From a virus (lineage: Duplodnaviria > Caudoviricetes), in IMG/VR virus record IMGVR_UViG_3300031414_000007, positions 64,001-128,000 of that record: a DNA stretch of 64,000 bases; one strand, written 5' to 3'. Below, piece after piece: positions 1-64,000 of this stretch. Each line of letters begins with the position of its first letter. Positions within the stretch are counted from its first letter, which is position 1. Made by a program: the position numbers and the translations under genes. Below the pieces are notes generated by a model. The model worked only from the letters and a program-made list of their open reading frames with translations, made no database searches and was not told the DNA's origin.

Positions 1-716
1 AGTCTCGGGAAGATCGTATCAGGGAAGGTACTCTGATTGTACGGAGAACCCGCATACAACGAACTCAGAGTCTGCACGTTAATCGTTACGGTGGCTATAT
101 CGGCAGTTACATTCAACGCAGTGATTCCCACGTTTTGCAGATAAGAAGATCCTGTCCGTGTCCATCGCCCTATGCCACTACCCCCGCCTCCAGTGATAGT
201 ACCTCCATCACTTGAAGTCACACTGGCAGATGTTTTAGGGACAGAGTAAAGAGACTTCGTAAACGCTGAGCCGTCGAATGCAGGCAGAACCATATCAGAA
301 TAAGCGGGTACGCTAGGACTTCCGTTACCGTACGAATCCAGCAGACTGCCTGTACCTTCCTGAGCTGTACCGATGCCAGAGTCTAACGTACCTATAGCAT
401 AGTAACGACGGAACATGTCAATAGCGCTGACAACGCGATTACCACCAGTCTGAGAAAACCCAGACTTACGGACAGAAGGCACGTAGTTATAGAATAGGCG
501 ATTACCTTTCCAGCCAGCACCACGAACGCATTGCATTTCATTCTGAGCATTAACAAGAGCGCAGAAGGAGCGAGACTTATTGATCTTGTCAATCATCTCA
601 GGATAAGACGACTTACTCGTTGGAGGCTCAACATCATCAGAGAAAAGGAACATGCGACGACGAGCCGTCTCAATCTTCTTCTCTAAGATTTGCGCTCCGT
701 TTGAAATGAAAAGCAT
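1..716 (-). CDS. Hypothetical virion/fibre-associated protein, partial (runs off window start)
   Basis: ATG at 716 with AAGGAG upstream. Frame is open to the window edge (MLFISNGAQILEKKIETARRRMFLFSDD...). Not in the ORF track because it has no stop. Confidence 0.75.
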   Translation of the reverse strand, partial: MLFISNGAQILEKKIETARRRMFLFSDDVEPPTSKSSYPEMIDKINKSRSFCALVNAQNEMQCVRGAGWKGNRLFYNYVPSVRKSGFSQTGGNRVVSAIDMFRRYYAIGTLDSGIGTAQEGTGSLLDSYGNGSPSVPAYSDMVLPAFDGSAFTKSLYSVPKTSASVTSSDGGTITGGGGSGIGRWTRTGSSYLQNVGITALNVTADIATVTINVQTLSSLYAGSPYNQSTFPDTIFPR

Positions 717-745
717 AACCACTCCTTAGCAAAACTTTATTCGGT

Positions 746-1786
746 TCACATAAGATAAAGTGTCTTGGAACCGAAAGGGTTTTCAGCTTCGATGCTCAAT
801 ACTGCAACATCACCAGTGTCCGCGGGTGCGGTCTGTATAATGTCTTGGCCAACCTTGGCACGAAGCATATACCCTTGACCATTGCACTTGAACATCATCA
901 TGCAAGAAGTCAGAGTTACGGCAGGCGTGTTTGTCTTGCCAGTAACCGCAGTGCGCATAGAAAATGCGTCTGCACCACGAGTGTAACCACTAACACCATT
1001 TGAGGTGGTCGGGGCTTCCCACGCAGTGAACTGATTTAGCCCACTGTAGCTGTAGCGTTTGCCTACAGGTCGAATGAACGTAATGTGAGGAGCATTCGCA
1101 TCTCGATAGATAGAAGGAATGATCTGCACAGGAGAGGAGGTAGTTTGGATGTATGAGTAAGATTGAGCGCCGGTCTCTGCTCTTGTTGAGAGGTCAAGAG
1201 AAGCATTCATAAACCCAGCATCATAACCACTGTACGTTCCCCAAAAGCTGTCAACATTTCGAGCGTACTGATTGCCTGCCTTAGAACTGTATGATTCAAT
1301 CTGAGCGGACTGTCTCATATTCTCAGGAAAGACAAGCATACACGAAGATGGCCAATAGTACCCTGTCTCACATGTGTCTCGACTCACACCGTTCCAGCCG
1401 TTAAACACGGGGTTGCCGTTAGACCACTGCTGGCCATTGCCCTCCGCCGTGTCGTATACACATAAGTAACGCTCGGCAACAGCTTTATACGTCTGCACTG
1501 CCGTATAGCTATTGTGAGGCGCAGCGTTGCCTGAGATAAGATTGGCGCTACGTGCTGGGTAGAAGTAGTTGTCCTTAACACCACTCATAGGACTCAAGGT
1601 AATCTGGTCGCCCCGTGTGTCTGAGCTATTACCCCAAGCACGAACAGACTGCACCTTTGAGATGTAGTGTTCTTCGTCCAAATGAGCGTCAGATATATCC
1701 GTCTGATCGTCAAAGTAAAGCGCACGATGTACTGCCAGCTTGGCTATCGTGTTCGCCTTGTTATTGTGGTACGTTGCGTATAGCAT
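746..1786 (-). CDS. Hypothetical virion-associated protein (346 aa)
   Basis: Long ORF with AAGGA RBS; aromatic, Ser/Thr-rich beta-type composition; lies in the fibre cluster. Confidence 0.7.
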   Translation of the reverse strand: MLYATYHNNKANTIAKLAVHRALYFDDQTDISDAHLDEEHYISKVQSVRAWGNSSDTRGDQITLSPMSGVKDNYFYPARSANLISGNAAPHNSYTAVQTYKAVAERYLCVYDTAEGNGQQWSNGNPVFNGWNGVSRDTCETGYYWPSSCMLVFPENMRQSAQIESYSSKAGNQYARNVDSFWGTYSGYDAGFMNASLDLSTRAETGAQSYSYIQTTSSPVQIIPSIYRDANAPHITFIRPVGKRYSYSGLNQFTAWEAPTTSNGVSGYTRGADAFSMRTAVTGKTNTPAVTLTSCMMMFKCNGQGYMLRAKVGQDIIQTAPADTGDVAVLSIEAENPFGSKTLYLM

Positions 1787-1819
1787 AAACTGTCCTTAAG
1801 CCCTAATGTGTGGCTTGCT

Positions 1820-1840
1820 AAAAACACCGCCTGATGCGGT
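1820..1840 (-). terminator. Probable rho-independent terminator
   Basis: Minus strand ACCGC-ATCAG-GCGGT followed by GTTTTT, just after the stop of the 309-aa gene. Confidence 0.55.
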
Positions 1841-1865
1841 CACGCCCATGAGGATTATTGTTCGC

Positions 1866-2795
1866 TTACACGCTTATCACTTCTTCAAATGGCAACTCTA
1901 TCCGTGACATGCTAATCGTCGGAGTATTCCCAGCCTGCTGCGTCGAAGCCGTGTAATCTTTCGATTGCTCCGGCTTGAACAGCTTAACTTCATTTCCCCA
2001 CAGCATTGGGATAACACAGTACGACAGATCGACACCTGACTCAGGAACACCGATAGCCGCAGTTGGAACCGTCGGCAGTACAGTGCCAGATTTGTAGGGC
2101 AACTGAAATCTACTGTTACCTGAGATAACCACATGTCCACACCATAACAGTAACACCGAGCCAGTATCAGCATTGATGTTGTTGTAGACAGGACGGGTTG
2201 TAGGGCTAGAGTCAGATTCGTGTTGAGATACTGTCGGGCTGACAAACACGTCCGTTGTTGTGCGCAACAGAGCTATACCTTGCGTCATGATTCCGCTGTA
2301 CGAAGTGGACTGCCCTCGTGCAATATCTGAATACATTTGAGGCAGTACCCAGTTAGCGTTAGGTATAGGTGAATTACCAACACGACTAGGAATCAGACTC
2401 GCAATGGTTCCGTTTGTAATCCACGGCTTACCCGCAGTGGACATGGTAAACGGAGTAACACTGTCATTGCCTACAAGCCCTTCGTTCTGACCGTTGCATC
2501 GACCACTAGCATTGAAGCCAGTAGGTATAGGCAACATAGTCTGAGCGAATGCGGCCTCAGATTTGAAGTCAGGGATAGCGCCTAAGTTTGATATGCGTGT
2601 GAGTTTTAATTGACTGCTTGTACCTACCATTACAGGCGTCAGCTTCACCTGATTGTTGTCAACGATGGTCTCCACGTGAGTTCGTGCGTTACGCATATAG
2701 TCCATGATGCCTGCAACAGTCATCGTAGAAAATGGACGCTCGGAAAACATCGCATAGAGTCTAATATCTTTCCTCTTTGGTATGACGAGTTGCAT
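1866..2795 (-). CDS. Hypothetical virion-associated protein (309 aa)
   Basis: Long ORF with AAGGA RBS in the fibre cluster. Confidence 0.7.
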   Translation of the reverse strand: MQLVIPKRKDIRLYAMFSERPFSTMTVAGIMDYMRNARTHVETIVDNNQVKLTPVMVGTSSQLKLTRISNLGAIPDFKSEAAFAQTMLPIPTGFNASGRCNGQNEGLVGNDSVTPFTMSTAGKPWITNGTIASLIPSRVGNSPIPNANWVLPQMYSDIARGQSTSYSGIMTQGIALLRTTTDVFVSPTVSQHESDSSPTTRPVYNNINADTGSVLLLWCGHVVISGNSRFQLPYKSGTVLPTVPTAAIGVPESGVDLSYCVIPMLWGNEVKLFKPEQSKDYTASTQQAGNTPTISMSRIELPFEEVISV

Positions 2796-2836
2796 ACAAT
2801 ATCCTTGATAAAGAACTTGTCTTTGCGGACATATGC

Positions 2837-2896
2837 AAAAACAGAGCGAAAACTCTGATATAAGGTAAAAGGGCCCGTACCATTACGATACAGGCC
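2837..2896 (-). terminator. Two tandem terminator-like hairpins
   Basis: Minus strand GGCCTGTATC-GTAAT-GGTACGGGCC then CTTTT (2867-2896), followed by CAGAGT-TTTC-GCTCTG then TTTTT (2837-2857). Confidence 0.65.
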
Positions 2897-2903
2897 ATTT
2901 CAG

Positions 2904-3485
2904 TTACACCAGCAGACGACCTGCGATAGTGATTGCTACACCATTGAGAGTGGTGTCAGCAGTGTCCGGTGCAACAACACGAAGCTGATCTCCAGCAACC
3001 AGAATGATCTCTTGGTCCAGATAGGCAGCAAGAGGAGCAAACACACCAGTCTTAGAGCCAGCGCCAAACGTAACAGTACCGAGCTGAATAACAGCTTGGG
3101 TGGCACTGTCATAAGCACTTACTTTGAATACAGCCTGAGCCGTAGCAGCAACATCAGCAACAGCCATAGAGCCGACAAAGTTTTTGATGATTGCAGTAGT
3201 ACGCACAGATAGGTAACGAGCGATCTCTTGTCCACCAGCGTAGCGCTTGAGAACACTCATACCCACGTCATATGGATTTACAGACTGTAACTGGTTAACC
3301 CACTTGGTGCGCACGGCAGAATATACATACAGACCTGGCTGATTAGAGCCAGATACAGCAGTCAAGTTCCATACACGACCGTTAGTTGGGTTAGCTGGAA
3401 AGGTTGGGCCAGATGAATTAGGGTCACCTGGTGCGCGTGTAATCTGAGACTGTGCGCCTGCGAGCTGAATACCAAAAGCGTACAT
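2904..3485 (-). CDS. Fibre-associated structural protein (193 aa)
   Basis: Start moved to ATG 3485 (AAGGAG RBS). Contains the PTFPANPTNGRVW...LYVY linker motif typical of phage fibres, then a C-terminal beta domain. Confidence 0.65.
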   Translation of the reverse strand: MYAFGIQLAGAQSQITRAPGDPNSSGPTFPANPTNGRVWNLTAVSGSNQPGLYVYSAVRTKWVNQLQSVNPYDVGMSVLKRYAGGQEIARYLSVRTTAIIKNFVGSMAVADVAATAQAVFKVSAYDSATQAVIQLGTVTFGAGSKTGVFAPLAAYLDQEIILVAGDQLRVVAPDTADTTLNGVAITIAGRLLV

Positions 3486-3495
3486 ATTTTTCTCC

Positions 3496-3717
3496 TTAGG
3501 CGATTCGCACATGACCCGTAACAGCGTACGGGAATGTTACTTTGACCGTGTTCTTGTCAACAATGATAACGTCGAGCGGCAGCACTTGATGGAGTTTACC
3601 ATCAGGCATGTTCACGCAAGTAGTCACTGCGACTTCACGGCCGAAGTTGTGCGTAATCGCCCATTCAGCGGCAGCCTCTTCCTGTAGGAAGGTGCGCCCC
3701 ATTGAATAGTTGATCAT
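3496..3717 (-). CDS. Small single-module fibre protein (WxIxHN module)
   Basis: Whole protein matches the module repeated in neighbouring genes (EWAITHNFG...DKNTVKVTF); GAGGT RBS. Confidence 0.7.
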   Translation of the reverse strand: MINYSMGRTFLQEEAAAEWAITHNFGREVAVTTCVNMPDGKLHQVLPLDVIIVDKNTVKVTFPYAVTGHVRIA

Positions 3718-3730
3718 AGAGACCTCGTTA

Positions 3731-4663
3731 TTACAGATTATAGAGTGCCGCGGGTCTGCGAACTAGAGAAACGGTGTCTGCGAAACTGCCTTGATAGACA
3801 TTTCCTGGAACCATGTCGCTGGGAACTGTGAAGTCGTTTGCATCCAATAGATACATCAGAAGATCGTTTGTACCTGTAGAGACAACAACAGCAGCCCAAG
3901 ACAGATTCACAGATTCATCGGTTGAAGCAGTGATCGGCAGACTTGCAGTACGTTTGTCCGTAGGTCCACTTGTGACATTCGGGTAGCTTGTCGTTCTAGT
4001 CGCATTGTTAAACGTAATGCCCCGCAGAGTTTTTGTGCTTACTGTAACACCTGCATTTATGCTATAGTATTGATACCTACCGCTAAAGTTTTCGTAGGTT
4101 TGCCCAAAAGCAGCAGGCTGTGCGTTTGATGCGTCAAAGTGGCTGACTGCATTCATGGCCATAGTGGTGTATGTAGGATAAGAGCTTGCATAGAAGAAGG
4201 ATGTTACTCCCACTGTGGGTATCGAGACACGAACACTTATATCCAAAGCGCGAACGGCATCAGGAACTAGATAGATCGCGCTTGGTGTATTAGCACCGAA
4301 AGTAACTCCATAACCACCAGCCCAAGAGGGTCCAATGTCAGTCAAGAATGCACTGGACCCTCTGCGCGTGGACTCCTTCTTACCGCCCTCCATTGGAATA
4401 GCGGTTAGAGAGAACAGATCGTTTGAACTGAAATCCACATCACCTGACATGTATGACATTTTAGTTAGGTAGTACGTGCTACCCAATCGACCTCTGATTG
4501 GGTTAAGCCGAAATGTTCTCCCTGACATATCGTACACTGTAGTGCGGGCCTCTCCTTGCTTCGCTCTCCAGTCAGCAAGAGACCTAATGTCCTTTGTCGT
4601 TGTTTCATCGAAAAACGATGCGTATCGCAGAACATTATCAGTAGACAGGAGTGCCATCTGCAT
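3731..4663 (-). CDS. Hypothetical virion-associated protein (310 aa)
   Basis: Long ORF with AGGTG RBS; Ser/Thr-rich. Confidence 0.7.
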   Translation of the reverse strand: MQMALLSTDNVLRYASFFDETTTKDIRSLADWRAKQGEARTTVYDMSGRTFRLNPIRGRLGSTYYLTKMSYMSGDVDFSSNDLFSLTAIPMEGGKKESTRRGSSAFLTDIGPSWAGGYGVTFGANTPSAIYLVPDAVRALDISVRVSIPTVGVTSFFYASSYPTYTTMAMNAVSHFDASNAQPAAFGQTYENFSGRYQYYSINAGVTVSTKTLRGITFNNATRTTSYPNVTSGPTDKRTASLPITASTDESVNLSWAAVVVSTGTNDLLMYLLDANDFTVPSDMVPGNVYQGSFADTVSLVRRPAALYNL

Positions 4664-4675
4664 ATGCCACCTACC

Positions 4676-5272
4676 TTAGTACAGGATGACCGTACCAGAT
4701 TGCGGCGTATCGAACGTGATAGTGAGCTGGCTGGTGCTGTCGTGTACGATAGACTTCGGCTGTACTTCTTTGCTGCCCTGATAGATACGAACAGCAGGGT
4801 TATAGCCTAGGTTATGTACAACAACCCACTGCGCTTCATCGGTGAAGGTAGCGGTGAATGCGACGGTAGGAGTAGGCAGACCGTTTTCAACACCAGACAG
4901 CAACACGGCAGTACCGGCAACTGGCTCAGGGAACAGAACCACCGTAGTGTTCGCATCCTGAGAGTGAATGGAGGAAGGCTGAACAACGTCACCATTTTCA
5001 TCGTAGCATTGTACGATTGGCGTAGCGGTGTTCATGTTGTGCGTAATCTCCCAGCGAGAAGACGCGGAAGGTTTCGAGTAACGGTACATCGTCATCTGTT
5101 GAGTCAGAGGTACCCAAACAGGCACATCGCCAAGTTCGACGCACAGCATCAAACGCTTATCCATAAGAATGGCCATGCCTGGCTTAGGGTCAGCAGGCCA
5201 GTCGGTAGCAACGTCGAACACGAAGTTCTTAATTGAGCCGAACGTTAAGTCGAGCGTCCCGAGGACTTTCAT
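4676..5272 (-). CDS. Fibre protein with two WxIxHN modules (198 aa)
   Basis: Start moved to ATG 5272 (AGGAG RBS). N-terminus (GSIKNF) resembles that of the 540-aa fibre; two tandem modules follow. Confidence 0.7.
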   Translation of the reverse strand: MKVLGTLDLTFGSIKNFVFDVATDWPADPKPGMAILMDKRLMLCVELGDVPVWVPLTQQMTMYRYSKPSASSRWEITHNMNTATPIVQCYDENGDVVQPSSIHSQDANTTVVLFPEPVAGTAVLLSGVENGLPTPTVAFTATFTDEAQWVVVHNLGYNPAVRIYQGSKEVQPKSIVHDSTSQLTITFDTPQSGTVILY

Positions 5273-5291
5273 AAATCTTCTCCTGAAAGGT

Positions 5292-5319
5292 AAAAAGGGC
5301 AGGCAGATGCCCACCCTTT
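5292..5319 (-). terminator. Rho-independent terminator
   Basis: Minus strand AAAGGGTGGGCA-TC-TGCCTGCCCTTT followed by TT, after the 540-aa gene. Confidence 0.75.
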
Positions 5320-5339
5320 CATTATGCTACTGAATCGAA

Positions 5340-6962
5340 TTACGCTTCTGGTTCAACGTAGGCGTTAGTACCAGTTACGAATGCGATTGCGACTTTCTTC
5401 GCAGTAGTCAGCTCGACGCGCAGGCTGTTTGCGTCAATGAACACGACTTCATCAGGGATGATTTGATAGCCGGTATCATCAACAACGGTAACAGTACCGT
5501 ACTTCACACCAGCGTTGTGCGTGAAGGTGTGCGCAGTTGCAGCAGCGTCGCCGCCAGCAGTTTTATCGTACTGGTACAGTTTAGCAGCAGCGCCGCCAGC
5601 AGAGCTGGAGATAGCATCGTCAACATATTTCTTGTTGACAGCAGACTCGTCGGTCAGCGGGTCGGTGCCAGTGATGGTCAGCGCAGCAACTTCACCACCA
5701 GTAGCGTCGATGAAGCCGCCAGCAGTTTTAACCGCAGCAACGTCAACGATGATTTTGCTGTTGGTAGTGTCCTGTTTCAGGCCGTTACCCAGGGCAGCAG
5801 CAGCGATCTGCTCGTAACCCACACCGCCGTCAGCAACTGCGATACCGTCTACAGTGCGAGACAGAGTAGTGCCATCCAGTTTAACGCGAGTAGAACCAGC
5901 GTTATCTTCCAGACCACCAGCAGCATCCAGCTTCGCAGTAACAGCGTTAGAACTGATCTGAATACCAGCACCAACTTTAACGTTAACGACGTTGCCAGAT
6001 TTTTCCAGACCATCACCAGCGTTGAACTCAGAAGCACCGCCGAAGGTAGTCCACACAGTACCGTCAAAGCGACGATACTCTTTGATCGCTTTAACCCAGG
6101 TCACTGCACCGCCAGCTTCGCTGTCAGTCGGGTCGAATACGATTACGAACTTGGTGCCGTCGTAACGCACGATCATGTTATCAACCAAATCGGTGATAGA
6201 ACCAAAGTTCGGGTTGATCTGGTCAGCAGCCAGAATGATGTACTGCTTGCCAGCTACCAGCTCTGGGTCGAGAGTACCATCTTCCTGAATCGCGTCGGAG
6301 TCGTGCAGCCAGTCGATACCAGCAACGGCGTTGTCAATATCGATCTTACGAGCAGCGTCGTTCGGGTTAGCAGGAGCGGCCAGGTTAGCAACGGTATGAC
6401 CGTTAGCGTCGAGGTCACCAGAGAGCTGGCCGTTAGCTGAGTCCAGCTTGCCTGTCAGACCAGTTTCAACAGTACCGACTTTACCGTCCAGTGCAGTGAT
6501 CTGAGACTGAATGTTAGAAGTCGCGCCAGACACATAGCCCAGCTCGGTAGCAGTTACGTTGCTGGTGGCCAGTTCGTTATCAGCACCAGCGATAACAACA
6601 CCGTTTTCAGTCAGGCCAGTGATTTTGTCTTGCTTGGTAGCAGCAACGGTTTCGACGTGTTTCTTAGAAACAGCAGCGTTGTCGCCAGAAGCAGACTGGT
6701 CAGGACCAGACAGCAGAAGGTCAGCAGTCATCGGCACAGAGCCGTCAGCCAGAACAGCACCTTCTAAGGAGCCGCCACCGCCGCCGAAATCTTTGATTTC
6801 AGTACCGTCGAAGTATTTGTACTTCGCATCAGTGCTGTTATACCAGATACGCGCAGTTTGCGCAGCAACCAGATCGCCTACAGCCGGGTCGGCGGTCAAA
6901 ACTTCTGGACGGAAGTTCTTAATCTGACCGCTAAGCATCAGTTCAATATTACCAGTACGCAT
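5340..6962 (-). CDS. Fibre/whisker protein (540 aa)
   Basis: Three (D/S)AxxKxxVD-type fibre motifs (AVSKKHVE, AARKIDID, AVNKKYVD), AGDGL/GAGI repeats and a C-terminal HN module; strongly biased codons. Confidence 0.75.
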   Translation of the reverse strand: MRTGNIELMLSGQIKNFRPEVLTADPAVGDLVAAQTARIWYNSTDAKYKYFDGTEIKDFGGGGGSLEGAVLADGSVPMTADLLLSGPDQSASGDNAAVSKKHVETVAATKQDKITGLTENGVVIAGADNELATSNVTATELGYVSGATSNIQSQITALDGKVGTVETGLTGKLDSANGQLSGDLDANGHTVANLAAPANPNDAARKIDIDNAVAGIDWLHDSDAIQEDGTLDPELVAGKQYIILAADQINPNFGSITDLVDNMIVRYDGTKFVIVFDPTDSEAGGAVTWVKAIKEYRRFDGTVWTTFGGASEFNAGDGLEKSGNVVNVKVGAGIQISSNAVTAKLDAAGGLEDNAGSTRVKLDGTTLSRTVDGIAVADGGVGYEQIAAAALGNGLKQDTTNSKIIVDVAAVKTAGGFIDATGGEVAALTITGTDPLTDESAVNKKYVDDAISSSAGGAAAKLYQYDKTAGGDAAATAHTFTHNAGVKYGTVTVVDDTGYQIIPDEVVFIDANSLRVELTTAKKVAIAFVTGTNAYVEPEA

Positions 6963-6986
6963 TATCTTTCTCCTGAGTGCGTGGGA

Positions 6987-7730
6987 TTAGAAGAAGTTAC
7001 TCTCGCAGTCATCAAGGCTACAACGCAGCGCTTGGTATGCAGAGATTCTTTCTTCCGTTAAATTGATATATTTATCATCAATATTGTACTTCACTCGAAT
7101 AGGCACATCGTACCCATCAAGCAAGCCGTGACGTTGGTAGACTTCAAGGCGAAGTACGGGTGAGCTGACCTGAGCACGTTCCATAATGTTCAGGTCAATC
7201 TTGTCGGCGTAGATGAACGGGCGTTCTCTCTTACACAAGATGTAATCTATCTCATGCAAATTAAAGAGTGTGAAATTCATATAGCCAATAATAAACTCGG
7301 CAATGAGTTTAAATGACTCGCTCATGTCCGACCGAAACTGTTGTGTGAGAATCTGATCGACGTGTGGCTTGACTGCCGTACGCATCTCATACCAGCTCTC
7401 ACAAAACAGTGCGGGGAAATCCTCAGGGTGGTGGGCCATAAGACCCAACACGTCTTTTTCCGTATCTGCGAAAGAGTTTAAAATGTCAGTGGCATCAATA
7501 TCCGTCTCGACGCCACGGCCAGTTGAAATGAATCGACGCTCAATGTCTCTCAACCAAGACTCTGATGCAGATAGGTATTGAAGCAGTGTTTCTCGTGCGG
7601 CAGCCGTGAACTCATGCCTGTTAGAGTCTAAGACTTCCCCAAGCATAAAGGCTTTCGCTTTGTAGAAATCACTATAGCGTTCGGCAGTGAATCGTCTGAA
7701 CCCTATGTTATTCTTCAAATAGCCCATCAT
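6987..7730 (-). CDS. Hypothetical cytoplasmic protein (247 aa)
   Basis: Long ORF whose start overlaps the upstream stop; helical composition; no recognised motif. Confidence 0.65.
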   Translation of the reverse strand: MMGYLKNNIGFRRFTAERYSDFYKAKAFMLGEVLDSNRHEFTAAARETLLQYLSASESWLRDIERRFISTGRGVETDIDATDILNSFADTEKDVLGLMAHHPEDFPALFCESWYEMRTAVKPHVDQILTQQFRSDMSESFKLIAEFIIGYMNFTLFNLHEIDYILCKRERPFIYADKIDLNIMERAQVSSPVLRLEVYQRHGLLDGYDVPIRVKYNIDDKYINLTEERISAYQALRCSLDDCESNFF

Positions 7731-8245
7731 CGCAATGCCCTCAAATCATTCAACTCCGAGTTGCCTTGAGCATTCGGAGTTGTATAAAGAGAACTGGATA
7801 TGCTCTGCAAACGCAGACCGAGCTTCTCAAGTTCCTGTTGGCTCCCACCTAACTTCTCAAGCACTTCGCGCATAAGCTCGACGGAAACTTGATGGTCCTG
7901 GGATTGTTGAGAGATGATTCGTTCGAAGCGCTGCATAGCACGGAGAACGGAATTCAATCCCTCTTTCATATCCAAATTATCCACTGGCGCAGAGTCAGAG
8001 ATTGATTGAAGCATCCTCATCATCTGCGCCAGGTCAGCTTGCAGTACGTCGCTGTCGGGGTTGACAACGGTGGCAGCCGCTTCCAGTTCTGCGTTCCGCT
8101 CCTTCAATTGTTCCAGTTCTTCAAGCTGGGGCAGTATCTTCCACCAAACATAGGCACCGCCTAGGATTAGTAGAACAACAGAGAAGACAGTCGCATAGTT
8201 GGACGCAAGCAACTTGTATAAAATATCCGCCCACATTATATTCAA
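7727..8245 (-). CDS. Membrane protein with N-terminal TM helix and coiled coil (172 aa)
   Basis: Hydrophobic YATVFSVVLLILGGAYVWW followed by heptad-like helical sequence; ATGA-type coupling to both neighbours. Confidence 0.65.
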   Translation of the reverse strand: MNIMWADILYKLLASNYATVFSVVLLILGGAYVWWKILPQLEELEQLKERNAELEAAATVVNPDSDVLQADLAQMMRMLQSISDSAPVDNLDMKEGLNSVLRAMQRFERIISQQSQDHQVSVELMREVLEKLGGSQQELEKLGLRLQSISSSLYTTPNAQGNSELNDLRALR

Positions 8246-8526
8246 CCCTTACAGGTGTTATCGTTCAGATCAACAATAATCCTCTCGGCACCTGGTTCGT
8301 TTACGTCAGTGGTTTTGTACGTGTGCGCCATCCGAGGCTTGAACTCTAAGCAACTCTGTCCATAACGTCCATCGACAACACAAATGGCAGACAAGCAGCT
8401 CACATCTTCCTTGAGTATCAAGTTTTCAGGAGATTCGTTGGCACTCCTAACAGCAGTGATCACGAAACCAACCACAGCGAGGGAAATGGCAACAGTAATC
8501 GCAATCCTAAGTCGCTTGGCTTGCAT
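8242..8526 (-). CDS. Small membrane-anchored/exported protein with 4 Cys (94 aa)
   Basis: Basic n-region KRLR, hydrophobic IAITVAISLAVVGFVITAV, Cys-containing C-domain; GAGGT RBS. Confidence 0.65.
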   Translation of the reverse strand: MQAKRLRIAITVAISLAVVGFVITAVRSANESPENLILKEDVSCLSAICVVDGRYGQSCLEFKPRMAHTYKTTDVNEPGAERIIVDLNDNTCKG

Positions 8527-8561
8527 TTCGGGTTATACCTCATGATCCTTTTATCTGCTTG

Positions 8562-8570
8562 AAATTAGCG
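8562..8570 (-). promoter_or_regulatory. Candidate late promoter motif CGCTAATTT
   Basis: Intergenic copy of a motif found at six exact intergenic sites; 36 nt upstream of the ATG. Confidence 0.6.
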
Positions 8571-8590
8571 AACCACTCGCATCTAGGAGG

Positions 8591-9616
8591 TTATTCCTCC
8601 AAGACACCACTAATTTCCGCAAACATGTTCTTGTAGACCAAAGAACCATCCAGCTTGTCTAGGCGTTCAGGAAGAACGTATAGCTTAGGTGAAGTACGCA
8701 TGTTCACCCAAGTTTTCTCATTACGATCAAGTCCACCAAGTATCGGAACAATGACCATACTGAGGTTTCTATTCGCTCTAACAAAGCCAATGTCAATATG
8801 CTTCCTGTTAATGCTTATGAACAGCTTGTTGATTGCGTCCAAACCAACAGGCCTATTGAATTCCGTATCGCTAACTGTATTGACCAAGCTAATGAGAATA
8901 CCCCTGTCTCTGCTTTCTATATCAAACAAATCAGACTTCAAATCAGCAACGGTCGATGCGGAGAAGTAGGAGACGTCATGCCCATAGTCTTTGAGACAAG
9001 CACCAAGCGCACGGGCTGATTCAATATGTGCTATGTTGTCGTCTCGCAGAATGTAAACTGGAGCGTCGGCCTGATACGTTCTCTGAGTCATTAGGTTGAT
9101 AAGATCGCAAGAGGGCTTGCCAACAGCGGCCAAGCCCTTATTCGCAATGTAAAACTTGTCGCGGTACACATCGTACACGTTTGGTGGCATGTACTTCATG
9201 TAATCGTCGTCCAGACTAAGTATCATGCGAGGCTTAGTGAGCTGGACGACAAGTTGCATACTACGAAGCGATGCTCTATATTCCGTGTCAGACAGCACAC
9301 GACTTATCGGAAGATATTGCACAACTACGAATCGGTCATCAATGGAATCGACAACCGACCGTATTAACGTACTGCCTAGCGTTGGCCCAGCAGAGAATTG
9401 GGTAACGATCATTAAGCCATTTTCAACTAAGCCTTTCGACTCAGATAGCGTCATGCCGTTACCCGTCTGCTTTACCGCGCGCTCCCACGTTATTGAGGGT
9501 TCGTCTCGCTGATCGGCATGTACATTAACTGCGCCACCCCAGAGACAGGCTCCAAGAAGGTAAGCAGCAATACGTTGTCTGGATCGGCTTCTGCTGGATT
9601 GACCGTGTCCGGCCAT
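8591..9616 (-). CDS. Secreted protein, possibly periplasmic-binding-protein-like (341 aa)
   Basis: GAGGAG RBS 7 nt before the ATG; signal peptide RSRSRQR-IAAYLLGACLWGG-AVNVHA/D; KPRMILSLDDD resembles ABC substrate-binding proteins (from memory). Confidence 0.55.
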   Translation of the reverse strand: MAGHGQSSRSRSRQRIAAYLLGACLWGGAVNVHADQRDEPSITWERAVKQTGNGMTLSESKGLVENGLMIVTQFSAGPTLGSTLIRSVVDSIDDRFVVVQYLPISRVLSDTEYRASLRSMQLVVQLTKPRMILSLDDDYMKYMPPNVYDVYRDKFYIANKGLAAVGKPSCDLINLMTQRTYQADAPVYILRDDNIAHIESARALGACLKDYGHDVSYFSASTVADLKSDLFDIESRDRGILISLVNTVSDTEFNRPVGLDAINKLFISINRKHIDIGFVRANRNLSMVIVPILGGLDRNEKTWVNMRTSPKLYVLPERLDKLDGSLVYKNMFAEISGVLEE

Positions 9617-10314
9617 AGCACTTCTCCTCTCTCGTCAGTGACGTAAGGAATGCCGGAGCCCTTGCCCAATCCATGACGCAAAGCCCATACGGTGTCGGCA
9701 TTCTCCTGCACGAACACTAACCCTTTAACTGTTGCTTCATCTGTAGCCTGTTCCAGAATCTCAACACGCGCACTAAGAAGCTGAGTGTCAGACTGGATGG
9801 TACGAATCGCAGCAAGGTTAGAGTTAACGCGCTGGTTCATGTTGTTAAACATGGTGAAGAACGAGTTGTTCATCGAAGTGCGAACGCCGTCCGTATAGGA
9901 CTTAGGAATCAGTTCATCGTTGTCGTAGACGGTGACGCCTGAGCGCACGAGAACTTTACCGGTAAGACGTCCACCACTTGCGCTGATAATCTGAGGCGCA
10001 GGCAAATCAGCTTCGTCCCAGACTTGAACAGTGGTCATCACCGTATTGTAGTCAGTCTCTTCCTGCCACGTATTTTTGTATGGAGCAGTAGCAGTTTTGG
10101 ACTTACGGCGCATCACTTTTTTATAGTTAGCGCTCGTTCCGTCCGCGATGATCCAGAGACCGTTTAGTGGAAAGACGTGAGTAGTAGGCTCAGCAAACGC
10201 GAGAATAATCGTAACGTCTGCACCAACCTTATACACAATGTTGTTCGACGCTGACAGACCTTGCTGCTGGGCAAGACTAATCAACGTGTCCACGTAGTTA
10301 GTCAACTGACTCAT
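9490..10314 (-). CDS. Fibre-associated protein with coiled coil and C-terminal HN module (274 aa)
   Basis: GGAG RBS; central coiled coil; VWALRHGLG...FLEPVSGVAQL module. Confidence 0.7.
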   Translation of the reverse strand: MSQLTNYVDTLISLAQQQGLSASNNIVYKVGADVTIILAFAEPTTHVFPLNGLWIIADGTSANYKKVMRRKSKTATAPYKNTWQEETDYNTVMTTVQVWDEADLPAPQIISASGGRLTGKVLVRSGVTVYDNDELIPKSYTDGVRTSMNNSFFTMFNNMNQRVNSNLAAIRTIQSDTQLLSARVEILEQATDEATVKGLVFVQENADTVWALRHGLGKGSGIPYVTDERGEVLWPDTVNPAEADPDNVLLLTFLEPVSGVAQLMYMPISETNPQ

Positions 10315-10774
10315 CCGAGACTCCTAACGATTGAAGAATTGTAGAACTTACATCGGAGAAGGCTTTAGCGATCAGTTTGGCCGCAGCCTTATCGACGACG
10401 AGTGTGCTGATTTTCCCTTTGGTGTTACACACAATAGTTTGTGGTGCGTATTGTGCGAGAGCCAAAGCGAATAGCAGATGGTTGCCGAGATCACCAGTGA
10501 TACTTACCTCTACGTCAAGTTCAGGCACGTAGATGTTCTGATTGATTCCGGCAACAAACTGCGCCAGCGCAACAGGGTCGAAGACAGGAGGCGCTGTGTC
10601 GTAATCCTCAGCAAGATCAATTTGACCCGTCTCAGGATAGAAGCGAAAGGCCGCAGGGTCACTGATGATTCTGCCAAACAGTTCATCACTGACTTCAATG
10701 CAATCGTTGCCTGTCACCTCACGAACACGACCAACAATAGCGTTGGTCGTTAGGTTGATTCGAATTATCGGCAT
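10298..10774 (-). CDS. Hypothetical protein, possible fibre assembly chaperone (158 aa)
   Basis: Start moved to ATG 10774 (AGGTG RBS); lies directly downstream of a collagen fibre gene. Confidence 0.55.
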   Translation of the reverse strand: MPIIRINLTTNAIVGRVREVTGNDCIEVSDELFGRIISDPAAFRFYPETGQIDLAEDYDTAPPVFDPVALAQFVAGINQNIYVPELDVEVSITGDLGNHLLFALALAQYAPQTIVCNTKGKISTLVVDKAAAKLIAKAFSDVSSTILQSLGVSDESVD

Positions 10775-10775
10775 A

Positions 10776-11597
10776 TTAATCACCTACCGCAGTATACCAG
10801 AAGTCCCAACCAGCAGTGTTCGTGCCAGTAGACTTGATGGTGAAACCGCCTAACAAGGCGTTCTCATTCATCGCGCTCGTACCGTCCAGATTGTAGAGCT
10901 GGTAGGTCTTCGCTTGGTTGAGTGCAGCGTTCACGAAGGTAATCTGAATGCTGATACAACGGTTGATGAATGCCGTGTTAAACACAACGTGGATTGTATC
11001 AGTAGTTGACGCGTTCACGACTCGACCCATGTTCTGAGTAAAGCCAGTGTTCATATCGCGGTTACTACCAATCCATGCGTTCGGTATTACAGCGCCGGTC
11101 ACAGGGTTAAGAGCTTGTGCTGTACGATATTCGTCGATAGCAGCATCTCGACCAGGACTACCGGTAGGTCCTGTGGGTCCAGTAGGACCCACAGAGCCAG
11201 TATTACCAGTAGCGCCGACAGGCCCAGTGTTACCTGTCGGTCCATTACGACCCCGCGGACCACGAGGGCCCGGGCAGCCATCTTCACCGTCACGCCCATC
11301 ACGACCGTTAGCACCAGGAAGGCCACGCAGACCTTCTTTACCCTGTTTACCTTCGCGTCCTGACTTGAGCTGGTCGGCAGTAGGCAGTCCGATAACACTA
11401 GACTGACTACCATCTGGCCAAATGACTGTTAGAGTACCTGTAGTTGTGTCGAACTCCACACCCTGAGAGCCGGGAATCTTCGCAGCTTCTGTAGGGTCAA
11501 TAAACTCTACAGATGTGCTAGTCTTCTTACCTAACACTTTACCGATAGGGTAGGCACCGCCGTCGATAAGTGAAGGATTAATCTTTGTAAGAGACAT
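10776..11597 (-). CDS. Collagen-like fibre protein (273 aa)
   Basis: Gly-X-Y run (GREGKQGKEG...GPTGPTG) and a C-terminal gp53-like/H-type-lectin-like beta domain (IHVVFNTAFINRCISIQIT). Confidence 0.8.
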   Translation of the reverse strand: MSLTKINPSLIDGGAYPIGKVLGKKTSTSVEFIDPTEAAKIPGSQGVEFDTTTGTLTVIWPDGSQSSVIGLPTADQLKSGREGKQGKEGLRGLPGANGRDGRDGEDGCPGPRGPRGRNGPTGNTGPVGATGNTGSVGPTGPTGPTGSPGRDAAIDEYRTAQALNPVTGAVIPNAWIGSNRDMNTGFTQNMGRVVNASTTDTIHVVFNTAFINRCISIQITFVNAALNQAKTYQLYNLDGTSAMNENALLGGFTIKSTGTNTAGWDFWYTAVGD

Positions 11598-11608
11598 GGG
11601 CTAAACTC

Positions 11609-11812
11609 CTAACCAGTCAGTGTTGTCCAATCAGGTTGGCCCGCCTGTCCGGTTTCTGGATTCTTGACTTTCGTGTTATTGACTGTCATACGAATCCAAC
11701 GCACACTTCCGTCTGCATCTTGAAACCGAACCTTCGTTCCACCGTAAGCTAAATTAGCTACCCATCTGTCTCTGCTCGGGTCTTTGAATGCTAATCGTGC
11801 ATAAGCAGGCAT
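11609..11812 (-). CDS. Small fibre-associated protein (67 aa)
   Basis: Start moved to MPAYARL at 11812 (AGGAG RBS); resembles the N-terminus of the 669-aa protein. Confidence 0.65.
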   Translation of the reverse strand: MPAYARLAFKDPSRDRWVANLAYGGTKVRFQDADGSVRWIRMTVNNTKVKNPETGQAGQPDWTTLTG

Positions 11813-11822
11813 ATGAATCTCC

Positions 11823-14726
11823 TTAGTGCAGAATCTCGTCAGGTTCCCAGCACAGGATAGGTCTGCGCCATACTTGGAATACACCGATTGGCGCTGAACG
11901 TGCGTCATCAATGAATGGGTCGAAAGTACGACCGCCACTGTTGCCACTTTTCATCAACGTCCGCAAGTCCTCATACCAAGAAGCACGACCACCTGAGTCA
12001 GCCTCGAACAGTCCTTCCCAGACCATATCGAAAGCTCCATTCCATGCGTTGAAGTGGTGTGAGGAGTATGCACCGTCGCCAACAGTACACAGCACCATGT
12101 ATTGATAATCTTTGACGCAAGGAATCATATAGTTGTTTCCACGCGGCACAGTGGTGCTGTTATTGTTGAATATACATTCCCAACCGGTACGGTCAGCAGA
12201 ACCTGTAGTGAGATACAGAGGTCTACGAATAATCATCATGATACCGTTTTCACCGCCGTGATCTTTAGACGTCTCACAGTACGCATTGCAACGCAGCGAG
12301 CGGTCAACGGTGAACGTGGTAGAGTTCGAGAAGTCGCGGGTGTAGTAGTTCGATCCCCACTTCGGCAGATACTCTGCTGGTGGAACAAAGAAGTGTCGCT
12401 CCGCCAATTCAATGCCGCCGTAGCGGTCATACGCAAATACAATGTATTCGTGACCTGCTTCAATCTGAATGTTGTGACCCTGAGATCCAGGACCTGTCCA
12501 CTTCCAAACTACTTGCCAGTCATTCGAATCACGCGCAGGGATGCCTGTAATTAGATTGTACTTGCGCTCATAGATATGCCACACTTTACCTTCTTCCGTC
12601 GTTTGAATGTACAACGAGTTCGGGTCATTGATGTTACCGTTTTCAGTACCACAGTAAATCTTGTGTGACGCACCAGACGAGTTATAGATTGTGCCTGAGC
12701 CAATACCGCCAAACATGTCCCAGTTCATCATCAGGTGAGAGGTACACATTTCGTTCTGGCCACTACCATCGGAGGTTGTGATCAGATACTCATTCAAGTC
12801 TTTGAACGGGTACTTAACGTAGCGGTTGTTCGCACGATTGACGACATGTACCCAATCGTGAGACTGAACCAGAGGCTTCGGCGCGCATGGGTTTTCGACA
12901 GAGATAACGAACGTCTTTGTCTCATACATCGGCAGCTTCTTGAATCGGTTGTCACGGAACGTTGACGTGTATTTGGCGCCAAAGAATTTGCTCATGTCAG
13001 GCACGTCAAGAGTCTTACCGTAGCGAATGCGCATACCACGTCCGTTCTCAAGTGCAGCTTGGTTAATCTGCGTCTGAGGAGTGATAGCATTCGTGCCTGT
13101 CACATACGGCCAACCATTACCGTCGAAGTCAAACCCTACATCGAACGTAGCATTAGGGTCATTATCCTTTTCGCCCTTGAGCATCTCAACTATGGCGTTA
13201 CCTTCTCCGAGTCCAGGACTGCCGAAGCAGCAATAAGCAGCACGATAGTAGAAGTTCGGACCGTCAAAGATACGGCGTGAGGCACCGATGCGATACATAG
13301 CAGCTTCAAGGCCACTAGCTTTGCGGTTGTAAGACGCTTCATCGAACATCGTGATCAGCACCCAATAGGCACTGCTAATCGAGTTCAAGTATGCAGCCAT
13401 CTGACCGGCATTAACCAGACCACTTCCCTGGCCTTCACCACCATCACCATGCACATCAAACTGGCGACGCTCAACAACCTGCAATGACACTTTATCAATC
13501 TTGTAGACTGAATAGCTTCGCGCTTCTGCGTAGCGAGTACCGTTGATGATCGTATAGCCTGGGTTGGTCTGAGGCGTATAGTTGGAGCCTGAGCCGGGCA
13601 CACCGTAGCCTACAGCGTGGAAGAAGATACGACCACGATTGACGAGCGACTGATCGGTGTTGTTATACCACGAGATACTATGCGTCTTATTTGCAAGGCC
13701 AGCAGCCCAGTTATCAGGCTTGGACGGGAACGTGTACGCATCGAAGTTGGCTTCGTATCGCGTCCCTGGGTCTACGCAGCATACGTCACTAAAGAACGGA
13801 GGCGTATATGCCTGAGTGTCATCGTTAATATCGACAGTACCACACCAGAACGGAATCCATGTGCCTGGCTGCCCCGACATTGAAGTCTGACGAGCACCAC
13901 CTGTATCGGTGAAGCGATAGCCCTGAGCACTACGGAAACCCTGCGTAAGATGAAGCTGACCTACTTGGTTCCACGCAATATGATCACCGTACTGAGAGAC
14001 TTGACGGTTACGCGCGGTCTTGGTGGCAACAATGCTTGTGGTCTTCTGCGTACTAATGCCAATCTGAGAGAAGATGGCGTTAAAGTTAGCAGCACCTTCA
14101 CCAGGACCTTTTTGAAGCACAACAAACGAGATACCCTCTTTGATGGCATTAGCAATCGCGTTGCACATCTGCGCAGGCATCGTCTGAGAAGTCGCCGATA
14201 AACAGAAAATGGTGAGAGCAAACTGTTTAAAGTATTGCTTATCACCATTGTAGCCGAATGCACCGGCCTGTATTTCTGCGAGTGTGTGACTGTAGACGTT
14301 GTAACGCTCACGCTCAAGATAGCGAGCGAATTGGCCCCAGTTGTTATAGGCTTTCGTCTCAGTCACAGAAGCACCGTCGGACATGAGTAGAATATCGTAC
14401 CCATGAGTGAAGTTGCAGTTCATATCCATCATCAGGCGGATATGGCGCAGCGCACCAACAGCTTGGTTGAACTGAGTGTTGTTGAAGTTACCAATCCAGC
14501 CGTAACCCTCAACGATGTTAAACGAATATGGCGTAACGAAATCGCCGTTCATGAATGCACTACCGAAGCCACAGATGTAGCCTGATGCGTGTCCATCAAC
14601 TGCGATACTCGTTAGCGTTGAGAAATCTGGGCTCATGCCTGCGTCAGCGGAGCCAGGGTTATTCGAGGCTGACCCCGAATAACCGCTGGTGATTCCACGC
14701 AGATATAGACAGCTTTGTTTCAGCAT
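11823..14726 (-). CDS. Large tail/fibre protein with ILEI/PANDER-like domain (967 aa)
   Basis: Segment YSVYKID...RRQFDVHG...MAAYLNSI...VLITMFDEAS...MYRIGAS...YRAAYCCFGSPG matches the ILEI family pattern (about 13130-13520). Confidence 0.7.
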   Translation of the reverse strand: MLKQSCLYLRGITSGYSGSASNNPGSADAGMSPDFSTLTSIAVDGHASGYICGFGSAFMNGDFVTPYSFNIVEGYGWIGNFNNTQFNQAVGALRHIRLMMDMNCNFTHGYDILLMSDGASVTETKAYNNWGQFARYLERERYNVYSHTLAEIQAGAFGYNGDKQYFKQFALTIFCLSATSQTMPAQMCNAIANAIKEGISFVVLQKGPGEGAANFNAIFSQIGISTQKTTSIVATKTARNRQVSQYGDHIAWNQVGQLHLTQGFRSAQGYRFTDTGGARQTSMSGQPGTWIPFWCGTVDINDDTQAYTPPFFSDVCCVDPGTRYEANFDAYTFPSKPDNWAAGLANKTHSISWYNNTDQSLVNRGRIFFHAVGYGVPGSGSNYTPQTNPGYTIINGTRYAEARSYSVYKIDKVSLQVVERRQFDVHGDGGEGQGSGLVNAGQMAAYLNSISSAYWVLITMFDEASYNRKASGLEAAMYRIGASRRIFDGPNFYYRAAYCCFGSPGLGEGNAIVEMLKGEKDNDPNATFDVGFDFDGNGWPYVTGTNAITPQTQINQAALENGRGMRIRYGKTLDVPDMSKFFGAKYTSTFRDNRFKKLPMYETKTFVISVENPCAPKPLVQSHDWVHVVNRANNRYVKYPFKDLNEYLITTSDGSGQNEMCTSHLMMNWDMFGGIGSGTIYNSSGASHKIYCGTENGNINDPNSLYIQTTEEGKVWHIYERKYNLITGIPARDSNDWQVVWKWTGPGSQGHNIQIEAGHEYIVFAYDRYGGIELAERHFFVPPAEYLPKWGSNYYTRDFSNSTTFTVDRSLRCNAYCETSKDHGGENGIMMIIRRPLYLTTGSADRTGWECIFNNNSTTVPRGNNYMIPCVKDYQYMVLCTVGDGAYSSHHFNAWNGAFDMVWEGLFEADSGGRASWYEDLRTLMKSGNSGGRTFDPFIDDARSAPIGVFQVWRRPILCWEPDEILH

Positions 14727-14741
14727 ATCTTCTGCATCCTG

Positions 14742-16751
14742 TTATTGATATACGACCTCAACGTTGATACGAAGGTCGATGTACTGCTCGCCGCTTTCTG
14801 GCGTGTACACAGTCACGATGCCAATCCAACCGTTAGCCGCTGTTGGTACTTGCACAAGCTCAGTCTGATATACGGAACCAGTCCAAGTGTACGAAGTCTT
14901 AGCGCTTACGATTGTACGATCACCAATGCTAGTGCCCCACGGCTCATACTCAAGCGTACCCCACAAGTCGCCGTGTTTCGTTTCGTTCGTCTTCTGGAAG
15001 TAACCACCAGTTGCTGCAACACGAGGCGTAACGTCACGGCCGTAGCCAGAAGTAACGATACGAATACCATCGTCGGTGCAGATACGGAAGTTGAAGTTAA
15101 CGGTGTGGTCAACGTTACCGTAGTAGCGCAGAACACCTTTGCTCAACGTCCAACTGCTGGAAACATCATCAACGGACAGACAGCGATATGGAACAAGATA
15201 GTCAACCACGTCAAACTTAGGCGGTTGAATCGGGCAGTATACAAAGTAAGACCAATCACATCCGATAGGCGCTGTCGCTCTGACTGTTATGTTAGAGCGT
15301 AACGTGTGCTCTGGGTACTTCCAGAACTCAAGAGTACCTGTCTTACCTGCCGCTACATATTCAGTATCAAGCAGGTTCATGTCTTGGTCGAACACCTCAA
15401 ACTTGGTGTCAAAGGAGTTCGCTACGCAGACAACAAGGACAGCGCGTTGATCAGTTTGTGTTCCTAACGCAAAATTATCTTCTGTCGTTGGGTGGCCGGC
15501 AGAGTAGACGCTGTAACTTTCACAAGGGTGCATGTATTCACGCGCACCACGTTCACCAGGACAATACAGGCTGTAGAAGCAACTCGCAAGTGACGCAGCG
15601 TTACCGAAGTCTTTGCTGACTACGCGCACCATAATGTCACAGGCAACTCCCTGTGGGTCAAAGTAGAAGTACAGATAACCTTCACCCGTCTTCGCGTCAA
15701 GCGTTGTTGCGATACGACGCCCTGCCTGATACACCTCGATGAAGTCAAACGTTTCCCACGAGGTGTAGTCGAGATACATCCAGCCTGCTGTCCAGCCAAT
15801 GAAGTGATAGTATTCAAAGGCGTTAGCGTTCTGAATACGTTCAGCGATAGGCCAAACAGTAGCGTGACACGGAGCAGGGAAGATAGGGCTGCCGATGTAG
15901 TCAGGATGAATAACGTCAGGGAAGTTGATAACGTCATATGATGCCTGACTGTCGAGCGCTAACCCACCACGATCAGACGGTGCTGCAAGACGAGGCGGAT
16001 AGACTTCGAGACTCCAGCCATACCCCTGAGTTGTACGCACACGCACCATGATACGCATATCAGCAGCATCAGGGTCAAACTGAAATTTGATACGAGAGCG
16101 TCCAATCAGTTTACCACACGTTGAAGCAACACGCTCCCCCATGTGATACACGTCAACGCTTGCTCCAGCAGGCGCATACGAGGCAATCATCAGCTCAACG
16201 TAGCCCTCAATAGCAGGCATCGCGTATACTGTCTCAGTAATCGTTGCGCCACGTCCATGAACAGACGCATACGGCACGTTAGGGTTAGCATAGGTGCCTA
16301 GCCCTGCGCGAGAAGCAACACCAGAAGGGTCGTATGATTCGATGGTCTTGATGCCGGGTCGGTTAATAGATCGACCAGTAGGAGGAGCAAAAGAGTTGAC
16401 GAGACCGAAGCCAGTGCGACCAGCATCAGGTAAGTCGAACCCTGCAGGATAGCCTTTGAGTATATCGTATTTCTCACGACCTCCACTCCCTATCCCGTTA
16501 CCAGAACCCTTGGTTGTTGATGTAGGACCGCCTCCACACGCGCCCGTGTCAAGATTAGAGCACGGGTCATCGTATGTAGGGTCGAACGAGTCATCAATAA
16601 GATGCCAACGCTGACCCCATTGGTTACGCACACTAAACTTCTCTGGAGTTAAAGGCGTCCAGTCTCCCTCTCGTGTGCGTATGAACATGGGCGTGTCCAC
16701 ACAGTCATGCCAACCGTTATTCGCAGCGTTACGAACGCGAAAACGAGCCAT
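14742..16751 (-). CDS. Virion structural protein with three internal beta-sandwich repeats (669 aa)
   Basis: GGAG RBS; three ~90-110 aa repeats ending in I(M/T)VR...W/F..(L/V)Y(P/C)P. Confidence 0.7.
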   Translation of the reverse strand: MARFRVRNAANNGWHDCVDTPMFIRTREGDWTPLTPEKFSVRNQWGQRWHLIDDSFDPTYDDPCSNLDTGACGGGPTSTTKGSGNGIGSGGREKYDILKGYPAGFDLPDAGRTGFGLVNSFAPPTGRSINRPGIKTIESYDPSGVASRAGLGTYANPNVPYASVHGRGATITETVYAMPAIEGYVELMIASYAPAGASVDVYHMGERVASTCGKLIGRSRIKFQFDPDAADMRIMVRVRTTQGYGWSLEVYPPRLAAPSDRGGLALDSQASYDVINFPDVIHPDYIGSPIFPAPCHATVWPIAERIQNANAFEYYHFIGWTAGWMYLDYTSWETFDFIEVYQAGRRIATTLDAKTGEGYLYFYFDPQGVACDIMVRVVSKDFGNAASLASCFYSLYCPGERGAREYMHPCESYSVYSAGHPTTEDNFALGTQTDQRAVLVVCVANSFDTKFEVFDQDMNLLDTEYVAAGKTGTLEFWKYPEHTLRSNITVRATAPIGCDWSYFVYCPIQPPKFDVVDYLVPYRCLSVDDVSSSWTLSKGVLRYYGNVDHTVNFNFRICTDDGIRIVTSGYGRDVTPRVAATGGYFQKTNETKHGDLWGTLEYEPWGTSIGDRTIVSAKTSYTWTGSVYQTELVQVPTAANGWIGIVTVYTPESGEQYIDLRINVEVVYQ

Positions 16752-16760
16752 GATTTCTCC

Positions 16761-17252
16761 TTATGGACGTACCCAAATTGCGCCGGGTTCGATCTCTTGA
16801 TCCATTGACGGGTCGGTGTCTTGAATGAAGATTTGCAGTACACCAGGATTACCCGGAGCACCAGTAGGACCCGTAGGGCCTGTAGGACCAGCAGGGCCTC
16901 TGTTACCTACCCAGCCTTGCTTGCCTTGCAGACCATCATTACCACGAGGGCCAGGACAGCCGTCAGTACCACGACGACCATCGTTACCCATGAGACCGTC
17001 AATACCGTCACGACCAGATGGACCTACGCCACCAGCAGGACCGTAACCGATACTATGAATCGTAGGCAGCCCAGAAATTTGCAGCTTGCCAATATTGGGG
17101 ATGTTGATTGCTAACAGACCGGTAAGCTGATCAAAAGAACCGGTAAGCTGGCTGTCGTTTTCTGACGTATCAACGTTAATCCCACCTTGAGTCGCAACAA
17201 CAGGACCAGATGCGTTGGCCTTGATAAGCGATATATCAACCTTCTCTACCAT
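16761..17252 (-). CDS. Collagen-like fibre protein (163 aa)
   Basis: Gly-X-Y run including GCPG; C-terminal PGAIWVRP motif. Confidence 0.8.
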   Translation of the reverse strand: MVEKVDISLIKANASGPVVATQGGINVDTSENDSQLTGSFDQLTGLLAINIPNIGKLQISGLPTIHSIGYGPAGGVGPSGRDGIDGLMGNDGRRGTDGCPGPRGNDGLQGKQGWVGNRGPAGPTGPTGPTGAPGNPGVLQIFIQDTDPSMDQEIEPGAIWVRP

Positions 17253-17262
17253 AACAACTCCC

Positions 17263-17895
17263 TTATGGCCAAGTTATATTCTGATCTTTGGTCGGGTCTA
17301 CCCAGATGGTGCCAGCAGCAACGTTCCCTGGGTTCGTAGCACTTACGATGATAGACAGACGACCGGCAGGACCCGCAGGGCCAGTTGGTCCGGTAGGGCC
17401 TGTAGCACCTGTTGCGCCAGTAGGACCCGTACCGCCACGAGGGCCAGTAGGGCCTGTAGGACCCATTGGGCCAGTACGACCGTCAGGGCCAGTAGGGCCA
17501 ACAGGACCCGGTAGACCATCACGACCATCTGGTCCGGGAAGACCCTGCTCACCGTCAGGTCCGATATTACCGTCACAGCCTTGTTCGCCCGGACTACCAT
17601 CACGTCCATCACGACCATCTTTACCATCAGCGCCCGTTTCACCTCTGCCACCCTGTCGTCCTTCAGGTATATCAGCAGCGGTCGGGAACCCACCTACTTT
17701 AATCGACTGCCCGTTAGCGAACTTGAGAGTAAGAATACCAGAAGTCGCATCAAACGAGGAGTCAGCAGTTACCTCTGAGGGCACATCGGCATCGTTTGGG
17801 TCTATCGAAAGAACTCCAGACTGAGCGCGAATTGCAGCAGGCGTAGACGAAGAACCAGCCTGAATGAGACCGGTCTTAACTTTAATCAGACTCAT
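17263..17895 (-). CDS. Collagen-like fibre protein (210 aa)
   Basis: Long Gly-X-Y run including GCDG; C-terminal AGTIWVDP motif. Confidence 0.8.
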
Positions 17896-19337
17896 TACTT
17901 TTTCTCCGCTTTCGCAACAATATCCGTGTTGTGTGCGAGTACATCACCAACGAAGTAGCAGTCAAATGGATCGACGTCAATATCAACAGTCTGCACCAAA
18001 TCGTCTACACGTCTGAACTCGTAAACAGACACTGGGCCTTTACGACCAAGCACTGTATGTCCTGGCTCTACTTCTCGTGCAGGAACGTAACGCCACACGG
18101 ATTGATCATATATCAACACTGGATGCTCATGCGTGAACTTCTGTCCGTTGATAATGAAGTAGTGGTCTTCCTGTCCGTACTTGAGCGCAGTCACGGTAGC
18201 GTTTACCAGATTGCCTTTCAAGCTCTTAGAAGACCAAGCACGGAACTCTTTTGGCTGATTAGAGAAGCTACGCAGGCTATCACCTACACGCAAGTTCTCG
18301 ACAGCTTTAGGTCCAGTAATCGTTTCTACCTCAGAACCAAACACGATACAGCCAGATGTTGAAGTGTTGACAGGGTTACGTGCAACAACGGTCAACGCAG
18401 AACTCACGGTAACAGTTGGGCGCGACGTTTGACCCATATCAGTTACTACGCAGCGGATAGTGCCTTTGATTGTACGATCAGCACCAAGTCCGAGACGCAG
18501 ATAGAAGTTAACAATACACGTTGAGGTAGTAGTCGCATCGAGCGTTACGCCCTCTGTGGTTGTGATAGACCATTGATACTTATATGGACCCACACCTCCA
18601 CGCGCATTGACAGGAAGATATGCGAGCGAGGTAAATACATCAGACCCTTGCACTGCACGTTGACCTACCATGTACAGGCTCGATACTGACGCAGCAAGAG
18701 GTGTTATCGTAGGCAGAGGCGGGGCAGGTGTAACGTTAGCTGTTGGATAGAGCCACACGAATACACGCCCGTCTGTAGGCTGCGCGTTAGACAGAACAGC
18801 AGTAGTGATAGGCGCAGGGCCCGTTGGGCCAGTAGCACCAGCTATACAGCTTGCACCAGTAGCACCACGAGGACCGAGAACGCCCGGAGGCCCATCAGGA
18901 CCGTCGGGACCAGTAGGGCCTGTAGGACCCTCTCGTCCAGTATCACCCGTCTGACCATCAGGACCATCACGTCCCGGTTCACCTACAGGGCCTGTCTTGC
19001 CTCTATTGCCAACAGGGCCAGGACAACCCGGTCTGCCTGTTTCTCCATCACGACCATCACGCCCGTCTCGGCCAGGAGCACCGGGAGCGCCTCGACGCCC
19101 CGGTTTCCCTTCGCCAAACATTGCTACAGTCGGAAGACCAGGAACATTAACTACTTGCCCGTTCTTCTTGATGAAAACTAACACACCTGTCTTGCTGTTA
19201 AACCTTACGCTGGCAATCTGAGTATCTGTCGCCAAGTCACTCGACTCGAACCCGACACTACCATCAACACCAACCAGCGATTTACCTTCATCGTTAGCCG
19301 TTGTTTCGATTTGCGAAAGTTTTAACTGTGTTGTCAT
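17895..19337 (-). CDS. Collagen-like fibre protein with Ig-like domain and C-terminal Hint domain (480 aa)
   Basis: Gly-X-Y run, [10 protein letters not shown] Ig/PKD-like segment, then Hint motifs. Confidence 0.8.
17928..18350 (-). other. Intein-like Hint domain (141 aa) within the collagen fibre protein
   Basis: Cys1 in G/CIVFGS, block B THEH (TxxH), block F VDIDV, terminal His-Asn followed by Thr (LAHN/T); no endonuclease insert. Confidence 0.8.
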
Positions 19338-21673
19338 TTCGGTTCAACCTTAATGCACAAGTTACCAGACAGTTTCGAACCATAGCTAGTGATCTGCGCA
19401 TTGGTGATACGCACCTTAGCTATAATGTCGATGAAGCCCTGAGGCTGGTTCTCTTTCAACACGGTGAACATCTGCGTCAGGCTAACGTTTGAGTAAGCAA
19501 TCACCTCTGTGAGACTTGCATCAGAAGTAACAACGTTAAAGCCAGCGCTGCCCGTGCCTTTAAGACCACGACCATATTCAGCTTCTGAGGTGCCCGGCGT
19601 TTTGAACGACAGGACATACTCGATATGCTCTTTACCGCTGGTGGCCGCAAAGCCTGGGCCCAGTTGACACTGGAAGTCAGCGATACAAGTAAGCATCACA
19701 CCCTTTGTGAACTCGATTCGTTGAACGATGGTCAGTTCTTCGGAATCGCCAACAGTCTGCTGGATGTTATACATGTTCTTCGGGTCAGCTTCTTCGGCGA
19801 GAGCCTGAGTGTTACTGATCGTAATCTCTGGCCACGTGCCTTTAATCTGAATACCTTCGCCTTGAATGATAGCAGGAGTAGCGATAGGCACGTCGATGGG
19901 AGGCAGACCTTGACGCTTGAACATGTAGCCTGTCGGTGTTGGGATAGCATCAATAATGACACCATCCACCGAGCTGTCTTTCGAACCCACAGCCATAACG
20001 TTCTCAAAGATTGTGATCTCAATGAGTGTATCGGCAGGGATAGGAGTCAGCGTTTTCAGCGCATTACCAGCAACGGTAAACTCTTGCGTGTGTACTGTCA
20101 GGCCACTCATTGCCATAACGCAGTGCGCTTTATTCAACGGAGTAGTAGGCAGAACAAATGTATCAGCATCATAAGGCAGGCGATACTGAGCAACACGAAT
20201 ACGAGTAGACCAGTTGGCGCGTTCTTCATAGCGAGCTACATAGAAAGTGTATTTCTGACCAGATGGGATTGCTTCTGTAAGCGTGACGCTATTACCATTC
20301 GTGAGTTTATACACGGTGGTAGGCTGCCACGTACTGCCGACAACGCAGAAGATCATATCGACGCTTTCAATCGGCTTGCTGCCAAGTTTAAACAAAGCAG
20401 TCTGGCCGTCACCGACACCTTCATACGTTTCAAACAGGACAACGTGACCCTGCGACGGCTCGATACGGAACTGACGCATATCAAGCTGCATACGTTGCTC
20501 AGGGTAGGACGAAAGCAGAAGCTGATCGTCTACTACGCTATATGCCGTGCGCGGCTGGAGAACACCAGACGTACCAAGCAGTAAGTCAGTTGAGCTATCG
20601 AGAATCTCGGACAGCGTGTAACGTAACTTATCAGGCGTTGCAGTAGTCACAACAGAACTGAACAACATCTTACCAGGAGGTACAAACAGCGTACCGGTAG
20701 TCTGACGAGCACCACCAGCAACAGGTCCCCAATATGGCTGCAAGTCTTTACCGCGATACAACGCCCATGCTTCTGGTACATCGTTGTTGAGCGGCCACGG
20801 TATTCCAGCAGTCGGAGTTGTTGGGTTAGTGATACGACGCCAAACAGCAATCGTTGTCTGAGCACTCACGAAAGGAATCGGGTCGTCCATGTTAACGAAC
20901 TGACCTTTCGTGTATTTAAAGTGACGACACGCACCAGAGCCTGTGCCTGAGATTGTTTGAATCAGAACAACCTCACCCTCTTTCACGCTGGTGATACTTG
21001 CGATCTTGAAGGTGTTTGCGTTGATGAATCCAGAGGCAGTAATCTGTCCGCTGAATACACGGTCATGTTCGCTGAATGCCCAGTAGAATGAGCCAGCACC
21101 GTAACGATAGGCAATACCCGGAGAGCGAGTGCCGTCAGAATTAACGTGCATATCAAGAACCGACACGGCGTTGAACACGTTATCGTTCAAGCTCGGCAGA
21201 TTCTGGAGTGTGGCGGCACTTGGAATTGAAGTGTAATCCGCCATCTTTACAGCAAGAATCTTTTGAATGTCCTGCTGAATGTGTACGAGAAGGCTAACGC
21301 GGCTGATAGAGTTTGGTACTGCGATGATTGGCTCTTCCAGAACAACGTGACCAAAAGGTCGGTTGTCTTTGAGCATAATCAATAGCTCACCAACACGTTT
21401 CAGCGACTCACCTGCAACGTAGTTGACTTTAATATCGAAGACAAAGCGGGCACTGTTCTCGGTAAGAACCTGAACATACGACAAAGCGCCCGACGCAAGC
21501 TCGTTGCCAAGTAACTGCTCTGGAACCACAGACGGGTTAGAGCCTACAAAGTCACCTGCTTTAAACGACACTGGCTGAACTGCAAGTCCACCAGAGTTAG
21601 CGTTCGCAACGGCCTGTTCTCCCTGAGGCGTTAGACGCAATGCGTCAACGTAGATAGATTCAGTGGCCATCAA
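19334..21673 (-). CDS. Baseplate-proximal tail fibre/anchor protein (779 aa)
   Basis: N-terminus [14 protein letters not shown]...FKAGD resembles tail-collar fibre N-domains; [10 protein letters not shown]-type repeats; follows the wedge genes. Confidence 0.6.
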
Positions 21674-21699
21674 AGAACTCCTTGGGTTTTAACTGTTCT

Positions 21700-21708
21700 A
21701 AATTAGCG
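21700..21708 (-). promoter_or_regulatory. Candidate late promoter motif CGCTAATTT
   Basis: Lies just after a terminator and 27 nt upstream of the ATG at 21673. Confidence 0.65.
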
Positions 21709-21714
21709 TAAAAC

Positions 21715-21753
21715 AAAAAGGGAGCCAGGAACATAGCGCTCCGGACTCCCTTT
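21715..21753 (-). terminator. Rho-independent terminator
   Basis: Minus strand AAAGGGAGTCCGGAGC-GCTA-TGTTCCTGGCTCCCTTT followed by TTGTTT. Confidence 0.8.
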
Positions 21754-21756
21754 ATT

Positions 21757-24700
21757 TTACTGATAGCGCACTGTGATAACTGAGGAGCCAAATGCACGAG
21801 CGTTGGTGCGATAAATCAAGACGTTTTCTGTCAGGTTATCATACACCACTTTCCCTACAATCGGACCCTTCTTGCCGTTATCTCCAGTTACAGGCCACTG
21901 AGCACCGTCGAAACCCTGCCACCCTTTGTTTACTGTTCCAGTACCGTCTGCGGCTGCTGAGAATACAGCGGTACCGTATGACTGTCTGACAACAAAGTAA
22001 CCGTACTCGTCTTGTTTGGTAGACAACACGAACTGGCCACCAGTCTTAGAACGTAAACGCGTTGGCAACTGAGCAAGTGCAATACTCACGCCAGTAATGC
22101 CGAAAGGCGCAACACCGAAGCGTGGATAAGATGACATGGCTTTCATGAAGTGCGTCTGCGTAAGCGTCTGCTGTCCTTCGATATAGATAGCTTTAACACC
22201 AAAGTCGGTATCGTTAAGCAAAGAGGCTATGGTCAGTCGCCCAGTTTGAGCATTGATAGTGATGCCTTGAACATCAACCACATCGCCCTTACTGTTGGTG
22301 ATCTGCCACAGACACTTGGCACTAACATCATCCTTAACGAACGTACCGGTACGGCCGAGTAATGCGTTCATCTGCATTGAACTGTCGTCTCGCACATTCG
22401 TATATCCGCCTACTGTCAGGTCTTGTGGGAAGCCAATGCCTGGGCAAGTGATTTCCTGAACGAGACTGATTTCAGTACGCTGCTCGGTGATGATACACTC
22501 CACTTTAACCTTCTGCGGGTCTTTCGATGCAGGGAAGCGGAAGGTACCGTCTTGAGCCAAAGTAAAGCCACTGACAGACTCAATGATGTTCCACTTGAAC
22601 TTCACGCTGTTTGCATCAGGCAGACGACTTGAGCCGGTAGCACCAGAGCGGCGCGTATAGAACGCAGTGAAACGATAGTCAATGTTCGGACTGATATTGC
22701 CAGCAGGGTTCTCGATGTAGCCGTTGAGAATCGTGTTCTGCGTTTGAAGCTCAATGGTGCGCGTACCGATAATGGTTTCATCAGCAAGTGACATTGGGTT
22801 CTGCTTGGTAAACACAGCGCGTAGATTAATAACACCGTCCGACAACTGCGACTGACCAATGAACAGATGACCGTTCAGTGGATCGATTGATACGCCGTCA
22901 ACGTTTGTCTCGTCACCAATAGACCAGATAGCGTCAGTGGTTGTGAGTTCGTCATCAGGCTCGATGATAACACGCAGGCTGTAAGGAACGTACCAGCGCC
23001 CGTTTTCATATCCGATAGTTGGGTTACGATCAGACACGTCCCACACAACATCAGGTCCGACGATGCCAATTTGACGGAGATAAGTGTTAGCCTGCACAAG
23101 GAACACAAGCAACGTCTTCTCAATCTGATACTGGTCGCACGTAAAGCGAGCGCGAAGAAGCACGGCACCATTAACGTTCTGGCTCGGTGTGAGTGAACCA
23201 TCGGCATCAATCTCTGCAATACTGTCTGTTGTTGGGATAAGCACAGGCGTATTGTTTGGTCCATCTTGCGTGTAGTAGCTCTGCACGACTGCCCATTCAG
23301 AATCGACTTCTAGGTCAAACGTCTTTGGTGTTTCCTCAGCGTAAGAGCCATCAAGAGTGCGCATTACGCCACCAGTCTTATACGTGTTGACCAGAGTGTA
23401 TGACTCGGACAGCACATCAGCACTGATTTGCGTTGCACCTTCAATACGGCTGTTGACGATATTGTTGATACTCTGCTTAGGTGCAGGAGAAACGACCAGG
23501 TCAATCTTGTTGCTCACTCGGAAGAATGAGGCAATAACCTGAGTGTAGGTGTCGTACTCATATTGCAGCTTGCCCGTTTGCAGAATAGCACCGTCGTAAT
23601 ACGCTTTATTCAGGTCAGCAATGCTACCAATCGCGTTGAACATCGGCAGTTTGCTAACGTCCATTGCACGGAAGTCTTTGTAGTCGCTTGGTGTGCGGCC
23701 TTCGATGATCTCAACGATAGCCATACCACTATAGCGACCGGGCGAGAACTGTAAGAACTTATACTCGTCCGTGTCTTTGTCCGGCCAGTTGCCTACCCAC
23801 TCAGCAGCAGTCACATACTCCTGACTACCATCAGCATAAGTCGCAAGCAAACGCACAAAGGTACGCGTCTTCTCATACATCACGTCAGGGCATTCGATGG
23901 TAATGCTGTCCACCAGCGCTCGCGTTGGAATGAGTTGCAGGTCACGGTAGTTTGAGAGTTTCGTTCCGTCGTACTCATACTCCATGCTAATACGCGCAGA
24001 ACCATGCAGGTCTCCCTGATAGTAAAGCACATACTCTTTCACGCTTCTGCCCATGATTGGGTCATACACCGTGTTGTTGCTCAGGCTGACGTTCAGCGTT
24101 ACCCAGCGAGCATAGTCAGGATGATCAGGGTCGAACTGACTTGGGTCTTGCCCTTGCTCTACTGCCTGTTGTTGCAGCCTGATTGTGCGCTGTCTCGCTT
24201 CCTCAATAGCAGAGTCCGATGGGATGTACTCGACTTTCACAGCAGCCGCAGCAGCATACGACAAGCCGTTATTCCACAGACACACAGTAGGCAACATCAA
24301 CGTTGCGCCACTACTGATAGTAGGTGACGAGCGCAGGTCAATCGACTTCGGAATCATGATCGTATCGTTAACGAGAATGATTCGGTTAAACGTGACAGTA
24401 GAGTTACCGTCAATGAACGTGAAGTTCAGGGCGTACTTAACAGCATCACCACTGACCAGAGGCGCTTCGAACTCACCGGTTTGCGTATTAACAAAAGGTA
24501 TAGCGTTGACCGATGTTGCTTTGTCTTCGCTACTGAACCAGATGCCAAACACTTCGGTATAAGCAACCACGATCGATGGGTCACGCGCATCAATCTCTGC
24601 CTGAGTAGCAGAAGCAAGAACATAGAGAGCCATTGCTTTTGGTCGAACAATATCACGCTCAACAACAGTCGCAGGAACAACGAGGTCAATCGTAGCCAGT

Positions 24701-26292
24701 TTAATCTCTGGCGCCCTCATCGTTACTTGCTTTACAGCCTCAACAGGAGTAACTTCACCAAAGACAGCGTAGATAGACGTCAGGTAGTCGCCACGCATAA
24801 TCTTGGACTTGAGAACGTTCTCAACTATCTCCGTATGCTCGCTGGTGGTACGAGCCTGAGCGGTACCCAGCTTGGAAGTACCGTCATTGTACGTGATTGC
24901 ATACTTGAGTTCTACTTCTTCGCCTTGAGGCACTTCATCATCCACGATGATACGCAACTCGGTTGGCACCAAATCTTTAACACTGCGATTGACGTCGAAC
25001 TCCTGAGTCTTGGACATATCGAACTGTCCTTGATAGGAGACGCTTATATCAATCTTGGAATCTGCTTCGACACTAGGCAGAGACAGCGTTGTGCCGTTAA
25101 AGATGCCCAGCGTAGAACTGAGAGCGATCATACCACTGTCAGTTAATTCTTTGGTTGCGCCGGTAGAGAGATACTTACCGTATACACGAACCTTAGCGCT
25201 TGCGTTACCGTATAGCGTTGGGCACTCAATAGAAAGCTCGTCAGGATCAGGCTCAACCCCCATAGGGTAGATGCGAGACTCAAGCGCCTGCTGAGTACCA
25301 TTGTAGGTAAGAGTGAGGTTGATAACAGAGATGGCCAGAGGCTCATTGAAACGAACAGCATTACCGTCACGCTCTGCAATCCAAGTAGAGTCTTCTACCC
25401 ACACCTCAACTGTCTGCTCGGTGCCGTCGCTGTATTTGACGATAGCGCCAAACGTAGTCCACTCACCGCCGCGAATAAACTCAGGCTGAATGAACGATAT
25501 GGACTTCTGCAAAGGACGGCCGACGTTGAAACGCTTAACAGGCTCAACAACAACGTGAGCGCCAAGATACAACTTAGCACCCAAGTTAATAGCAGCGTAC
25601 ACACCTTCGAGAACTTCTTCGATAGGCGCCCATTGATAAAACAGGTCTGCGATTCGGCGGTAGAACATTGCGCTACGTGCGGTGTACTGCTCAACGTCGT
25701 TGTTCACAGGCTCAAAGCCAATGTGATTGTTGAACCAGTCTTCCGCTTCCTGTTGCGTCATGCCTACTTCTTGCAGTGCGTTAACAACGTCTTTCTCTGC
25801 ATCTTTGGTGATAGTTAGATCGAGGCCGCCGTCAATCAAATGTGCATCTACTTCGAGATTGACCTTGTTCGACTTATACCACGTACCGCCGTCTTGAATC
25901 AGAGTACCAAGAGGAGTAGGCACAAAGGTCTGATAGTCAGCGGTATACAGGCGAGAAGAATCGAACTGACCGCCGAGTAACATACCCACGAACTTAGGCC
26001 ACTGAGTTGTACCAGAGACTTGCTGCCAGTCAGGCAAGCAGTCGATAACACGTTTCAACGAAGGTAAACGATACTGCATCAGGTCACGCGTGATATTGAT
26101 GCCGAGCTGGCGAATACTTGCTTCGGCCAACTCGTCGTTTGTGTCACCGCTGATGCGACGAATATTCAACAGTTGCTCAATGGTCTTGAGGTTCTGCTCG
26201 TCGTTGTGTGCATCGAGAATCTCGAACAACTCTGCCCAGGCTTCGTTAGCTTCAAGGAAGTCAATGTTAAAGGCTAGAGTGTTTGATTTCAC
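21757..26292 (-). CDS. Large baseplate wedge protein with Ig-like repeats (gp7/P2 gpI-like position, 1511 aa)
   Basis: Directly downstream of the baseplate-J-like gene; helical N-domain then repeated Ig-like segments (YSDGT, YADGSQEYV, AVWSI). Confidence 0.65.
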   Translation of the reverse strand: MKSNTLAFNIDFLEANEAWAELFEILDAHNDEQNLKTIEQLLNIRRISGDTNDELAEASIRQLGINITRDLMQYRLPSLKRVIDCLPDWQQVSGTTQWPKFVGMLLGGQFDSSRLYTADYQTFVPTPLGTLIQDGGTWYKSNKVNLEVDAHLIDGGLDLTITKDAEKDVVNALQEVGMTQQEAEDWFNNHIGFEPVNNDVEQYTARSAMFYRRIADLFYQWAPIEEVLEGVYAAINLGAKLYLGAHVVVEPVKRFNVGRPLQKSISFIQPEFIRGGEWTTFGAIVKYSDGTEQTVEVWVEDSTWIAERDGNAVRFNEPLAISVINLTLTYNGTQQALESRIYPMGVEPDPDELSIECPTLYGNASAKVRVYGKYLSTGATKELTDSGMIALSSTLGIFNGTTLSLPSVEADSKIDISVSYQGQFDMSKTQEFDVNRSVKDLVPTELRIIVDDEVPQGEEVELKYAITYNDGTSKLGTAQARTTSEHTEIVENVLKSKIMRGDYLTSIYAVFGEVTPVEAVKQVTMRAPEIKLATIDLVVPATVVERDIVRPKAMALYVLASATQAEIDARDPSIVVAYTEVFGIWFSSEDKATSVNAIPFVNTQTGEFEAPLVSGDAVKYALNFTFIDGNSTVTFNRIILVNDTIMIPKSIDLRSSPTISSGATLMLPTVCLWNNGLSYAAAAAVKVEYIPSDSAIEEARQRTIRLQQQAVEQGQDPSQFDPDHPDYARWVTLNVSLSNNTVYDPIMGRSVKEYVLYYQGDLHGSARISMEYEYDGTKLSNYRDLQLIPTRALVDSITIECPDVMYEKTRTFVRLLATYADGSQEYVTAAEWVGNWPDKDTDEYKFLQFSPGRYSGMAIVEIIEGRTPSDYKDFRAMDVSKLPMFNAIGSIADLNKAYYDGAILQTGKLQYEYDTYTQVIASFFRVSNKIDLVVSPAPKQSINNIVNSRIEGATQISADVLSESYTLVNTYKTGGVMRTLDGSYAEETPKTFDLEVDSEWAVVQSYYTQDGPNNTPVLIPTTDSIAEIDADGSLTPSQNVNGAVLLRARFTCDQYQIEKTLLVFLVQANTYLRQIGIVGPDVVWDVSDRNPTIGYENGRWYVPYSLRVIIEPDDELTTTDAIWSIGDETNVDGVSIDPLNGHLFIGQSQLSDGVINLRAVFTKQNPMSLADETIIGTRTIELQTQNTILNGYIENPAGNISPNIDYRFTAFYTRRSGATGSSRLPDANSVKFKWNIIESVSGFTLAQDGTFRFPASKDPQKVKVECIITEQRTEISLVQEITCPGIGFPQDLTVGGYTNVRDDSSMQMNALLGRTGTFVKDDVSAKCLWQITNSKGDVVDVQGITINAQTGRLTIASLLNDTDFGVKAIYIEGQQTLTQTHFMKAMSSYPRFGVAPFGITGVSIALAQLPTRLRSKTGGQFVLSTKQDEYGYFVVRQSYGTAVFSAAADGTGTVNKGWQGFDGAQWPVTGDNGKKGPIVGKVVYDNLTENVLIYRTNARAFGSSVITVRYQ

Positions 26293-27752
26293 TGGTTCAT
26301 CTTCCTTTCGCTATAGGTGATATTGATGCGAAGGTTACGCAGCGCAACATATTCCAGCACGGTGTTAGGGATGATATCCTGAACAGGGCTTTCAATGTTG
26401 CAGTAATCGACTTCTGGTCGACGCGCAGGACGGTCTGGGTCAGTCCAGTCATACAGAACACGGTCTGTTATGTCAGACATTGCGAGACGTTTACCCAGCA
26501 GACCTGGACGACGTTCAAACAGTTTAAGCACCGATTGCTCAAGAACGGCCTGATTAGACTCACGCGTACCAGGAGCATCGGCATAAAGAGCCACATTCAG
26601 AATGCAGTCGATTTGCAGCTTATCTGGATTCCATGCCTGCACATCAAGAGGGCTATTGAATTGAGCCAGCCAGTTCAGGAATTTATTCCATTGCGCAGAG
26701 CTTGGGTTAGGATTGATGCCCCCCCAGGTGCTTGTGTTACGAGGCAGAACAGCGACGCGCACAACACCTTGCCACTCTTTATCGTTTGGTGCAATCTCTG
26801 CCTGACCCTGAACGACCACATCTGCAACGTCTGGATAGAGTGCGATAGCAGCTTTCCATTCATCACGACGAATCAGCTTCTTGCGACTGCGGCCAACGAT
26901 AGGTGCGTAGTTGCGGTAGTAGTCGACAGGCGTTTCATCAGAGCCTCCTAAGATAGCGCTTACTGTTTTACCCTGCAACTGAGAGTTAGACAGGCACTGT
27001 ACCTTCAGGCCGATACTGTCTGTGTTACCACTAGCGCCAAGCGACTTGATACCCTGCACCTTCATCGTGTAGCCTGCTGGTGGCTGTGCGCCCCACTGCT
27101 CACCACCAAACTGAATCTCAACGTCACCTTCATCGGTTGTTACATCGAGAAAGATTTGCTGTTCTGCGTATGCTTCGAACAGGCATTTGTTGAAACGCTG
27201 ATACTCAATCTTAGTGCCAGTCGGATGCTCAAACCAAACACGTAAGTCATCAGTCAGTTGGAAGTTCTCAGTGCCTAGCTTAATCGACATATAATCAATT
27301 GGCTGAGGAACAATCTGGCTGAACGTAAACACTTCACCAATGATGAAGTCCACGTTCTTTATTTCGCCTGGTTCCCACTGCGTTACTTCTGCCAGCAGTG
27401 CATTGAAGTTACCGATAGTGAACGGTGTGTTTTTATCGTATGACTGTTTCACTGAACTCAGGTTAACAACAGCCGCAGTTACCGTAGACACAGACTTGCG
27501 ACCAATATCCACACCAAGATAACGAGCGTTAGCAAGGATAGAGGTGTTGCGTCGAGCCAAACGACTAAATGCTTCACGCGCAGCAATCAGGGAAGCATAG
27601 GCATTCGTTACACCAAGGTCACCCAGTGCGTCGGCAAGTAACGCAGTCAGTGAGCTTACCTGACTGTCCGTCCAATAGCTGGACTTATTGATACGACTCA
27701 GGAAGTCTTTCGCAAACTCCTCATGAGTCGTGTATGTGTTAAGCATGGACAT
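26289..27752 (-). CDS. Baseplate wedge protein (T4 gp6/baseplate J-like)
   Basis: SILANARYLGV, DVEIQFGGEQWG..P, GGSDETPVDYYR, IRRDEW motifs of the gp6/J family; synteny gp25-gp6-gp7. Confidence 0.85.
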   Translation of the reverse strand: MSMLNTYTTHEEFAKDFLSRINKSSYWTDSQVSSLTALLADALGDLGVTNAYASLIAAREAFSRLARRNTSILANARYLGVDIGRKSVSTVTAAVVNLSSVKQSYDKNTPFTIGNFNALLAEVTQWEPGEIKNVDFIIGEVFTFSQIVPQPIDYMSIKLGTENFQLTDDLRVWFEHPTGTKIEYQRFNKCLFEAYAEQQIFLDVTTDEGDVEIQFGGEQWGAQPPAGYTMKVQGIKSLGASGNTDSIGLKVQCLSNSQLQGKTVSAILGGSDETPVDYYRNYAPIVGRSRKKLIRRDEWKAAIALYPDVADVVVQGQAEIAPNDKEWQGVVRVAVLPRNTSTWGGINPNPSSAQWNKFLNWLAQFNSPLDVQAWNPDKLQIDCILNVALYADAPGTRESNQAVLEQSVLKLFERRPGLLGKRLAMSDITDRVLYDWTDPDRPARRPEVDYCNIESPVQDIIPNTVLEYVALRNLRINITYSERKMNQ

Positions 27753-27753
27753 G

Positions 27754-28176
27754 TTACTGTGCCCTCATTGCAAACGTAATTGATTGTTTGTCTTCGAGCT
27801 TAGGACAACGCCATGTGATTACACACACGTAGGTCTGCTCGTATTGATCGCTCATGGTGCAGGCTGTCTTGACGCTGGTTACGTCCTGCGTGAGACCGTT
27901 GTATGGGTCTTCTAGGGCAAGACGCATGTACGTTGCAATCCAGTCAGCCGTTGTTTGATCGAACGGCTCAAACAGATACTGATATACATCGGCACCGAAG
28001 TTCTCACGCCATTTGCGAGACTTCTTACGCGTACCGATTACCATCAGTATCTTCTGGACGATGCTGTCCATGTTCTGCACGTTATCGCGCGGTTCAAGTT
28101 GAATCCACGCATTAATATCACAATAGATGCGCTCGCTAATCGGCACATCTATCAGACGAACTCCGATTCCAGCCAT
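27754..28176 (-). CDS. Baseplate wedge subunit (T4 gp25/gpW-like)
   Basis: ILMVIGTRKKSRKWRENFGADVYQYLFEP matches the gp25 T..G.R....FG..L...LFEP pattern. Confidence 0.85.
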   Translation of the reverse strand: MAGIGVRLIDVPISERIYCDINAWIQLEPRDNVQNMDSIVQKILMVIGTRKKSRKWRENFGADVYQYLFEPFDQTTADWIATYMRLALEDPYNGLTQDVTSVKTACTMSDQYEQTYVCVITWRCPKLEDKQSITFAMRAQ

Positions 28177-28466
28177 TAGCCAAATCTCACATTAGAACTA
28201 CCACTCGAAGCTGTGTCGCCGCAACTGTTAGCGTCACCAGCACGTTGCGCAGGCTTACCGTTGACACGCACACTAGAACTTGAAGTAGCTTTCCCGACAT
28301 GAGGAGGCTTCTTTGGTTTCCAGTGAGGACGATAACTATCGCCTTGACGAACACTCCCTTTTCCATTCACAAGCACGTTAGAAGATGCCTGAGCAGGGAC
28401 AACAGGAAAATAACCATTGTGTCCAGTAGACAGATCTGTGCCTAAACGAATAGCTTTCTGACCCAT
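28176..28466 (-). CDS. PAAR-domain spike tip protein
   Basis: IRLGTDLSTGH, VLVNGKGSVRQGD..H, VRVNGKPAQRAGD...CG...GSSNV. Confidence 0.9.
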   Translation of the reverse strand: MGQKAIRLGTDLSTGHNGYFPVVPAQASSNVLVNGKGSVRQGDSYRPHWKPKKPPHVGKATSSSSVRVNGKPAQRAGDANSCGDTASSGSSNVRFG

Positions 28467-28489
28467 GTTAATTCTCCTCTGTTAGGCAC

Positions 28490-28498
28490 AAATTAGCT
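28490..28498 (-). promoter_or_regulatory. Candidate late promoter motif AGCTAATTT
   Basis: Between the terminator at 28516 and the PAAR start (24 nt upstream). Confidence 0.65.
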
Positions 28499-28509
28499 TG
28501 TTATGCAGT

Positions 28510-29770
28510 AGAAACGAAAACGGGCAACCCGAAGGCCGCCCGTTTTCTTTGCTTGGATTTGTGTCGCTTAACTCCCTCACACCCGAAGCGAGTGCTCGGT
28601 AGCCGAAGCCACTAAGCCGGAGTTAATGGCCGAGAGTGAAGCCGCACGGCGCGGCAACAGCATGTGACTCTCGGGACCAGATAGCAAGCGACCAAGCATC
28701 GCAATTGCTATCAACGACACGAAGAACAAAATCATGTTTGCTCCTGTGTCTCTACTGTAAGGTAAAACATTTGCAAATGTCGATCAAGTTACTTCAAGTT
28801 GCCCTTCGCCCAACTTCACTAGGGTTTCAACTCTCTTTCTCTCGTTACCGCCTGGGTTGCGGAGACCGCGCACAAGAACAACGCTTCAACGATACGTGGG
28901 CAGGAAGACACGTACCGTATTCACATCGCTCAAGCGAAGGAGGTTACCCATCGGTGATCTGCGGTGGTTAATACACTCTTTAACAATCGCTCTTGTTGTG
29001 CATTAGATCGTGGTAGGAACGCGATTGACCGCTAACAAGTCCTATACGATATTTCACTACCCGAGAATGGGTATCAGCTATGGCAGCACGTCAACAGCAG
29101 CGGGGCAGCGGACACACTCCATTAAGCATTGTTAAGGGCAATGCTCAACAGGCTGTGAACAGCTTTGACCAAATGCAGAGTCGCTCGTCGCCCGACTTCA
29201 CTTGAGTATCTCGTCTGCACTCTTTTACTCCCTGAATACCGTACAAGGAAGACGGCACCCATGAGGGTCTGCGGATGTTTATCACATTAAGACTCTAGCC
29301 AACTTAATCCCGTACGCAGTGTGTTGAGTCGTCCGCTGGATGACACACTACATACCCCCTCACGTTCGTGCATAAGTGGGATATAGCTGGTGGAAGGTTG
29401 TCATGAAGATTGCATCGCCTGGAGGCCTGCCGTTCTTCCCAATGCACACACGGTGAAAGGCATATGTGCATCAGGCAGCGTAGCTGCAAACTGCTATCCC
29501 GATAAGAGGGGCCACAACGTTGAGAGTACGTTCCGCCTGTCTTACGCGCCTAGAGGCAACTGCCGTGCCATGTCTGAAAAGAATGAAAAACGCTGGGCCT
29601 TGTGAGCGTCAGCAGCAGAGCAGCAGTCTATCGCGTGGGTGCTGGGGTTAATCCTCACGATTACAGAGCATCACACTCTAACCAGCTGGAGGCTTGCCTA
29701 CTGTGGAACGCAGCGACAAGTTTACAGTCAAACAACGTCCGCTAAGTACGCCATCTGACTGGGACAAGTT
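28510..29770 (-). ncRNA. Candidate large structured non-coding RNA (~1.25 kb), family unassigned
   Basis: The only long ORF-free gap in the window. Seven 9-13 bp helices carry 14 G-U pairs that all fit the minus strand; two internal cUUCGg hairpins; multiway junction near the 3' end; ends in a terminator. Confidence 0.7.
28516..28547 (-). terminator. Rho-independent terminator with cUUCGg loop
   Basis: Minus strand GAAAACGGGCGGCC-TTCG-GGTTGCCCGTTTTC then GTTTC; two G-U pairs fix the strand. Confidence 0.85.
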
Positions 29771-29803
29771 GATATTACTATCTGCAATTTTTATTTACAG
29801 ATT

Positions 29804-31567
29804 TTAGAACGCCTTACGCTCAATATTTGAATAAAGAGTATCGTAAGGTTCTGAGTACAGTTCAGGTCCGCGTTGTGCGCGAATCGTCACGTAGCCTGTG
29901 TGACGGTTGAACGCTGTGATTTCGACAGTCGGCTGTTTAGGCTTGATAGTCGCATAAATCGGAGCATTCAACGTTGGCTCGTCTGTCTGAATCTTATTTA
30001 CAGATTGCAGTGCAGCGCCAGAGATAGCAGGCAGATTAAAACGCAGTTCAGCACGTTTCTGGCCGAATGCCGCGCGAATCATACCGTTCTCCAACTCTAC
30101 ACCGTTCTGCTTGAGATATGCAGCGATGCGACGTCCGATACCAGTAAGCTGATCGCGAGTGCGCGGGTCAAACGTGCCTTCGAAGCTGATTGCTTCTGCT
30201 GGCTGACGTACAGACAAGTGCAGGCCCGTGTTGAAATAGCCTTCGGTAAGCAGACGCAGGATTTCTTTCACGACCTCTTTGGTGTTCGTCTTGATAGCAG
30301 CGATACGCAGCTCAGGAACGTCCACTTTAATCGGGTCACGAAGCTCGGTCTGGTTGTCCATATAGCCGAGTGAGATATGCTTCGCATTGGCATACGTGTG
30401 TTGCAGCACACCAGTCGCGCGAATCAATACAGAGCCACCTTTTGCGAGGTCATAAAGTTCATCGCTGGTGGTTGTGCTGAACAGGTAATAGTCCGTAGGT
30501 ACGGCCATGCGATTAACAGCTTCAATCGCTTTGGTCTGAGCTTCTTTGACAGTTGAGCCAAAGACTACGCGACTACGATTCGGCTGGGCAGCAGATACAG
30601 GGAAAAACGCACCATAGACAACGCTAACGTTTTTCTTAATCGGACGCTCAGACTGAATCTTCTTACCGCCAGGCAGAGACGGTAGCTTAACGCCCACCAG
30701 CTTACCTTTGACGATAGCTTTGTTCTCTTTTACCGGCTTGAGGCTGTCAATGAGTTTCGCCAGATCAGCACCGCTAAGAATCTTCTCCAGCGGAACAGCG
30801 AGGTTCTGCGGCAGATAGTGTTTCTTGCGGAACATATAGATAACGGTGTCTTTCTTGATCTGCACTGGCGTAGCCATGTTGCGACCAACAACACCGACCG
30901 GCTGGAACGTGTTTGCTTTGTCATCACCGATAGAGCCGAACTGCTTAGTGAACTCAGTCTGGCCGATGATGTTAGCAGCACGTAAATGGCCACGAATGAT
31001 GAACACGATTTTCGGGTCATCTTTCATGCGCAACTCGTAGCGGTCACGGTTCAGATAAACCATGCTGTACTTGTCGCCTTTCTCCAGCTCCAGATCGTAC
31101 TCGTCGTTAGCGTCATCAACAACGACTTTCTTACCTACGTAGGTACCGTAAGTGCGCGGGCCAGCAGACTCAGAAGCAATCTGCAATGCTTTGCCACTGT
31201 TAGACAGAGAGGCAGCGAAGTCCATAACAGCGGGCATCAGGTCTAAAGACGATGCTACAGCGTATGGCTTGCGCTTCTCACCAAGATGCAAATGAACAGC
31301 GCTACTGCTGGACATGAATACGGTTGTGCCTACATCTTCGTGTGTACCAGCGAAGTGCATACCGCTAATACGTTCGATGATGTTTGCGTTGAGCGATTGG
31401 AAGTTTACTTCGCTGCCTGCGGTGAAGTCATAAATTTCACCGTTACGCCACGCATAGGCAACGTTGTTTGAGCTTAGACCCACGAACGCATCACCCAACT
31501 GACGCACGGTCAATGGCATGATGCTCAGGTCACGAATAATCGAGGACTGCTTTTGAATGAGGTTCAT
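29804..31567 (-). CDS. Hypothetical protein, probable internal head protein (587 aa)
   Basis: Long ORF; several S-x-S motifs in the N-terminal 140 aa; carries the shared YxG...GD...Y.L...DDP domain. Confidence 0.7.
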   Translation of the reverse strand: MNLIQKQSSIIRDLSIMPLTVRQLGDAFVGLSSNNVAYAWRNGEIYDFTAGSEVNFQSLNANIIERISGMHFAGTHEDVGTTVFMSSSSAVHLHLGEKRKPYAVASSLDLMPAVMDFAASLSNSGKALQIASESAGPRTYGTYVGKKVVVDDANDEYDLELEKGDKYSMVYLNRDRYELRMKDDPKIVFIIRGHLRAANIIGQTEFTKQFGSIGDDKANTFQPVGVVGRNMATPVQIKKDTVIYMFRKKHYLPQNLAVPLEKILSGADLAKLIDSLKPVKENKAIVKGKLVGVKLPSLPGGKKIQSERPIKKNVSVVYGAFFPVSAAQPNRSRVVFGSTVKEAQTKAIEAVNRMAVPTDYYLFSTTTSDELYDLAKGGSVLIRATGVLQHTYANAKHISLGYMDNQTELRDPIKVDVPELRIAAIKTNTKEVVKEILRLLTEGYFNTGLHLSVRQPAEAISFEGTFDPRTRDQLTGIGRRIAAYLKQNGVELENGMIRAAFGQKRAELRFNLPAISGAALQSVNKIQTDEPTLNAPIYATIKPKQPTVEITAFNRHTGYVTIRAQRGPELYSEPYDTLYSNIERKAF

Positions 31568-31575
31568 ATAAATCC

Positions 31576-32010
31576 CTAATACGAAACAATGCGGAAGGCG
31601 TTCTGCTTGAGCAGGTTGAGATTACCCAGCATCAGGCTATACGCAAGAGTACCGTGCTGTTCAATCAGACTGTCAGGTACAATTGACCCGAAGTAAAGAG
31701 CTTTGTCTGGCCGAACATTAATCTCTTCGCCTGTAGACTTCATTGCGTCAGGGACAACGAAGCACCACGGTTCAGCAACGTACTTACCTTTGACGTACTG
31801 AATCCTATAACCAACAGCCATGTGCTGGTCTTTGGTAGGACGGTACGCGAAAACATCCGTGTTCTGCTTACGCGATTTGCGGACCGAGAACAGAGCCATA
31901 GTGAGGAAGCGCTGTTCGAACTGCGGTATAAACGCGTTGTCTTCGCAAATCTTTTTTAGTACCGCCTCTTGTCGTGCGCGAGGCATCGACGCGTAGAGGT
32001 TTAAATTCAT
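31576..32010 (-). CDS. Hypothetical protein (144 aa)
   Basis: ORF with ATGA coupling to the upstream gene; no recognised motif. Confidence 0.65.
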   Translation of the reverse strand: MNLNLYASMPRARQEAVLKKICEDNAFIPQFEQRFLTMALFSVRKSRKQNTDVFAYRPTKDQHMAVGYRIQYVKGKYVAEPWCFVVPDAMKSTGEEINVRPDKALYFGSIVPDSLIEQHGTLAYSLMLGNLNLLKQNAFRIVSY

Positions 32011-32621
32011 GACAGCTTGGCGAGAATTTGACGAACAACATCAGACACCGAATTAACCTCAGTGTCGATAATCAAATCGAAACCACCAGGTACTTCGAGG
32101 TAGCGTTGGTTGTATTGCTCATACACTTCTTTGGTCTGACGCTTCTCAATACGGTCTTCACCGCCAATGCGAATCTTCCGACGTTCGATAGAAGTTTCAT
32201 AGCTACACGTCAGCAGCACGGTCAGGCGGTTCTCAGGAGCAAGTGCTTCCCAAGTATGCTGATAGATATGCGCATTAATGTCGGACTCACCCGCCTGATA
32301 AACGTAGGTTGATGGGTACCCGCGATCGGCAATAATGATCGTGTTTGGTTGATTGTCGAGGATGCGCTCATACGCAGTCATCGTTGAGGAGCGCGCGGCA
32401 AGGAACAGGAGCAGTTCAGTACGTGGGTCCATGTCCTCATTAAGAGGATTTGAATTGGATAGCAGAACATCACGAATGTGTTCAGCTAACGGCGTACCGC
32501 CCGGCTCACGTAAGCGCAAAGTATTAATGCCACGCTGCGTCAGTATTTCAGAAAGAGCAGTACATACGGTAGACTTACCACCGCCTTCGCCGCCTTCGAT
32601 TAAAACATAGGTTGGTTTCAT
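32007..32621 (-). CDS. tmk: Thymidylate (dTMP) kinase
   Basis: P-loop IEGGEGGGKST, REPGGT, ELLLFLAAR, IIADR.YPSTYVYQ; start moved to ATG 32621 (AAGGA RBS). Confidence 0.92.
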   Translation of the reverse strand: MKPTYVLIEGGEGGGKSTVCTALSEILTQRGINTLRLREPGGTPLAEHIRDVLLSNSNPLNEDMDPRTELLLFLAARSSTMTAYERILDNQPNTIIIADRGYPSTYVYQAGESDINAHIYQHTWEALAPENRLTVLLTCSYETSIERRKIRIGGEDRIEKRQTKEVYEQYNQRYLEVPGGFDLIIDTEVNSVSDVVRQILAKLS

Positions 32622-32632
32622 AATGCGATTCC

Positions 32633-33124
32633 TTAGGCAAATCGCCCACCACGCCATGCGGCCTTAATGAGCAACTTCGCCACGATTTCGTTCTTCATTG
32701 TCTTTCGCTTGGCATTGCTTCTGACAAATGCAGAGCCGAACTTATTCACGACAATCAAACCGCAACCAAGGTCCTTGATACGGCCAATGATTTTATCGCC
32801 ATGAGATTCAAACAGCCGTTCATCAATGATGAAGTACATACGCATACAGAAAGGCAAATACTTGTGCCACTTCTTATCGGTATTGAAGTCAGCCCAGCAA
32901 CTCTTTACCTCAGTGATAATCATATCGCATTTGGTATTCAGGCAGAACACGTCAGCCCTTAAGTTACCGTGCTTAATCAGCCCAAGTTCAACGTGGCATG
33001 AATAGCGTTTGTCAATCCAGTAGCGTTGTGCAGCTTCGGTAAGAAAGGCCGTCTTATCAGGACGGCTCATTGATTTAAATACAGCGGTCTGAATGGGTTC
33101 AGCTTTGCGCCGCTTATAGGCCAT
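32633..33124 (-). CDS. MmcB-like PD-(D/E)xK endonuclease
   Basis: RADVFCL...IITEVKSCWADFNTDKKWHKYLPFCMRMYF matches the MmcB family pattern. Confidence 0.75.
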   Translation of the reverse strand: MAYKRRKAEPIQTAVFKSMSRPDKTAFLTEAAQRYWIDKRYSCHVELGLIKHGNLRADVFCLNTKCDMIITEVKSCWADFNTDKKWHKYLPFCMRMYFIIDERLFESHGDKIIGRIKDLGCGLIVVNKFGSAFVRSNAKRKTMKNEIVAKLLIKAAWRGGRFA

Positions 33125-33572
33125 ACGAGTCGATAATGTCCAGGGCTTGCTCTACGATAGGACGAAGTTTCTTATCCAATTTACGCAGAGCCTTATCCGC
33201 TTTGAACCATTTGCGTTCACGCGTCAAGGCTTCGTCGTACTCGGTCAGCATAGTCTTGACCTTCATGACGTACCATTCAACGTGTTGCTCACGGCCGGTC
33301 TTGCCTTTGACGTAGCGCATAATGTCTACGAAGTCTTTTGGCTTACCGAGGACACCAGCTTCTTCCATGGCCTCTTTCAGAGCACTGTCCAGTGGAGTCA
33401 TTCCCTTCTCCACCCCGCCTTTCGGCAGACCCCAGTTACCAGCGTGAGTGGTACGAATCAACAACAGCTCAATCGTACCATCACTTCTTTTTCTGTATGG
33501 AATAACGCCCGACTGTTTGCGAGGTTTCTTCTCGCTTGGCAGTTTAGCAGACAATGATACGTTGATCATCAT
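33114..33572 (-). CDS. NUDIX hydrolase
   Basis: Nudix box GGVEKGMTPLDSALKEAMEEAG, preceded by WGLPK; Ap4A/Ap6A-hydrolase-like. Confidence 0.9.
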   Translation of the reverse strand: MMINVSLSAKLPSEKKPRKQSGVIPYRKRSDGTIELLLIRTTHAGNWGLPKGGVEKGMTPLDSALKEAMEEAGVLGKPKDFVDIMRYVKGKTGREQHVEWYVMKVKTMLTEYDEALTRERKWFKADKALRKLDKKLRPIVEQALDIIDSYGL

Positions 33573-34072
33573 AATGAATCGAGTCCCCGTGGCAGGTCAA
33601 CATCCCAGCTACCGGCATTGTCTTTCCACAGGCCCTGATCTTGCAACGTTCTGTAGGCATCAAACAGAGTTGCACGGGCTTGCACAGAGACTTCATTTGA
33701 ACCGGCGGCACCTAAACTATAGCTGTACATACAGCCAGGGAAGTATTGTAGACGGCAGGACTCAAACGTGTCAAACACAATTTGGCCCTCTGCGTCAGCT
33801 ACAACGCAGTGCGATGCCATACCACCTTGACCCAGAACAACGATCTGATAGTCAGGATGTTTGTTGTAGACTCGCTGAATAAACTCGGCTGCTTCTGCAA
33901 ACGGTCGGGCTACTTGCGCAGCACGGTGACAGTTCTGTTCTACCGCAGACTCAGAAAGAGAGCGAGCGCCAGTCAGATTCATAGCCGAGGCAAAGATAAG
34001 AGTTGTGAGCGCTTCAGGCTCAACAGCAGTGGGGAAAAACTTTGTGCCCCACGCTTGAGATAGCGAAAGCAT
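33569..34072 (-). CDS. Hypothetical protein (167 aa)
   Basis: AAGGAG RBS; first gene after the promoter motif; begins MLSLSQ. Confidence 0.7.
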   Translation of the reverse strand: MLSLSQAWGTKFFPTAVEPEALTTLIFASAMNLTGARSLSESAVEQNCHRAAQVARPFAEAAEFIQRVYNKHPDYQIVVLGQGGMASHCVVADAEGQIVFDTFESCRLQYFPGCMYSYSLGAAGSNEVSVQARATLFDAYRTLQDQGLWKDNAGSWDVDLPRGLDSL

Positions 34073-34101
34073 GGACGTCTCCTTATACGATAGTCTCAGC
34101 T

Positions 34102-34110
34102 AAATTAGCG
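34102..34110 (-). promoter_or_regulatory. Candidate late promoter motif CGCTAATTT
   Basis: Intergenic; 30 nt upstream of the ATG at 34072. Confidence 0.65.
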
Positions 34111-34401
34111 TCAGTCGTGCGGACAGTTAAGCACTTGCTTGCGATTCTGCATAAAATCACGCGGAGCAGGGCCAGAGATTACGACAGCATGTTTAACACG
34201 ATGCTTGGTCGGTTTCTTTGATACATTGCAGCCCGCATGAGACAGCGCATCAAAAGCGTCAGTAGCGGCAGGACCAGAAATAACGAGCATATGAGCAAAG
34301 AAAGGCTTACCAACTTTCTTCATTGTTCTGCCCATCAGTTCGTAGATATGTTGAGCTTCTGCAACAGACGGCACAGCACCACACCAAATATCGAACGTCA
34401 T
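34111..34401 (-). CDS. Hypothetical protein (96 aa)
   Basis: ATGA-coupled to the upstream gene. Confidence 0.55.
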   Translation of the reverse strand: MTFDIWCGAVPSVAEAQHIYELMGRTMKKVGKPFFAHMLVISGPAATDAFDALSHAGCNVSKKPTKHRVKHAVVISGPAPRDFMQNRKQVLNCPHD

Positions 34402-35123
34402 TTAGTGTTCTCCTTAATCAGAAGGACACCATTGAAAATACCGAACTTATCAGTGAAATCGCCGAGGACGTTATAGAGACTGCCGTTATCACCAGGGCTG
34501 CCGTAAGGATCAAAAGTTGCGACGTCGATTTGCAGATGTGATGAACTGACGGTATCGCGTCCCTTTTCCGCAAGAAAGATGGTATGGTCAGAAAAGCGCT
34601 GCTTATCAGTAATGAACACACCCATGTTATGCCACGTACGGGAAGAGGTTTCCAGCACAAAGACAGACGCTTCGAAAAAGTTGCATCCCAGCTCAGGCTT
34701 GATCTCTTCGATGTAGTGTGCATCTTCATGATCAGCAACAACAACGTCCACCGTAATGTAATCAATCGCATCACGGCGGTTTCGCAGCCAGATTTGCATA
34801 CAGCGTTCAAAGTAGTCAGCCATCGCACAACAGATGCAACTAAAGTTGGTCGGGTTTTTCTTGGCGCGCGGTATGGCTGTAATGCTGCGTTCATCAAATT
34901 TCCAGCTAATGTGATCGGTAACAAGAGTACCGCCCTGCATCTCAACGTCTTCGTCGTTAATGAAGAAGATTTTGGTGCGTTGCATAGCGATGTTGGACAT
35001 GACGTGAAGTGCGCTGCCCTGCAGGCCCAACGGGTGCTGAATCATAACACGAGCAGTAACGACACGAGGAACTCCGCCGTCCAAATAAGCGAAGTTCATT
35101 ACACGTTGTAACACGGTGCGCAT
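34398..35123 (-). CDS. Hypothetical protein (241 aa)
   Basis: Long ORF with AAGGA RBS, downstream of the spike gene. Confidence 0.65.
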   Translation of the reverse strand: MRTVLQRVMNFAYLDGGVPRVVTARVMIQHPLGLQGSALHVMSNIAMQRTKIFFINDEDVEMQGGTLVTDHISWKFDERSITAIPRAKKNPTNFSCICCAMADYFERCMQIWLRNRRDAIDYITVDVVVADHEDAHYIEEIKPELGCNFFEASVFVLETSSRTWHNMGVFITDKQRFSDHTIFLAEKGRDTVSSSHLQIDVATFDPYGSPGDNGSLYNVLGDFTDKFGIFNGVLLIKENTK

Positions 35124-35133
35124 AATGCGTCCT

Positions 35134-35922
35134 TTAGTTCAGGTTGATTGTCTGTCCATTTACAGATACATCTTGACCTGCTTCAATGCTAACAGCACCT
35201 TTCACATCAAGCACGTCATCGCCTTTAACAGTGACCTTGCGGCTACCGCCAATCTCAACAGTCTGGTTGCCTGTAATCTTGGTGTACTGATTACCACCAT
35301 CACCCTTCGCAGTACCTTTAAACTTGATACGCTTCTTGGGGTCAGGCTTGAGATTCTTAGGCGTCATTGTTGGGTCATTCAGAATGTAGTCCGGAATATC
35401 ATTCTTCGTGCCTGTGATGATAAGCTGTTGGTTGCCAACAATCGTTTGGTTAACGTCGCCCATAATCGTCATGTGAAAATCACCAGACGTCACGAGGAAG
35501 TGTTCGTTGGTCATACGATCAATGATAAGCTGGGTACCGGTGGACAGACGAATACCCATGCGATGTGGATAGTTCACCTGAAACTCAGGCAACATGTCGG
35601 CTTGCGTCATGCGCACGTCAGTAGTATAGATACCTTCATGCAACTGACCAGTAGGAAATTTAACGCCGACCTTACCTCCGCGAGTAGGAATGAACTGAGC
35701 GCCAAATACAACACCTTGACTCCCACCTTTGAGTCCTTCCAGATGACCAACAGCCGGGCGAATCCACGGAATAGACTCGTCAGGAATATCATCAGTCAGA
35801 CCCATAATACGCGCACGAATCTGGCAGATTTTCTGAGGGTCGTTATTGTCGATAACGATAGCCTCATACACCATCTGCGGGTCGATGCCTTTCTTTGAGT
35901 TAACTGTATTGAGTGGAATCAT
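35134..35922 (-). CDS. Baseplate central spike (gp5/gpV-like)
   Basis: OB-fold motif VIDNNDPQKICQIRARI...PWI, P..GGKVGV.F..G, then beta-helix repeats (VNQTIVGNQQLII, GNQTVEIGG). Confidence 0.85.
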   Translation of the reverse strand: MIPLNTVNSKKGIDPQMVYEAIVIDNNDPQKICQIRARIMGLTDDIPDESIPWIRPAVGHLEGLKGGSQGVVFGAQFIPTRGGKVGVKFPTGQLHEGIYTTDVRMTQADMLPEFQVNYPHRMGIRLSTGTQLIIDRMTNEHFLVTSGDFHMTIMGDVNQTIVGNQQLIITGTKNDIPDYILNDPTMTPKNLKPDPKKRIKFKGTAKGDGGNQYTKITGNQTVEIGGSRKVTVKGDDVLDVKGAVSIEAGQDVSVNGQTINLN

Positions 35923-37814
35923 TTGTTCACCCGTGGTAAATACATTTCAAGTTTCTCACCGTCAGGCGTACCATTCTTACCAGAGCCATCAACAGTACCG
36001 TCGCCTAGAGAACACAGGAAGTTACGCAGGTTCTCTTCCTGTTGACGAATGAGTTGTGCAAGGTTGGTGCTTGGTCCAAGCAGCTTGCTAATAGAGAACG
36101 CGTCGAGACACTTATCAGGCAGAGCGTCATCGAGCATACGGTTCATGTCCTCCAGTCTGTTACTGACACAGCGCTGGTTGATCTGAGGACCGTCGAGATA
36201 CTCAGCAGGAATATCACCGTTAGCTATCAGGCCGTTCACGTCATTAGTGAAACCACCGAGCATGTTTTCCATGCTATCAATACGCGAGGCAAGCGCACCA
36301 AGTATGCTGCCTTTGTAGTTGATTGCCAGATTGACACTCAGCTTCTCCAGACTGTTCAGAGCGTTACAGATGCCAGTAAGATACTTGGCCATGTTGAACT
36401 CTTGCATCAGGCTATTCAGATAGTCAGCGCCTTCGCCATACTTCGCCGCCAGCTCAGGGAACTTGAACATCTCACTATCAGTCTGGAACTGGTCGAGCAT
36501 AACGTCAAGCTGTAGGCTATGTGTCTGCGCTAGCCAGTCGATAGGGTTCGAGCCATCGAGCGCCTGTTTGATGTTCGAGTTGATCTGGAATGGACGCAGA
36601 ATATTCGCAACAGTGGACAATGGCGTTTGAATGATGTTTGAGCCACCACCAATGTTTGACGTGCCTTCAACAGGAGTAAAGTTGCGACTCAGCAGGAAGG
36701 CTTCACTGTACATGCCACCAACGTAAACGCGTGTACGACCAATCACAAGCCACTTGCCTGACAGCTTAATGTCAGTCTCAACTTCACGCTTACCGTTTAT
36801 CACACCAGCAGATACGTCAACAATATCAAACAGGTCTACCTCAGGGCAGCCGCCAAGAACAAGAGCGCGAGCAGTCTCGGTATACGCCATAGACTGACGT
36901 TTGTTCGAGTAGTATGCCTGCATGTACTTGTCATGGATGTTTATATCGTTGGTGGGCCTGGCATACGCTTTACGTGTCCCAGCAATATCACCACGAACGT
37001 CGCTGTTAATGTTCAGAGGATCGCGGCTCTTAACGGTAACGGTTGCAAGCTCATTCGTCTTGCCACTCGAATCAGTCCACAACAGCTTCTCACCGTAGTT
37101 GGACATACCGTTAAAGATACCACTCATTGACTTCGGACGGAACTCATGCAGATTGTACAGAGGAGATTCGCCAATAGGCTTATGGTTGAACAGCCAGTAC
37201 GCCTTAGGGTCTTCGTCAAAGAGTTTGTTTATGTCACGCACGACCATGCGCTTGTCTGCCGTAATGAACATCTTCGGCAACGCTTCTTCCGAGATCCACA
37301 TATGCTGTTCGATCTCATGCGCAAACTTCTTAGGCGAGCACGTTGCAGATACCCAGTTCATGATATCCGACGTTTGCACATCACCGAAGTCAGGCGTTAA
37401 GCCACCGAACGAGGCAACTTGTTTCAGAGCGTCAATGGAGGTTCCGCGAATGCTAAAGCTACGCGTATCGAAGATGAAGGCGGGAGCGTCGAGAATACAC
37501 AACACGTTAAGCATTGGTGTTCCGCCTTCACCGTACTCCCTGACTGCATAGACAGAGAACGTAAGCGTAGACGCTGACTCCTGATCAGGACCCATCACCA
37601 TTGTTATCTTCGTGCCGTCTACAATCGCGTGAGTGGATCGTAATACGTTCGTCTGGTCAGAGAATATGATCAGAGCGCAGGGCAATGCAAATGTGTTTTC
37701 GTACACATGAACGGAGCGGATAAGGTTAGGCATAGACGGCGGTGCTTTGCCGTCTAACAGAATACCGAAGTAACCTTGATCCTTTACGCCACCAGAAGTA
37801 GCTTGATCAGACAT
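35919..37814 (-). CDS. Baseplate hub protein (gp27/gpD-like, inferred)
   Basis: Position immediately upstream of the spike; SGKWLVIGRTRVY C-terminal hub motif; extra helical C-terminal region. Confidence 0.6.
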   Translation of the reverse strand: MSDQATSGGVKDQGYFGILLDGKAPPSMPNLIRSVHVYENTFALPCALIIFSDQTNVLRSTHAIVDGTKITMVMGPDQESASTLTFSVYAVREYGEGGTPMLNVLCILDAPAFIFDTRSFSIRGTSIDALKQVASFGGLTPDFGDVQTSDIMNWVSATCSPKKFAHEIEQHMWISEEALPKMFITADKRMVVRDINKLFDEDPKAYWLFNHKPIGESPLYNLHEFRPKSMSGIFNGMSNYGEKLLWTDSSGKTNELATVTVKSRDPLNINSDVRGDIAGTRKAYARPTNDINIHDKYMQAYYSNKRQSMAYTETARALVLGGCPEVDLFDIVDVSAGVINGKREVETDIKLSGKWLVIGRTRVYVGGMYSEAFLLSRNFTPVEGTSNIGGGSNIIQTPLSTVANILRPFQINSNIKQALDGSNPIDWLAQTHSLQLDVMLDQFQTDSEMFKFPELAAKYGEGADYLNSLMQEFNMAKYLTGICNALNSLEKLSVNLAINYKGSILGALASRIDSMENMLGGFTNDVNGLIANGDIPAEYLDGPQINQRCVSNRLEDMNRMLDDALPDKCLDAFSISKLLGPSTNLAQLIRQQEENLRNFLCSLGDGTVDGSGKNGTPDGEKLEMYLPRVNK

Positions 37815-37816
37815 GA

Positions 37817-38230
37817 TTAACCCTCAGCGTCAAGCTCAATCGCAATGGCTTTCAGCTTCGCAGCGAGCAGCTTAATATCGGCAGACTTCGCTTGCATGTT
37901 AAAGCCACCACGACCGGGCTTGATTTCAGAATCGTTCTTGGTGTTGTACCACTTACGCACTTCCACGACACGGTTACCGGCATCGTCATTGACGAGATCT
38001 ACAGACAGGAAGCCATGTGCGCCAATCTGAATACGAAACAGCTCAGGCTCAGAAGTCTCTACACGAGTTTTCTTCTTGGCCTTTTGCGGCTTCTCTTCTT
38101 TCTTGGCTTTCTTTTCCTTAGGACGCTTGAGTTCAGTGTCTTTCTCGGTAAGAGGCTTAGACTTCTTTTTCAAACTGTCTTTGATCTTCTTTGCCTTAGC
38201 GCCTACGATTTTGCCGTTAACCATTGCCAT
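37817..38230 (-). CDS. Lys-rich protein with PC4-like ssDNA-binding domain
   Basis: Basic N-half, then FLSVDLV...VVEVRKWY...KPGRGGFNM resembling the PC4/YdbC fold. Confidence 0.6.
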   Translation of the reverse strand: MAMVNGKIVGAKAKKIKDSLKKKSKPLTEKDTELKRPKEKKAKKEEKPQKAKKKTRVETSEPELFRIQIGAHGFLSVDLVNDDAGNRVVEVRKWYNTKNDSEIKPGRGGFNMQAKSADIKLLAAKLKAIAIELDAEG

Positions 38231-38523
38231 TAGATTTGCGTCCTCTTAACTTTCTTGATAGCAGAACTCGGACGCTTCTGAGGTATCGCCATGAGCATCC
38301 CTGCCTGCATCTCAGATGGATGAAGCAGAGCGTTCGCAATAAGCAACAACACCCAGTTAGCGTTCGAGCCGTATGTAATGTGCGACAATAGTTGAGGATT
38401 GCCCTCCATTGAGGCGTCGATTCGAGTTGGCGTGGTATACAGCGCCGTGTCTGCATCCTCAAACACCTTCATACTTAGAGGGTCAATTCCCCACTTGTCG
38501 ATCACGCCTATTGTTTCAGCCAT
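38230..38523 (-). CDS. Baseplate protein, LysM/gp53/P2 gpX-like
   Basis: PQLLSHITYGSNANWVLLLIANALLHPSEMQAGMLMAIP resembles the gp53/X pattern. Confidence 0.7.
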   Translation of the reverse strand: MAETIGVIDKWGIDPLSMKVFEDADTALYTTPTRIDASMEGNPQLLSHITYGSNANWVLLLIANALLHPSEMQAGMLMAIPQKRPSSAIKKVKRTQI

Positions 38524-39314
38524 TTCTTCAAGTCCTCTCGCGTTACAGCAAAGTAGCTACTGACCTGCAGGATGAAGTCCACGCTGATAGGGTTACCAGT
38601 ACCATCTTCCCACACGTTATCGAAGTTAGCGCTCACGCTATCAACAACACACGGACTCATGGAGAAGAAATTACCAATATCAACGAAGAACGCCTCGCTG
38701 TCCTCTAAGATGTTACCTATTGCAGCGTTAGCCGCATCAGCACCCCCGCCACCAGCAGCCAGTGTGAGTGTTTCCATACTGACTGATTTTAACGGGCTTG
38801 GGCCAGGAGGCATCAACAGGCCGCCGTTCTCAGAAGGTGCACATAGCGACAGCAGGTTGATGGTCGTATCAACAACTTCGCTTTTAGTGTCAGAGTAGGC
38901 ATCGACGAAGATAGGAAGGTCGATTGATAGATAACTCGGACCTCCCCATACGCGAGCACTCGCCAACTTGTGCATAGAACTGGCGCCAGCGAATCGCAGC
39001 GCTTTATCCATTGCACCAGCATTGTTGCCGATGAATGCACCGGCGGCACCCAACTTACCACCTACAGTTGACAGAGCATCACCGCCTTTAGCGGCAACGT
39101 CAGCAAGTGAAGTGTTAGCAAATGGTGCGTCCCACTGAGAAGACAGGCTGAACGAGAAGTCTGGTGGAATGAAACCAGTGAACTTGATTGTACCACTCTT
39201 GTTGTAGATCTTCACACGATACATGTTATCGACAGAGATAATATCGTCACGCGACCGTGTGCTACCTACAGCAGTGGCTTGCCCACCATCGGCAGGCATT
39301 AAATAGTTAGCCAC
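38508..39314 (-). CDS. Tail tube initiator/baseplate cap protein (gp48/gp54-like, inferred)
   Basis: GTG start with GGAG RBS; VWGG...LSIDLPI, CVVDSVSANF, PISVDFILQV; position after the tape-measure-like gene. Confidence 0.55.
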   Translation of the reverse strand: MANYLMPADGGQATAVGSTRSRDDIISVDNMYRVKIYNKSGTIKFTGFIPPDFSFSLSSQWDAPFANTSLADVAAKGGDALSTVGGKLGAAGAFIGNNAGAMDKALRFAGASSMHKLASARVWGGPSYLSIDLPIFVDAYSDTKSEVVDTTINLLSLCAPSENGGLLMPPGPSPLKSVSMETLTLAAGGGGADAANAAIGNILEDSEAFFVDIGNFFSMSPCVVDSVSANFDNVWEDGTGNPISVDFILQVSSYFAVTREDLKKWLKQ

Positions 39315-39326
39315 ACAAACTCCTTA

Positions 39327-42017
39327 TCACATGTAGCCCATAGTAATCATGTTCATCATCGGATCATCCATAAACACTGGAATTGAGTCGAGCGAATGTG
39401 AGTTACTAGGACTTGCGTTGCTTGAACCGCTAGAGCTTGGACGAGACACAGCGCCACCTTTCGGCATCTCAGGCGCAGGTGCTTGAGCTGGTGGTGGCGG
39501 AGCAGGTGCTTCTGTACGAGCAATATCACCCTCAGTAACGAGTGGCTGTCTCGCAACAGTTTCTTCCGGCTTGACTGTAGGCTCAATGCGTTTAACATCA
39601 GGTGCAGCCGCGGCAACAAGGTCATTCAAGCGACGCTCATGCTCTTCTGGTGAGGACTTAGGTGCTACAGGTCCTCTACCTGTGAAGTCAGGCAGCGAAT
39701 TGGGATCAGTTTCAGAATACGTCTGAGGTTCACCCTTAGGCAGGTCTGGGAATCGAGCAGCAATACGTGCATCCTGCTCCGCTTCCGTTTCAGCCGGCTT
39801 AGGAGTATTTACAGCTTTCTTCTGACGATCTGCCTCAGCTACCTTGAGCAATACGTCCTTCTCGTTCTGCGCTCGCGTGGCAACGGACTGCCTTGTCTGA
39901 GCATCAGAGGACTTGAAGTATTTGTCAGTCGTTGCAGCTTTATAATCCTGGATGGTCTTAATCAGTTCATCGTCGGACATGCTGTTAACGTCTTTGCCTT
40001 GCAGCGCATTCGAGATAACGCTGGTGCCTGCTCCGTACTGAACGGCCGTGCTATACATCAGCTCTTTAACACCTGCACCACGCTTCGTCAGGTCAACACC
40101 TACTTCGTTCTGCATCTTCGCAGCAAGCGGCGCATAGTGAGTACGCGTGATATAGTCAGACTGCGCTTTATCAAAAGCCTCACCCTGAGTGTTTGCCACA
40201 TCTTTATATACGGAGTTGAACTGAGACGTTCCCGGAGCAAGGCCACCGAAGCGTTCTAAGAACGGTTTACCTTCAGGGCTGTTCAGGAAGTTCATCATAC
40301 TGCCGTTGTTTGTGGCTAGCTGGTGCTTACCATACGACACACCGCCGTAGTCACCTTTACCAGTAGATACAGTGCTGACGCCTCGACCACCAGACTCGAA
40401 CTGCTCACTAACAGAACCAAGACCGCCCTCAGCAATCGCTTTGTTGGCAATATCAGTTACCTGTTTGCTGTCATATCGCTTGGCAGGCTGCGCTCGCATC
40501 GGTCCTTGATACTGACCACCACCGCCTCCGACACCAGCACCCATTCCCATCATACCCATAAAGCTGAAAGGTGAGACAGTGGGCTGCGGGAACTTGGACT
40601 TGTTCTCGTTCTCGTCAGTGGTCTTGTTGTAATCCTCCATCTTCTCTTTACGGTCTTTCTCGCCGTCAGCAAGCATCGTGTCGGTTTCATCAGTTATCTT
40701 GTCAGCAACGTATTCGCCGACAGAGTTACCGAAGTAGTCACCCAAGATGCCCCCCAACAGACTGCCAAGAGCAGCACCGGCAGCGGTACCAACGACAGGA
40801 ACAACTGAACCCAGCGTACCGCCAATCCACGCACCAGCAATAGCGCCTGTTGTACCACCAGCAGTACCGCCAATAGCTCCGCCAGTCGCTTTCTTCTTCT
40901 CGTGCGCCTTCTCAGCGTCAGTAAGAGTTTCGTCTGCGTCGATGTGCTGCATATCATTCGCAAGGCCGATACTGTTACCTAAAGCAGGACCGATGACAGG
41001 AATCTTCTTAGACGCACCAGCCAGCAACATTGAAGCGCCAGCTACAGCAGCATCTTGTGCTTGTGAAGGAGGCTGAGGCGTATCACCCTTAGCAGCTTCT
41101 TCGGCACGTTGAACTTCTTGGGGCTGTGCTACAGGCTGAGGCTGGGCCGGAGCTTCTGGCATACCTGCACCAGAGTTCTCTGCGTTGTCCTGCTCAAACT
41201 TCTCTTGTGATCTTTCTTTCAACCACAAGCCACCAGCAGTTGCAGCACCAATACCAACCAGTGCCATTAACGCACCAGCTTTGCCTCTCAGTCGCGGGAA
41301 GCGAGAACGTGGGAGATTGCGTCCGGGTCCTCTACGATTACCGGCGCCTCTACCGTAACGTCTGCCACGGCGATTACGACGACCGGTACGGCGACGACGA
41401 TTATCGTTACCAGAATCACCGAGATCACTACCGCTATCATTATCCGGGCCGTTGTCGTCATCATTAGCACCCGTGTTAGGACCACCAGCACCAGGCTGTT
41501 GTCCATGTGGATCTGACTTAGCGCGATTCTTCTCTTTGAATGCCTCGCGCTTTTCCCACTCAAGCCAATCTTCGAGAGCTTTCTGCGTCTTGGTAGAGAC
41601 TGCATTGCCTTCTTTGATTGCCTTAACAATATCGTCACCAGACTTCTCGCCTGCAATGAACAGGTCTTCGAGTGCTGACTCTACTTCGCGGGAATTAGGT
41701 TGTTGTGCTACAGGACGAGGAGATGTTGGTATCGCTTCGCTATCATTGACATAGCGCACACGCTGATTGGCCATCTTCTCGCGCATAGCTTTCGCTGCAC
41801 GGTTCTTCGCTCTTGATCCAGGACCGACGTAGACAACTTCTTCTTCGTACATCTCTGGGTCGTAATCGCGTTCGTAATCAGCCTGCGTAGGATAATCATT
41901 CGCAGCCTTACGTTTGCGACGAGCTTTAGGCATACCCGCTACAGAAGGACTAACGCTGTCCGCATGTTCGATCATTAGTTCGAGTGCGGACAACTCTTTT
42001 TCTTGTGGCTTAGCCAT
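39327..42017 (-). CDS. Tape-measure-like tail protein with muramidase domain (896 aa)
   Basis: Glycine-zipper hydrophobic segments; SEQFESGG...GDYGGVSYGKHQL lysozyme-like motif at about 39850-40430; follows the tail chaperones. Confidence 0.65.
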   Translation of the reverse strand: MAKPQEKELSALELMIEHADSVSPSVAGMPKARRKRKAANDYPTQADYERDYDPEMYEEEVVYVGPGSRAKNRAAKAMREKMANQRVRYVNDSEAIPTSPRPVAQQPNSREVESALEDLFIAGEKSGDDIVKAIKEGNAVSTKTQKALEDWLEWEKREAFKEKNRAKSDPHGQQPGAGGPNTGANDDDNGPDNDSGSDLGDSGNDNRRRRTGRRNRRGRRYGRGAGNRRGPGRNLPRSRFPRLRGKAGALMALVGIGAATAGGLWLKERSQEKFEQDNAENSGAGMPEAPAQPQPVAQPQEVQRAEEAAKGDTPQPPSQAQDAAVAGASMLLAGASKKIPVIGPALGNSIGLANDMQHIDADETLTDAEKAHEKKKATGGAIGGTAGGTTGAIAGAWIGGTLGSVVPVVGTAAGAALGSLLGGILGDYFGNSVGEYVADKITDETDTMLADGEKDRKEKMEDYNKTTDENENKSKFPQPTVSPFSFMGMMGMGAGVGGGGGQYQGPMRAQPAKRYDSKQVTDIANKAIAEGGLGSVSEQFESGGRGVSTVSTGKGDYGGVSYGKHQLATNNGSMMNFLNSPEGKPFLERFGGLAPGTSQFNSVYKDVANTQGEAFDKAQSDYITRTHYAPLAAKMQNEVGVDLTKRGAGVKELMYSTAVQYGAGTSVISNALQGKDVNSMSDDELIKTIQDYKAATTDKYFKSSDAQTRQSVATRAQNEKDVLLKVAEADRQKKAVNTPKPAETEAEQDARIAARFPDLPKGEPQTYSETDPNSLPDFTGRGPVAPKSSPEEHERRLNDLVAAAAPDVKRIEPTVKPEETVARQPLVTEGDIARTEAPAPPPPAQAPAPEMPKGGAVSRPSSSGSSNASPSNSHSLDSIPVFMDDPMMNMITMGYM

Positions 42018-42862
42018 TATCCACCTCTACGGCCTCTCTGCGCTGCTAACGCAAGTGCTCGCTGTTCTTCGGCTTTGTTCTTATCGTGAACATAAGCACT
42101 ATGCCAGTAAAGCAATTTGTTGATCGTTATATCGTCTGGCACGTAGATGTTCTTGGCGCTGGCGAGGTCAAGCGTCATGTTCATCATTGACGTGTCAGAG
42201 AACACACGGAAGTAGCCGAGAATATCAATTGGACTTTTGTAGGTGTATGTACGGAAGCAACGGTTGCACTTGTGGGTGGTCTCCAGTTCGCAACTCACAT
42301 ACACGTAGTTACTGGCGTTAAGCAGTTCGATTGGGTCTGCATACTCAAGTGTCTGCGCAAGAGGAATATCGCTGTCGATATACATCGCGTTCATTACCTG
42401 AGTACGGTTCTCATGCTCAGCCAGCAACTCTGCATCAATCCAACGCTGAACAGTAGGATGGCGCAAGCCCTTTGGAAGGTCGCGCCATTTGTGCTGAACT
42501 ATTCTTTGTCGCATGACTTCTTCGGTGTTGAGCAGGCCGCAGTCTACTTCAACGAACTTGCAGCCTCTTGGCCTATCGTAGTAACGCTCACCACGCATAT
42601 CAACAAAGAAGGGCGTGGTGCATCGCCATTCATACAGACGATGCGATTGCGGCCAACTATTTCTGTCGAACATTGCCAGCATATAGCGGAAGTCTTCGAG
42701 GTACATCTCTCTGACCTTCACGTTGGTGAATCGCTGCAACGTATCAACAAAGAGTTCAGGCAGTTTGTGTTTCTGCGCGTTAAACAGACTCGACATTGCA
42801 TCTGCCGTTATTTGGCTGATACGACAATCTGACCTGCCTGAAGGGAGATAGATCTCTAACAT
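42017..42862 (-). CDS. Baseplate hub/tail assembly chaperone (gp26-like)
   Basis: IYLPSG start and CNRC zinc motif; paralog of the adjacent gene. Confidence 0.55.
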   Translation of the reverse strand: MLEIYLPSGRSDCRISQITADAMSSLFNAQKHKLPELFVDTLQRFTNVKVREMYLEDFRYMLAMFDRNSWPQSHRLYEWRCTTPFFVDMRGERYYDRPRGCKFVEVDCGLLNTEEVMRQRIVQHKWRDLPKGLRHPTVQRWIDAELLAEHENRTQVMNAMYIDSDIPLAQTLEYADPIELLNASNYVYVSCELETTHKCNRCFRTYTYKSPIDILGYFRVFSDTSMMNMTLDLASAKNIYVPDDITINKLLYWHSAYVHDKNKAEEQRALALAAQRGRRGG

Positions 42863-43545
42863 TAGTTGACAAAGACCGCTGGGTTAAGATCCCATGCGCG
42901 TGTGCTGCGGCGTTGGCAGTGCGGGCACAGAAGTTCAATATCAGTCAGCAGTCCATGGCGGGAAGCACGTACCCACTCAGACAGTTCAAGCCAGAGAGTT
43001 AGGTCGGACTGTTCTTCCAGACGTGCTACGTTGGCATCGAAGTTACGACCCATGTGAGCTACGTGCCAGCTAAACATATCTTCCGATGCACGTTCATAGT
43101 GACGCATACGAGGAAGGTCAAAGTGTTCGTGCTCTGCGTTAAGCATTGCGATGGTCATTGACGTTTCATCAATCACGCCAACGTTGTTTGCATCGCAAGG
43201 GAACGTATTGATAACGCCACCTTCAGGACGCAACTCATTCACAATGCCGTCGGAATATTCAAACAGCGGCTTCTTGCAGTTCCAGTATGTACGCAGTGGC
43301 ATAACAGTGTTCATCCACATACGCTGCTGGAAGACCAAAGCAAACGCATCAGGCACGGTCAGTTCTTCGAGTTTGATATTGAGACACGGCGCCAGAGCAT
43401 CGAGCAGGATGTACTTCATATCCTTTGCATCAATAGCCTTAGCAATAGCACGGTTCTCTTTACCGCCGAAACGACGCATCTCAAAAGCTGTAGGCAGTTC
43501 AGCCTTATAGCCACGAGAAGGTAAACTCGCTGTTTGAATTTCCAT
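42862..43545 (-). CDS. Baseplate hub/tail assembly chaperone (gp26-like)
   Basis: LPSRGY N-terminal motif and C-terminal CPHC. Confidence 0.6.
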   Translation of the reverse strand: MEIQTASLPSRGYKAELPTAFEMRRFGGKENRAIAKAIDAKDMKYILLDALAPCLNIKLEELTVPDAFALVFQQRMWMNTVMPLRTYWNCKKPLFEYSDGIVNELRPEGGVINTFPCDANNVGVIDETSMTIAMLNAEHEHFDLPRMRHYERASEDMFSWHVAHMGRNFDANVARLEEQSDLTLWLELSEWVRASRHGLLTDIELLCPHCQRRSTRAWDLNPAVFVN

Positions 43546-43555
43546 AGTTGTTATC

Positions 43556-44068
43556 TCACATCATTGGTCGGGAAACATCAAGAGCCATTTGCACAGACCA
43601 CATGCCTCTACCGCCGGTGCCGTTAAGCTGAATGCTTTGACCACCGATAGGCCAGCAGTTGCGTAGCTGTTGTTCGCCAACCATTTGCCCTTGGTTGTCG
43701 TATAGCTCAATGATAAGGTTTTTCTTATACACAGACGGCAGACGGAAGCCACCCGTGTACGGATTCTGAATCAGACTCTGCCACGCATTGAAATATTTCA
43801 TCACTGCGAGCTTCTGGTCGATACCAAATAGCAGACTGAATCCGTCAACGCTCGAACCATGTGGCCAGTTGATTTGCACCGTGGCCACTTCTTTTGATTT
43901 CGATTGATAGACGGAGAATGGCAAGTCTACTTCTTCACACGCGAACGGGCTTAACGATATATTACCAATAACAGGAAATTCTCGCACACGCCACTTGTCT
44001 TGCATGAAGGGATCGTCAAGGCCAGGAGCAGAAGAATCATTCAGGTCATCAAGCGTCGGCAGCGGCAT
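43556..44068 (-). CDS. Tail tube-like protein, second paralog (gp19 family)
   Basis: YFNAWQSLI, YKKNLIIELYDNQG, LRNCWP tube-family motifs. Confidence 0.75.
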   Translation of the reverse strand: MPLPTLDDLNDSSAPGLDDPFMQDKWRVREFPVIGNISLSPFACEEVDLPFSVYQSKSKEVATVQINWPHGSSVDGFSLLFGIDQKLAVMKYFNAWQSLIQNPYTGGFRLPSVYKKNLIIELYDNQGQMVGEQQLRNCWPIGGQSIQLNGTGGRGMWSVQMALDVSRPMM

Positions 44069-44070
44069 GA

Positions 44071-44745
44071 TTAGTCCTCTACAATAACAAGCACAGGCCT
44101 AACGGCATCGTCGAACTTGAGGAACGTAGCACCAACCAGATAGCCACCACTCTCAATCTGCTTAACGACTGCTTTCTCGTAGTCCGTTTCCCACTTGTCA
44201 CGCTGATTGGCTTTGTAGCCATCAAACGTTTCTGACGCGTCGTAGTAGTTATACGTTCCGCCAGTTGGCATTGGGATTCGAGCAAGGAACTCAATACGAC
44301 CAGCGTTCTTAAACTTGGCCTTACGTAGCTCTTGAGTCAGCTTCGTGTTCTCTGCTTTAGAGCCAGGAACAGCTTTGAATGGTTTCTTTGGTTGTGGTTC
44401 TTTCGGTGCAGCAGGAAGTTTCTCACGCGCTGGAGTATTCTTGTCACTCGCCTTCTTAATGCGAATGCCGGACACTGTACCAGTGAACGGACGACTGCGG
44501 CCAAGCAACGAACGTGCTGTAGGCGCATCGACTTCAAACACTACTGACGGGTCATCCTTATGCAGCACATAGAACTTGTTGCGCTTTGCAGCCAAGATAC
44601 CGAATACATCTTTTTCCTCGATATCGGCTTCATGCTCCTTGTTCTCAATGCTTACCTTGCGCTTACCTTCGAAGCGATACCAGTCGCAGTCTTGAATACC
44701 TACGGCAGGTGTCTTACGTGCGCTTTCGCTCAGTAGAATAAGCAT
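44071..44745 (-). CDS. Hypothetical protein, probable internal head protein (224 aa)
   Basis: GGAG RBS; starts MLILLSESA; carries the shared WYRFEG...DVFG...DDP domain. Confidence 0.7.
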   Translation of the reverse strand: MLILLSESARKTPAVGIQDCDWYRFEGKRKVSIENKEHEADIEEKDVFGILAAKRNKFYVLHKDDPSVVFEVDAPTARSLLGRSRPFTGTVSGIRIKKASDKNTPAREKLPAAPKEPQPKKPFKAVPGSKAENTKLTQELRKAKFKNAGRIEFLARIPMPTGGTYNYYDASETFDGYKANQRDKWETDYEKAVVKQIESGGYLVGATFLKFDDAVRPVLVIVED

Positions 44746-44760
44746 AGTCTCTCCAAAACG

Positions 44761-44789
44761 AAAAAGGGCCAGAACGAATCTTGGCCCTT
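44761..44789 (-). terminator. Rho-independent terminator
   Basis: Minus strand AAGGGCCAAGA-TTCG-TTCTGGCCCTT followed by TTTCG, after the tube gene. Confidence 0.8.
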
Positions 44790-44796
44790 GTGTTTC

Positions 44797-45309
44797 TTAC
44801 GATGCGAGTTCGGCGTAGTCGAAGGACCATTCGATTGATACCGGAACAGCCTGTGCAGCACCAGAGAACTGCAAATCAGGAACCTGTTTCGGCCACACAC
44901 CGTAGATGTTGTACTCAGCAACTACAGAACCGTCCATATCGAAGATACGGAAGATTCCTTTCGTTGCGTAGTCTGCCTTACGTGCGCCCAGCTGGGTTTG
45001 AGTGTTACGCACAAACTGGTGCCACTCTTCCAGTTGTTTGTACACGGCCATCTCTGAGTTTTCGTTGTACTCAGTGGACAGAGCGTGAGAGAAGATCTTA
45101 CGGCCAGCGTAGTTAAGCTGGTGGCCGAACGCTTCTTTCAGAACTTCTTCGAGCGTTGAACCAGGCTTAACGCCAGTCTTACAGAACAGACGCAGAGTAC
45201 GCGCATAGTCCGTACCACCGACAGGCGGGTTAGGGATCAGGAACTCGAAGTTGTCATCGAGTAACGGATCTTTCGTAGACGCAAATTCGTCAAGAGTTAC
45301 CTTTGGCAT
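44797..45309 (-). CDS. Tail tube protein (T4 gp19-like)
   Basis: Directly after the sheath; LEEWHQFV, IFRIFDMDG, YGVWPKQVPDLQFS, IEWSFDY; followed by a terminator. Confidence 0.88.
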   Translation of the reverse strand: MPKVTLDEFASTKDPLLDDNFEFLIPNPPVGGTDYARTLRLFCKTGVKPGSTLEEVLKEAFGHQLNYAGRKIFSHALSTEYNENSEMAVYKQLEEWHQFVRNTQTQLGARKADYATKGIFRIFDMDGSVVAEYNIYGVWPKQVPDLQFSGAAQAVPVSIEWSFDYAELAS

Positions 45310-45320
45310 CTAAAAGCTCC

Positions 45321-47006
45321 TTAGAGTGCACCAGAGTTAATCAGTTGCAGCGCGTACTGAATATCACCGACAGGCGGTACGATAGCAGTTACGTGAATGC
45401 GTTTAGTGTAGCGAGTCGGGTCAAGGAACACGTCGATGATCAGATCGCCACGCGCTTCGTCTTCTGCGGTGTTGTTCTTGTAGTCACACTGGACTGCATA
45501 CCAACGCAAACCACGACCGGTCTTAATCGGTTCGAGGATTGCTTCCATCGCAGACTTCTGGCGCTGTTTCAGAATGTCATCGTTCGGTTCGAACACGGCA
45601 CTCAGGTTGTTTGCACGAGCAGAAGCATGAAGCATTGCCAACAGGCGACGAATACCGATATCCTGCAGCGGGCTCTTAGTGGTGTACGTTGTATCAGCAC
45701 CCCACATGAAGATGCCTTCGCCGTCGAATACAGCAATCGGGTTAATCTGGTTGTCTACCAGAACGTCGCGGTCGCCTTGTTTAAAGCGATAGCGCACGTC
45801 AGTAGCGAAGTCCAGCTTACCACGATTCAGACCGCCTGGTGCTAACCACGATGCTACTTGGTCGGCAGTCAACATGCAGTATGCCATACAGACAGATGCA
45901 GGCACGTAGTAGTCACGCGCATTGTCGTTGTCACGGGCCTTAACGTCAGCATTCGAGATAGCCGACCAAGAACCAATGATGGAGAACTCTGCTTGCTGAT
46001 ACGGTTTGTTGCCACGGCGATACGCCACAGCATTGTCACGCGCTTGCAGGCTGACAGGGACGCCGTGAGTAGCGATACAGTCCATGCGGCTCTCAGCCAG
46101 TTCATCGATCTTGTTCGCAATCACAGGATGCTCAAGGCCACCAGCACACAGAATGCCTGCCTGAACGTCTTCCCAGTCTCGGTAGTTATCCCACGCAGTC
46201 AACACAGCAGACAGACTCTGGTTAGCGATAGTCGCATCAGAATGATCTACGTCGATAACAGCGCCGTCGCTACCGCCAGTGAACTGACCATTAGGAGCAG
46301 TCGGGTTCGTTGGGTCAGCCGGGCCACCGCCGATGGAGTTGATAACCACATAGTTCGGGTCTTCCAGCAGCTTATAGTGGTTTTCGTTCAGCTTAACGCG
46401 GATGTACTTGGAGTTAACGTTGATCACGTCTTCGAGGAAGAACTGATTGCCCGCTTCGTCTTTGTAGTAGCGCGTAGTCACGGTATGAGACTCAAGAGGA
46501 GTCAGATAACCGATACGGTACACTTTGATGATGGACTTAATGCCCAGCGCATCAGTCACGTCAGGTTCAAACGTGATGTACATATCGTTCGCCGCTGCGT
46601 ACTGAGACATTGCATAGACCAAACAAATATCACGATCAGAGAAGGCAATCTGCTCAGGGTCTACAAGTCCAGCGTCACCCAGAGGGCGGCAGGTGGCGAA
46701 GTTGTTATAAGTTGTGATATACACACCTGCGTATTTCACGGAGAGAGCGACACGCGTAATGTTCAGCTTGGTTGCTTTCGTCATCAGAAGTTTTGCGTTC
46801 TGGACGTTGTTAGCGTACTGCCCCGTTGCTGGACCAAAAATTGCGTCGATCTCATCCTTAGAGGTAACAGTTGTGTTAACACCCACAGGTCCGCGAGGGA
46901 ATGGCAGAACCAGAGTACACATGCCGTACTGCACAAGTGACGCTTGGTTGCTGCGATCATTCTCCTGCGAATAGACCCCCGGAGAGGGGTGATTAGGTTG
47001 TAACAT
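45321..47006 (-). CDS. Tail sheath protein
   Basis: PGVYSQEND N-terminus, FTGGSDG, WLAPGGLNRG, INPI, GIRRLLAML, FEPND sheath motifs. Confidence 0.93.
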   Translation of the reverse strand: MLQPNHPSPGVYSQENDRSNQASLVQYGMCTLVLPFPRGPVGVNTTVTSKDEIDAIFGPATGQYANNVQNAKLLMTKATKLNITRVALSVKYAGVYITTYNNFATCRPLGDAGLVDPEQIAFSDRDICLVYAMSQYAAANDMYITFEPDVTDALGIKSIIKVYRIGYLTPLESHTVTTRYYKDEAGNQFFLEDVINVNSKYIRVKLNENHYKLLEDPNYVVINSIGGGPADPTNPTAPNGQFTGGSDGAVIDVDHSDATIANQSLSAVLTAWDNYRDWEDVQAGILCAGGLEHPVIANKIDELAESRMDCIATHGVPVSLQARDNAVAYRRGNKPYQQAEFSIIGSWSAISNADVKARDNDNARDYYVPASVCMAYCMLTADQVASWLAPGGLNRGKLDFATDVRYRFKQGDRDVLVDNQINPIAVFDGEGIFMWGADTTYTTKSPLQDIGIRRLLAMLHASARANNLSAVFEPNDDILKQRQKSAMEAILEPIKTGRGLRWYAVQCDYKNNTAEDEARGDLIIDVFLDPTRYTKRIHVTAIVPPVGDIQYALQLINSGAL

Positions 47007-47048
47007 CGTGAATCTCCATAAGAATGGGCATCGTGTAACGACTGTATG

Positions 47049-47057
47049 AAATTAGCG
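47049..47057 (-). promoter_or_regulatory. Candidate late promoter motif CGCTAATTT
   Basis: Intergenic; 43 nt upstream of the sheath ATG. Confidence 0.65.
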
Positions 47058-47062
47058 AGAAC

Positions 47063-47407
47063 TCAATAGCAAACCAGATTAACTCGCTGATCCACGTCAC
47101 TTACCAGAACGGATTGTGCCATCTTTCCTGTCAGGGTGAATTGCCCTTCGATAATCATTTGACCACCAGCGAACTGGAGAATGATAGGCTCTGCGGTATC
47201 AATGTACAGCAGACCTTTAATCTCAGGCAGCGCATATCCTTTAGGGCCGACGATGATACTCTGCATCTGATATTCACCACAGAGGGGAATACCCACAGCG
47301 TGTGATTGTCGTTTTAGGATAGAGTTCTGGTTAGAAGTGACAGCACGTACACGACTATCAATGACCAGAGTACGATCCAGCTTACGATACTTCTCGCGTG
47401 TGTACAT
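47063..47407 (-). CDS. Hypothetical virion protein (114 aa)
   Basis: ORF between the neck-like gene and the sheath. Confidence 0.65.
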   Translation of the reverse strand: MYTREKYRKLDRTLVIDSRVRAVTSNQNSILKRQSHAVGIPLCGEYQMQSIIVGPKGYALPEIKGLLYIDTAEPIILQFAGGQMIIEGQFTLTGKMAQSVLVSDVDQRVNLVCY

Positions 47408-48090
47408 TAGTCTACTTCCTCCTCGTCTTCGACAGCGTTGGCGCGAGGACCTAAGTCCATATCGATCTCAACGTTATCAGTGATTTCACCGTAGTTGTTG
47501 ATCTTCGCCTGCTCCATATTAAAACCAATCTTGGTATGAATCGTAATTGGGATCTCAAGCTCGAAGCTACCTGGTGTGCTGCCGTCATCGAGGTCATCAA
47601 TGTTAGGCAGAGGGATAGAGTCATCGAGTTTAACACGCACAGTCCATTTGGCGGTAGGCATCTCGATAGAGAAGCTCATGAGATCAGTCAGGCCTGCGAT
47701 AAGAGCCTGCTGCACAAACAGCAAGGCATCGTCGATGTTCATGAACTTAACGAACAACGAACCAGTGAGTGTCACAGGAAAGTAGTAGTTCGTCACAACG
47801 ATGGCGTTAGTATCATCGTTGCCTAATGCCCAGCCTGAGCCGTGTCGTGCAATGTTCTTGATCGGAACAGACTCGTCACGGTTGAATGCCATTGTAGGCA
47901 ACTTGAACCATCCATACGGATAGTCAGTGCTTTGATTGTTCGTTGCACGAATACCCTGTTTCGGGTTGTTATGCACAGACCAAACAAAACGCTTTAAGTT
48001 GAACCCTTGGCGGAACTGACGTTGAAAGCCAAACAAGGTAGCTTTCAGTGACGTACTGTTCTTGAGCATACCTGCAAGGTTAGCGCTCAT
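47407..48090 (-). CDS. Neck/tail completion protein (inferred, 227 aa)
   Basis: GGAG RBS; position between capsid and sheath genes; beta-rich like tail terminator proteins. Confidence 0.5.
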   Translation of the reverse strand: MSANLAGMLKNSTSLKATLFGFQRQFRQGFNLKRFVWSVHNNPKQGIRATNNQSTDYPYGWFKLPTMAFNRDESVPIKNIARHGSGWALGNDDTNAIVVTNYYFPVTLTGSLFVKFMNIDDALLFVQQALIAGLTDLMSFSIEMPTAKWTVRVKLDDSIPLPNIDDLDDGSTPGSFELEIPITIHTKIGFNMEQAKINNYGEITDNVEIDMDLGPRANAVEDEEEVD

Positions 48091-48108
48091 TTTCTTGCTC
48101 CAGATACG

Positions 48109-48136
48109 AAAAAAGGGCGGCCGAAGCCACCCTTTT
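48109..48136 (-). terminator. Rho-independent terminator with cUUCGg loop
   Basis: Minus strand AAAAGGGTGGC-TTCG-GCCGCCCTTTT followed by TT; ends the capsid operon. Confidence 0.85.
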
Positions 48137-48155
48137 GGTTACCCTTAATCGGGTG

Positions 48156-48569
48156 TTAGTCGAGTCGTAAACGAATCAATGAGGAAGGGGCGGATGAATC
48201 GGATTCGATTGCATCATCTGCATCGTCCTCTTCTTCATCACTAAGCTCGTCCTCAAATTCGTCTTCTTCGTCGCTATCAGAGTTAAGGCTGATAACTTCG
48301 TCGTCGCACAACGACACGGCTGTTTCTTCCTCGGCATTAAGCTCTAAAGCAGCGGATAACGCAGCGACGGATTCGTTCAGTCCAGACGCGTTGCTCACAG
48401 AGTTTACCAAGCAAGAAGCCTGGAAGTTATCCGCGAGTTCGCATTCGAGAAAGTCCTCAGCGTCCGGCGCATACGCAGCTTGCGAGAGCAAACGCGCAAC
48501 GTCAGTCCACTGTCCTTCACGCGCCGCGACGATTGCCAGTGCAGCTAAGGAACCAGATAAAGTCTTCAT
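48156..48569 (-). CDS. Small acidic protein downstream of the MCP (137 aa)
   Basis: GAGGA RBS; acidic tract; several S-x-S-like motifs. Confidence 0.7.
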   Translation of the reverse strand: MKTLSGSLAALAIVAAREGQWTDVARLLSQAAYAPDAEDFLECELADNFQASCLVNSVSNASGLNESVAALSAALELNAEEETAVSLCDDEVISLNSDSDEEDEFEDELSDEEEDDADDAIESDSSAPSSLIRLRLD

Positions 48570-48620
48570 GCTTGGTCCTCAGTAGTGAGGGCAGCATAAG
48601 CCACCCTCGGCAATCAATCG

Positions 48621-49721
48621 TTAACCACGAACAGCTTTAGCTACAGAGCGCACGTTCGCCAGAGTGAAGGAGAAGGTGCTAGACAGCAGCCAGCCGCGGT
48701 CGGTGTTACCCTGGTTCGCACCGGAAGTCGGGGTAGACTGGGTGCCGCCACGAGTGGTGTACACTGCGTGGTAGTCCTGGTCGGCCAGAACGTACAGTTC
48801 GCCGTCGTGCAGTACGCGGTGTTCCGGAGCGCGGAAGCCGTCAGTTACCAGTTCCATACCCAGCAGGGTACCCAGGCGACCAGTGGTGATCAGGTCGTAT
48901 TTGCTTACCGGGTCCAGAGCAGAGGAGAACTGATCGTTACCAACGATATCGTTCCAGTAGTCCTGCGCCATCACAGCGGTGCTAACAGGCAGCGGCCATG
49001 AAGACACAGAATTTTTCAGAGTAGACAGCAGACGCGGAGTCAGGTCACCGTGAACCCAGGTGATCGGGTTAGCAACACCGACTGCCTGGTCACAAGCGCG
49101 TTTCCACAGACGGTCTTCTGCAACCATGATAGAAGACAGGCCGTCCTGTTGAGCGCGGTCCAGCAGATCGCCGTTGATTTGGTCCAGGTCCATTTTGCTA
49201 ACACGAATGTTAGATTTCAGTTCGAACTCAGCAGGCGTGTAAACACGGCCGCGGAATTGACGGTAACCGAAGTCAGTAGGACCGGTCGCGATTACAGCTT
49301 CTGCCTGGTGGATTTTCAGTTCGATACGAGCAATGTCGCCCTGACGAACGGTAGCGCCTTTACAAACTTTGCGCAGCAGGCCCGCACGTTCAGCACGGTC
49401 TTCGATAGATGCAACGATAGAAGCACCCAGAGAAGCCCACTTCTCGCCGCTGCTATCAGCAACAGCTTCCTGAATCAGCTCAACTTTCTCAGCGTCGGTC
49501 AGACCGTTCTGAGCGCCGGAGTGTGAGTGAACGATGTTGCCGTTGGCAGCTTCTTCCATCAGACGGCTGATGTTACGCAGGAGGTCTTTGTTCGAGTAGG
49601 CGTTGATTTCGCCGGTGCTCTCACTCAGAGCCAGATCGCCTTTACCACCGAAGCGCAGGTCTTCGATTGGGGCACCGTTACGCAGAGTTACTTTAGCGCC
49701 GCGCATTAAGGAATTGTTCAT
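48621..49721 (-). CDS. Major capsid protein (HK97 fold, inferred)
   Basis: 366 aa with very strong codon bias; downstream of protease and scaffold genes; EFELKSNIRVSKMDL...DLLDRAQQDGLSSIMVAEDRLW and GRLGTLLGMELVTD resemble capsid E-loop/P-domain motifs. Confidence 0.85.
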   Translation of the reverse strand: MNNSLMRGAKVTLRNGAPIEDLRFGGKGDLALSESTGEINAYSNKDLLRNISRLMEEAANGNIVHSHSGAQNGLTDAEKVELIQEAVADSSGEKWASLGASIVASIEDRAERAGLLRKVCKGATVRQGDIARIELKIHQAEAVIATGPTDFGYRQFRGRVYTPAEFELKSNIRVSKMDLDQINGDLLDRAQQDGLSSIMVAEDRLWKRACDQAVGVANPITWVHGDLTPRLLSTLKNSVSSWPLPVSTAVMAQDYWNDIVGNDQFSSALDPVSKYDLITTGRLGTLLGMELVTDGFRAPEHRVLHDGELYVLADQDYHAVYTTRGGTQSTPTSGANQGNTDRGWLLSSTFSFTLANVRSVAKAVRG

Positions 49722-49779
49722 TAGTTGCTCCTGAGAATAATCTCGTAGTTTCAGTTCAAACAGTTACGGTGCGCGACGA

Positions 49780-50487
49780 TTAGGCGCCGTAAGAGGAAGA
49801 CATTTCGATGACAAGGAAGCCGCGCTCAGAAGTAGGCGCTTCTTTGATGATGCAGCCTTTCAGCTCGGTACCAGCACCGCCGATAGTCAGCAGGCCGTCC
49901 GGACCCAGGCTCGGGTGCATCACGTTGTCAGCAGACCAGTCAGCAGTCGGGTCAAACATAGAGGTAGCGATGTTACCCAGTTTGATATAACCGATACGAC
50001 CAGCGATGTTAGAAGCCAGGCCGCCGATAGGGGCGTCAGCAGTGTAAGAACGCGCTTCGGTAACAGTCAGCTCGTAACCATACTGGATGCGAACTTTCTT
50101 ACCTACGTCGTCAGCGTGGAAGTACAGGTCAGCGCCCTGCACACCAACTTTACCGGCAGCAGAGGCAGAAGCGGTAGCTTCCTGCTCGGCTTTAGCGCCG
50201 TCGACTTTAACCAGCATAGCGCCAGCGGTCGGTACGCGAGATGCAGTGAACTTTTTGGTAGAGTCAATAACGAACTCTTCCACGCGGTTCATGTGCGAAG
50301 GAGGCATAGAGCGAGCCAGTGCGAAGCCAGCGAAGACTTCTTCGGCAGCGCCAGTAGACAGACGCAGGTAAGAGTGACCGCCTTCGCGGGCCCAAACCAG
50401 TGCAACGCCTTCTTCGTGGATTACTTCGCCCGGCAGCAGGTCAGCTTCCTGGGTCTGTACGATATCGGTAGCATTTTGAAACAGCAT
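49780..50487 (-). CDS. Capsid-associated (decoration/cement-like) protein (235 aa)
   Basis: Start moved to ATG 50487 (GGAG RBS); highly biased codons; immediately upstream of the MCP. Confidence 0.55.
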   Translation of the reverse strand: MLFQNATDIVQTQEADLLPGEVIHEEGVALVWAREGGHSYLRLSTGAAEEVFAGFALARSMPPSHMNRVEEFVIDSTKKFTASRVPTAGAMLVKVDGAKAEQEATASASAAGKVGVQGADLYFHADDVGKKVRIQYGYELTVTEARSYTADAPIGGLASNIAGRIGYIKLGNIATSMFDPTADWSADNVMHPSLGPDGLLTIGGAGTELKGCIIKEAPTSERGFLVIEMSSSYGA

Positions 50488-50513
50488 GATGTTTCTCCAA
50501 TAAGAGAGATTAA

Positions 50514-50522
50514 AAATTAACT
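50514..50522 (-). promoter_or_regulatory. Variant late promoter motif AGTTAATTT
   Basis: One mismatch to the consensus; 27 nt upstream of ATG 50487. Confidence 0.45.
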
Positions 50523-50538
50523 GTCGTGCAGGCCGCAA

Positions 50539-52557
50539 TTACATGCGGCGCAGACGGGACAGCTTATCTTCGAATGAGCCAGTGGAAGCTGAACTCTGGG
50601 ATTGAACAGGTACGTCGCTCTGAGTCAGCAGTTCAGCGGCGTTGACCGGAGCTTTAGGCTGCGCGGCTACAACTTGCTGTTGAACAACTGGAGCACGTTC
50701 TGCGGTAACAGTACCAGCAGCCGCGTCGATAGACTCAGAGATTTCGTTCTGCGCGACTTCGGACTTATTCATCAGGTCCATCGCTTTTGACAGCGCGGTC
50801 GTCAGGAAGTCTTTGCCGTGGGCGATGAATGCGCGTTCTACTACAGCGCGTGGTTCTTTGATGCCTGCTGCGGACAGCGAGCTAACCAGGCTTTCGACGA
50901 TTGGGTTACGCACATCACCCCAGAAGTTTTTGGTAACGCCCAGCTGGGATGCAGACAGAGCAGCGACGAAACGATCAGTGTAAGCTGAGGTCGCTTCTTC
51001 GATAGTGCCCGTAACGTTCGCAGTAGCTTCGCTAATACGTGCGTCAGATTCTGCCACCAGCAGTGCATCTACCGGCATTTCGATCTGATACGGCATAAAG
51101 CCGAATGCTTCACAAGTACCGGTCACGCCAGCGCTGTTAAGCGAGTGTGATACTGCACGGATGAAATTATCAGATGCGAAAGATTTCGCAGCGTTTTCTT
51201 CGCCAACTGCACCAGACACAGAAGCGAATGTTGCGCGAGCAATCGGCTGGCCGTCATAGTACATATGTACAGTGTCGAGCTTACCAACAGCGCGGCTCAG
51301 GCTAACCAGCTGAGGGTCAAGCGTGCCGTGTTGTGCTTGCGCAGTGGACAGGCTGTTGAAGACGCGGCTGACGGATTTGCTTTCAGAATCAAAATCATCT
51401 TCGTCATCGACGTCGAGATCATCTTCTTCCAGTTCTTCCTCGTCGTCGAGGTCTTCATCATCGAGGTCTTCATCGTCCTCGTCAATGTCGTCTTCTTCGT
51501 CGAGATCGTCGTCAGAGCTGGATTCTGAATCGAAGTCCTCGTCCTCGTCTTCTTCTTCGAGGTCGTCCAGGTCTTCGTCATCTTCCAGATCTTCATCGTC
51601 AATGTCGTCCAGATCGTCTTCATCCAGATCTTCATCGTCGAGGTCGTCTTCGTCATCAATATCATCTTCATCATCGTTAGACGATTCAGAGTCGAAGTCT
51701 TCGTCCTCGTCATCAGACGAATCATCTTCGTCCTCGAGGTCTTCTTCTTCGATAATATCAATGTCGCTATCGTCGTCGCCAGATTGGGATGCAATCGGCT
51801 CGTCGACCAGCGCGGCAGAACAATGCGCACAGAACACAGGCTCTTCATCAGAGCTTACAGTGAACGGCTGTTCGCAGTTAGCGGAGCAGCTATAGATGTG
51901 CGCTTCGACTTCGCCATTGGCCGCGTTGCTGGACAGAGCAGTGATAGCTTCTGGAGCTTCCTGCGCTTCGCAGTTCTCAACGGCCTGGCCGGTGTACGGG
52001 TCGAAGTTTACGGTAGTAGCAGCGTTGAAGCTACCAGTACCAGACAGTGCGGTAAACGCGTGTGCGTTGCTCAGAGCCAGAGCGAAGTTGCGTTGTGCAG
52101 CTTCGGCAGTCTCGCCGGTAGCAACCAGACCAGCGTGTTCAATCTGTTCGTCAGCAGAAGCGGATTCGGCCAGGAACTGAGTAACACGTTCGTCGGTGAT
52201 TTCGGACAGGTCAGCAGAGCACGATGGGCAGCAGCCCTGAACCAGCGCGGCAGAATCAGAGATAACGTGGCTACCACAACCATCAAGACAGATGGTGTAA
52301 TGAGCTTTCACATCACCAGCAGAAGACTGCGACTGGACTTCGGCTTTCTCAACCAAATCAGGATGCTCCACCAGCAGTTCTTCACCGCCGTTCGGATTGT
52401 AGAGGTCAGCGCCACTTTGCGAAGCAAAGCCTACACCTTCAGTAGAACCATAAATCATCAGGTTCTGACCGGTTGCAGTGCGGCGAAAATTCTCTACTGC
52501 CTGATTATGGTTTTGACCGACACACAGGATACCCGCGAGTTGGGTAATCTTTGGCAT
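50539..52557 (-). CDS. Prohead core/scaffold-like protein with Cys clusters and long acidic tract (672 aa)
   Basis: Start moved to MPKIT at 52557 (GAGGG RBS); CLDGCG..CCPSC and CSANC..CAHC clusters; Asp/Glu tract of more than 100 residues; upstream of the MCP. Confidence 0.65.
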   Translation of the reverse strand: MPKITQLAGILCVGQNHNQAVENFRRTATGQNLMIYGSTEGVGFASQSGADLYNPNGGEELLVEHPDLVEKAEVQSQSSAGDVKAHYTICLDGCGSHVISDSAALVQGCCPSCSADLSEITDERVTQFLAESASADEQIEHAGLVATGETAEAAQRNFALALSNAHAFTALSGTGSFNAATTVNFDPYTGQAVENCEAQEAPEAITALSSNAANGEVEAHIYSCSANCEQPFTVSSDEEPVFCAHCSAALVDEPIASQSGDDDSDIDIIEEEDLEDEDDSSDDEDEDFDSESSNDDEDDIDDEDDLDDEDLDEDDLDDIDDEDLEDDEDLDDLEEEDEDEDFDSESSSDDDLDEEDDIDEDDEDLDDEDLDDEEELEEDDLDVDDEDDFDSESKSVSRVFNSLSTAQAQHGTLDPQLVSLSRAVGKLDTVHMYYDGQPIARATFASVSGAVGEENAAKSFASDNFIRAVSHSLNSAGVTGTCEAFGFMPYQIEMPVDALLVAESDARISEATANVTGTIEEATSAYTDRFVAALSASQLGVTKNFWGDVRNPIVESLVSSLSAAGIKEPRAVVERAFIAHGKDFLTTALSKAMDLMNKSEVAQNEISESIDAAAGTVTAERAPVVQQQVVAAQPKAPVNAAELLTQSDVPVQSQSSASTGSFEDKLSRLRRM

Positions 52558-52633
52558 GGTTAAAACCCTCATAGAATTTAGTCGTTGAATCGACAGGTTG
52601 AAATTAAAATATGCAGAAAAAATTCAGGTATTT

Positions 52634-53758
52634 TTAAATTTTTCTGCTATCAATGTCAGTTTGAGGAATATATCTGTTTTCGAAGTATTTCGAGACAATT
52701 TCAACACCATTTAAGGTATATACGTTGCGCAGACTATATCCCCAAACCATCAGCTCCGCAAGCGTTGCGAAGTGCTCGGCGGGTACCGAACTAATGGTTC
52801 GCGCGTTAAGCGAATCTGGATGGATTTTCTTGCCCTTGATAGCCTGATCGAACTTCATGCGGTCAACGTTACGAATCATCGTATGGTCCACAAAATGGGC
52901 CAGTTCGTGAGTAATAACGTGAGCCATACTCAGACTATTATAGCCACCAAGTAGATGCACCAACTGCGCAGGATGGATTGAAATAGCGCCATACAGGAAG
53001 CCGTGTACGCGATACGTTGCGATATGGCTACCACCACTATCCGAGTTAGCTTTTAACAGGCCAACATACAGACGTTTGAATGGCAGTGCTATGTTCAGAC
53101 CAATGCCAGGCATGACGTTTTCCTGAATGTCTTTAAGAACATAATCAGGAGGACTAACGCCGTTCTTCTCAAGCGTAACGCCAGGCACACGCAGGTCATC
53201 CATACCCATTATTTCAAGATGCACTTTACCGCACTTCTTAACAGGCTTGGTGGCGTAGTTGTTTGGCGTACCACCCGGATAAATTGCTGAGGCATATTGC
53301 AGTGGTTTGAAATTACCAAAATCAGGCATATCGCCAACACGGCGCTGAATAGCCTTTAATGAATCAGGTGTGTCTTCCTCAGCAGAGTCCTCAACAGGTG
53401 CTTCCGGCTCAGGTTCTGGTGCAGGCTTTTTCTTAATAGAAACTGGTTTGGGTTTTGGTGCTGGTGGCGCAGGCTTCTTCTGCTTCTCCTCATAAGGAGT
53501 GAAGTCAAAGCCAGGCTTAAAGAGCGCATCAGGTTTTGCAGTGAATGGGCGACTGTTCTGAATGAGCTTGTCACCGTCTTCTCCACTGATTGCATATGCC
53601 TGATCGTATTTAGGATGGGCTATGTAGTACAGGTCGCTGTTCACTTTGAGAAGGCCAATGACCTCGCGCGGTTCCATGTGGACTCCGTTTGAGATCATTG
53701 CCGCCTGACCGAGATAGCGATAGTACGAATAGTCAGCTATTGCTAAACCTTGTGACAT
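52634..53758 (-). CDS. Zincin-like metallopeptidase with shared N-terminal domain (374 aa)
   Basis: HELAH (HExxH) plus downstream AEHFA; Pro/Lys linker; start moved to ATG 53758, coupled to the upstream TGA. Confidence 0.65.
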   Translation of the reverse strand: MSQGLAIADYSYYRYLGQAAMISNGVHMEPREVIGLLKVNSDLYYIAHPKYDQAYAISGEDGDKLIQNSRPFTAKPDALFKPGFDFTPYEEKQKKPAPPAPKPKPVSIKKKPAPEPEPEAPVEDSAEEDTPDSLKAIQRRVGDMPDFGNFKPLQYASAIYPGGTPNNYATKPVKKCGKVHLEIMGMDDLRVPGVTLEKNGVSPPDYVLKDIQENVMPGIGLNIALPFKRLYVGLLKANSDSGGSHIATYRVHGFLYGAISIHPAQLVHLLGGYNSLSMAHVITHELAHFVDHTMIRNVDRMKFDQAIKGKKIHPDSLNARTISSVPAEHFATLAELMVWGYSLRNVYTLNGVEIVSKYFENRYIPQTDIDSRKI

Positions 53759-54537
53759 CAGGCCATCCTTAACAGATGTTCTTTGTATGTTGCAGCACAC
53801 GCGAACGCTGGGTCGTCCACGCTACTGCACTCAAAGCCTGTCAGCATCTTGCAATCACGATAGACCAATCGGCCAGTACGCGCATCAAGATACGTTGGTT
53901 TGTTGAACGCCGTATGCGAACAGAAGTTACGATGTTTAGGCGTAACCAACTGACCACAGATACTGCACTTATACGCACGGTAGGTTGTGCCTTTGCTGTA
54001 CGTGTTCAGTTCACCGCTCATGATACGATCACAGCGCTCAGGGCAACGAGAACGGTCGAAGGCCAGCAGCAACGTCAGACGCGCATGATCACCACGGAAG
54101 TTCTTGAGCTTAGACAAGTTACTGTCGAAGATCATGCCCATGGCTTGGCGGTAGTCTTTGTTGTTGTGTTCGATAAACGTCGGCTTACCAATGAACGTCT
54201 GATATGCAAGACGGCCCTGGTCAGGGTTGAACGTTAACCACTCCTGCAGGCTAAACGCATCACCATTCGTGTTCGGCAATTCAGTGATGTTTACCGGAAC
54301 AGGCACGATGATGTAGTCGCGGATGTTGCGTGACGTGTTATACATCTCAGCCGCTTTAGGCAGCCACACGTTCACGTCAAGATTAAAAGAGCCTGTCTCA
54401 ATACCGAAACGCGACGCATCCACACGGATAGACTTAGCTGTACGGCTAACATCTTCCTTGTGCATATCAATCGCGTTCAGTCCGACGAGGCCCATGTCCG
54501 AGGTATCAAACGACTCGGAGCGAATGGACTGGTCCAT
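53758..54537 (-). CDS. Prohead maturation protease (HK97/assemblin-like serine protease)
   Basis: GKPTFIEHN (His), TYSKG (Ser), CSICG..FCSH and GFECSSVDDPAF match prohead protease motifs; located in the head module. Confidence 0.8.
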   Translation of the reverse strand: MDQSIRSESFDTSDMGLVGLNAIDMHKEDVSRTAKSIRVDASRFGIETGSFNLDVNVWLPKAAEMYNTSRNIRDYIIVPVPVNITELPNTNGDAFSLQEWLTFNPDQGRLAYQTFIGKPTFIEHNNKDYRQAMGMIFDSNLSKLKNFRGDHARLTLLLAFDRSRCPERCDRIMSGELNTYSKGTTYRAYKCSICGQLVTPKHRNFCSHTAFNKPTYLDARTGRLVYRDCKMLTGFECSSVDDPAFACAATYKEHLLRMA

Positions 54538-54547
54538 CGTGTACTCC

Positions 54548-54958
54548 CTATTGGAATTTGTCGATATTGCTCTGCGTATTGGTTAAACGCACCTGACCTT
54601 CATCTGCTTGGAAGCAGTCGAGGCCATTAACGCTGTTCAGCCAGTAACGTAAGCGGCCATTAGAAATTACTGCACTTTCGACAAATGCGGGAATTTCGAA
54701 GCCTTCTTTTGTCTTCACTAATACTTCGACGCCTGGGTAGAACACATCAAAGGACTTCGTGCTGAATATCGGTTTAACTATAGCAGATTCACAAACAGGG
54801 TGCTGGGCGTAGCGGCTGCTTATCATATAGATCGCCTCTTCCTTACCGATAAGGATAGAGTTGATAGTGCCACGCAAAATACACGGCGAACACAGCTCCG
54901 AAGGAATTTCGAAAGAAACAATGTCGCCTATGTTGTAGGCAAAAGAGAATTGCGGCAT
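54548..54958 (-). CDS. Protein with two tandem SH3/KOW-like repeats (136 aa)
   Basis: YNIGDIVSF...GTINSILI...YMI repeated as FYPGVEVLV...AFVESAVI...YWL; start moved to ATG 54958. Confidence 0.55.
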   Translation of the reverse strand: MPQFSFAYNIGDIVSFEIPSELCSPCILRGTINSILIGKEEAIYMISSRYAQHPVCESAIVKPIFSTKSFDVFYPGVEVLVKTKEGFEIPAFVESAVISNGRLRYWLNSVNGLDCFQADEGQVRLTNTQSNIDKFQ

Positions 54959-54959
54959 G

Positions 54960-55841
54960 TTAACCTCGCAGCGCACCACGCGCCCACGACTTAGCGAGAG
55001 CCAGAGTCATACGCGTCGGGTTATGAAGTTTGACTTCACCTTTGTGGACGGCAGTGAACGGCTCATGAGGATTCTGACTGCGGCCAGAACGATAGGCAGC
55101 TTCATTGAATCCATCAAACAGCGTCACTACCCAGCCAGTGGATTTATCAGAGCATTCACCACAGGCTTTGTCCCACGCAATCTTACCGCACACACGCCCA
55201 CCAGCGTTAATCGCATAACTGACCTGCTCAGTGCCTTTATAAATGTCAGAGGCCTTGAGCGTTTTGAAGGTCACACGCGACGATGACTCAGAACGTGGCA
55301 TCATCTTTTCTTTGATTGCTTCAACATCAAGCGAACCCCAGAAAGATTCAAACAGCGCGGCAAACTTCTGCTCAATAGGAAGTTCGATTGCGTTGATTTG
55401 TGCGATAGTGCTGGAGCTGTCTTCCAGCACACGATTAAGGAAGTAGCCGCCTAAGATCACAGGCATCTGAGTGCCTTGTGAACCAGCAGTCAGGCCAGCC
55501 TTCTTACAGTAGATTTCAGACAGGCCGATAGCCAGACGCGCAAGAGTCATGAACGTCTGCTTCTCGGTCGAGTTAGCAATCTCTGTGTAGATACGCGCAG
55601 CGATGGCAGGAACAACAGTACGTTTCGCCACGCTCAGAATATCTTCCGGCTTAATAGGCTGGCCGAGCTTTTTACGCGCGGCCAATTCGAAAGCGTTAAT
55701 CAGGCTGGCTTTGTTCGCTGCCGTCAACGACTCGCCTAACTTGATAGTCGTCAGCTCCGCGCTGCTCACTATCCCCTGTTGAGGCGTTTTCTCCAGTCGG
55801 CGTACTCCCGACGTCGATCTCACCAATCGCTTTACTGTCAT
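54960..55841 (-). CDS. Hypothetical protein (293 aa)
   Basis: Start moved to MTVKR at 55841 (AGGA RBS); helical N-domain, PRSESS linker, beta C-domain. Confidence 0.6.
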   Translation of the reverse strand: MTVKRLVRSTSGVRRLEKTPQQGIVSSAELTTIKLGESLTAANKASLINAFELAARKKLGQPIKPEDILSVAKRTVVPAIAARIYTEIANSTEKQTFMTLARLAIGLSEIYCKKAGLTAGSQGTQMPVILGGYFLNRVLEDSSSTIAQINAIELPIEQKFAALFESFWGSLDVEAIKEKMMPRSESSSRVTFKTLKASDIYKGTEQVSYAINAGGRVCGKIAWDKACGECSDKSTGWVVTLFDGFNEAAYRSGRSQNPHEPFTAVHKGEVKLHNPTRMTLALAKSWARGALRG

Positions 55842-56949
55842 TTGTTTGTTCCTGAGTAGCAGGCTGCTGCATGTAAGCAAGCAAACCAGAGTTCTGAATT
55901 GCTTCACCCAAATCTTCACCACGGTGCATGGTAAGTTGAGCAAGGTAGTTGAGAGCAGGTTCAACCATACCGAGATTACGACAGCCCCAATAAGCTGTTT
56001 CGTAACATAGGTCTAAATTAATAGAGGTCTGGTCAAACAAGAAACTTTTTGGATTCTGCTTGGTCGCTTCGATGCCTTGAATGGCCATGCCCACCGCATT
56101 CATCATATCGTTGTGGCGATAGAAAATGTCAGCGAGCATACCGTAGCACTCAACGCGATCAGGGCGGAATGCAATCGCGCGGTAACACGCAAAGATAGAC
56201 TCCTGAGTGAATCCCTGTTTGAATGTCGCTTTCGCCAGTTCAATATTAGCGATAGCCACATAGTCAGCCCAGCGAGCAATGCCAGCGAGGCGATCTACTT
56301 CACGACGAGCATCATCAAGCAGGTCAGCACGATCACCGTAGCACACGGCATAGCAGAGTTCACGCGCATAGTAGAAACTGCAACGATCATCATGTGGATA
56401 ATCACCCACGTCCAGACCAAGCTCAAGCAGATAACCGCGCGGCTTTGTGTTGTCAGGGTAGTGGTCAGTTGCGAACGTTGCCTCTACAGTACGCAGACGC
56501 TGATCGGGTTTGCGAGACGACAGGACTTCATGCGCACGATACTTCCAGAAGTAAGAGCGACGACGATACGCTTTCATCTGCTGGTAATGACTGTCACCGT
56601 TACGCATCATAATCCAAACAGCTTCGGCATGTTTGATGTGTTTGGTATTGCGAAGTGTCTCAACCCAATTAGGGTCATCGAAACGTTCGTCAATGTCAAG
56701 CCACACAACGAGGTCGTCCTCGGAGAACGGCGTAGCGGCCAGTTCACGACTCGCACCTAGATTGCGTTCCTCTGATACGTCGAACACATGATACAGGTTA
56801 GGGTGCGTGAACGCCGAGATGATGTTTGTGGTTTGGTCTTCGCTACCAGTGTCAACGATACTGATTGCATCAGCACCAGCAACGTGCTTCAACCACTCAC
56901 CGATGTTCTTTTCTTCATTACGGCAAATAGCCGCTACGCAGATTCTCAT
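55696..56949 (-). CDS. GT2 glycosyltransferase with TPR-like repeats
   Basis: ICRNEE, IVDTGSEDQT, WLDIDE (DxD), WKYRAHE; C-terminal YYARE/RPDRVE TPR-like helices. Confidence 0.85.
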   Translation of the reverse strand: MRICVAAICRNEEKNIGEWLKHVAGADAISIVDTGSEDQTTNIISAFTHPNLYHVFDVSEERNLGASRELAATPFSEDDLVVWLDIDERFDDPNWVETLRNTKHIKHAEAVWIMMRNGDSHYQQMKAYRRRSYFWKYRAHEVLSSRKPDQRLRTVEATFATDHYPDNTKPRGYLLELGLDVGDYPHDDRCSFYYARELCYAVCYGDRADLLDDARREVDRLAGIARWADYVAIANIELAKATFKQGFTQESIFACYRAIAFRPDRVECYGMLADIFYRHNDMMNAVGMAIQGIEATKQNPKSFLFDQTSINLDLCYETAYWGCRNLGMVEPALNYLAQLTMHRGEDLGEAIQNSGLLAYMQQPATQEQTNDSKAIGEIDVGSTPTGENASTGDSEQRGADDYQVRRVVDGSEQSQPD

Positions 56950-56965
56950 ACATGCCTCATTTGGG

Positions 56966-57889
56966 TTATACTAAAATGTTGCCGCTATCCCACCACTGCT
57001 TGCCGTAAATATCAGACAGGCGATAGTCAAGAATAAGTGGCAGGTCAAGGTCGACTTGCGTTATGGTTCGCATCAATGAAGGACTCCAAACTGTTTTCTC
57101 CTCAGTGTAGAGTCTAATCTCCAGTTCAATGTCGCCTTGTGAGTTCTTCGGTACGAACGGACTGGAGAAGTCTCCATCAAAGCCCGCACCAAGAGAGTCG
57201 TCAAAGTAAGTGTACGCACGAATTTCTTCCGCAGTATTAATCACGGTCGGCGCATACGTCTGACGGTTATAGTAGGACGTGTAATCCGCAACGGTTGATT
57301 GAAGAGGTACACGTCGCTTGTAGATACGTGTTACACCTTTGCTGTCTGTCTCTGCGCGGTACTGATTGTAGTACCAGTTTATCTGCGCAAACTTAACAGG
57401 CTCCAAAGTCTCCTGACCAGCAGCATACTTCATGAACGGCTTCGCAGTGAAACGGTGGTATGTCTTCTGCGTGTTCAATCGGTAAAGCAGAATCTGGTAC
57501 GTGTACCACTGATAAACATCAAGGGTAATCGTTCCTGAGTCAGACTGTTGCGTACCGTTAGTCAGGATGTAGGAGAAGCAGTCAGCACCAACGTAACCAC
57601 TTCTCGGACTGTAGATAAACGCTTCGTTGAAAGTGTTTAGCCGCACAGTGCCTACCATAGGGTCATTGACCTTAATAGCAGAAAGGCGCCAACCTCTTTG
57701 AGCTGGCACCTTATCAAGCACACCCTCAGTCGGGCTATGCAGTGTCACCTCATCACGAGCGCCCTGTAAGATCTTTTCGAGTGTTATCTCAGTTTCACCT
57801 GAGTTACGCACCCGCACTGTCAGGTTCGGAGCCAGTGGCTTATAGTTACGCCAGTAGTCGAACGTACAAGGCAAAGAGAGCATAATCAC
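56966..57889 (-). CDS. Virion protein with cadherin-like/bacterial Ig domain (307 aa)
   Basis: GTVRL...FIYSPRSGYVGADCFSYILTNG matches the Big_9/cadherin-like pattern. Confidence 0.6.
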   Translation of the reverse strand: MIMLSLPCTFDYWRNYKPLAPNLTVRVRNSGETEITLEKILQGARDEVTLHSPTEGVLDKVPAQRGWRLSAIKVNDPMVGTVRLNTFNEAFIYSPRSGYVGADCFSYILTNGTQQSDSGTITLDVYQWYTYQILLYRLNTQKTYHRFTAKPFMKYAAGQETLEPVKFAQINWYYNQYRAETDSKGVTRIYKRRVPLQSTVADYTSYYNRQTYAPTVINTAEEIRAYTYFDDSLGAGFDGDFSSPFVPKNSQGDIELEIRLYTEEKTVWSPSLMRTITQVDLDLPLILDYRLSDIYGKQWWDSGNILV

Positions 57890-59844
57890 TCCAGTTTGTA
57901 TTTGCTCTTGAACTCCGCAATGCTCATAACAGGAATGCCCTTGTCAATCGCTTTCTGTAGCTTCGCGGAACCAGAGCCAGGGTCTTTAGCGATCAGTATC
58001 GTCGTATCAGCTTTCATGCTGTCAGACGCCGTACCGCCAAGTTGGACAATACGCTGCATCAATTCTTTATCGCGGATGCCGGTGAATGCTACGTTAATCC
58101 CTTTCAGTTTGGCGCTAACCACCTTCACCTTCTTCGGAGCAACGAGAGTCACTTCCATCTCAACAGCCATCAGATAAGACTTAATGGCCGCATCTGCGAT
58201 CTGTGGCGCCAGCTTATCAACACCGTGCATACTGCTAATCTTTGTTGCTAGGTCAGCAGTATTACCTTTCTTCAAATAAGATTCGAGGTTAGGCACAGCA
58301 TCAACAACCTTATCAAACGTTGTGTTAGCGCCGCGCATGAAGTATGAAGCGGTAGCTTTAAGCCACGTATTCATCGGCACGCCAGCTTTCAACGCTTTCA
58401 GGTCTTTGGCAAGTTGACGACCACGAGAGTCACCAACGATCTCACGCAGCGTTGCCATAGGAGTCATGAACAATTGCTGAGGAGTTTTAACGCCAGAAGC
58501 AACAAGCAGCTTACACGTACTCGGTCCAGTGTTCGCAACGTCAAGCCCTTTCAAGAACGAGCCAAGCATACGAGAGTCAGCAGCACTGGTCTTCGTCTTA
58601 GCAACGAACTCAACGCCATTGATCTTGTACTGTACGTCAGGCAGCTTAGGCTTCTTAGCAGGCTTGAGAATCTCCATGATGTATGGGATTACCTTGCCGC
58701 TTCGAATCAACTTAACCTTAGCACCTGGGCCAAGAGGACGCTTAGGTCCCATGACAGCACCTTTCTTCTTCGGCTTGAGATAGCCGTGCTCAACGTAGAA
58801 ACCGTTGTGCGCAGAAGCACGTTCAACCGTAACACCGCCAGGCATAACAGTAGGCGGGAAGATTGCAACAGGAGCCAGCACACCGTACTTGGACTCTTGA
58901 TAGATTACGTCTTTGACAGTCACGTTAACAGTGTCTGACTCAACGTTCATCTTGAACTTGAAAGCGTGTTTAGGATTGCTCGCAGTAGCTTTCGGCGTAG
59001 GAACATCACGGGTCATTACGATGCCGTCGAGTTCATACTTCGCCTTAGCGATGCGTTTATCCAGCCACGGAATGAGTTCTTCTTCCGACTCAAAACGCAT
59101 AGGGCCGAAGTGGCGAACTACTTCGAATCCCCATTTCTCCAGCAGCTTGAACTGCGAAGACTGTTTGAGCGTAGCACCTTTACCGCCGATGATACCGAAG
59201 CACACCATGTGGACGTACTTGAACTCTTTGGCTGTTTCGAAGTTACGAACAAGACCCGATGCAGCGTTACGTGCGGCTTTGAAGCGACCACCAGCAGACT
59301 CATGCAGCTTTGCCATAAAGGTCTTGTATGGGATTAACGCTTCACAGCGTAACACCACTTGGCCCTTCTCAGAGATTTTCTGAGGAATACGCATTGCAGG
59401 CAGATGCTGCGACACGTCTTTGCCGTGAGTTGCATCACCACGAGTAAGCGCACGAACAGGTACGCCACCTTCGTAGACGATTTCAATACTCAGGCCGTCG
59501 AGCTTGTCAGTCAGAATCCAGTCCACGTCTTCGGCGAGAGCTTTTGTTAATTGCTTACCACCAAGTGTGAACTGGTCAAGACTTGCCATTGGCACAGGCA
59601 GCTTAACGTCAGAGTCATCACGCGCACCGACTTTACGCGCCAGCTTAGACTTAGGCCAGCGCTTGTCTATGTATGTACGGATGTAATCGTACACCGCGTC
59701 CGATATCAGACCTTCCGAATCAGTGTGGAACGCATCATCAAGATGCGCCACAAGTTTCGTTGCCTGCGTCAAATTGAGCGTGTCGAGAATCTTATCAGGA
59801 TTCTTTTCGAGCCGCTTCAAAGAGATTTGCATGTTATTCTCCAT
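57886..59844 (-). CDS. ligA: NAD-dependent DNA ligase
   Basis: ISDAVYD, KLDGLS adenylation motif, TRGDATHGKDVS, RNAASG, YELDGIV, AFKFK, OB-fold SGKVIPYI, C-terminal BRCT (FTG.RD...GG...K..KA...GIPV). Confidence 0.95.
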   Translation of the reverse strand: MENNMQISLKRLEKNPDKILDTLNLTQATKLVAHLDDAFHTDSEGLISDAVYDYIRTYIDKRWPKSKLARKVGARDDSDVKLPVPMASLDQFTLGGKQLTKALAEDVDWILTDKLDGLSIEIVYEGGVPVRALTRGDATHGKDVSQHLPAMRIPQKISEKGQVVLRCEALIPYKTFMAKLHESAGGRFKAARNAASGLVRNFETAKEFKYVHMVCFGIIGGKGATLKQSSQFKLLEKWGFEVVRHFGPMRFESEEELIPWLDKRIAKAKYELDGIVMTRDVPTPKATASNPKHAFKFKMNVESDTVNVTVKDVIYQESKYGVLAPVAIFPPTVMPGGVTVERASAHNGFYVEHGYLKPKKKGAVMGPKRPLGPGAKVKLIRSGKVIPYIMEILKPAKKPKLPDVQYKINGVEFVAKTKTSAADSRMLGSFLKGLDVANTGPSTCKLLVASGVKTPQQLFMTPMATLREIVGDSRGRQLAKDLKALKAGVPMNTWLKATASYFMRGANTTFDKVVDAVPNLESYLKKGNTADLATKISSMHGVDKLAPQIADAAIKSYLMAVEMEVTLVAPKKVKVVSAKLKGINVAFTGIRDKELMQRIVQLGGTASDSMKADTTILIAKDPGSGSAKLQKAIDKGIPVMSIAEFKSKYKLE

Positions 59845-59870
59845 TCGTCAGTAACACTGGTATTTACAGT

Positions 59871-61760
59871 CTAGCTGGCGATTGGGTCTTTGTTGACGGG
59901 ATAATCTTCGGCCATGTCGAGCACACGATTGAACAGCTTAGGCGCCATATCCTTCACATGTTCTGCATAGTCAAAGAGGTTCTGTTTACGTGCACGGTTA
60001 ACACGTACCTGACGCACTTCATCAGGACTGTTGGTAATATCGTACAGCGTATAGATAACGATGTTGTCGGACTTGGAGTGAGTGCTAACACGCAGCACAA
60101 CCCAATCACGTTTCAACTTAGCGTCAGCGCGGAACTGGAGCACGTCGCCTTCTTCTGCCTCTTCTGCGCGAGCGCTTGGAGTAGATTTGTTGGCAGCAGC
60201 GATTTTCTTCGCTGTCTCTTTCGATTCCTGCTCGGCGGCAGCAACATCAGAGTCCGTGTCTTCGTCAGCGGAAGTTTCGTCTACTGCATCAGATGCGTCT
60301 GCATCATCCTCGGCATCGGAGGTATCTTCGTCGCTGTCGTCACCTTCTGCGTCATCTTCACCTTCTGAATCAGCTCCTCCGTCGTCGGCATCGTCATCAT
60401 CCACGGATTCGTCGTCGGAGTCATCTCCCTCATCAGAATCGTCTGTATCGCTATCGTCAGAGTCTTCTTCCACATCGGTGTCTTCCTCTTCTTCGCCGCC
60501 ATCTTCGGAAGTGTCTTCATCTTCTGAAGGTTCTTCTTCCTCATCCTCTTCTTCGGCCGGAGCAGGCGCAGCTTTCTTGCCTTTAGCACGAACCTTAGGC
60601 GGAGGTGTATCTTCCTCATCTTCTTCCGGTTCGTCAATATCAGACAGGTCGAGAGAAGGTTCTTCGTGGTCTTCTGAGTCATCACCACCAAACAGTGAGC
60701 CTACAGAATCTTCGATGTTGAACGCATCGCCAGCGAATGGACTGCGAGACAGAATATCTTCCAGCTTCTGCTCGTCAAGATCAAGATCGATACCTACTTC
60801 TTCGATCTCGTCATCCAGAATTTCTTCTTCAACCACACGAATACGCTTACCGCGACGGTCGATACCATCTTCGTAGACAGTACGCACTTCGGCTTTAGGT
60901 GCTTCGATCTCACCTGACTTAACCTTGTTACGCAGGTCACGCATTTCAGCAGAACGCTCTAAGGCTTTCTTACGCGCTTCTTTCTGGAGTTCTTTGCGTT
61001 GTTGCTTCTGCTCCAGAACTTTTGCGTTGTTGGCCAAGCGTGTTGCTTCTTCCTGCTCTTCCTGAGAACGACGACGAGCACGACGCACAACACGACGATA
61101 AGCCTTAATCGTATCTACGTCAACAGTGCCTTTCGGCCAGTCATTCATAGGAAGAATATTGGTGTCATGAATCAACAGGTCGTATTGCGCGTCGTCAACT
61201 TTCAGGAACATGCCCTCAGAGTTAATGACGATGCCGCCTTTACCCTGACGCAAGAAACGAACACCAATCATATCGTTCTTGTACAGCTTGGTGATACCCT
61301 TAGAAGTCTTCACAGGGTATTCAGGACTTGCGACCATGCGCCACTGGTAGTTGTCAAAGTCGATGCCGTAAACAGCTTCTGACTTGACCTTACGCGGGCT
61401 GAAACGTGCGGCATCAAACTGAGAGCGCATCAACTGACGCTGTAGCGTCTGTGCACCAGCAGTCTTGGTGCGCTTGCCATCACGATTAACAACGTCTGGC
61501 ACTTTACGCAGTTTAGATGCGCGTTCCATCAGGAACAGGCCAGTTGCTTTATCGAGCGGGAAGTCAACGTGCGGCATATCTGGGAAAATGAGAGTGTAGC
61601 GTCCGCCATTTCTCAGCGGAAGGATGCCGAATATATCGCCTTCACGAATCATGCGCTTATGCGTTCGTTGTGCGACTTCTTTTCCACGAGGACCTGTATA
61701 CTTCATCCACGCGTACTTCGACACGGCATCCTGATAAGATGCAGATACGGAAAGTACCAT
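59871..61760 (-). CDS. Hypothetical protein with two shared N-terminal domains, coiled coil and acidic tract (629 aa)
   Basis: Probable start MVLSVSA at 61760; long Asp/Glu region; probable internal head protein. Confidence 0.7.
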   Translation of the reverse strand: MVLSVSASYQDAVSKYAWMKYTGPRGKEVAQRTHKRMIREGDIFGILPLRNGGRYTLIFPDMPHVDFPLDKATGLFLMERASKLRKVPDVVNRDGKRTKTAGAQTLQRQLMRSQFDAARFSPRKVKSEAVYGIDFDNYQWRMVASPEYPVKTSKGITKLYKNDMIGVRFLRQGKGGIVINSEGMFLKVDDAQYDLLIHDTNILPMNDWPKGTVDVDTIKAYRRVVRRARRRSQEEQEEATRLANNAKVLEQKQQRKELQKEARKKALERSAEMRDLRNKVKSGEIEAPKAEVRTVYEDGIDRRGKRIRVVEEEILDDEIEEVGIDLDLDEQKLEDILSRSPFAGDAFNIEDSVGSLFGGDDSEDHEEPSLDLSDIDEPEEDEEDTPPPKVRAKGKKAAPAPAEEEDEEEEPSEDEDTSEDGGEEEEDTDVEEDSDDSDTDDSDEGDDSDDESVDDDDADDGGADSEGEDDAEGDDSDEDTSDAEDDADASDAVDETSADEDTDSDVAAAEQESKETAKKIAAANKSTPSARAEEAEEGDVLQFRADAKLKRDWVVLRVSTHSKSDNIVIYTLYDITNSPDEVRQVRVNRARKQNLFDYAEHVKDMAPKLFNRVLDMAEDYPVNKDPIAS

Positions 61761-61793
61761 GTTATTGTCTCTATGTTGTACAAACACACGATG

Positions 61794-61802
61794 AAATTAG
61801 CT
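61794..61802 (-). promoter_or_regulatory. Candidate late promoter motif AGCTAATTT
   Basis: Just after the terminator; 34 nt upstream of ATG 61760. Confidence 0.65.
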
Positions 61803-61812
61803 TGCGCAAGGT

Positions 61813-61835
61813 AAAGCGGGGATTAACCCCCGCTT
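61813..61835 (-). terminator. Rho-independent terminator
   Basis: Minus strand AAGCGGGGG-TTAAT-CCCCGCTT followed by T; the upstream stop codon lies in the loop. Confidence 0.65.
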
Positions 61836-63994
61836 AAATATCCTCTCGCGGCACAGGACATAGAACCACAAGATTCTTCGCACACGGTAATCTGCGCCCA
61901 AGTCCAGTAACCATTAGGCTGCTGGATAGCATATACCACAGAAGGATCGAAGCCCCAGACCTGAGTAGCGTTTTGTAGCGCCTCAAGTTCCGTAGCAAAA
62001 TAGCCCTCTTCAAGAGGCTTATCAATCGAACCGTGGTTAGGCTCTACAGTCCACGCCTCAACTACAGGCGCAAGAACTGCATAGACTTTACTGTTAGCCT
62101 TACGCGTCTTCTGAATCTCAACACGAATAGGCTTAGGCGTAACAGGATTACCTGCCTGACGAGCAACAGCGATGACCTTGCTTGAGTTGATCTGACGTCC
62201 CTTCATCTGATCAGTCTTGGCGGACTGACTTGTACCGATGTTCTGACCTTCGATCAGGTGACGATACACGATAGGGTTGTCATACGCAGCAGGACCATAC
62301 GCCTCTACTTGTCCAGCAATCAGCTTCGTCTGATACCAATCGCCTTTTGCCGTATCTACCTTGTACCACACAGGATGCTCAGAACGCTCAGGCGTCGAAG
62401 GGTCCAGATGATAGATTGGTGAGATAGGTGCGCGACGCACAAACGGAATCTCAGGCAAGAACAGAACAATCGGATGGTAGATAGGGTCAACATACGCAGC
62501 AATCATTGCGTCTACTTTGTATGTCGGTGACTCTGCTATCCATTGAGGTCTTGCCCACCCAACATGATATACCGCAGCTGGTGGAACATAACGCGCTTCG
62601 GTCATCTCTTGTGAATACACACCACCAACAGATGCTTGGCGTGGCACAAGTGGGTCAACATGATTTAGGCCCAGATCCGTAACGTATCTCGGCACAAGAC
62701 CATCAGCAGGATAAACACCCTTAGGCTGCGTGTACTTCGGCAATATCTGATCAGACTTAGCCTTGATGCCAGAGCGGTACTGAGGCTTACGCACTTCGAA
62801 ATACTGAGGTGCTTCATCCAGATGCTCAATGAAGTTGTTGATGAACGTGTCACTAACAACGTAAAGAGCCTCAGTGAAGTCAGGCCAGAACGTATCTGAG
62901 ACGACAGCAGGACCTTCGATTGCCTCGAACAGTGGGAATGAGTCTGGTGTATCAACAGTGCCTTGCGTCAGTTCAAACAGAGGGAAGGTGTCTGAGGTAA
63001 CGCTCTCGGTCTTATCGACAAACGCAGGAAGAGGTGTCGTTGTAATAACGTCCTTCTGGCCTTGCGTAAGCTCGAACAGGTCGAACTTGTCGAGTACAAT
63101 GTCCGAGCGAGCAATAAGATCAACCATGCGGAAGTTATCCACAAAGTATTTATGCCCAGTGATGAACTCAGGACCCGCAACTGTCTGACCGATGATAGCA
63201 GAATCACTCTCAATCGTACGGCCAGTAGAATCCCCAACGTGCGTCTGCGCGTCTTCGAACTCAAGCCATTGTAGCTGTCTGTCAAGCTCAGGGTCATACA
63301 CAGGCGTGACAACAACCACAGCGCTGCCTTGCGCTTCATACGATCTGGTGGCGAACGCATCGAATGCCTGTGCTACACCATCGACGTATGAGGCATCGAA
63401 CTCTTGAACGGAGTGTTCAGCGTAAGCAGTGTACGACGGATCAACCGTCATATCATACAGCCAGCCGAACGGTGCATTACCAAACATTAACGTGTGCGGT
63501 TGATCGTGTGACGGCAGCCCGTATATCTTGAGCATTGTGTCGGCACACTCGAACGGACCGATATGCAGGCCCTGCTCTTTGTACACACCACGCGAATCAA
63601 GTTCCTGTTCGACACGCACACCATCAACGTCAAGCAACATACCTGCAGGAACGGTGATGTACGTCCAGAAGTTATCTGGGATGTTATCGACAAACAGGTC
63701 ACCACTATCGCCCATGACATAACGCTCTGCGCGTTTAGTAGGAGCTGGCGTACCAAGCCACTGAGCATCAGCCCACACGTACCATTCATAGCTATACTGG
63801 TCAGAATGGAATTTAATCGTGTACTGCTTATTCTCTGTGGGCGTGAACTTGATGTTGGTAGTGCCGTTCACAGGCAGGGTAACCGACTGGCCACCTTGAG
63901 CGAACTCTGCATCAGTCGTGTCGATAGTCAACGTCAGAGGGATTGTGCCAGTGTTCTTGAACACATCCGACTGAACTTGCTTACCGACAGGCAT
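61823..63994 (-). CDS. Virion structural protein with internal repeats (723 aa or longer; may extend past the window)
   Basis: Repeats DxFxLFELTQG and D(G/P)LVPR; Cys-rich C-terminus CEESCGSMSC; the frame has no upstream stop before the window edge. Confidence 0.65.
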   Translation of the reverse strand: MPVGKQVQSDVFKNTGTIPLTLTIDTTDAEFAQGGQSVTLPVNGTTNIKFTPTENKQYTIKFHSDQYSYEWYVWADAQWLGTPAPTKRAERYVMGDSGDLFVDNIPDNFWTYITVPAGMLLDVDGVRVEQELDSRGVYKEQGLHIGPFECADTMLKIYGLPSHDQPHTLMFGNAPFGWLYDMTVDPSYTAYAEHSVQEFDASYVDGVAQAFDAFATRSYEAQGSAVVVVTPVYDPELDRQLQWLEFEDAQTHVGDSTGRTIESDSAIIGQTVAGPEFITGHKYFVDNFRMVDLIARSDIVLDKFDLFELTQGQKDVITTTPLPAFVDKTESVTSDTFPLFELTQGTVDTPDSFPLFEAIEGPAVVSDTFWPDFTEALYVVSDTFINNFIEHLDEAPQYFEVRKPQYRSGIKAKSDQILPKYTQPKGVYPADGLVPRYVTDLGLNHVDPLVPRQASVGGVYSQEMTEARYVPPAAVYHVGWARPQWIAESPTYKVDAMIAAYVDPIYHPIVLFLPEIPFVRRAPISPIYHLDPSTPERSEHPVWYKVDTAKGDWYQTKLIAGQVEAYGPAAYDNPIVYRHLIEGQNIGTSQSAKTDQMKGRQINSSKVIAVARQAGNPVTPKPIRVEIQKTRKANSKVYAVLAPVVEAWTVEPNHGSIDKPLEEGYFATELEALQNATQVWGFDPSVVYAIQQPNGYWTWAQITVCEESCGSMSCAARGYLSGG

Positions 63995-64000
63995 ATATGC

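Follow-up and report, generated by a model that had tools for sequence, protein, structure and literature searches.

A new family of large, modular, pseudoknotted RNAs in the tail-baseplate gene block of a clade of Erwinia, Dickeya and Yersinia jumbo phages

The window analysed here is a 64,000-nucleotide stretch of the 210-kb genome of an Erwinia jumbo phage, and the tiling of minus-strand genes along it has a single long break, at 28467-29803 (hereafter the gap). Directly upstream, in the direction of transcription, lies the gene for a 587-amino-acid protein (29804-31567, minus strand), which matches only KMPT-N in Pfam and belongs to PHROG 32352, a family without an assigned function. The downstream neighbour is the gene for a PAAR spike-tip protein (28176-28466, minus strand), after which come gp25-like and gp6-like baseplate genes, and every gene of the locus is on the minus strand. 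The flanking ORFs are complete, each with its own stop and start codons, and the longest ORFs within the gap encode 111 amino acids (plus strand) and otherwise 52-71. The gap is 99.3% identical to the corresponding sequence of Erwinia phage pEa_SNUABM_30 (Alexandravirus, 260 kb).

For the gap and its flanks we built an alignment of 13 non-redundant phages, whose pairwise identities are 53-99%. Substitution rates by phase were flat in every block across 29770-28785 (e.g. 0.30/0.30/0.29), and those of the flanking genes were strongly 3-base periodic (0.09/0.40/0.14, 0.10/0.09/0.46 and 0.10/0.06/0.37). Across 29770-28785 a protein-coding signal was absent in any frame and on either strand, and the only open frame kept within the gap lies at 28735-28577. 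An earlier reading of the window, made without database searches (hereafter the sequence-only reading), had described the gap as the only long ORF-free interval among dense coding, and both the gene tiling and the flat substitution phase agree with it. Its estimate of ∼1.25 kb of non-coding sequence was too long: the 3′ 160 nt hold the conserved ORF of 47-53 codons (28735-28577), so that the non-coding part is ∼1.0 kb. Mean identity among the aligned phages was 0.69 in the gap, 0.76-0.83 over the whole coding sequence of the neighbours and ∼0.55-0.63 at their third codon positions.

Consensus folding was carried out in six alignment blocks, each compared with 100 column-shuffled alignments that keep the phylogenetic pattern of every column; we chose blockwise folding because global alifold over the whole alignment was noisy. 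From 5′ to 3′, the consensus energies of the blocks had z scores of -7.1, -6.3, -7.5, -4.8, -8.7 and -14.1, and the blocks contained 19, 10, 25, 8, 29 and 19 well-kept compensated pairs against shuffle means of 2.3-6.7. The number of compensated pairs was above the maximum of the shuffles in every block, and the total was 110 where ∼22 were expected. When the reverse complement was folded, there were fewer pairs, fewer compensations and a higher energy in all six blocks. We also applied a strand-neutral rule for helices, requiring at least two Watson-Crick-to-Watson-Crick compensations in each, which left 29 helices with 189 pairs. In these helices G-U cells outnumbered A-C cells by 313 to 38 (∼8 to 1), and this large excess indicates an RNA read from the minus strand. 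Single-sequence folding in 300-nt windows gave z scores of +0.3 to -2.3 over most of the gap, and only 28500-28799 was exceptional (z -8.2 on the minus strand and -4.0 on the plus strand). Since the single-sequence energy is ordinary over most of the gap, support for structure comes from covariation and not from stability; for complex RNAs single-sequence energy is not decisive, and the alignment is. By compensatory changes beyond a phylogeny-preserving null, on one strand, the gap encodes a structured non-coding RNA.

The sequence-only reading had argued for a minus-strand RNA from hand-folded helices whose wobbles would be A-C mismatches on the plus strand. The G-U excess bears out the wobble asymmetry, and this asymmetry together with the lower energy of the sense fold in every block bears out the strand. 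Of the checks that it had proposed, covariation among homologs was positive and folding energy against shuffles failed everywhere outside 28500-28799. Of its seven helices, four are strongly compensated in the 13-sequence alignment: 29471-29461/29452-29442 is paired in 129 of 132 cells with 5 compensated pairs, 29351-29343/29324-29316 in 109 of 117 cells with 7 of 9 pairs compensated, and 29148-29139/29131-29122 in 123 of 128 cells with 7 of 10 compensated, while 29260-29252/29242-29234 has 8 of 9 pairs compensated. Helices 29760-29748/29738-29726 and 28918-28909/28898-28889 also covary, but the MAFFT alignment is rough at both, and 100 of 159 and 81 of 104 cells respectively are paired. The helix at 28745-28737/28730-28722 is conserved but nearly invariant, with a single compensated pair.

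The RNA, read 5′ to 3′ along the minus strand, begins with a 5′ domain (29770-29435), whose two blocks (z -7.1 and -6.3) have 19 and 10 compensated pairs where the shuffles average 2.9 and 2.3. It comprises a hairpin at 29760-29726 with the loop UAGCGGAC at 29744-29737, a second hairpin at 29720-29693, nested long-range helices pairing 29636-29614 with 29569-29544, and a long hairpin at 29475-29438 with the conserved loop GCCUUUCACC; the domain has the GCGG-loop hairpin. The long hairpin is paralogous to one in the following module, at 29151-29119, as profile self-matches between the two were obtained in 9 sequences (E ∼1e-3).

Module 2 (29356-29105, minus strand; z -7.5) has 35 of its 47 predicted pairs compensated. 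Its loop hairpin (29355-29312) has a stem of 10 bp, in which nearly every pair is compensated, and a 20-nt loop containing GCGGACGACUC at 29336-29326. GCGGA and GACUC of this loop pair with UCCGC and GAGUC located ∼40-60 nt downstream to form a pseudoknot, the partner strand (29295-29269) consisting of GAGUC, a conserved 15-nt bulge (UUAAUGUGAUAAACA) and then UCCGC. The GACUC/GAGUC helix is changed to GAUUC/GAAUC in Y3, SNUABM_14 and the uncultured phage L031, and the fifth pair, beside GCGG/CCGC, occurs as A-U, G-C, U-A or U-G across modules and phages, with 1 exception in ∼25 instances. The pseudoknot is followed by a variable hairpin (29261-29233), a hairpin that we call X (29234-29161), a small hairpin (29164-29151), the long hairpin at 29151-29119 with the loop GCCCUUAAC, and the segment GGAGUGUGUCC at 29120-29110. 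In module 3 (29104-28786, minus strand; z -8.7, with 29 compensated pairs where shuffles average 6.7) the succession of loop, pseudoknot and X seen in module 2 recurs with different sequences: a loop hairpin at 29044-29014 with AGCGGUCAAUCGC within its loop, a pseudoknot partner at 28990-28959 made up of GCGAUUG, a bulge and ACCGC, hairpins at 28931-28876, and an X hairpin at 28851-28779.

The X element of module 2 recovers that of module 3 in 12 of the 13 phages by profile self-search, with E values down to 1.5e-8. In each X hairpin the closing stem covaries freely, the inner stem is 3 bp long and the loop is invariant (..AGUGAWGUYGGGCGA..); of the inner pairs, one is an invariant C-G, another changes from C-G to U-A and the third from C-G to U-G. 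In 21 instances of the hairpin the fraction of paired cells is 87.5% (64% in shuffles) and the covariation score 0.66; shuffles scored 0.27, none of 500 reaching 0.66, and slid partners gave 0.11-0.19. A covariance model built from this hairpin (R1) is specific: it has 2 matches in the window, both in the gap RNA (E 7.5e-14 in module 2 and 3.7e-15 in module 3), and a scan of the entire 210-kb genome yielded no others. The RNA is thus a chain of tandem paralogous modules, each with a loop-to-downstream pseudoknot (GCGGN with N′CCGC) and an X hairpin. We inspected the alignment for loop-loop tertiary contacts with consistent covariation and found none.

Downstream of the modules lies a separate conserved unit (28745-28516), which is more stable than any other part of the locus. 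It includes a small ORF (28735-28577, minus strand) for a peptide of 52 amino acids with one N-terminal membrane helix (MILFFVSLIAIAMLG...), preceded by the Shine-Dalgarno sequence AGGAGC at 28745-28740. All 13 aligned phages keep the frame open over 47-53 codons, as do Yoloswag (gp109) and SNUABM_5. Over its first 18 codons, variation is least at codon position 2 (0.23/0.10/0.22) and the membrane helix is conserved; searches of Pfam and PHROG assigned the peptide to no family. Overlapping this ORF is a structured 3′ domain (28745-28556, minus strand), with a z score of -14.1 in the alignment and -8.2 as a single sequence. A hairpin at 28745-28722 covers the ribosome site of the ORF; a closing helix joins 28720-28715 to 28566-28561, for which a G-C to U-A compensation was seen by inspection in two lineages; a compensated hairpin lies at 28674-28630; and a three-way junction with two UUCG-type loops (28622-28572) can still be recognised in Yoloswag, where its changes are compensating. 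In layout the unit is reminiscent of the tightly folded hok-type mRNAs of small toxic membrane peptides.

Signals for transcription are found at both ends. The 33 nt after the stop of the 587-amino-acid gene (29803-29771, minus strand) form an invariant 5′ block, identical in 13 of 15 aligned phages, which opens with AATCTGTAAATA at 29803-29792. The sequence CTGTAAAT occurs 30 times in the 210-kb genome where ∼6 copies are expected. It is always co-directional with the local genes, and in ∼18 of the 30 cases sits 7-63 nt ahead of a start codon. Its excess, co-direction and placement before genes indicate a phage promoter motif. It resembles the late promoter of T4, TATAAATA, and if the two work alike, the RNA would start near 29786. 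In Yoloswag and SNUABM_5 an intrinsic terminator lies between the 587-amino-acid gene and the promoter motif, so that in these phages the RNA is transcribed as a unit of its own. At the 3′ end, the strong terminator noticed by the sequence-only reading is real: it is an intrinsic terminator at 28547-28516 (minus strand) with a 14-bp stem, a UUCG loop and a U tract, and is kept out to the Dickeya JA phages and the uncultured phage L083.

Parts of the window are contained in six RNA-seq libraries, the runs having been picked because they hold it. Two of them, an insect metatranscriptome and a marine oligo-dT library, contain only 3 contigs on the 20 kb around the locus, all of them inside the gap and at least 99% identical to it (28901-29057, 29192-29357 and 29010-29221; low depth). 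Two further libraries carry a relative of ∼92% identity, with contigs on the gap and its neighbours that are longest and deepest on the gap. As the runs were selected for the window and the contigs show neither strand nor ends, we regard this evidence as suggestive.

Searching for the syntenic gap in related jumbo phages, as the sequence-only reading had proposed, located the RNA region at the same place and with the same size in 45 phage records, comprising Alexandravirus, Sasquatchvirus Y3 and the SNUABM_14 group. Shorter or longer versions were found in Yoloswag, SNUABM_5, Dickeya JA11 and JA29, a Yersinia phage and two uncultured phages. In every lineage the RNA directly follows the homologue of the 587-amino-acid gene, even at protein identities down to 41%. 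The next gene varies: the present genome has the small ORF, Yoloswag and SNUABM_5 have a gp112-like gene, and the JA phages and L083 a JA11_103-like gene, whose homologue in the present genome is located at another site. R1 recovered X copies on which it had not been trained in L025, Y3, SNUABM_14, the Yersinia phage and L083. The number of X copies per RNA is 1 in JA11, 2 in Alexandravirus, Y3, SNUABM_14, Yoloswag, SNUABM_5, JA29, L025 and L191, and 3 in L083.

Scans of IMG/VR, JGI metagenomes and 185,579 bacterial and archaeal species genomes revealed no member outside this phage clade. In IMG/VR, most matches to AGTGNNNAACATCCGCAG and AATCTGTAAATANNAATT were due to chance, and filtering by nhmmer and tblastn left only the same clade plus L025, L031 and L083. 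The metagenome scan added one more relative phage (L191) and one weak match (L190); among the species genomes the Yoloswag-type X motif had a single match, in a Hellea MAG, which lacked an R1 match and was judged to be due to chance. Neither R1 nor the motif GCGG..AACNNCCGCAG had a match in RaK2 or 121Q.

The RNA could not be assigned to a known family. Rfam 15 cmscan of the whole window returned 0 matches at the gathering score, and on 28300-29950 at E≤10 only three chance-level matches to unrelated small RNAs. In the gap there was no match to the Rfam models of GOLLD, ROOL, OLE, raiA, HEARO or pRNA, nor, at E≤10, to those of group I introns (RF00028), group II introns, GIR1, small ribozymes or known riboswitches. 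Neither ARAGORN nor Rfam detected a tRNA, tmRNA, RNase P or 6S RNA in the gap, which together with the empty intron models confirms what the sequence-only reading had reported by eye. We did not find a description of the gap RNA in the literature. GOLLD (RF01998) and ROOL (RF03087) are likewise large (0.6-0.8 kb), rich in pseudoknots, borne by phages or prophages and equipped with their own transcription signals. However, they show no sequence or structure match to the gap RNA, which is built of paralogous modules in variable number, and they adjoin tRNA genes, whereas the gap RNA lies within a tail-baseplate block and occurs only in the Erwinia/Dickeya/Yersinia jumbo phage clade. The pRNA of phi29 (RF00044), to which the sequence-only reading had drawn an analogy, is also a late phage non-coding RNA and acts in virion assembly, but it is 120-174 nt in length, forms a ring via loop-loop pairing, has no match to the gap RNA, and is located beside the packaging genes (ATPase and connector), where the gap RNA has PAAR, gp25-like and gp6-like baseplate genes as neighbours.

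Several other explanations for the locus have to be weighed. A DNA-level element, such as an origin of replication, a packaging site or an array bound by proteins, or else a decayed, functionless gene would account for a non-coding region with many inverted repeats. However, the 8 to 1 excess of G-U over A-C with one strand favoured contradicts a DNA element, no strand switch or skew shift was found at the gap, stems are held by compensation despite sequence drift, and the gap is better conserved than the third codon positions of its neighbours, so that we consider this reading extremely improbable. Equally little probability attaches to a cDNA template array of the kind found in phage UG27 systems, which encode a reverse transcriptase, a small ORF and a big ORF together with ∼150-nt pseudoknotted units that template cDNA (bioRxiv 10.64898/2026.09.22.753630). 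Those arrays also consist of tandem pseudoknotted units that keep structure while diverging in sequence and are gained and lost among relatives, and the large and small ORFs at the flanks of the gap RNA lend a superficial resemblance. Their units, however, are ∼135-167 nt with a central hairpin and pseudoknot, whereas those of the gap RNA are ∼300 nt; the small ORF here encodes a membrane peptide; and reverse transcriptase (PF00078) was absent from the present genome and five complete relatives, with control genomes positive, which largely refutes a UG27-type system. A ribozyme or the relic of a self-splicing intron, each module being or having been a catalytic fold, is very unlikely. It would explain a complex pseudoknotted core with invariant unpaired nucleotides, and the pairing of GCGG with AAC..CCGCAG may resemble that of P and Q in group I introns, a likeness that no model backs, since the group I, group II, GIR1 and small-ribozyme models were empty. 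Moreover, no gene is interrupted at the flanks, the fixed position of the RNA indicates that it is not mobile, and clean excision joints were not seen in the RNA-library contigs (the two joints per run were replaced segments of divergent relatives), which is weak evidence because depth was low.

Two further readings accept a large structured RNA and differ on what it does. If it were a cis-acting leader, it would be a very long 5′ UTR controlling translation or stability of the following ORF, that of the membrane peptide or perhaps the PAAR spike, and might, for example, sense a ligand or the progress of assembly. No strong terminator lies between the modules and the next ORF here, in Yoloswag, in JA11 or in L083, and the hairpin over the ribosome site of the small ORF has an alternative long-range helix that could free the site. 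On the other hand, the RNA is retained while the downstream gene differs in three lineage groups, the small ORF of Yoloswag and L083 has its own copy of the promoter motif and lies 0.5-0.9 kb away from the RNA, no known riboswitch family matches, and ∼1 kb in 2-3 repeated modules far exceeds the needs of known leaders; we therefore regard a leader as quite unlikely. The other reading is that the RNA assembles by itself, folding and oligomerising into a closed multi-subunit particle as ROOL, GOLLD and OLE do, in which case the modules and loops would be RNA contacts and not protein sites. The other large phage-associated RNAs are reported to assemble in this way, as seen by cryo-EM (PMC12286853). 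The gap RNA is large, phage-borne and rich in pseudoknots, has invariant hairpin loops beside covarying stems, and GUUGGG of the X loop can, by inspection only, pair with the loop CUUAAC at 29136-29131. Against this stand the lack of homology to the ROOL, GOLLD and OLE families, the lack of a loop-loop contact with consistent covariation, and a module count that varies from chain to chain, unlike the fixed protomers of ROOL and GOLLD. Self-assembly of RNA alone seems to us rather unlikely.

We conclude that the gap very probably holds a stand-alone minus-strand gene for a large structured non-coding RNA of ∼1.27 kb, running from ∼29786 to 28516 as judged from its sequence signals, and, as part of the same identification, that the last ∼0.2 kb form a separate structured unit with the ORF for the 52-amino-acid membrane peptide. 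Large, modular and pseudoknotted, the RNA represents a new family that is restricted to one clade. The core inference of the sequence-only reading, a large structured RNA from the minus strand that forms a new class, is supported by conservation, covariation, strand, promoter motif, terminator and the absence of a coding signal and of an Rfam match; its suggested roles as a virion or packaging RNA or a protein scaffold are conjectural. To that reading we add the repeated modules, their pseudoknots and the small ORF conserved near the 3′ end.

As to function, the constant upstream neighbour and promoter combined with a changing downstream neighbour argue for a stand-alone RNA that would act in trans. 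Each module is an elaborate unit that folds independently, and invariant unpaired nucleotides on covarying stems, together with the varying number of modules, suggest that the modules may each bind the same partner, as a scaffold or a sponge. The RNA would then be a stable multivalent platform whose modules all present identical invariant loops to a partner, which would most plausibly be a protein, and the valency would depend on how many modules a lineage has (1 to 3). Such an RNA would be like the CsrB/RsmB sponge RNAs, in which one RNA repeats a loop motif to titrate or organise a protein, but these have many short GGA hairpins, whereas the gap RNA has 2-3 large knotted modules with another loop and without an Rfam match. 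The first candidate partner would be the 587-amino-acid protein, which is encoded immediately upstream in every lineage. It has no recognisable RNA-binding fold: its AlphaFold model is poor (pLDDT 57) and gave no match with Foldseek, a sequence search of the PDB found no match, and the Atlas gave no lead. Its adjacency may be due only to the fact that gene order in these phages is rigid. Distant relatives have no terminator between the RNA and the ribosome site of the next ORF, into which it runs directly, and this also fits a leader. This mechanism, taken as a whole, is possible but doubtful, and the combination of the identification with a multivalent scaffold, which is our best explanation overall, is offered tentatively, at slightly under an even chance. 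A more far-reaching and unlikely reading is that this is a new functional class of large RNA, whose modules form an RNP with the 587-amino-acid protein and help directly to build or arm the tail baseplate of these ‘hairy’ jumbo phages, possibly as a virion component, or else that each module has an undescribed catalytic or ligand-binding fold.

To our knowledge, apart from the ribosome, RNase P and introns, RNAs that are both large and intricately folded are very few. The phage-borne GOLLD and ROOL proved to have unprecedented architectures. Here an RNA of ∼1 kb is retained in at least 7 genus-level lineages of cultured jumbo phages, the hosts of which are tractable plant pathogens. In GenBank records the region is blank or filled with short ‘hypothetical proteins’, and their annotation would thus be improved. 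The natural variants with 1, 2 and 3 modules are almost a ready-made dissection experiment, and since isolates and hosts exist, the expression of the RNA, its partners, the effect of its knockout and its three-dimensional structure are directly testable.

The 587-aa protein is encoded on the minus strand (window 29804-31567), and its gene precedes the RNA in all lineages. KMPT-N (residues 141-201) is its sole recognised domain, and it also has a long, lysine-rich middle region of low confidence (residues 184-312); we sought a structural match for the protein and found none. The 210-kb genome containing the window (G000) has 30 copies of (A)ATCTGTAAATA, a phage promoter-like motif; all point in the same direction as the local genes, and the majority lie 7-63 nt upstream of a start codon. 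Examples, all on the minus strand, lie at window 59869-59861, 35165-35158 and 29800-29792. The T4 late promoter is TATAAATA, and the genome motif is similar to it.

In Dickeya JA phages the gene directly 3' of the RNA encodes the JA11_103 protein. A homologue was identified outside the window (G000:C1:25811-25984), where its neighbours are 368 nt in which no ORF is called and a further copy of the promoter motif (C1 26317). In the interval separating the terminator from the PAAR gene, Dickeya phage AD1, vB_Ea_2910A, SNUABM_33 and SNUABM_3 carry an additional ORF of ∼40 codons (L005:2830-2956, L006/L007:2826-2954 and L008:2823-2945), which is absent from the window.

The X-hairpin model, built on the hairpin repeated within the RNA, gave a weak match (21.6 bits, E 2e-4) on a 5-kb soil metagenome contig (L190:1609-1679). 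Neither the 587-aa gene nor the PAAR gene was found near it on this contig, and the match is probably due to chance.

For several relatives, the GenBank annotation of the RNA region includes short "hypothetical protein" genes, which may lie on either strand (L003:1887-2036 and 2585-2743, L004:1468-1611, L009:1428-1992 and L011:1989-2150). With the exception of a 52-aa ORF these are unconserved and are probably false calls. The conserved 52-aa ORF (window 28577-28745, minus strand) lies inside a very stable RNA domain closed by the long-range helix 28720-28715/28566-28561; its ribosome site is masked by one hairpin, and its product has a single membrane helix. In the distant relative Yoloswag and the UViG L083 it has a promoter motif of its own. 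By analogy, the layout of this domain may be likened to that of mRNAs encoding small toxic or lysis peptides.

Follow-up and report, generated by a model that had tools for sequence, protein, structure and literature searches.

The question raised by this locus is what a compact RNA junction is doing at the downstream end of the one large gap in a block of phage genes. The window, by which is meant the whole 64,000-nucleotide stretch that was analysed, comes from an Erwinia jumbo phage (Alexandravirus), and the region is 99.4% identical to pEa_SNUABM_30. Throughout its first 45 kb the genes all lie close-packed on the minus strand, the sole exception being a gap of 1.34 kb (28467-29803, minus strand) that is free of genes except for the small open reading frame (ORF) discussed below and that lies between the gene for a 587-aa protein and that for the PAAR spike tip, the first of a baseplate block downstream. 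The 587-aa protein (29804-31567, minus strand) has a KMPT-N domain (PF20294, E 4e-18) and its own PHROG, phrog_32352; its identity is as low as 42% in Salmondvirus, and it is invariably found just ahead of a promoter-like motif. The gap corresponds to a structured minus-strand RNA of about 1.27 kb, kept in at least 13 phages, for which alifold gave covariation in 150 of 366 predicted pairs, with G-U far more frequent than A-C, and for which Rfam gives no family. The downstream end of the gap is the four-way junction (28555-28725) singled out in an initial annotation, and the module to which it belongs forms the 3' end of the structured RNA. This module is single-copy, its covariance model matching once in the 210-kb genome. 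On balance, the junction is probably a fold acting in cis on the message for a small membrane peptide, gating its translation and protecting it.

The first consideration is whether the junction exists as an RNA structure. The helices listed in the initial annotation are all present where it had placed them, and both the minimum free energy (MFE) and the centroid predictions of ViennaRNA give the same four-way junction (28561-28720) on the minus strand. The 171-nt minus-strand sequence has an MFE of -76.3 kcal/mol (z -4.92), a stability equalled by none of 200 shuffles, and the plus-strand fold is weaker (-63.5 kcal/mol, z -3.9); the sense of the RNA is taken to be minus because the invariant G-U pairs would become A-C on the opposite strand. 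When 13 relatives drawn from Alexandravirus, Sasquatchvirus and one unclassified group were aligned, RNAalifold recovered the junction with compensation in 25 of 59 pairs. An explicit 51-pair structure scored across the same 13 relatives had 93.5% of its cells paired, compared with 32 - 45% when the partners were slid, and both sides had changed in 23 of the 51 pairs, a figure reached by none of 500 shuffles. Extension to 20 sequences from about six genus-level lineages raised the number of pairs with changes on both sides to 37 of 51, in an alignment that was fitted to the covariance model and is therefore biased toward the structure. The compensatory changes among homologues, whose absence the initial annotation had named as counting against its junction, are present in both sets. 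The two cUUCGg hairpins that it also described do occur in this phage and are not a feature of the relatives, in which the first loop may be UUCG, GAAA, GAAG, UAAA or others and the second is a loop of 7 nt.

The closing helix, P1, pairs GUGUCG (28715-28720) with CGACAC (28561-28566) on the minus strand, and five of its six pairs covary among the 20 sequences. Arm A (28680-28712) consists of an 8-bp outer stem, a 5-bp inner stem and a near-invariant loop, AUGCUUGGU, whose nucleotides are invariant in the 13 phages at third codon positions as well as elsewhere, suggesting an RNA-level role beyond translational control. Arm B (28630-28674) has an 8-bp stem and a variable apical hairpin and is 15 nt shorter in four lineages; its stem has been rewritten four times, as CCGAGAG/CUCUCGG, CAAACAG/CUGUUUG, CGGAAC/GUUCUG and GGAAGG/CCUUCC. 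Arm C (28568-28626) is made up of the hairpins C1 (28594-28617) and C2 (28576-28592), the second of which contains the stop codon of the small ORF (28577-28579), and a change of that codon from UGA to UAA is balanced by a C to U change on the opposite side of the C2 stem.

Arm A is further tied to the untranslated tail of the message by a pseudoknot in which UGCUUGG of the arm-A loop (28692-28698) pairs with CCAAGCA (28550-28556), a strand that lies 4 nt past P1 and outside the ORF. In the 13 phages this helix is 100% paired and invariant, and across genera it covaries, with three independent sequence solutions: GCUUGG/CCAAGC of this phage is replaced in Yoloswag by GCUCGG/UUGAGC, in two metagenomic phages by GCUCG/UGAGC and in JA13 and JA29 by GGCAAG/CUUGCC, with a constant geometry in which five loop nucleotides and one stem nucleotide take part. 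Pairing of the arm-A loop with the 5' arm of the downstream terminator was also considered and was rejected, since it consists mainly of G-U wobbles and is not found in this window.

The same nucleotides also carry a coding signal, which the initial annotation had overlooked. A 52-aa ORF (28577-28735, minus strand), preceded by an AGGAG Shine-Dalgarno (SD) sequence, runs across all three arms and stops in C2, so that ORF and junction are co-extensive; near its N-terminus the product has a transmembrane segment (residues ~2-19), after which comes G-R. The ORF is open in all 13 aligned phages, with a start three codons earlier in SNUABM_14, and over 42 codons its frame is without stops in all 20 members, the other two frames having 1 - 4 stops in most of them. 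Insertions and deletions within it are of 3 or 15 nt, multiples of three. In a frame-anchored test of conservation across the gap, other ORFs of at least 28 codons on either strand were broken in most relatives, leaving the small ORF as the sole conserved one. The predicted peptide varies in length from 43 to 78 aa among the relatives, with an N-terminal transmembrane segment throughout, and its first ~19 residues are hydrophobic in all lineages even where the nucleotides differ throughout. The L-G-R of this phage is encoded by CUU GGU CGC and that of Yoloswag by the synonymous CUC GGC AGA, the motif kept across lineages being L-G-(R/K). Some depositors of related genomes have annotated the ORF as a coding sequence and others have left it out. 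Searches with the peptide and its relatives yielded nothing in Pfam (E <= 0.01) or PHROGs (E <= 1) and nothing relevant in NCBIfam (E <= 5), nor did any profile of Hok/Gef or of other named type I toxin families match; a protein database search with the peptide returned only five close relatives, and its ESM Atlas feature scores (0.80) were at chance level.

Conservation of the ORF would be equally expected of an ordinary small protein gene in which RNA structure is incidental, but this is the least credible of the explanations considered. It is strongly disfavoured by the covariation, with 23 - 37 of the 51 pairs changing on both sides; base pairing is preserved at the cost of the amino-acid sequence, and the partners of P1 and the pseudoknot that lie outside the ORF still covary. 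In the C-terminal half of the peptide, which is poorly conserved whilst its codons keep pairing, selection therefore acts on the RNA.

The distribution of the module bears on whether it is a unit in its own right. The covariance model built from the 13-relative alignment was used for searches of genomes and found the module in Rivsvirus SNUABM_5 (52 bits), Yoloswag (42 bits), a Yersinia phage (37 bits) and three IMG/VR contigs, together with weak but syntenic matches in Salmondvirus JA13 and JA29 (15 bits). A pattern scan of IMG/VR yielded 56 loci, of which the covariance model discarded 40 as due to chance. The module is conserved in a set of jumbo phages of Erwinia, Dickeya and Yersinia; in every lineage it comes last ahead of the terminator and lies upstream of the baseplate genes that PAAR opens. 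What precedes it varies: in Yoloswag, SNUABM_5, JA13/JA29 and the Yersinia phage the place of the structured RNA is taken by protein genes, which are homologous between genera. The order in Yoloswag, SNUABM_5, JA13 and JA29 is the 587-aa gene, the promoter-like motif, ~650 nt of non-coding DNA, the protein genes, the small ORF with its junction, the terminator and PAAR. In Yoloswag (L027:4274-4984) a terminator follows the 587-aa gene and is succeeded by CTGTAAATA and then by the ~650 nt of non-coding DNA before the protein genes; this stretch has no blastn similarity to the RNA of the window and may be a diverged or a different leader RNA. The proposal that the junction is an independently folding module is borne out to the extent that, here the 3' end of a long RNA just before a terminator, it is separable in evolution and occurs elsewhere without the large RNA upstream.

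The main rival to the gated-message reading puts the RNA first. It is possible, if doubtful, that the pseudoknotted junction is mainly a functional domain of the ~1.27-kb RNA, perhaps serving as a platform for proteins, as an element of tertiary assembly or as a 3' cap that keeps exonucleases out, and that the ORF is secondary, the RNA being bifunctional in the way of RNAIII/hld. Irrespective of coding, invariance or covariation is seen in the loops, among the junction nucleotides and in the untranslated tail, the C-terminal half of the peptide drifts with the pairs kept, and the remainder of the gap is also covarying RNA (the 150 of 366 pairs noted above). A function at the RNA level alone does not, however, require that a frame with its SD and AUG, and a hydrophobic N-terminus, be kept in all lineages with synonymous changes, and the module persists in genera that have protein genes, rather than the large RNA, upstream of it.

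The case for translational gating turns on the start of the ORF. Single-sequence folds predict a hairpin (28722-28745, minus strand) in which AGGAGCAAA (28737-28745) pairs with UUUGUUCUU (28722-28730), so that the SD (28741-28745) lies within the paired AGGAGCAAA and the AUG (28733-28735) in the hairpin loop. Such folds predict a hairpin burying the ribosome-binding site in all relatives, and in every lineage the SD or the AUG is predicted to be paired through different sequences, as in Yoloswag (CCAGGAGA/UUUUCUGG), the Yersinia phage and JA13. Just upstream of the SD lies the strand GACAC (28746-28750, minus strand), an alternative partner for the 5' strand of P1, and this anti-P1 pairing lengthens the SD hairpin to 14 bp. 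When the 3' strand of P1 was blocked in silico the 5' strand paired upstream in all 13 phages, and pairing of the SD rose from 55 - 82% to 82 - 100%. The two states of P1 differ by between -1.2 and +4.1 kcal/mol in the 13 phages, these energies being nearest-neighbour predictions that ignore the pseudoknot. Compensated variants of the anti-P1 helix are found in Y3, SNUABM_3 and SNUABM_14.

The module (about 28506-28750, minus strand) comprises the SD/AUG hairpin, the 52-codon ORF for a single-pass membrane peptide and the terminator, with the three arms of the junction built from the coding sequence itself. P1 joins codons 6-7 to a strand 11 nt past the stop codon, and the pseudoknot joins codons 13-15, in the arm-A loop, to the untranslated tail. 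The 5' strand of P1 has a choice of partner, downstream pairing closing the junction and upstream pairing lengthening the SD hairpin. A mechanism can be proposed in which, during transcription, the upstream pairing would lock the ribosome-binding site; after synthesis of the 3' strand and the tail, the junction and pseudoknot would close and wrap the ORF compactly beside the terminator hairpin. The closed message would be expected to be nuclease-resistant and poorly translatable, with its 3' end protected, and synthesis of the peptide would be low or delayed until the fold was opened by 3' trimming, by a factor or simply with time. The present data show the fold with its covariation, the pseudoknot, the conserved ORF, the terminator and the predicted bistability; we infer from them that the peptide is made and that the fold limits its translation, and as for the role of the peptide, our guess would be an action on the membrane of the host in late infection.

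The downstream limit of the module is an intrinsic terminator (about 28506-28547, minus strand) with a 14-bp stem, a UUCG loop and a U-tract, which is conserved in the relatives with changes of G-C to G-U. Runs of A and of U lie beside its hairpin on both strands, so that it could stop transcription arriving from either side. Between the terminator and PAAR lies GCTAATTT (28490-28497, minus strand), a recurrent motif that, as (A/C)GCTAATTT, has 14 copies in the genome, 12 of them on the minus strand (e.g. 21700-21707, 34102-34109 and 8562-8569); it is typically found 25 - 40 nt before the start codons of structural genes, often right after a terminator, and from this placement it may represent a second class of phage promoter. 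Its position here implies that the baseplate operon probably has its own transcription start. An additional ORF of ~40 aa is present between the terminator and PAAR in some relatives (L027:6287-6415, L028:6589-6714, L006:567-689, L013:560-688), starting MTRLSDLAKRNYLRML in Yoloswag, and is not found in the window studied here.

The succession of small ORF and terminator directly upstream of a long, close-packed operon, seen in every lineage, is also what would be expected of a leader-peptide attenuator, in which translation of the small ORF sets terminator read-through into the PAAR/baseplate operon. Such an arrangement is highly improbable here. With the 3' arm of the terminator blocked, the 5' arm had no conserved alternative partner in the 13 phages, at a cost of 14 - 24 kcal/mol; the stop codon is 30 nt ahead of the terminator stem; and the promoter-like GCTAATTT intervenes between terminator and PAAR.

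At the other edge of the gap, the 5' end of the ~1.27-kb structured RNA is marked by the promoter-like motif AATCTGTAAATA (29792-29803, minus strand), and a second exact copy is present at 29995-30006 (minus strand), inside the 3' end of the 587-aa gene. The core CTGTAAATA has 24 copies in 210 kb compared with an expectation of ~1.7; its strand tracks gene direction and it often lies 20 - 40 nt upstream of an SD-ATG. To judge from these properties, AATCTGTAAATA/CTGTAAATA is probably a class of phage promoter resembling the T4 late TATAAATA. In Yoloswag another CTGTAAATA is found 43 nt ahead of the start of the small ORF. The corresponding place in the window has a sigma70-like match, TCGACA-18-TACAGT (28754-28783, minus strand; 9 of 12 positions), which is weak evidence for a promoter that might possibly start a stand-alone transcript of ~235 nt at about 28748. 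It is overlapped by a perfect 14-nt palindrome, ACATTTGCAAATGT (28767-28780), that could be an operator and that occurs only in the six closest relatives; in most relatives only a TAnAGT -10-like element is kept at the site. As they are kept only in the closest relatives, the sigma70-like promoter and the palindrome are regarded as a possibility rather than a finding. The module is a separable unit that may also be made as a short transcript.

The initial annotation had envisaged a ribozyme or processing domain released as a small RNA, and a discrete RNA of ~160-210 nt excised from the long transcript would suit the compact multi-helix junction, its pseudoknot and its conserved unpaired nucleotides. 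A short RNA is plausible enough, given the promoter-like element just upstream, weak in this phage and present also in Yoloswag, but transcription would be a simpler source of it than cleavage, and excision by a ribozyme is very unlikely. The search of Rfam and of phage genomes that had been suggested for the junction placed it in no Rfam family and recovered the module in related phages. Rfam covariance models run over the 64 kb gave nothing at gathering scores, and between 28300 and 30000 only three chance-level hits (E 1-6) appeared at E <= 10, none of them, nor any other Rfam match, a self-cleaving ribozyme, so that the ribozyme idea is left without support; ARAGORN found no tRNA or tmRNA gene in the window, and a literature search found no description of the junction RNA or of the peptide. 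A ribozyme would also not explain the coding signal.

The reading of the junction as a gate on translation is weakened by the finding of no antisense promoter and of no family match for the peptide. A motif scan of the plus strand facing the ORF found no sigma70-like or phage-type promoter motif and no antitoxin-like RNA, a scan of this kind being unable to exclude an unrecognised promoter or an RNA encoded in trans. It is, moreover, not obvious why a virulent phage should need an addiction-type toxin. A further proposal, tentative though worth entertaining, is that the module belongs to a new class of bifunctional RNA, in which the junction would act as an RNA, either as a switch for a phage or host factor or as a protective or assembling 3' domain of the kilobase RNA, and would also encode a membrane-active peptide licensed late by the switch, the whole resembling a type I toxin timer without an antisense antitoxin.

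A stretch of ~160 nt is thus under two selections, for a membrane-anchor peptide at the protein level and for a pseudoknotted junction at the RNA level, the latter being kept even at the cost of the C-terminal sequence of the peptide. If the junction does gate translation, it would provide a handle on the unexplained kilobase structured RNA upstream. The small ORF also adds an unannotated conserved gene to the fire-blight and soft-rot phages that are under development for biocontrol.

Several known systems share some of these features. The twister-sister and other self-cleaving ribozymes are likewise compact junctions with tertiary contacts; unlike them, the phage fold has a coding frame through it, no cleavage site that could be inferred and no match at E <= 10. 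GOLLD and ROOL are not, to our knowledge, known to encode a peptide. The phage RNA resembles them as a large, covarying phage or prophage RNA with multi-way junctions and pseudoknots (10.1101/2024.12.08.627333). It differs from both in being without an Rfam match. Structured RNAs that carry a short ORF for a small peptide are represented by RNAIII of S. aureus, which encodes delta-haemolysin, a membrane-active peptide, and by SgrS with SgrT. Translation of RNAIII reportedly lags behind its transcription owing to folding of the RNA. In contrast to RNAIII and SgrS, with which there is no homology, the phage RNA has its ORF at the 3' end, and no other part of the molecule is as structured.

The closest parallels are with type I toxin mRNAs. 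That of hok/sok of plasmid R1 is a message controlled by folding back on itself, as is proposed for the phage module. For the aapA1 and aapA3 mRNAs of H. pylori, it has been found that the full-length fold impedes translation and is relieved by 3' processing, and that metastable SD-sequestering hairpins act co-transcriptionally (PMC5416894, PMC6733600). To judge from its predicted peptide and folds, the phage module shares with aapA1/IsoA1 and aapA3/IsoA3 a hydrophobic peptide of ~30-52 aa and a message closed by pairing of its 5' part with its 3' end, as well as an SD held in hairpins, one of which uses codons of the ORF, and alternative folds that are nearly isoenergetic (PMC5416894, PMC6733600). 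The differences are that neither an antisense antitoxin nor a sequence or family match has been found for the phage module, that its host is a virulent jumbo phage rather than a plasmid or a chromosome, and that its four-way junction with a loop-to-tail pseudoknot spans the whole ORF and ends a kilobase structured RNA. The phage module, which combines a predicted sequestration of the SD with a long-distance 5'-3' interaction, through P1 and the pseudoknot, that covaries, would be no more than a candidate member of the type I toxin-antitoxin systems. If the fold does gate translation, then the fold-back logic of type I systems, here with no antisense partner found, would extend to virulent jumbo phages.
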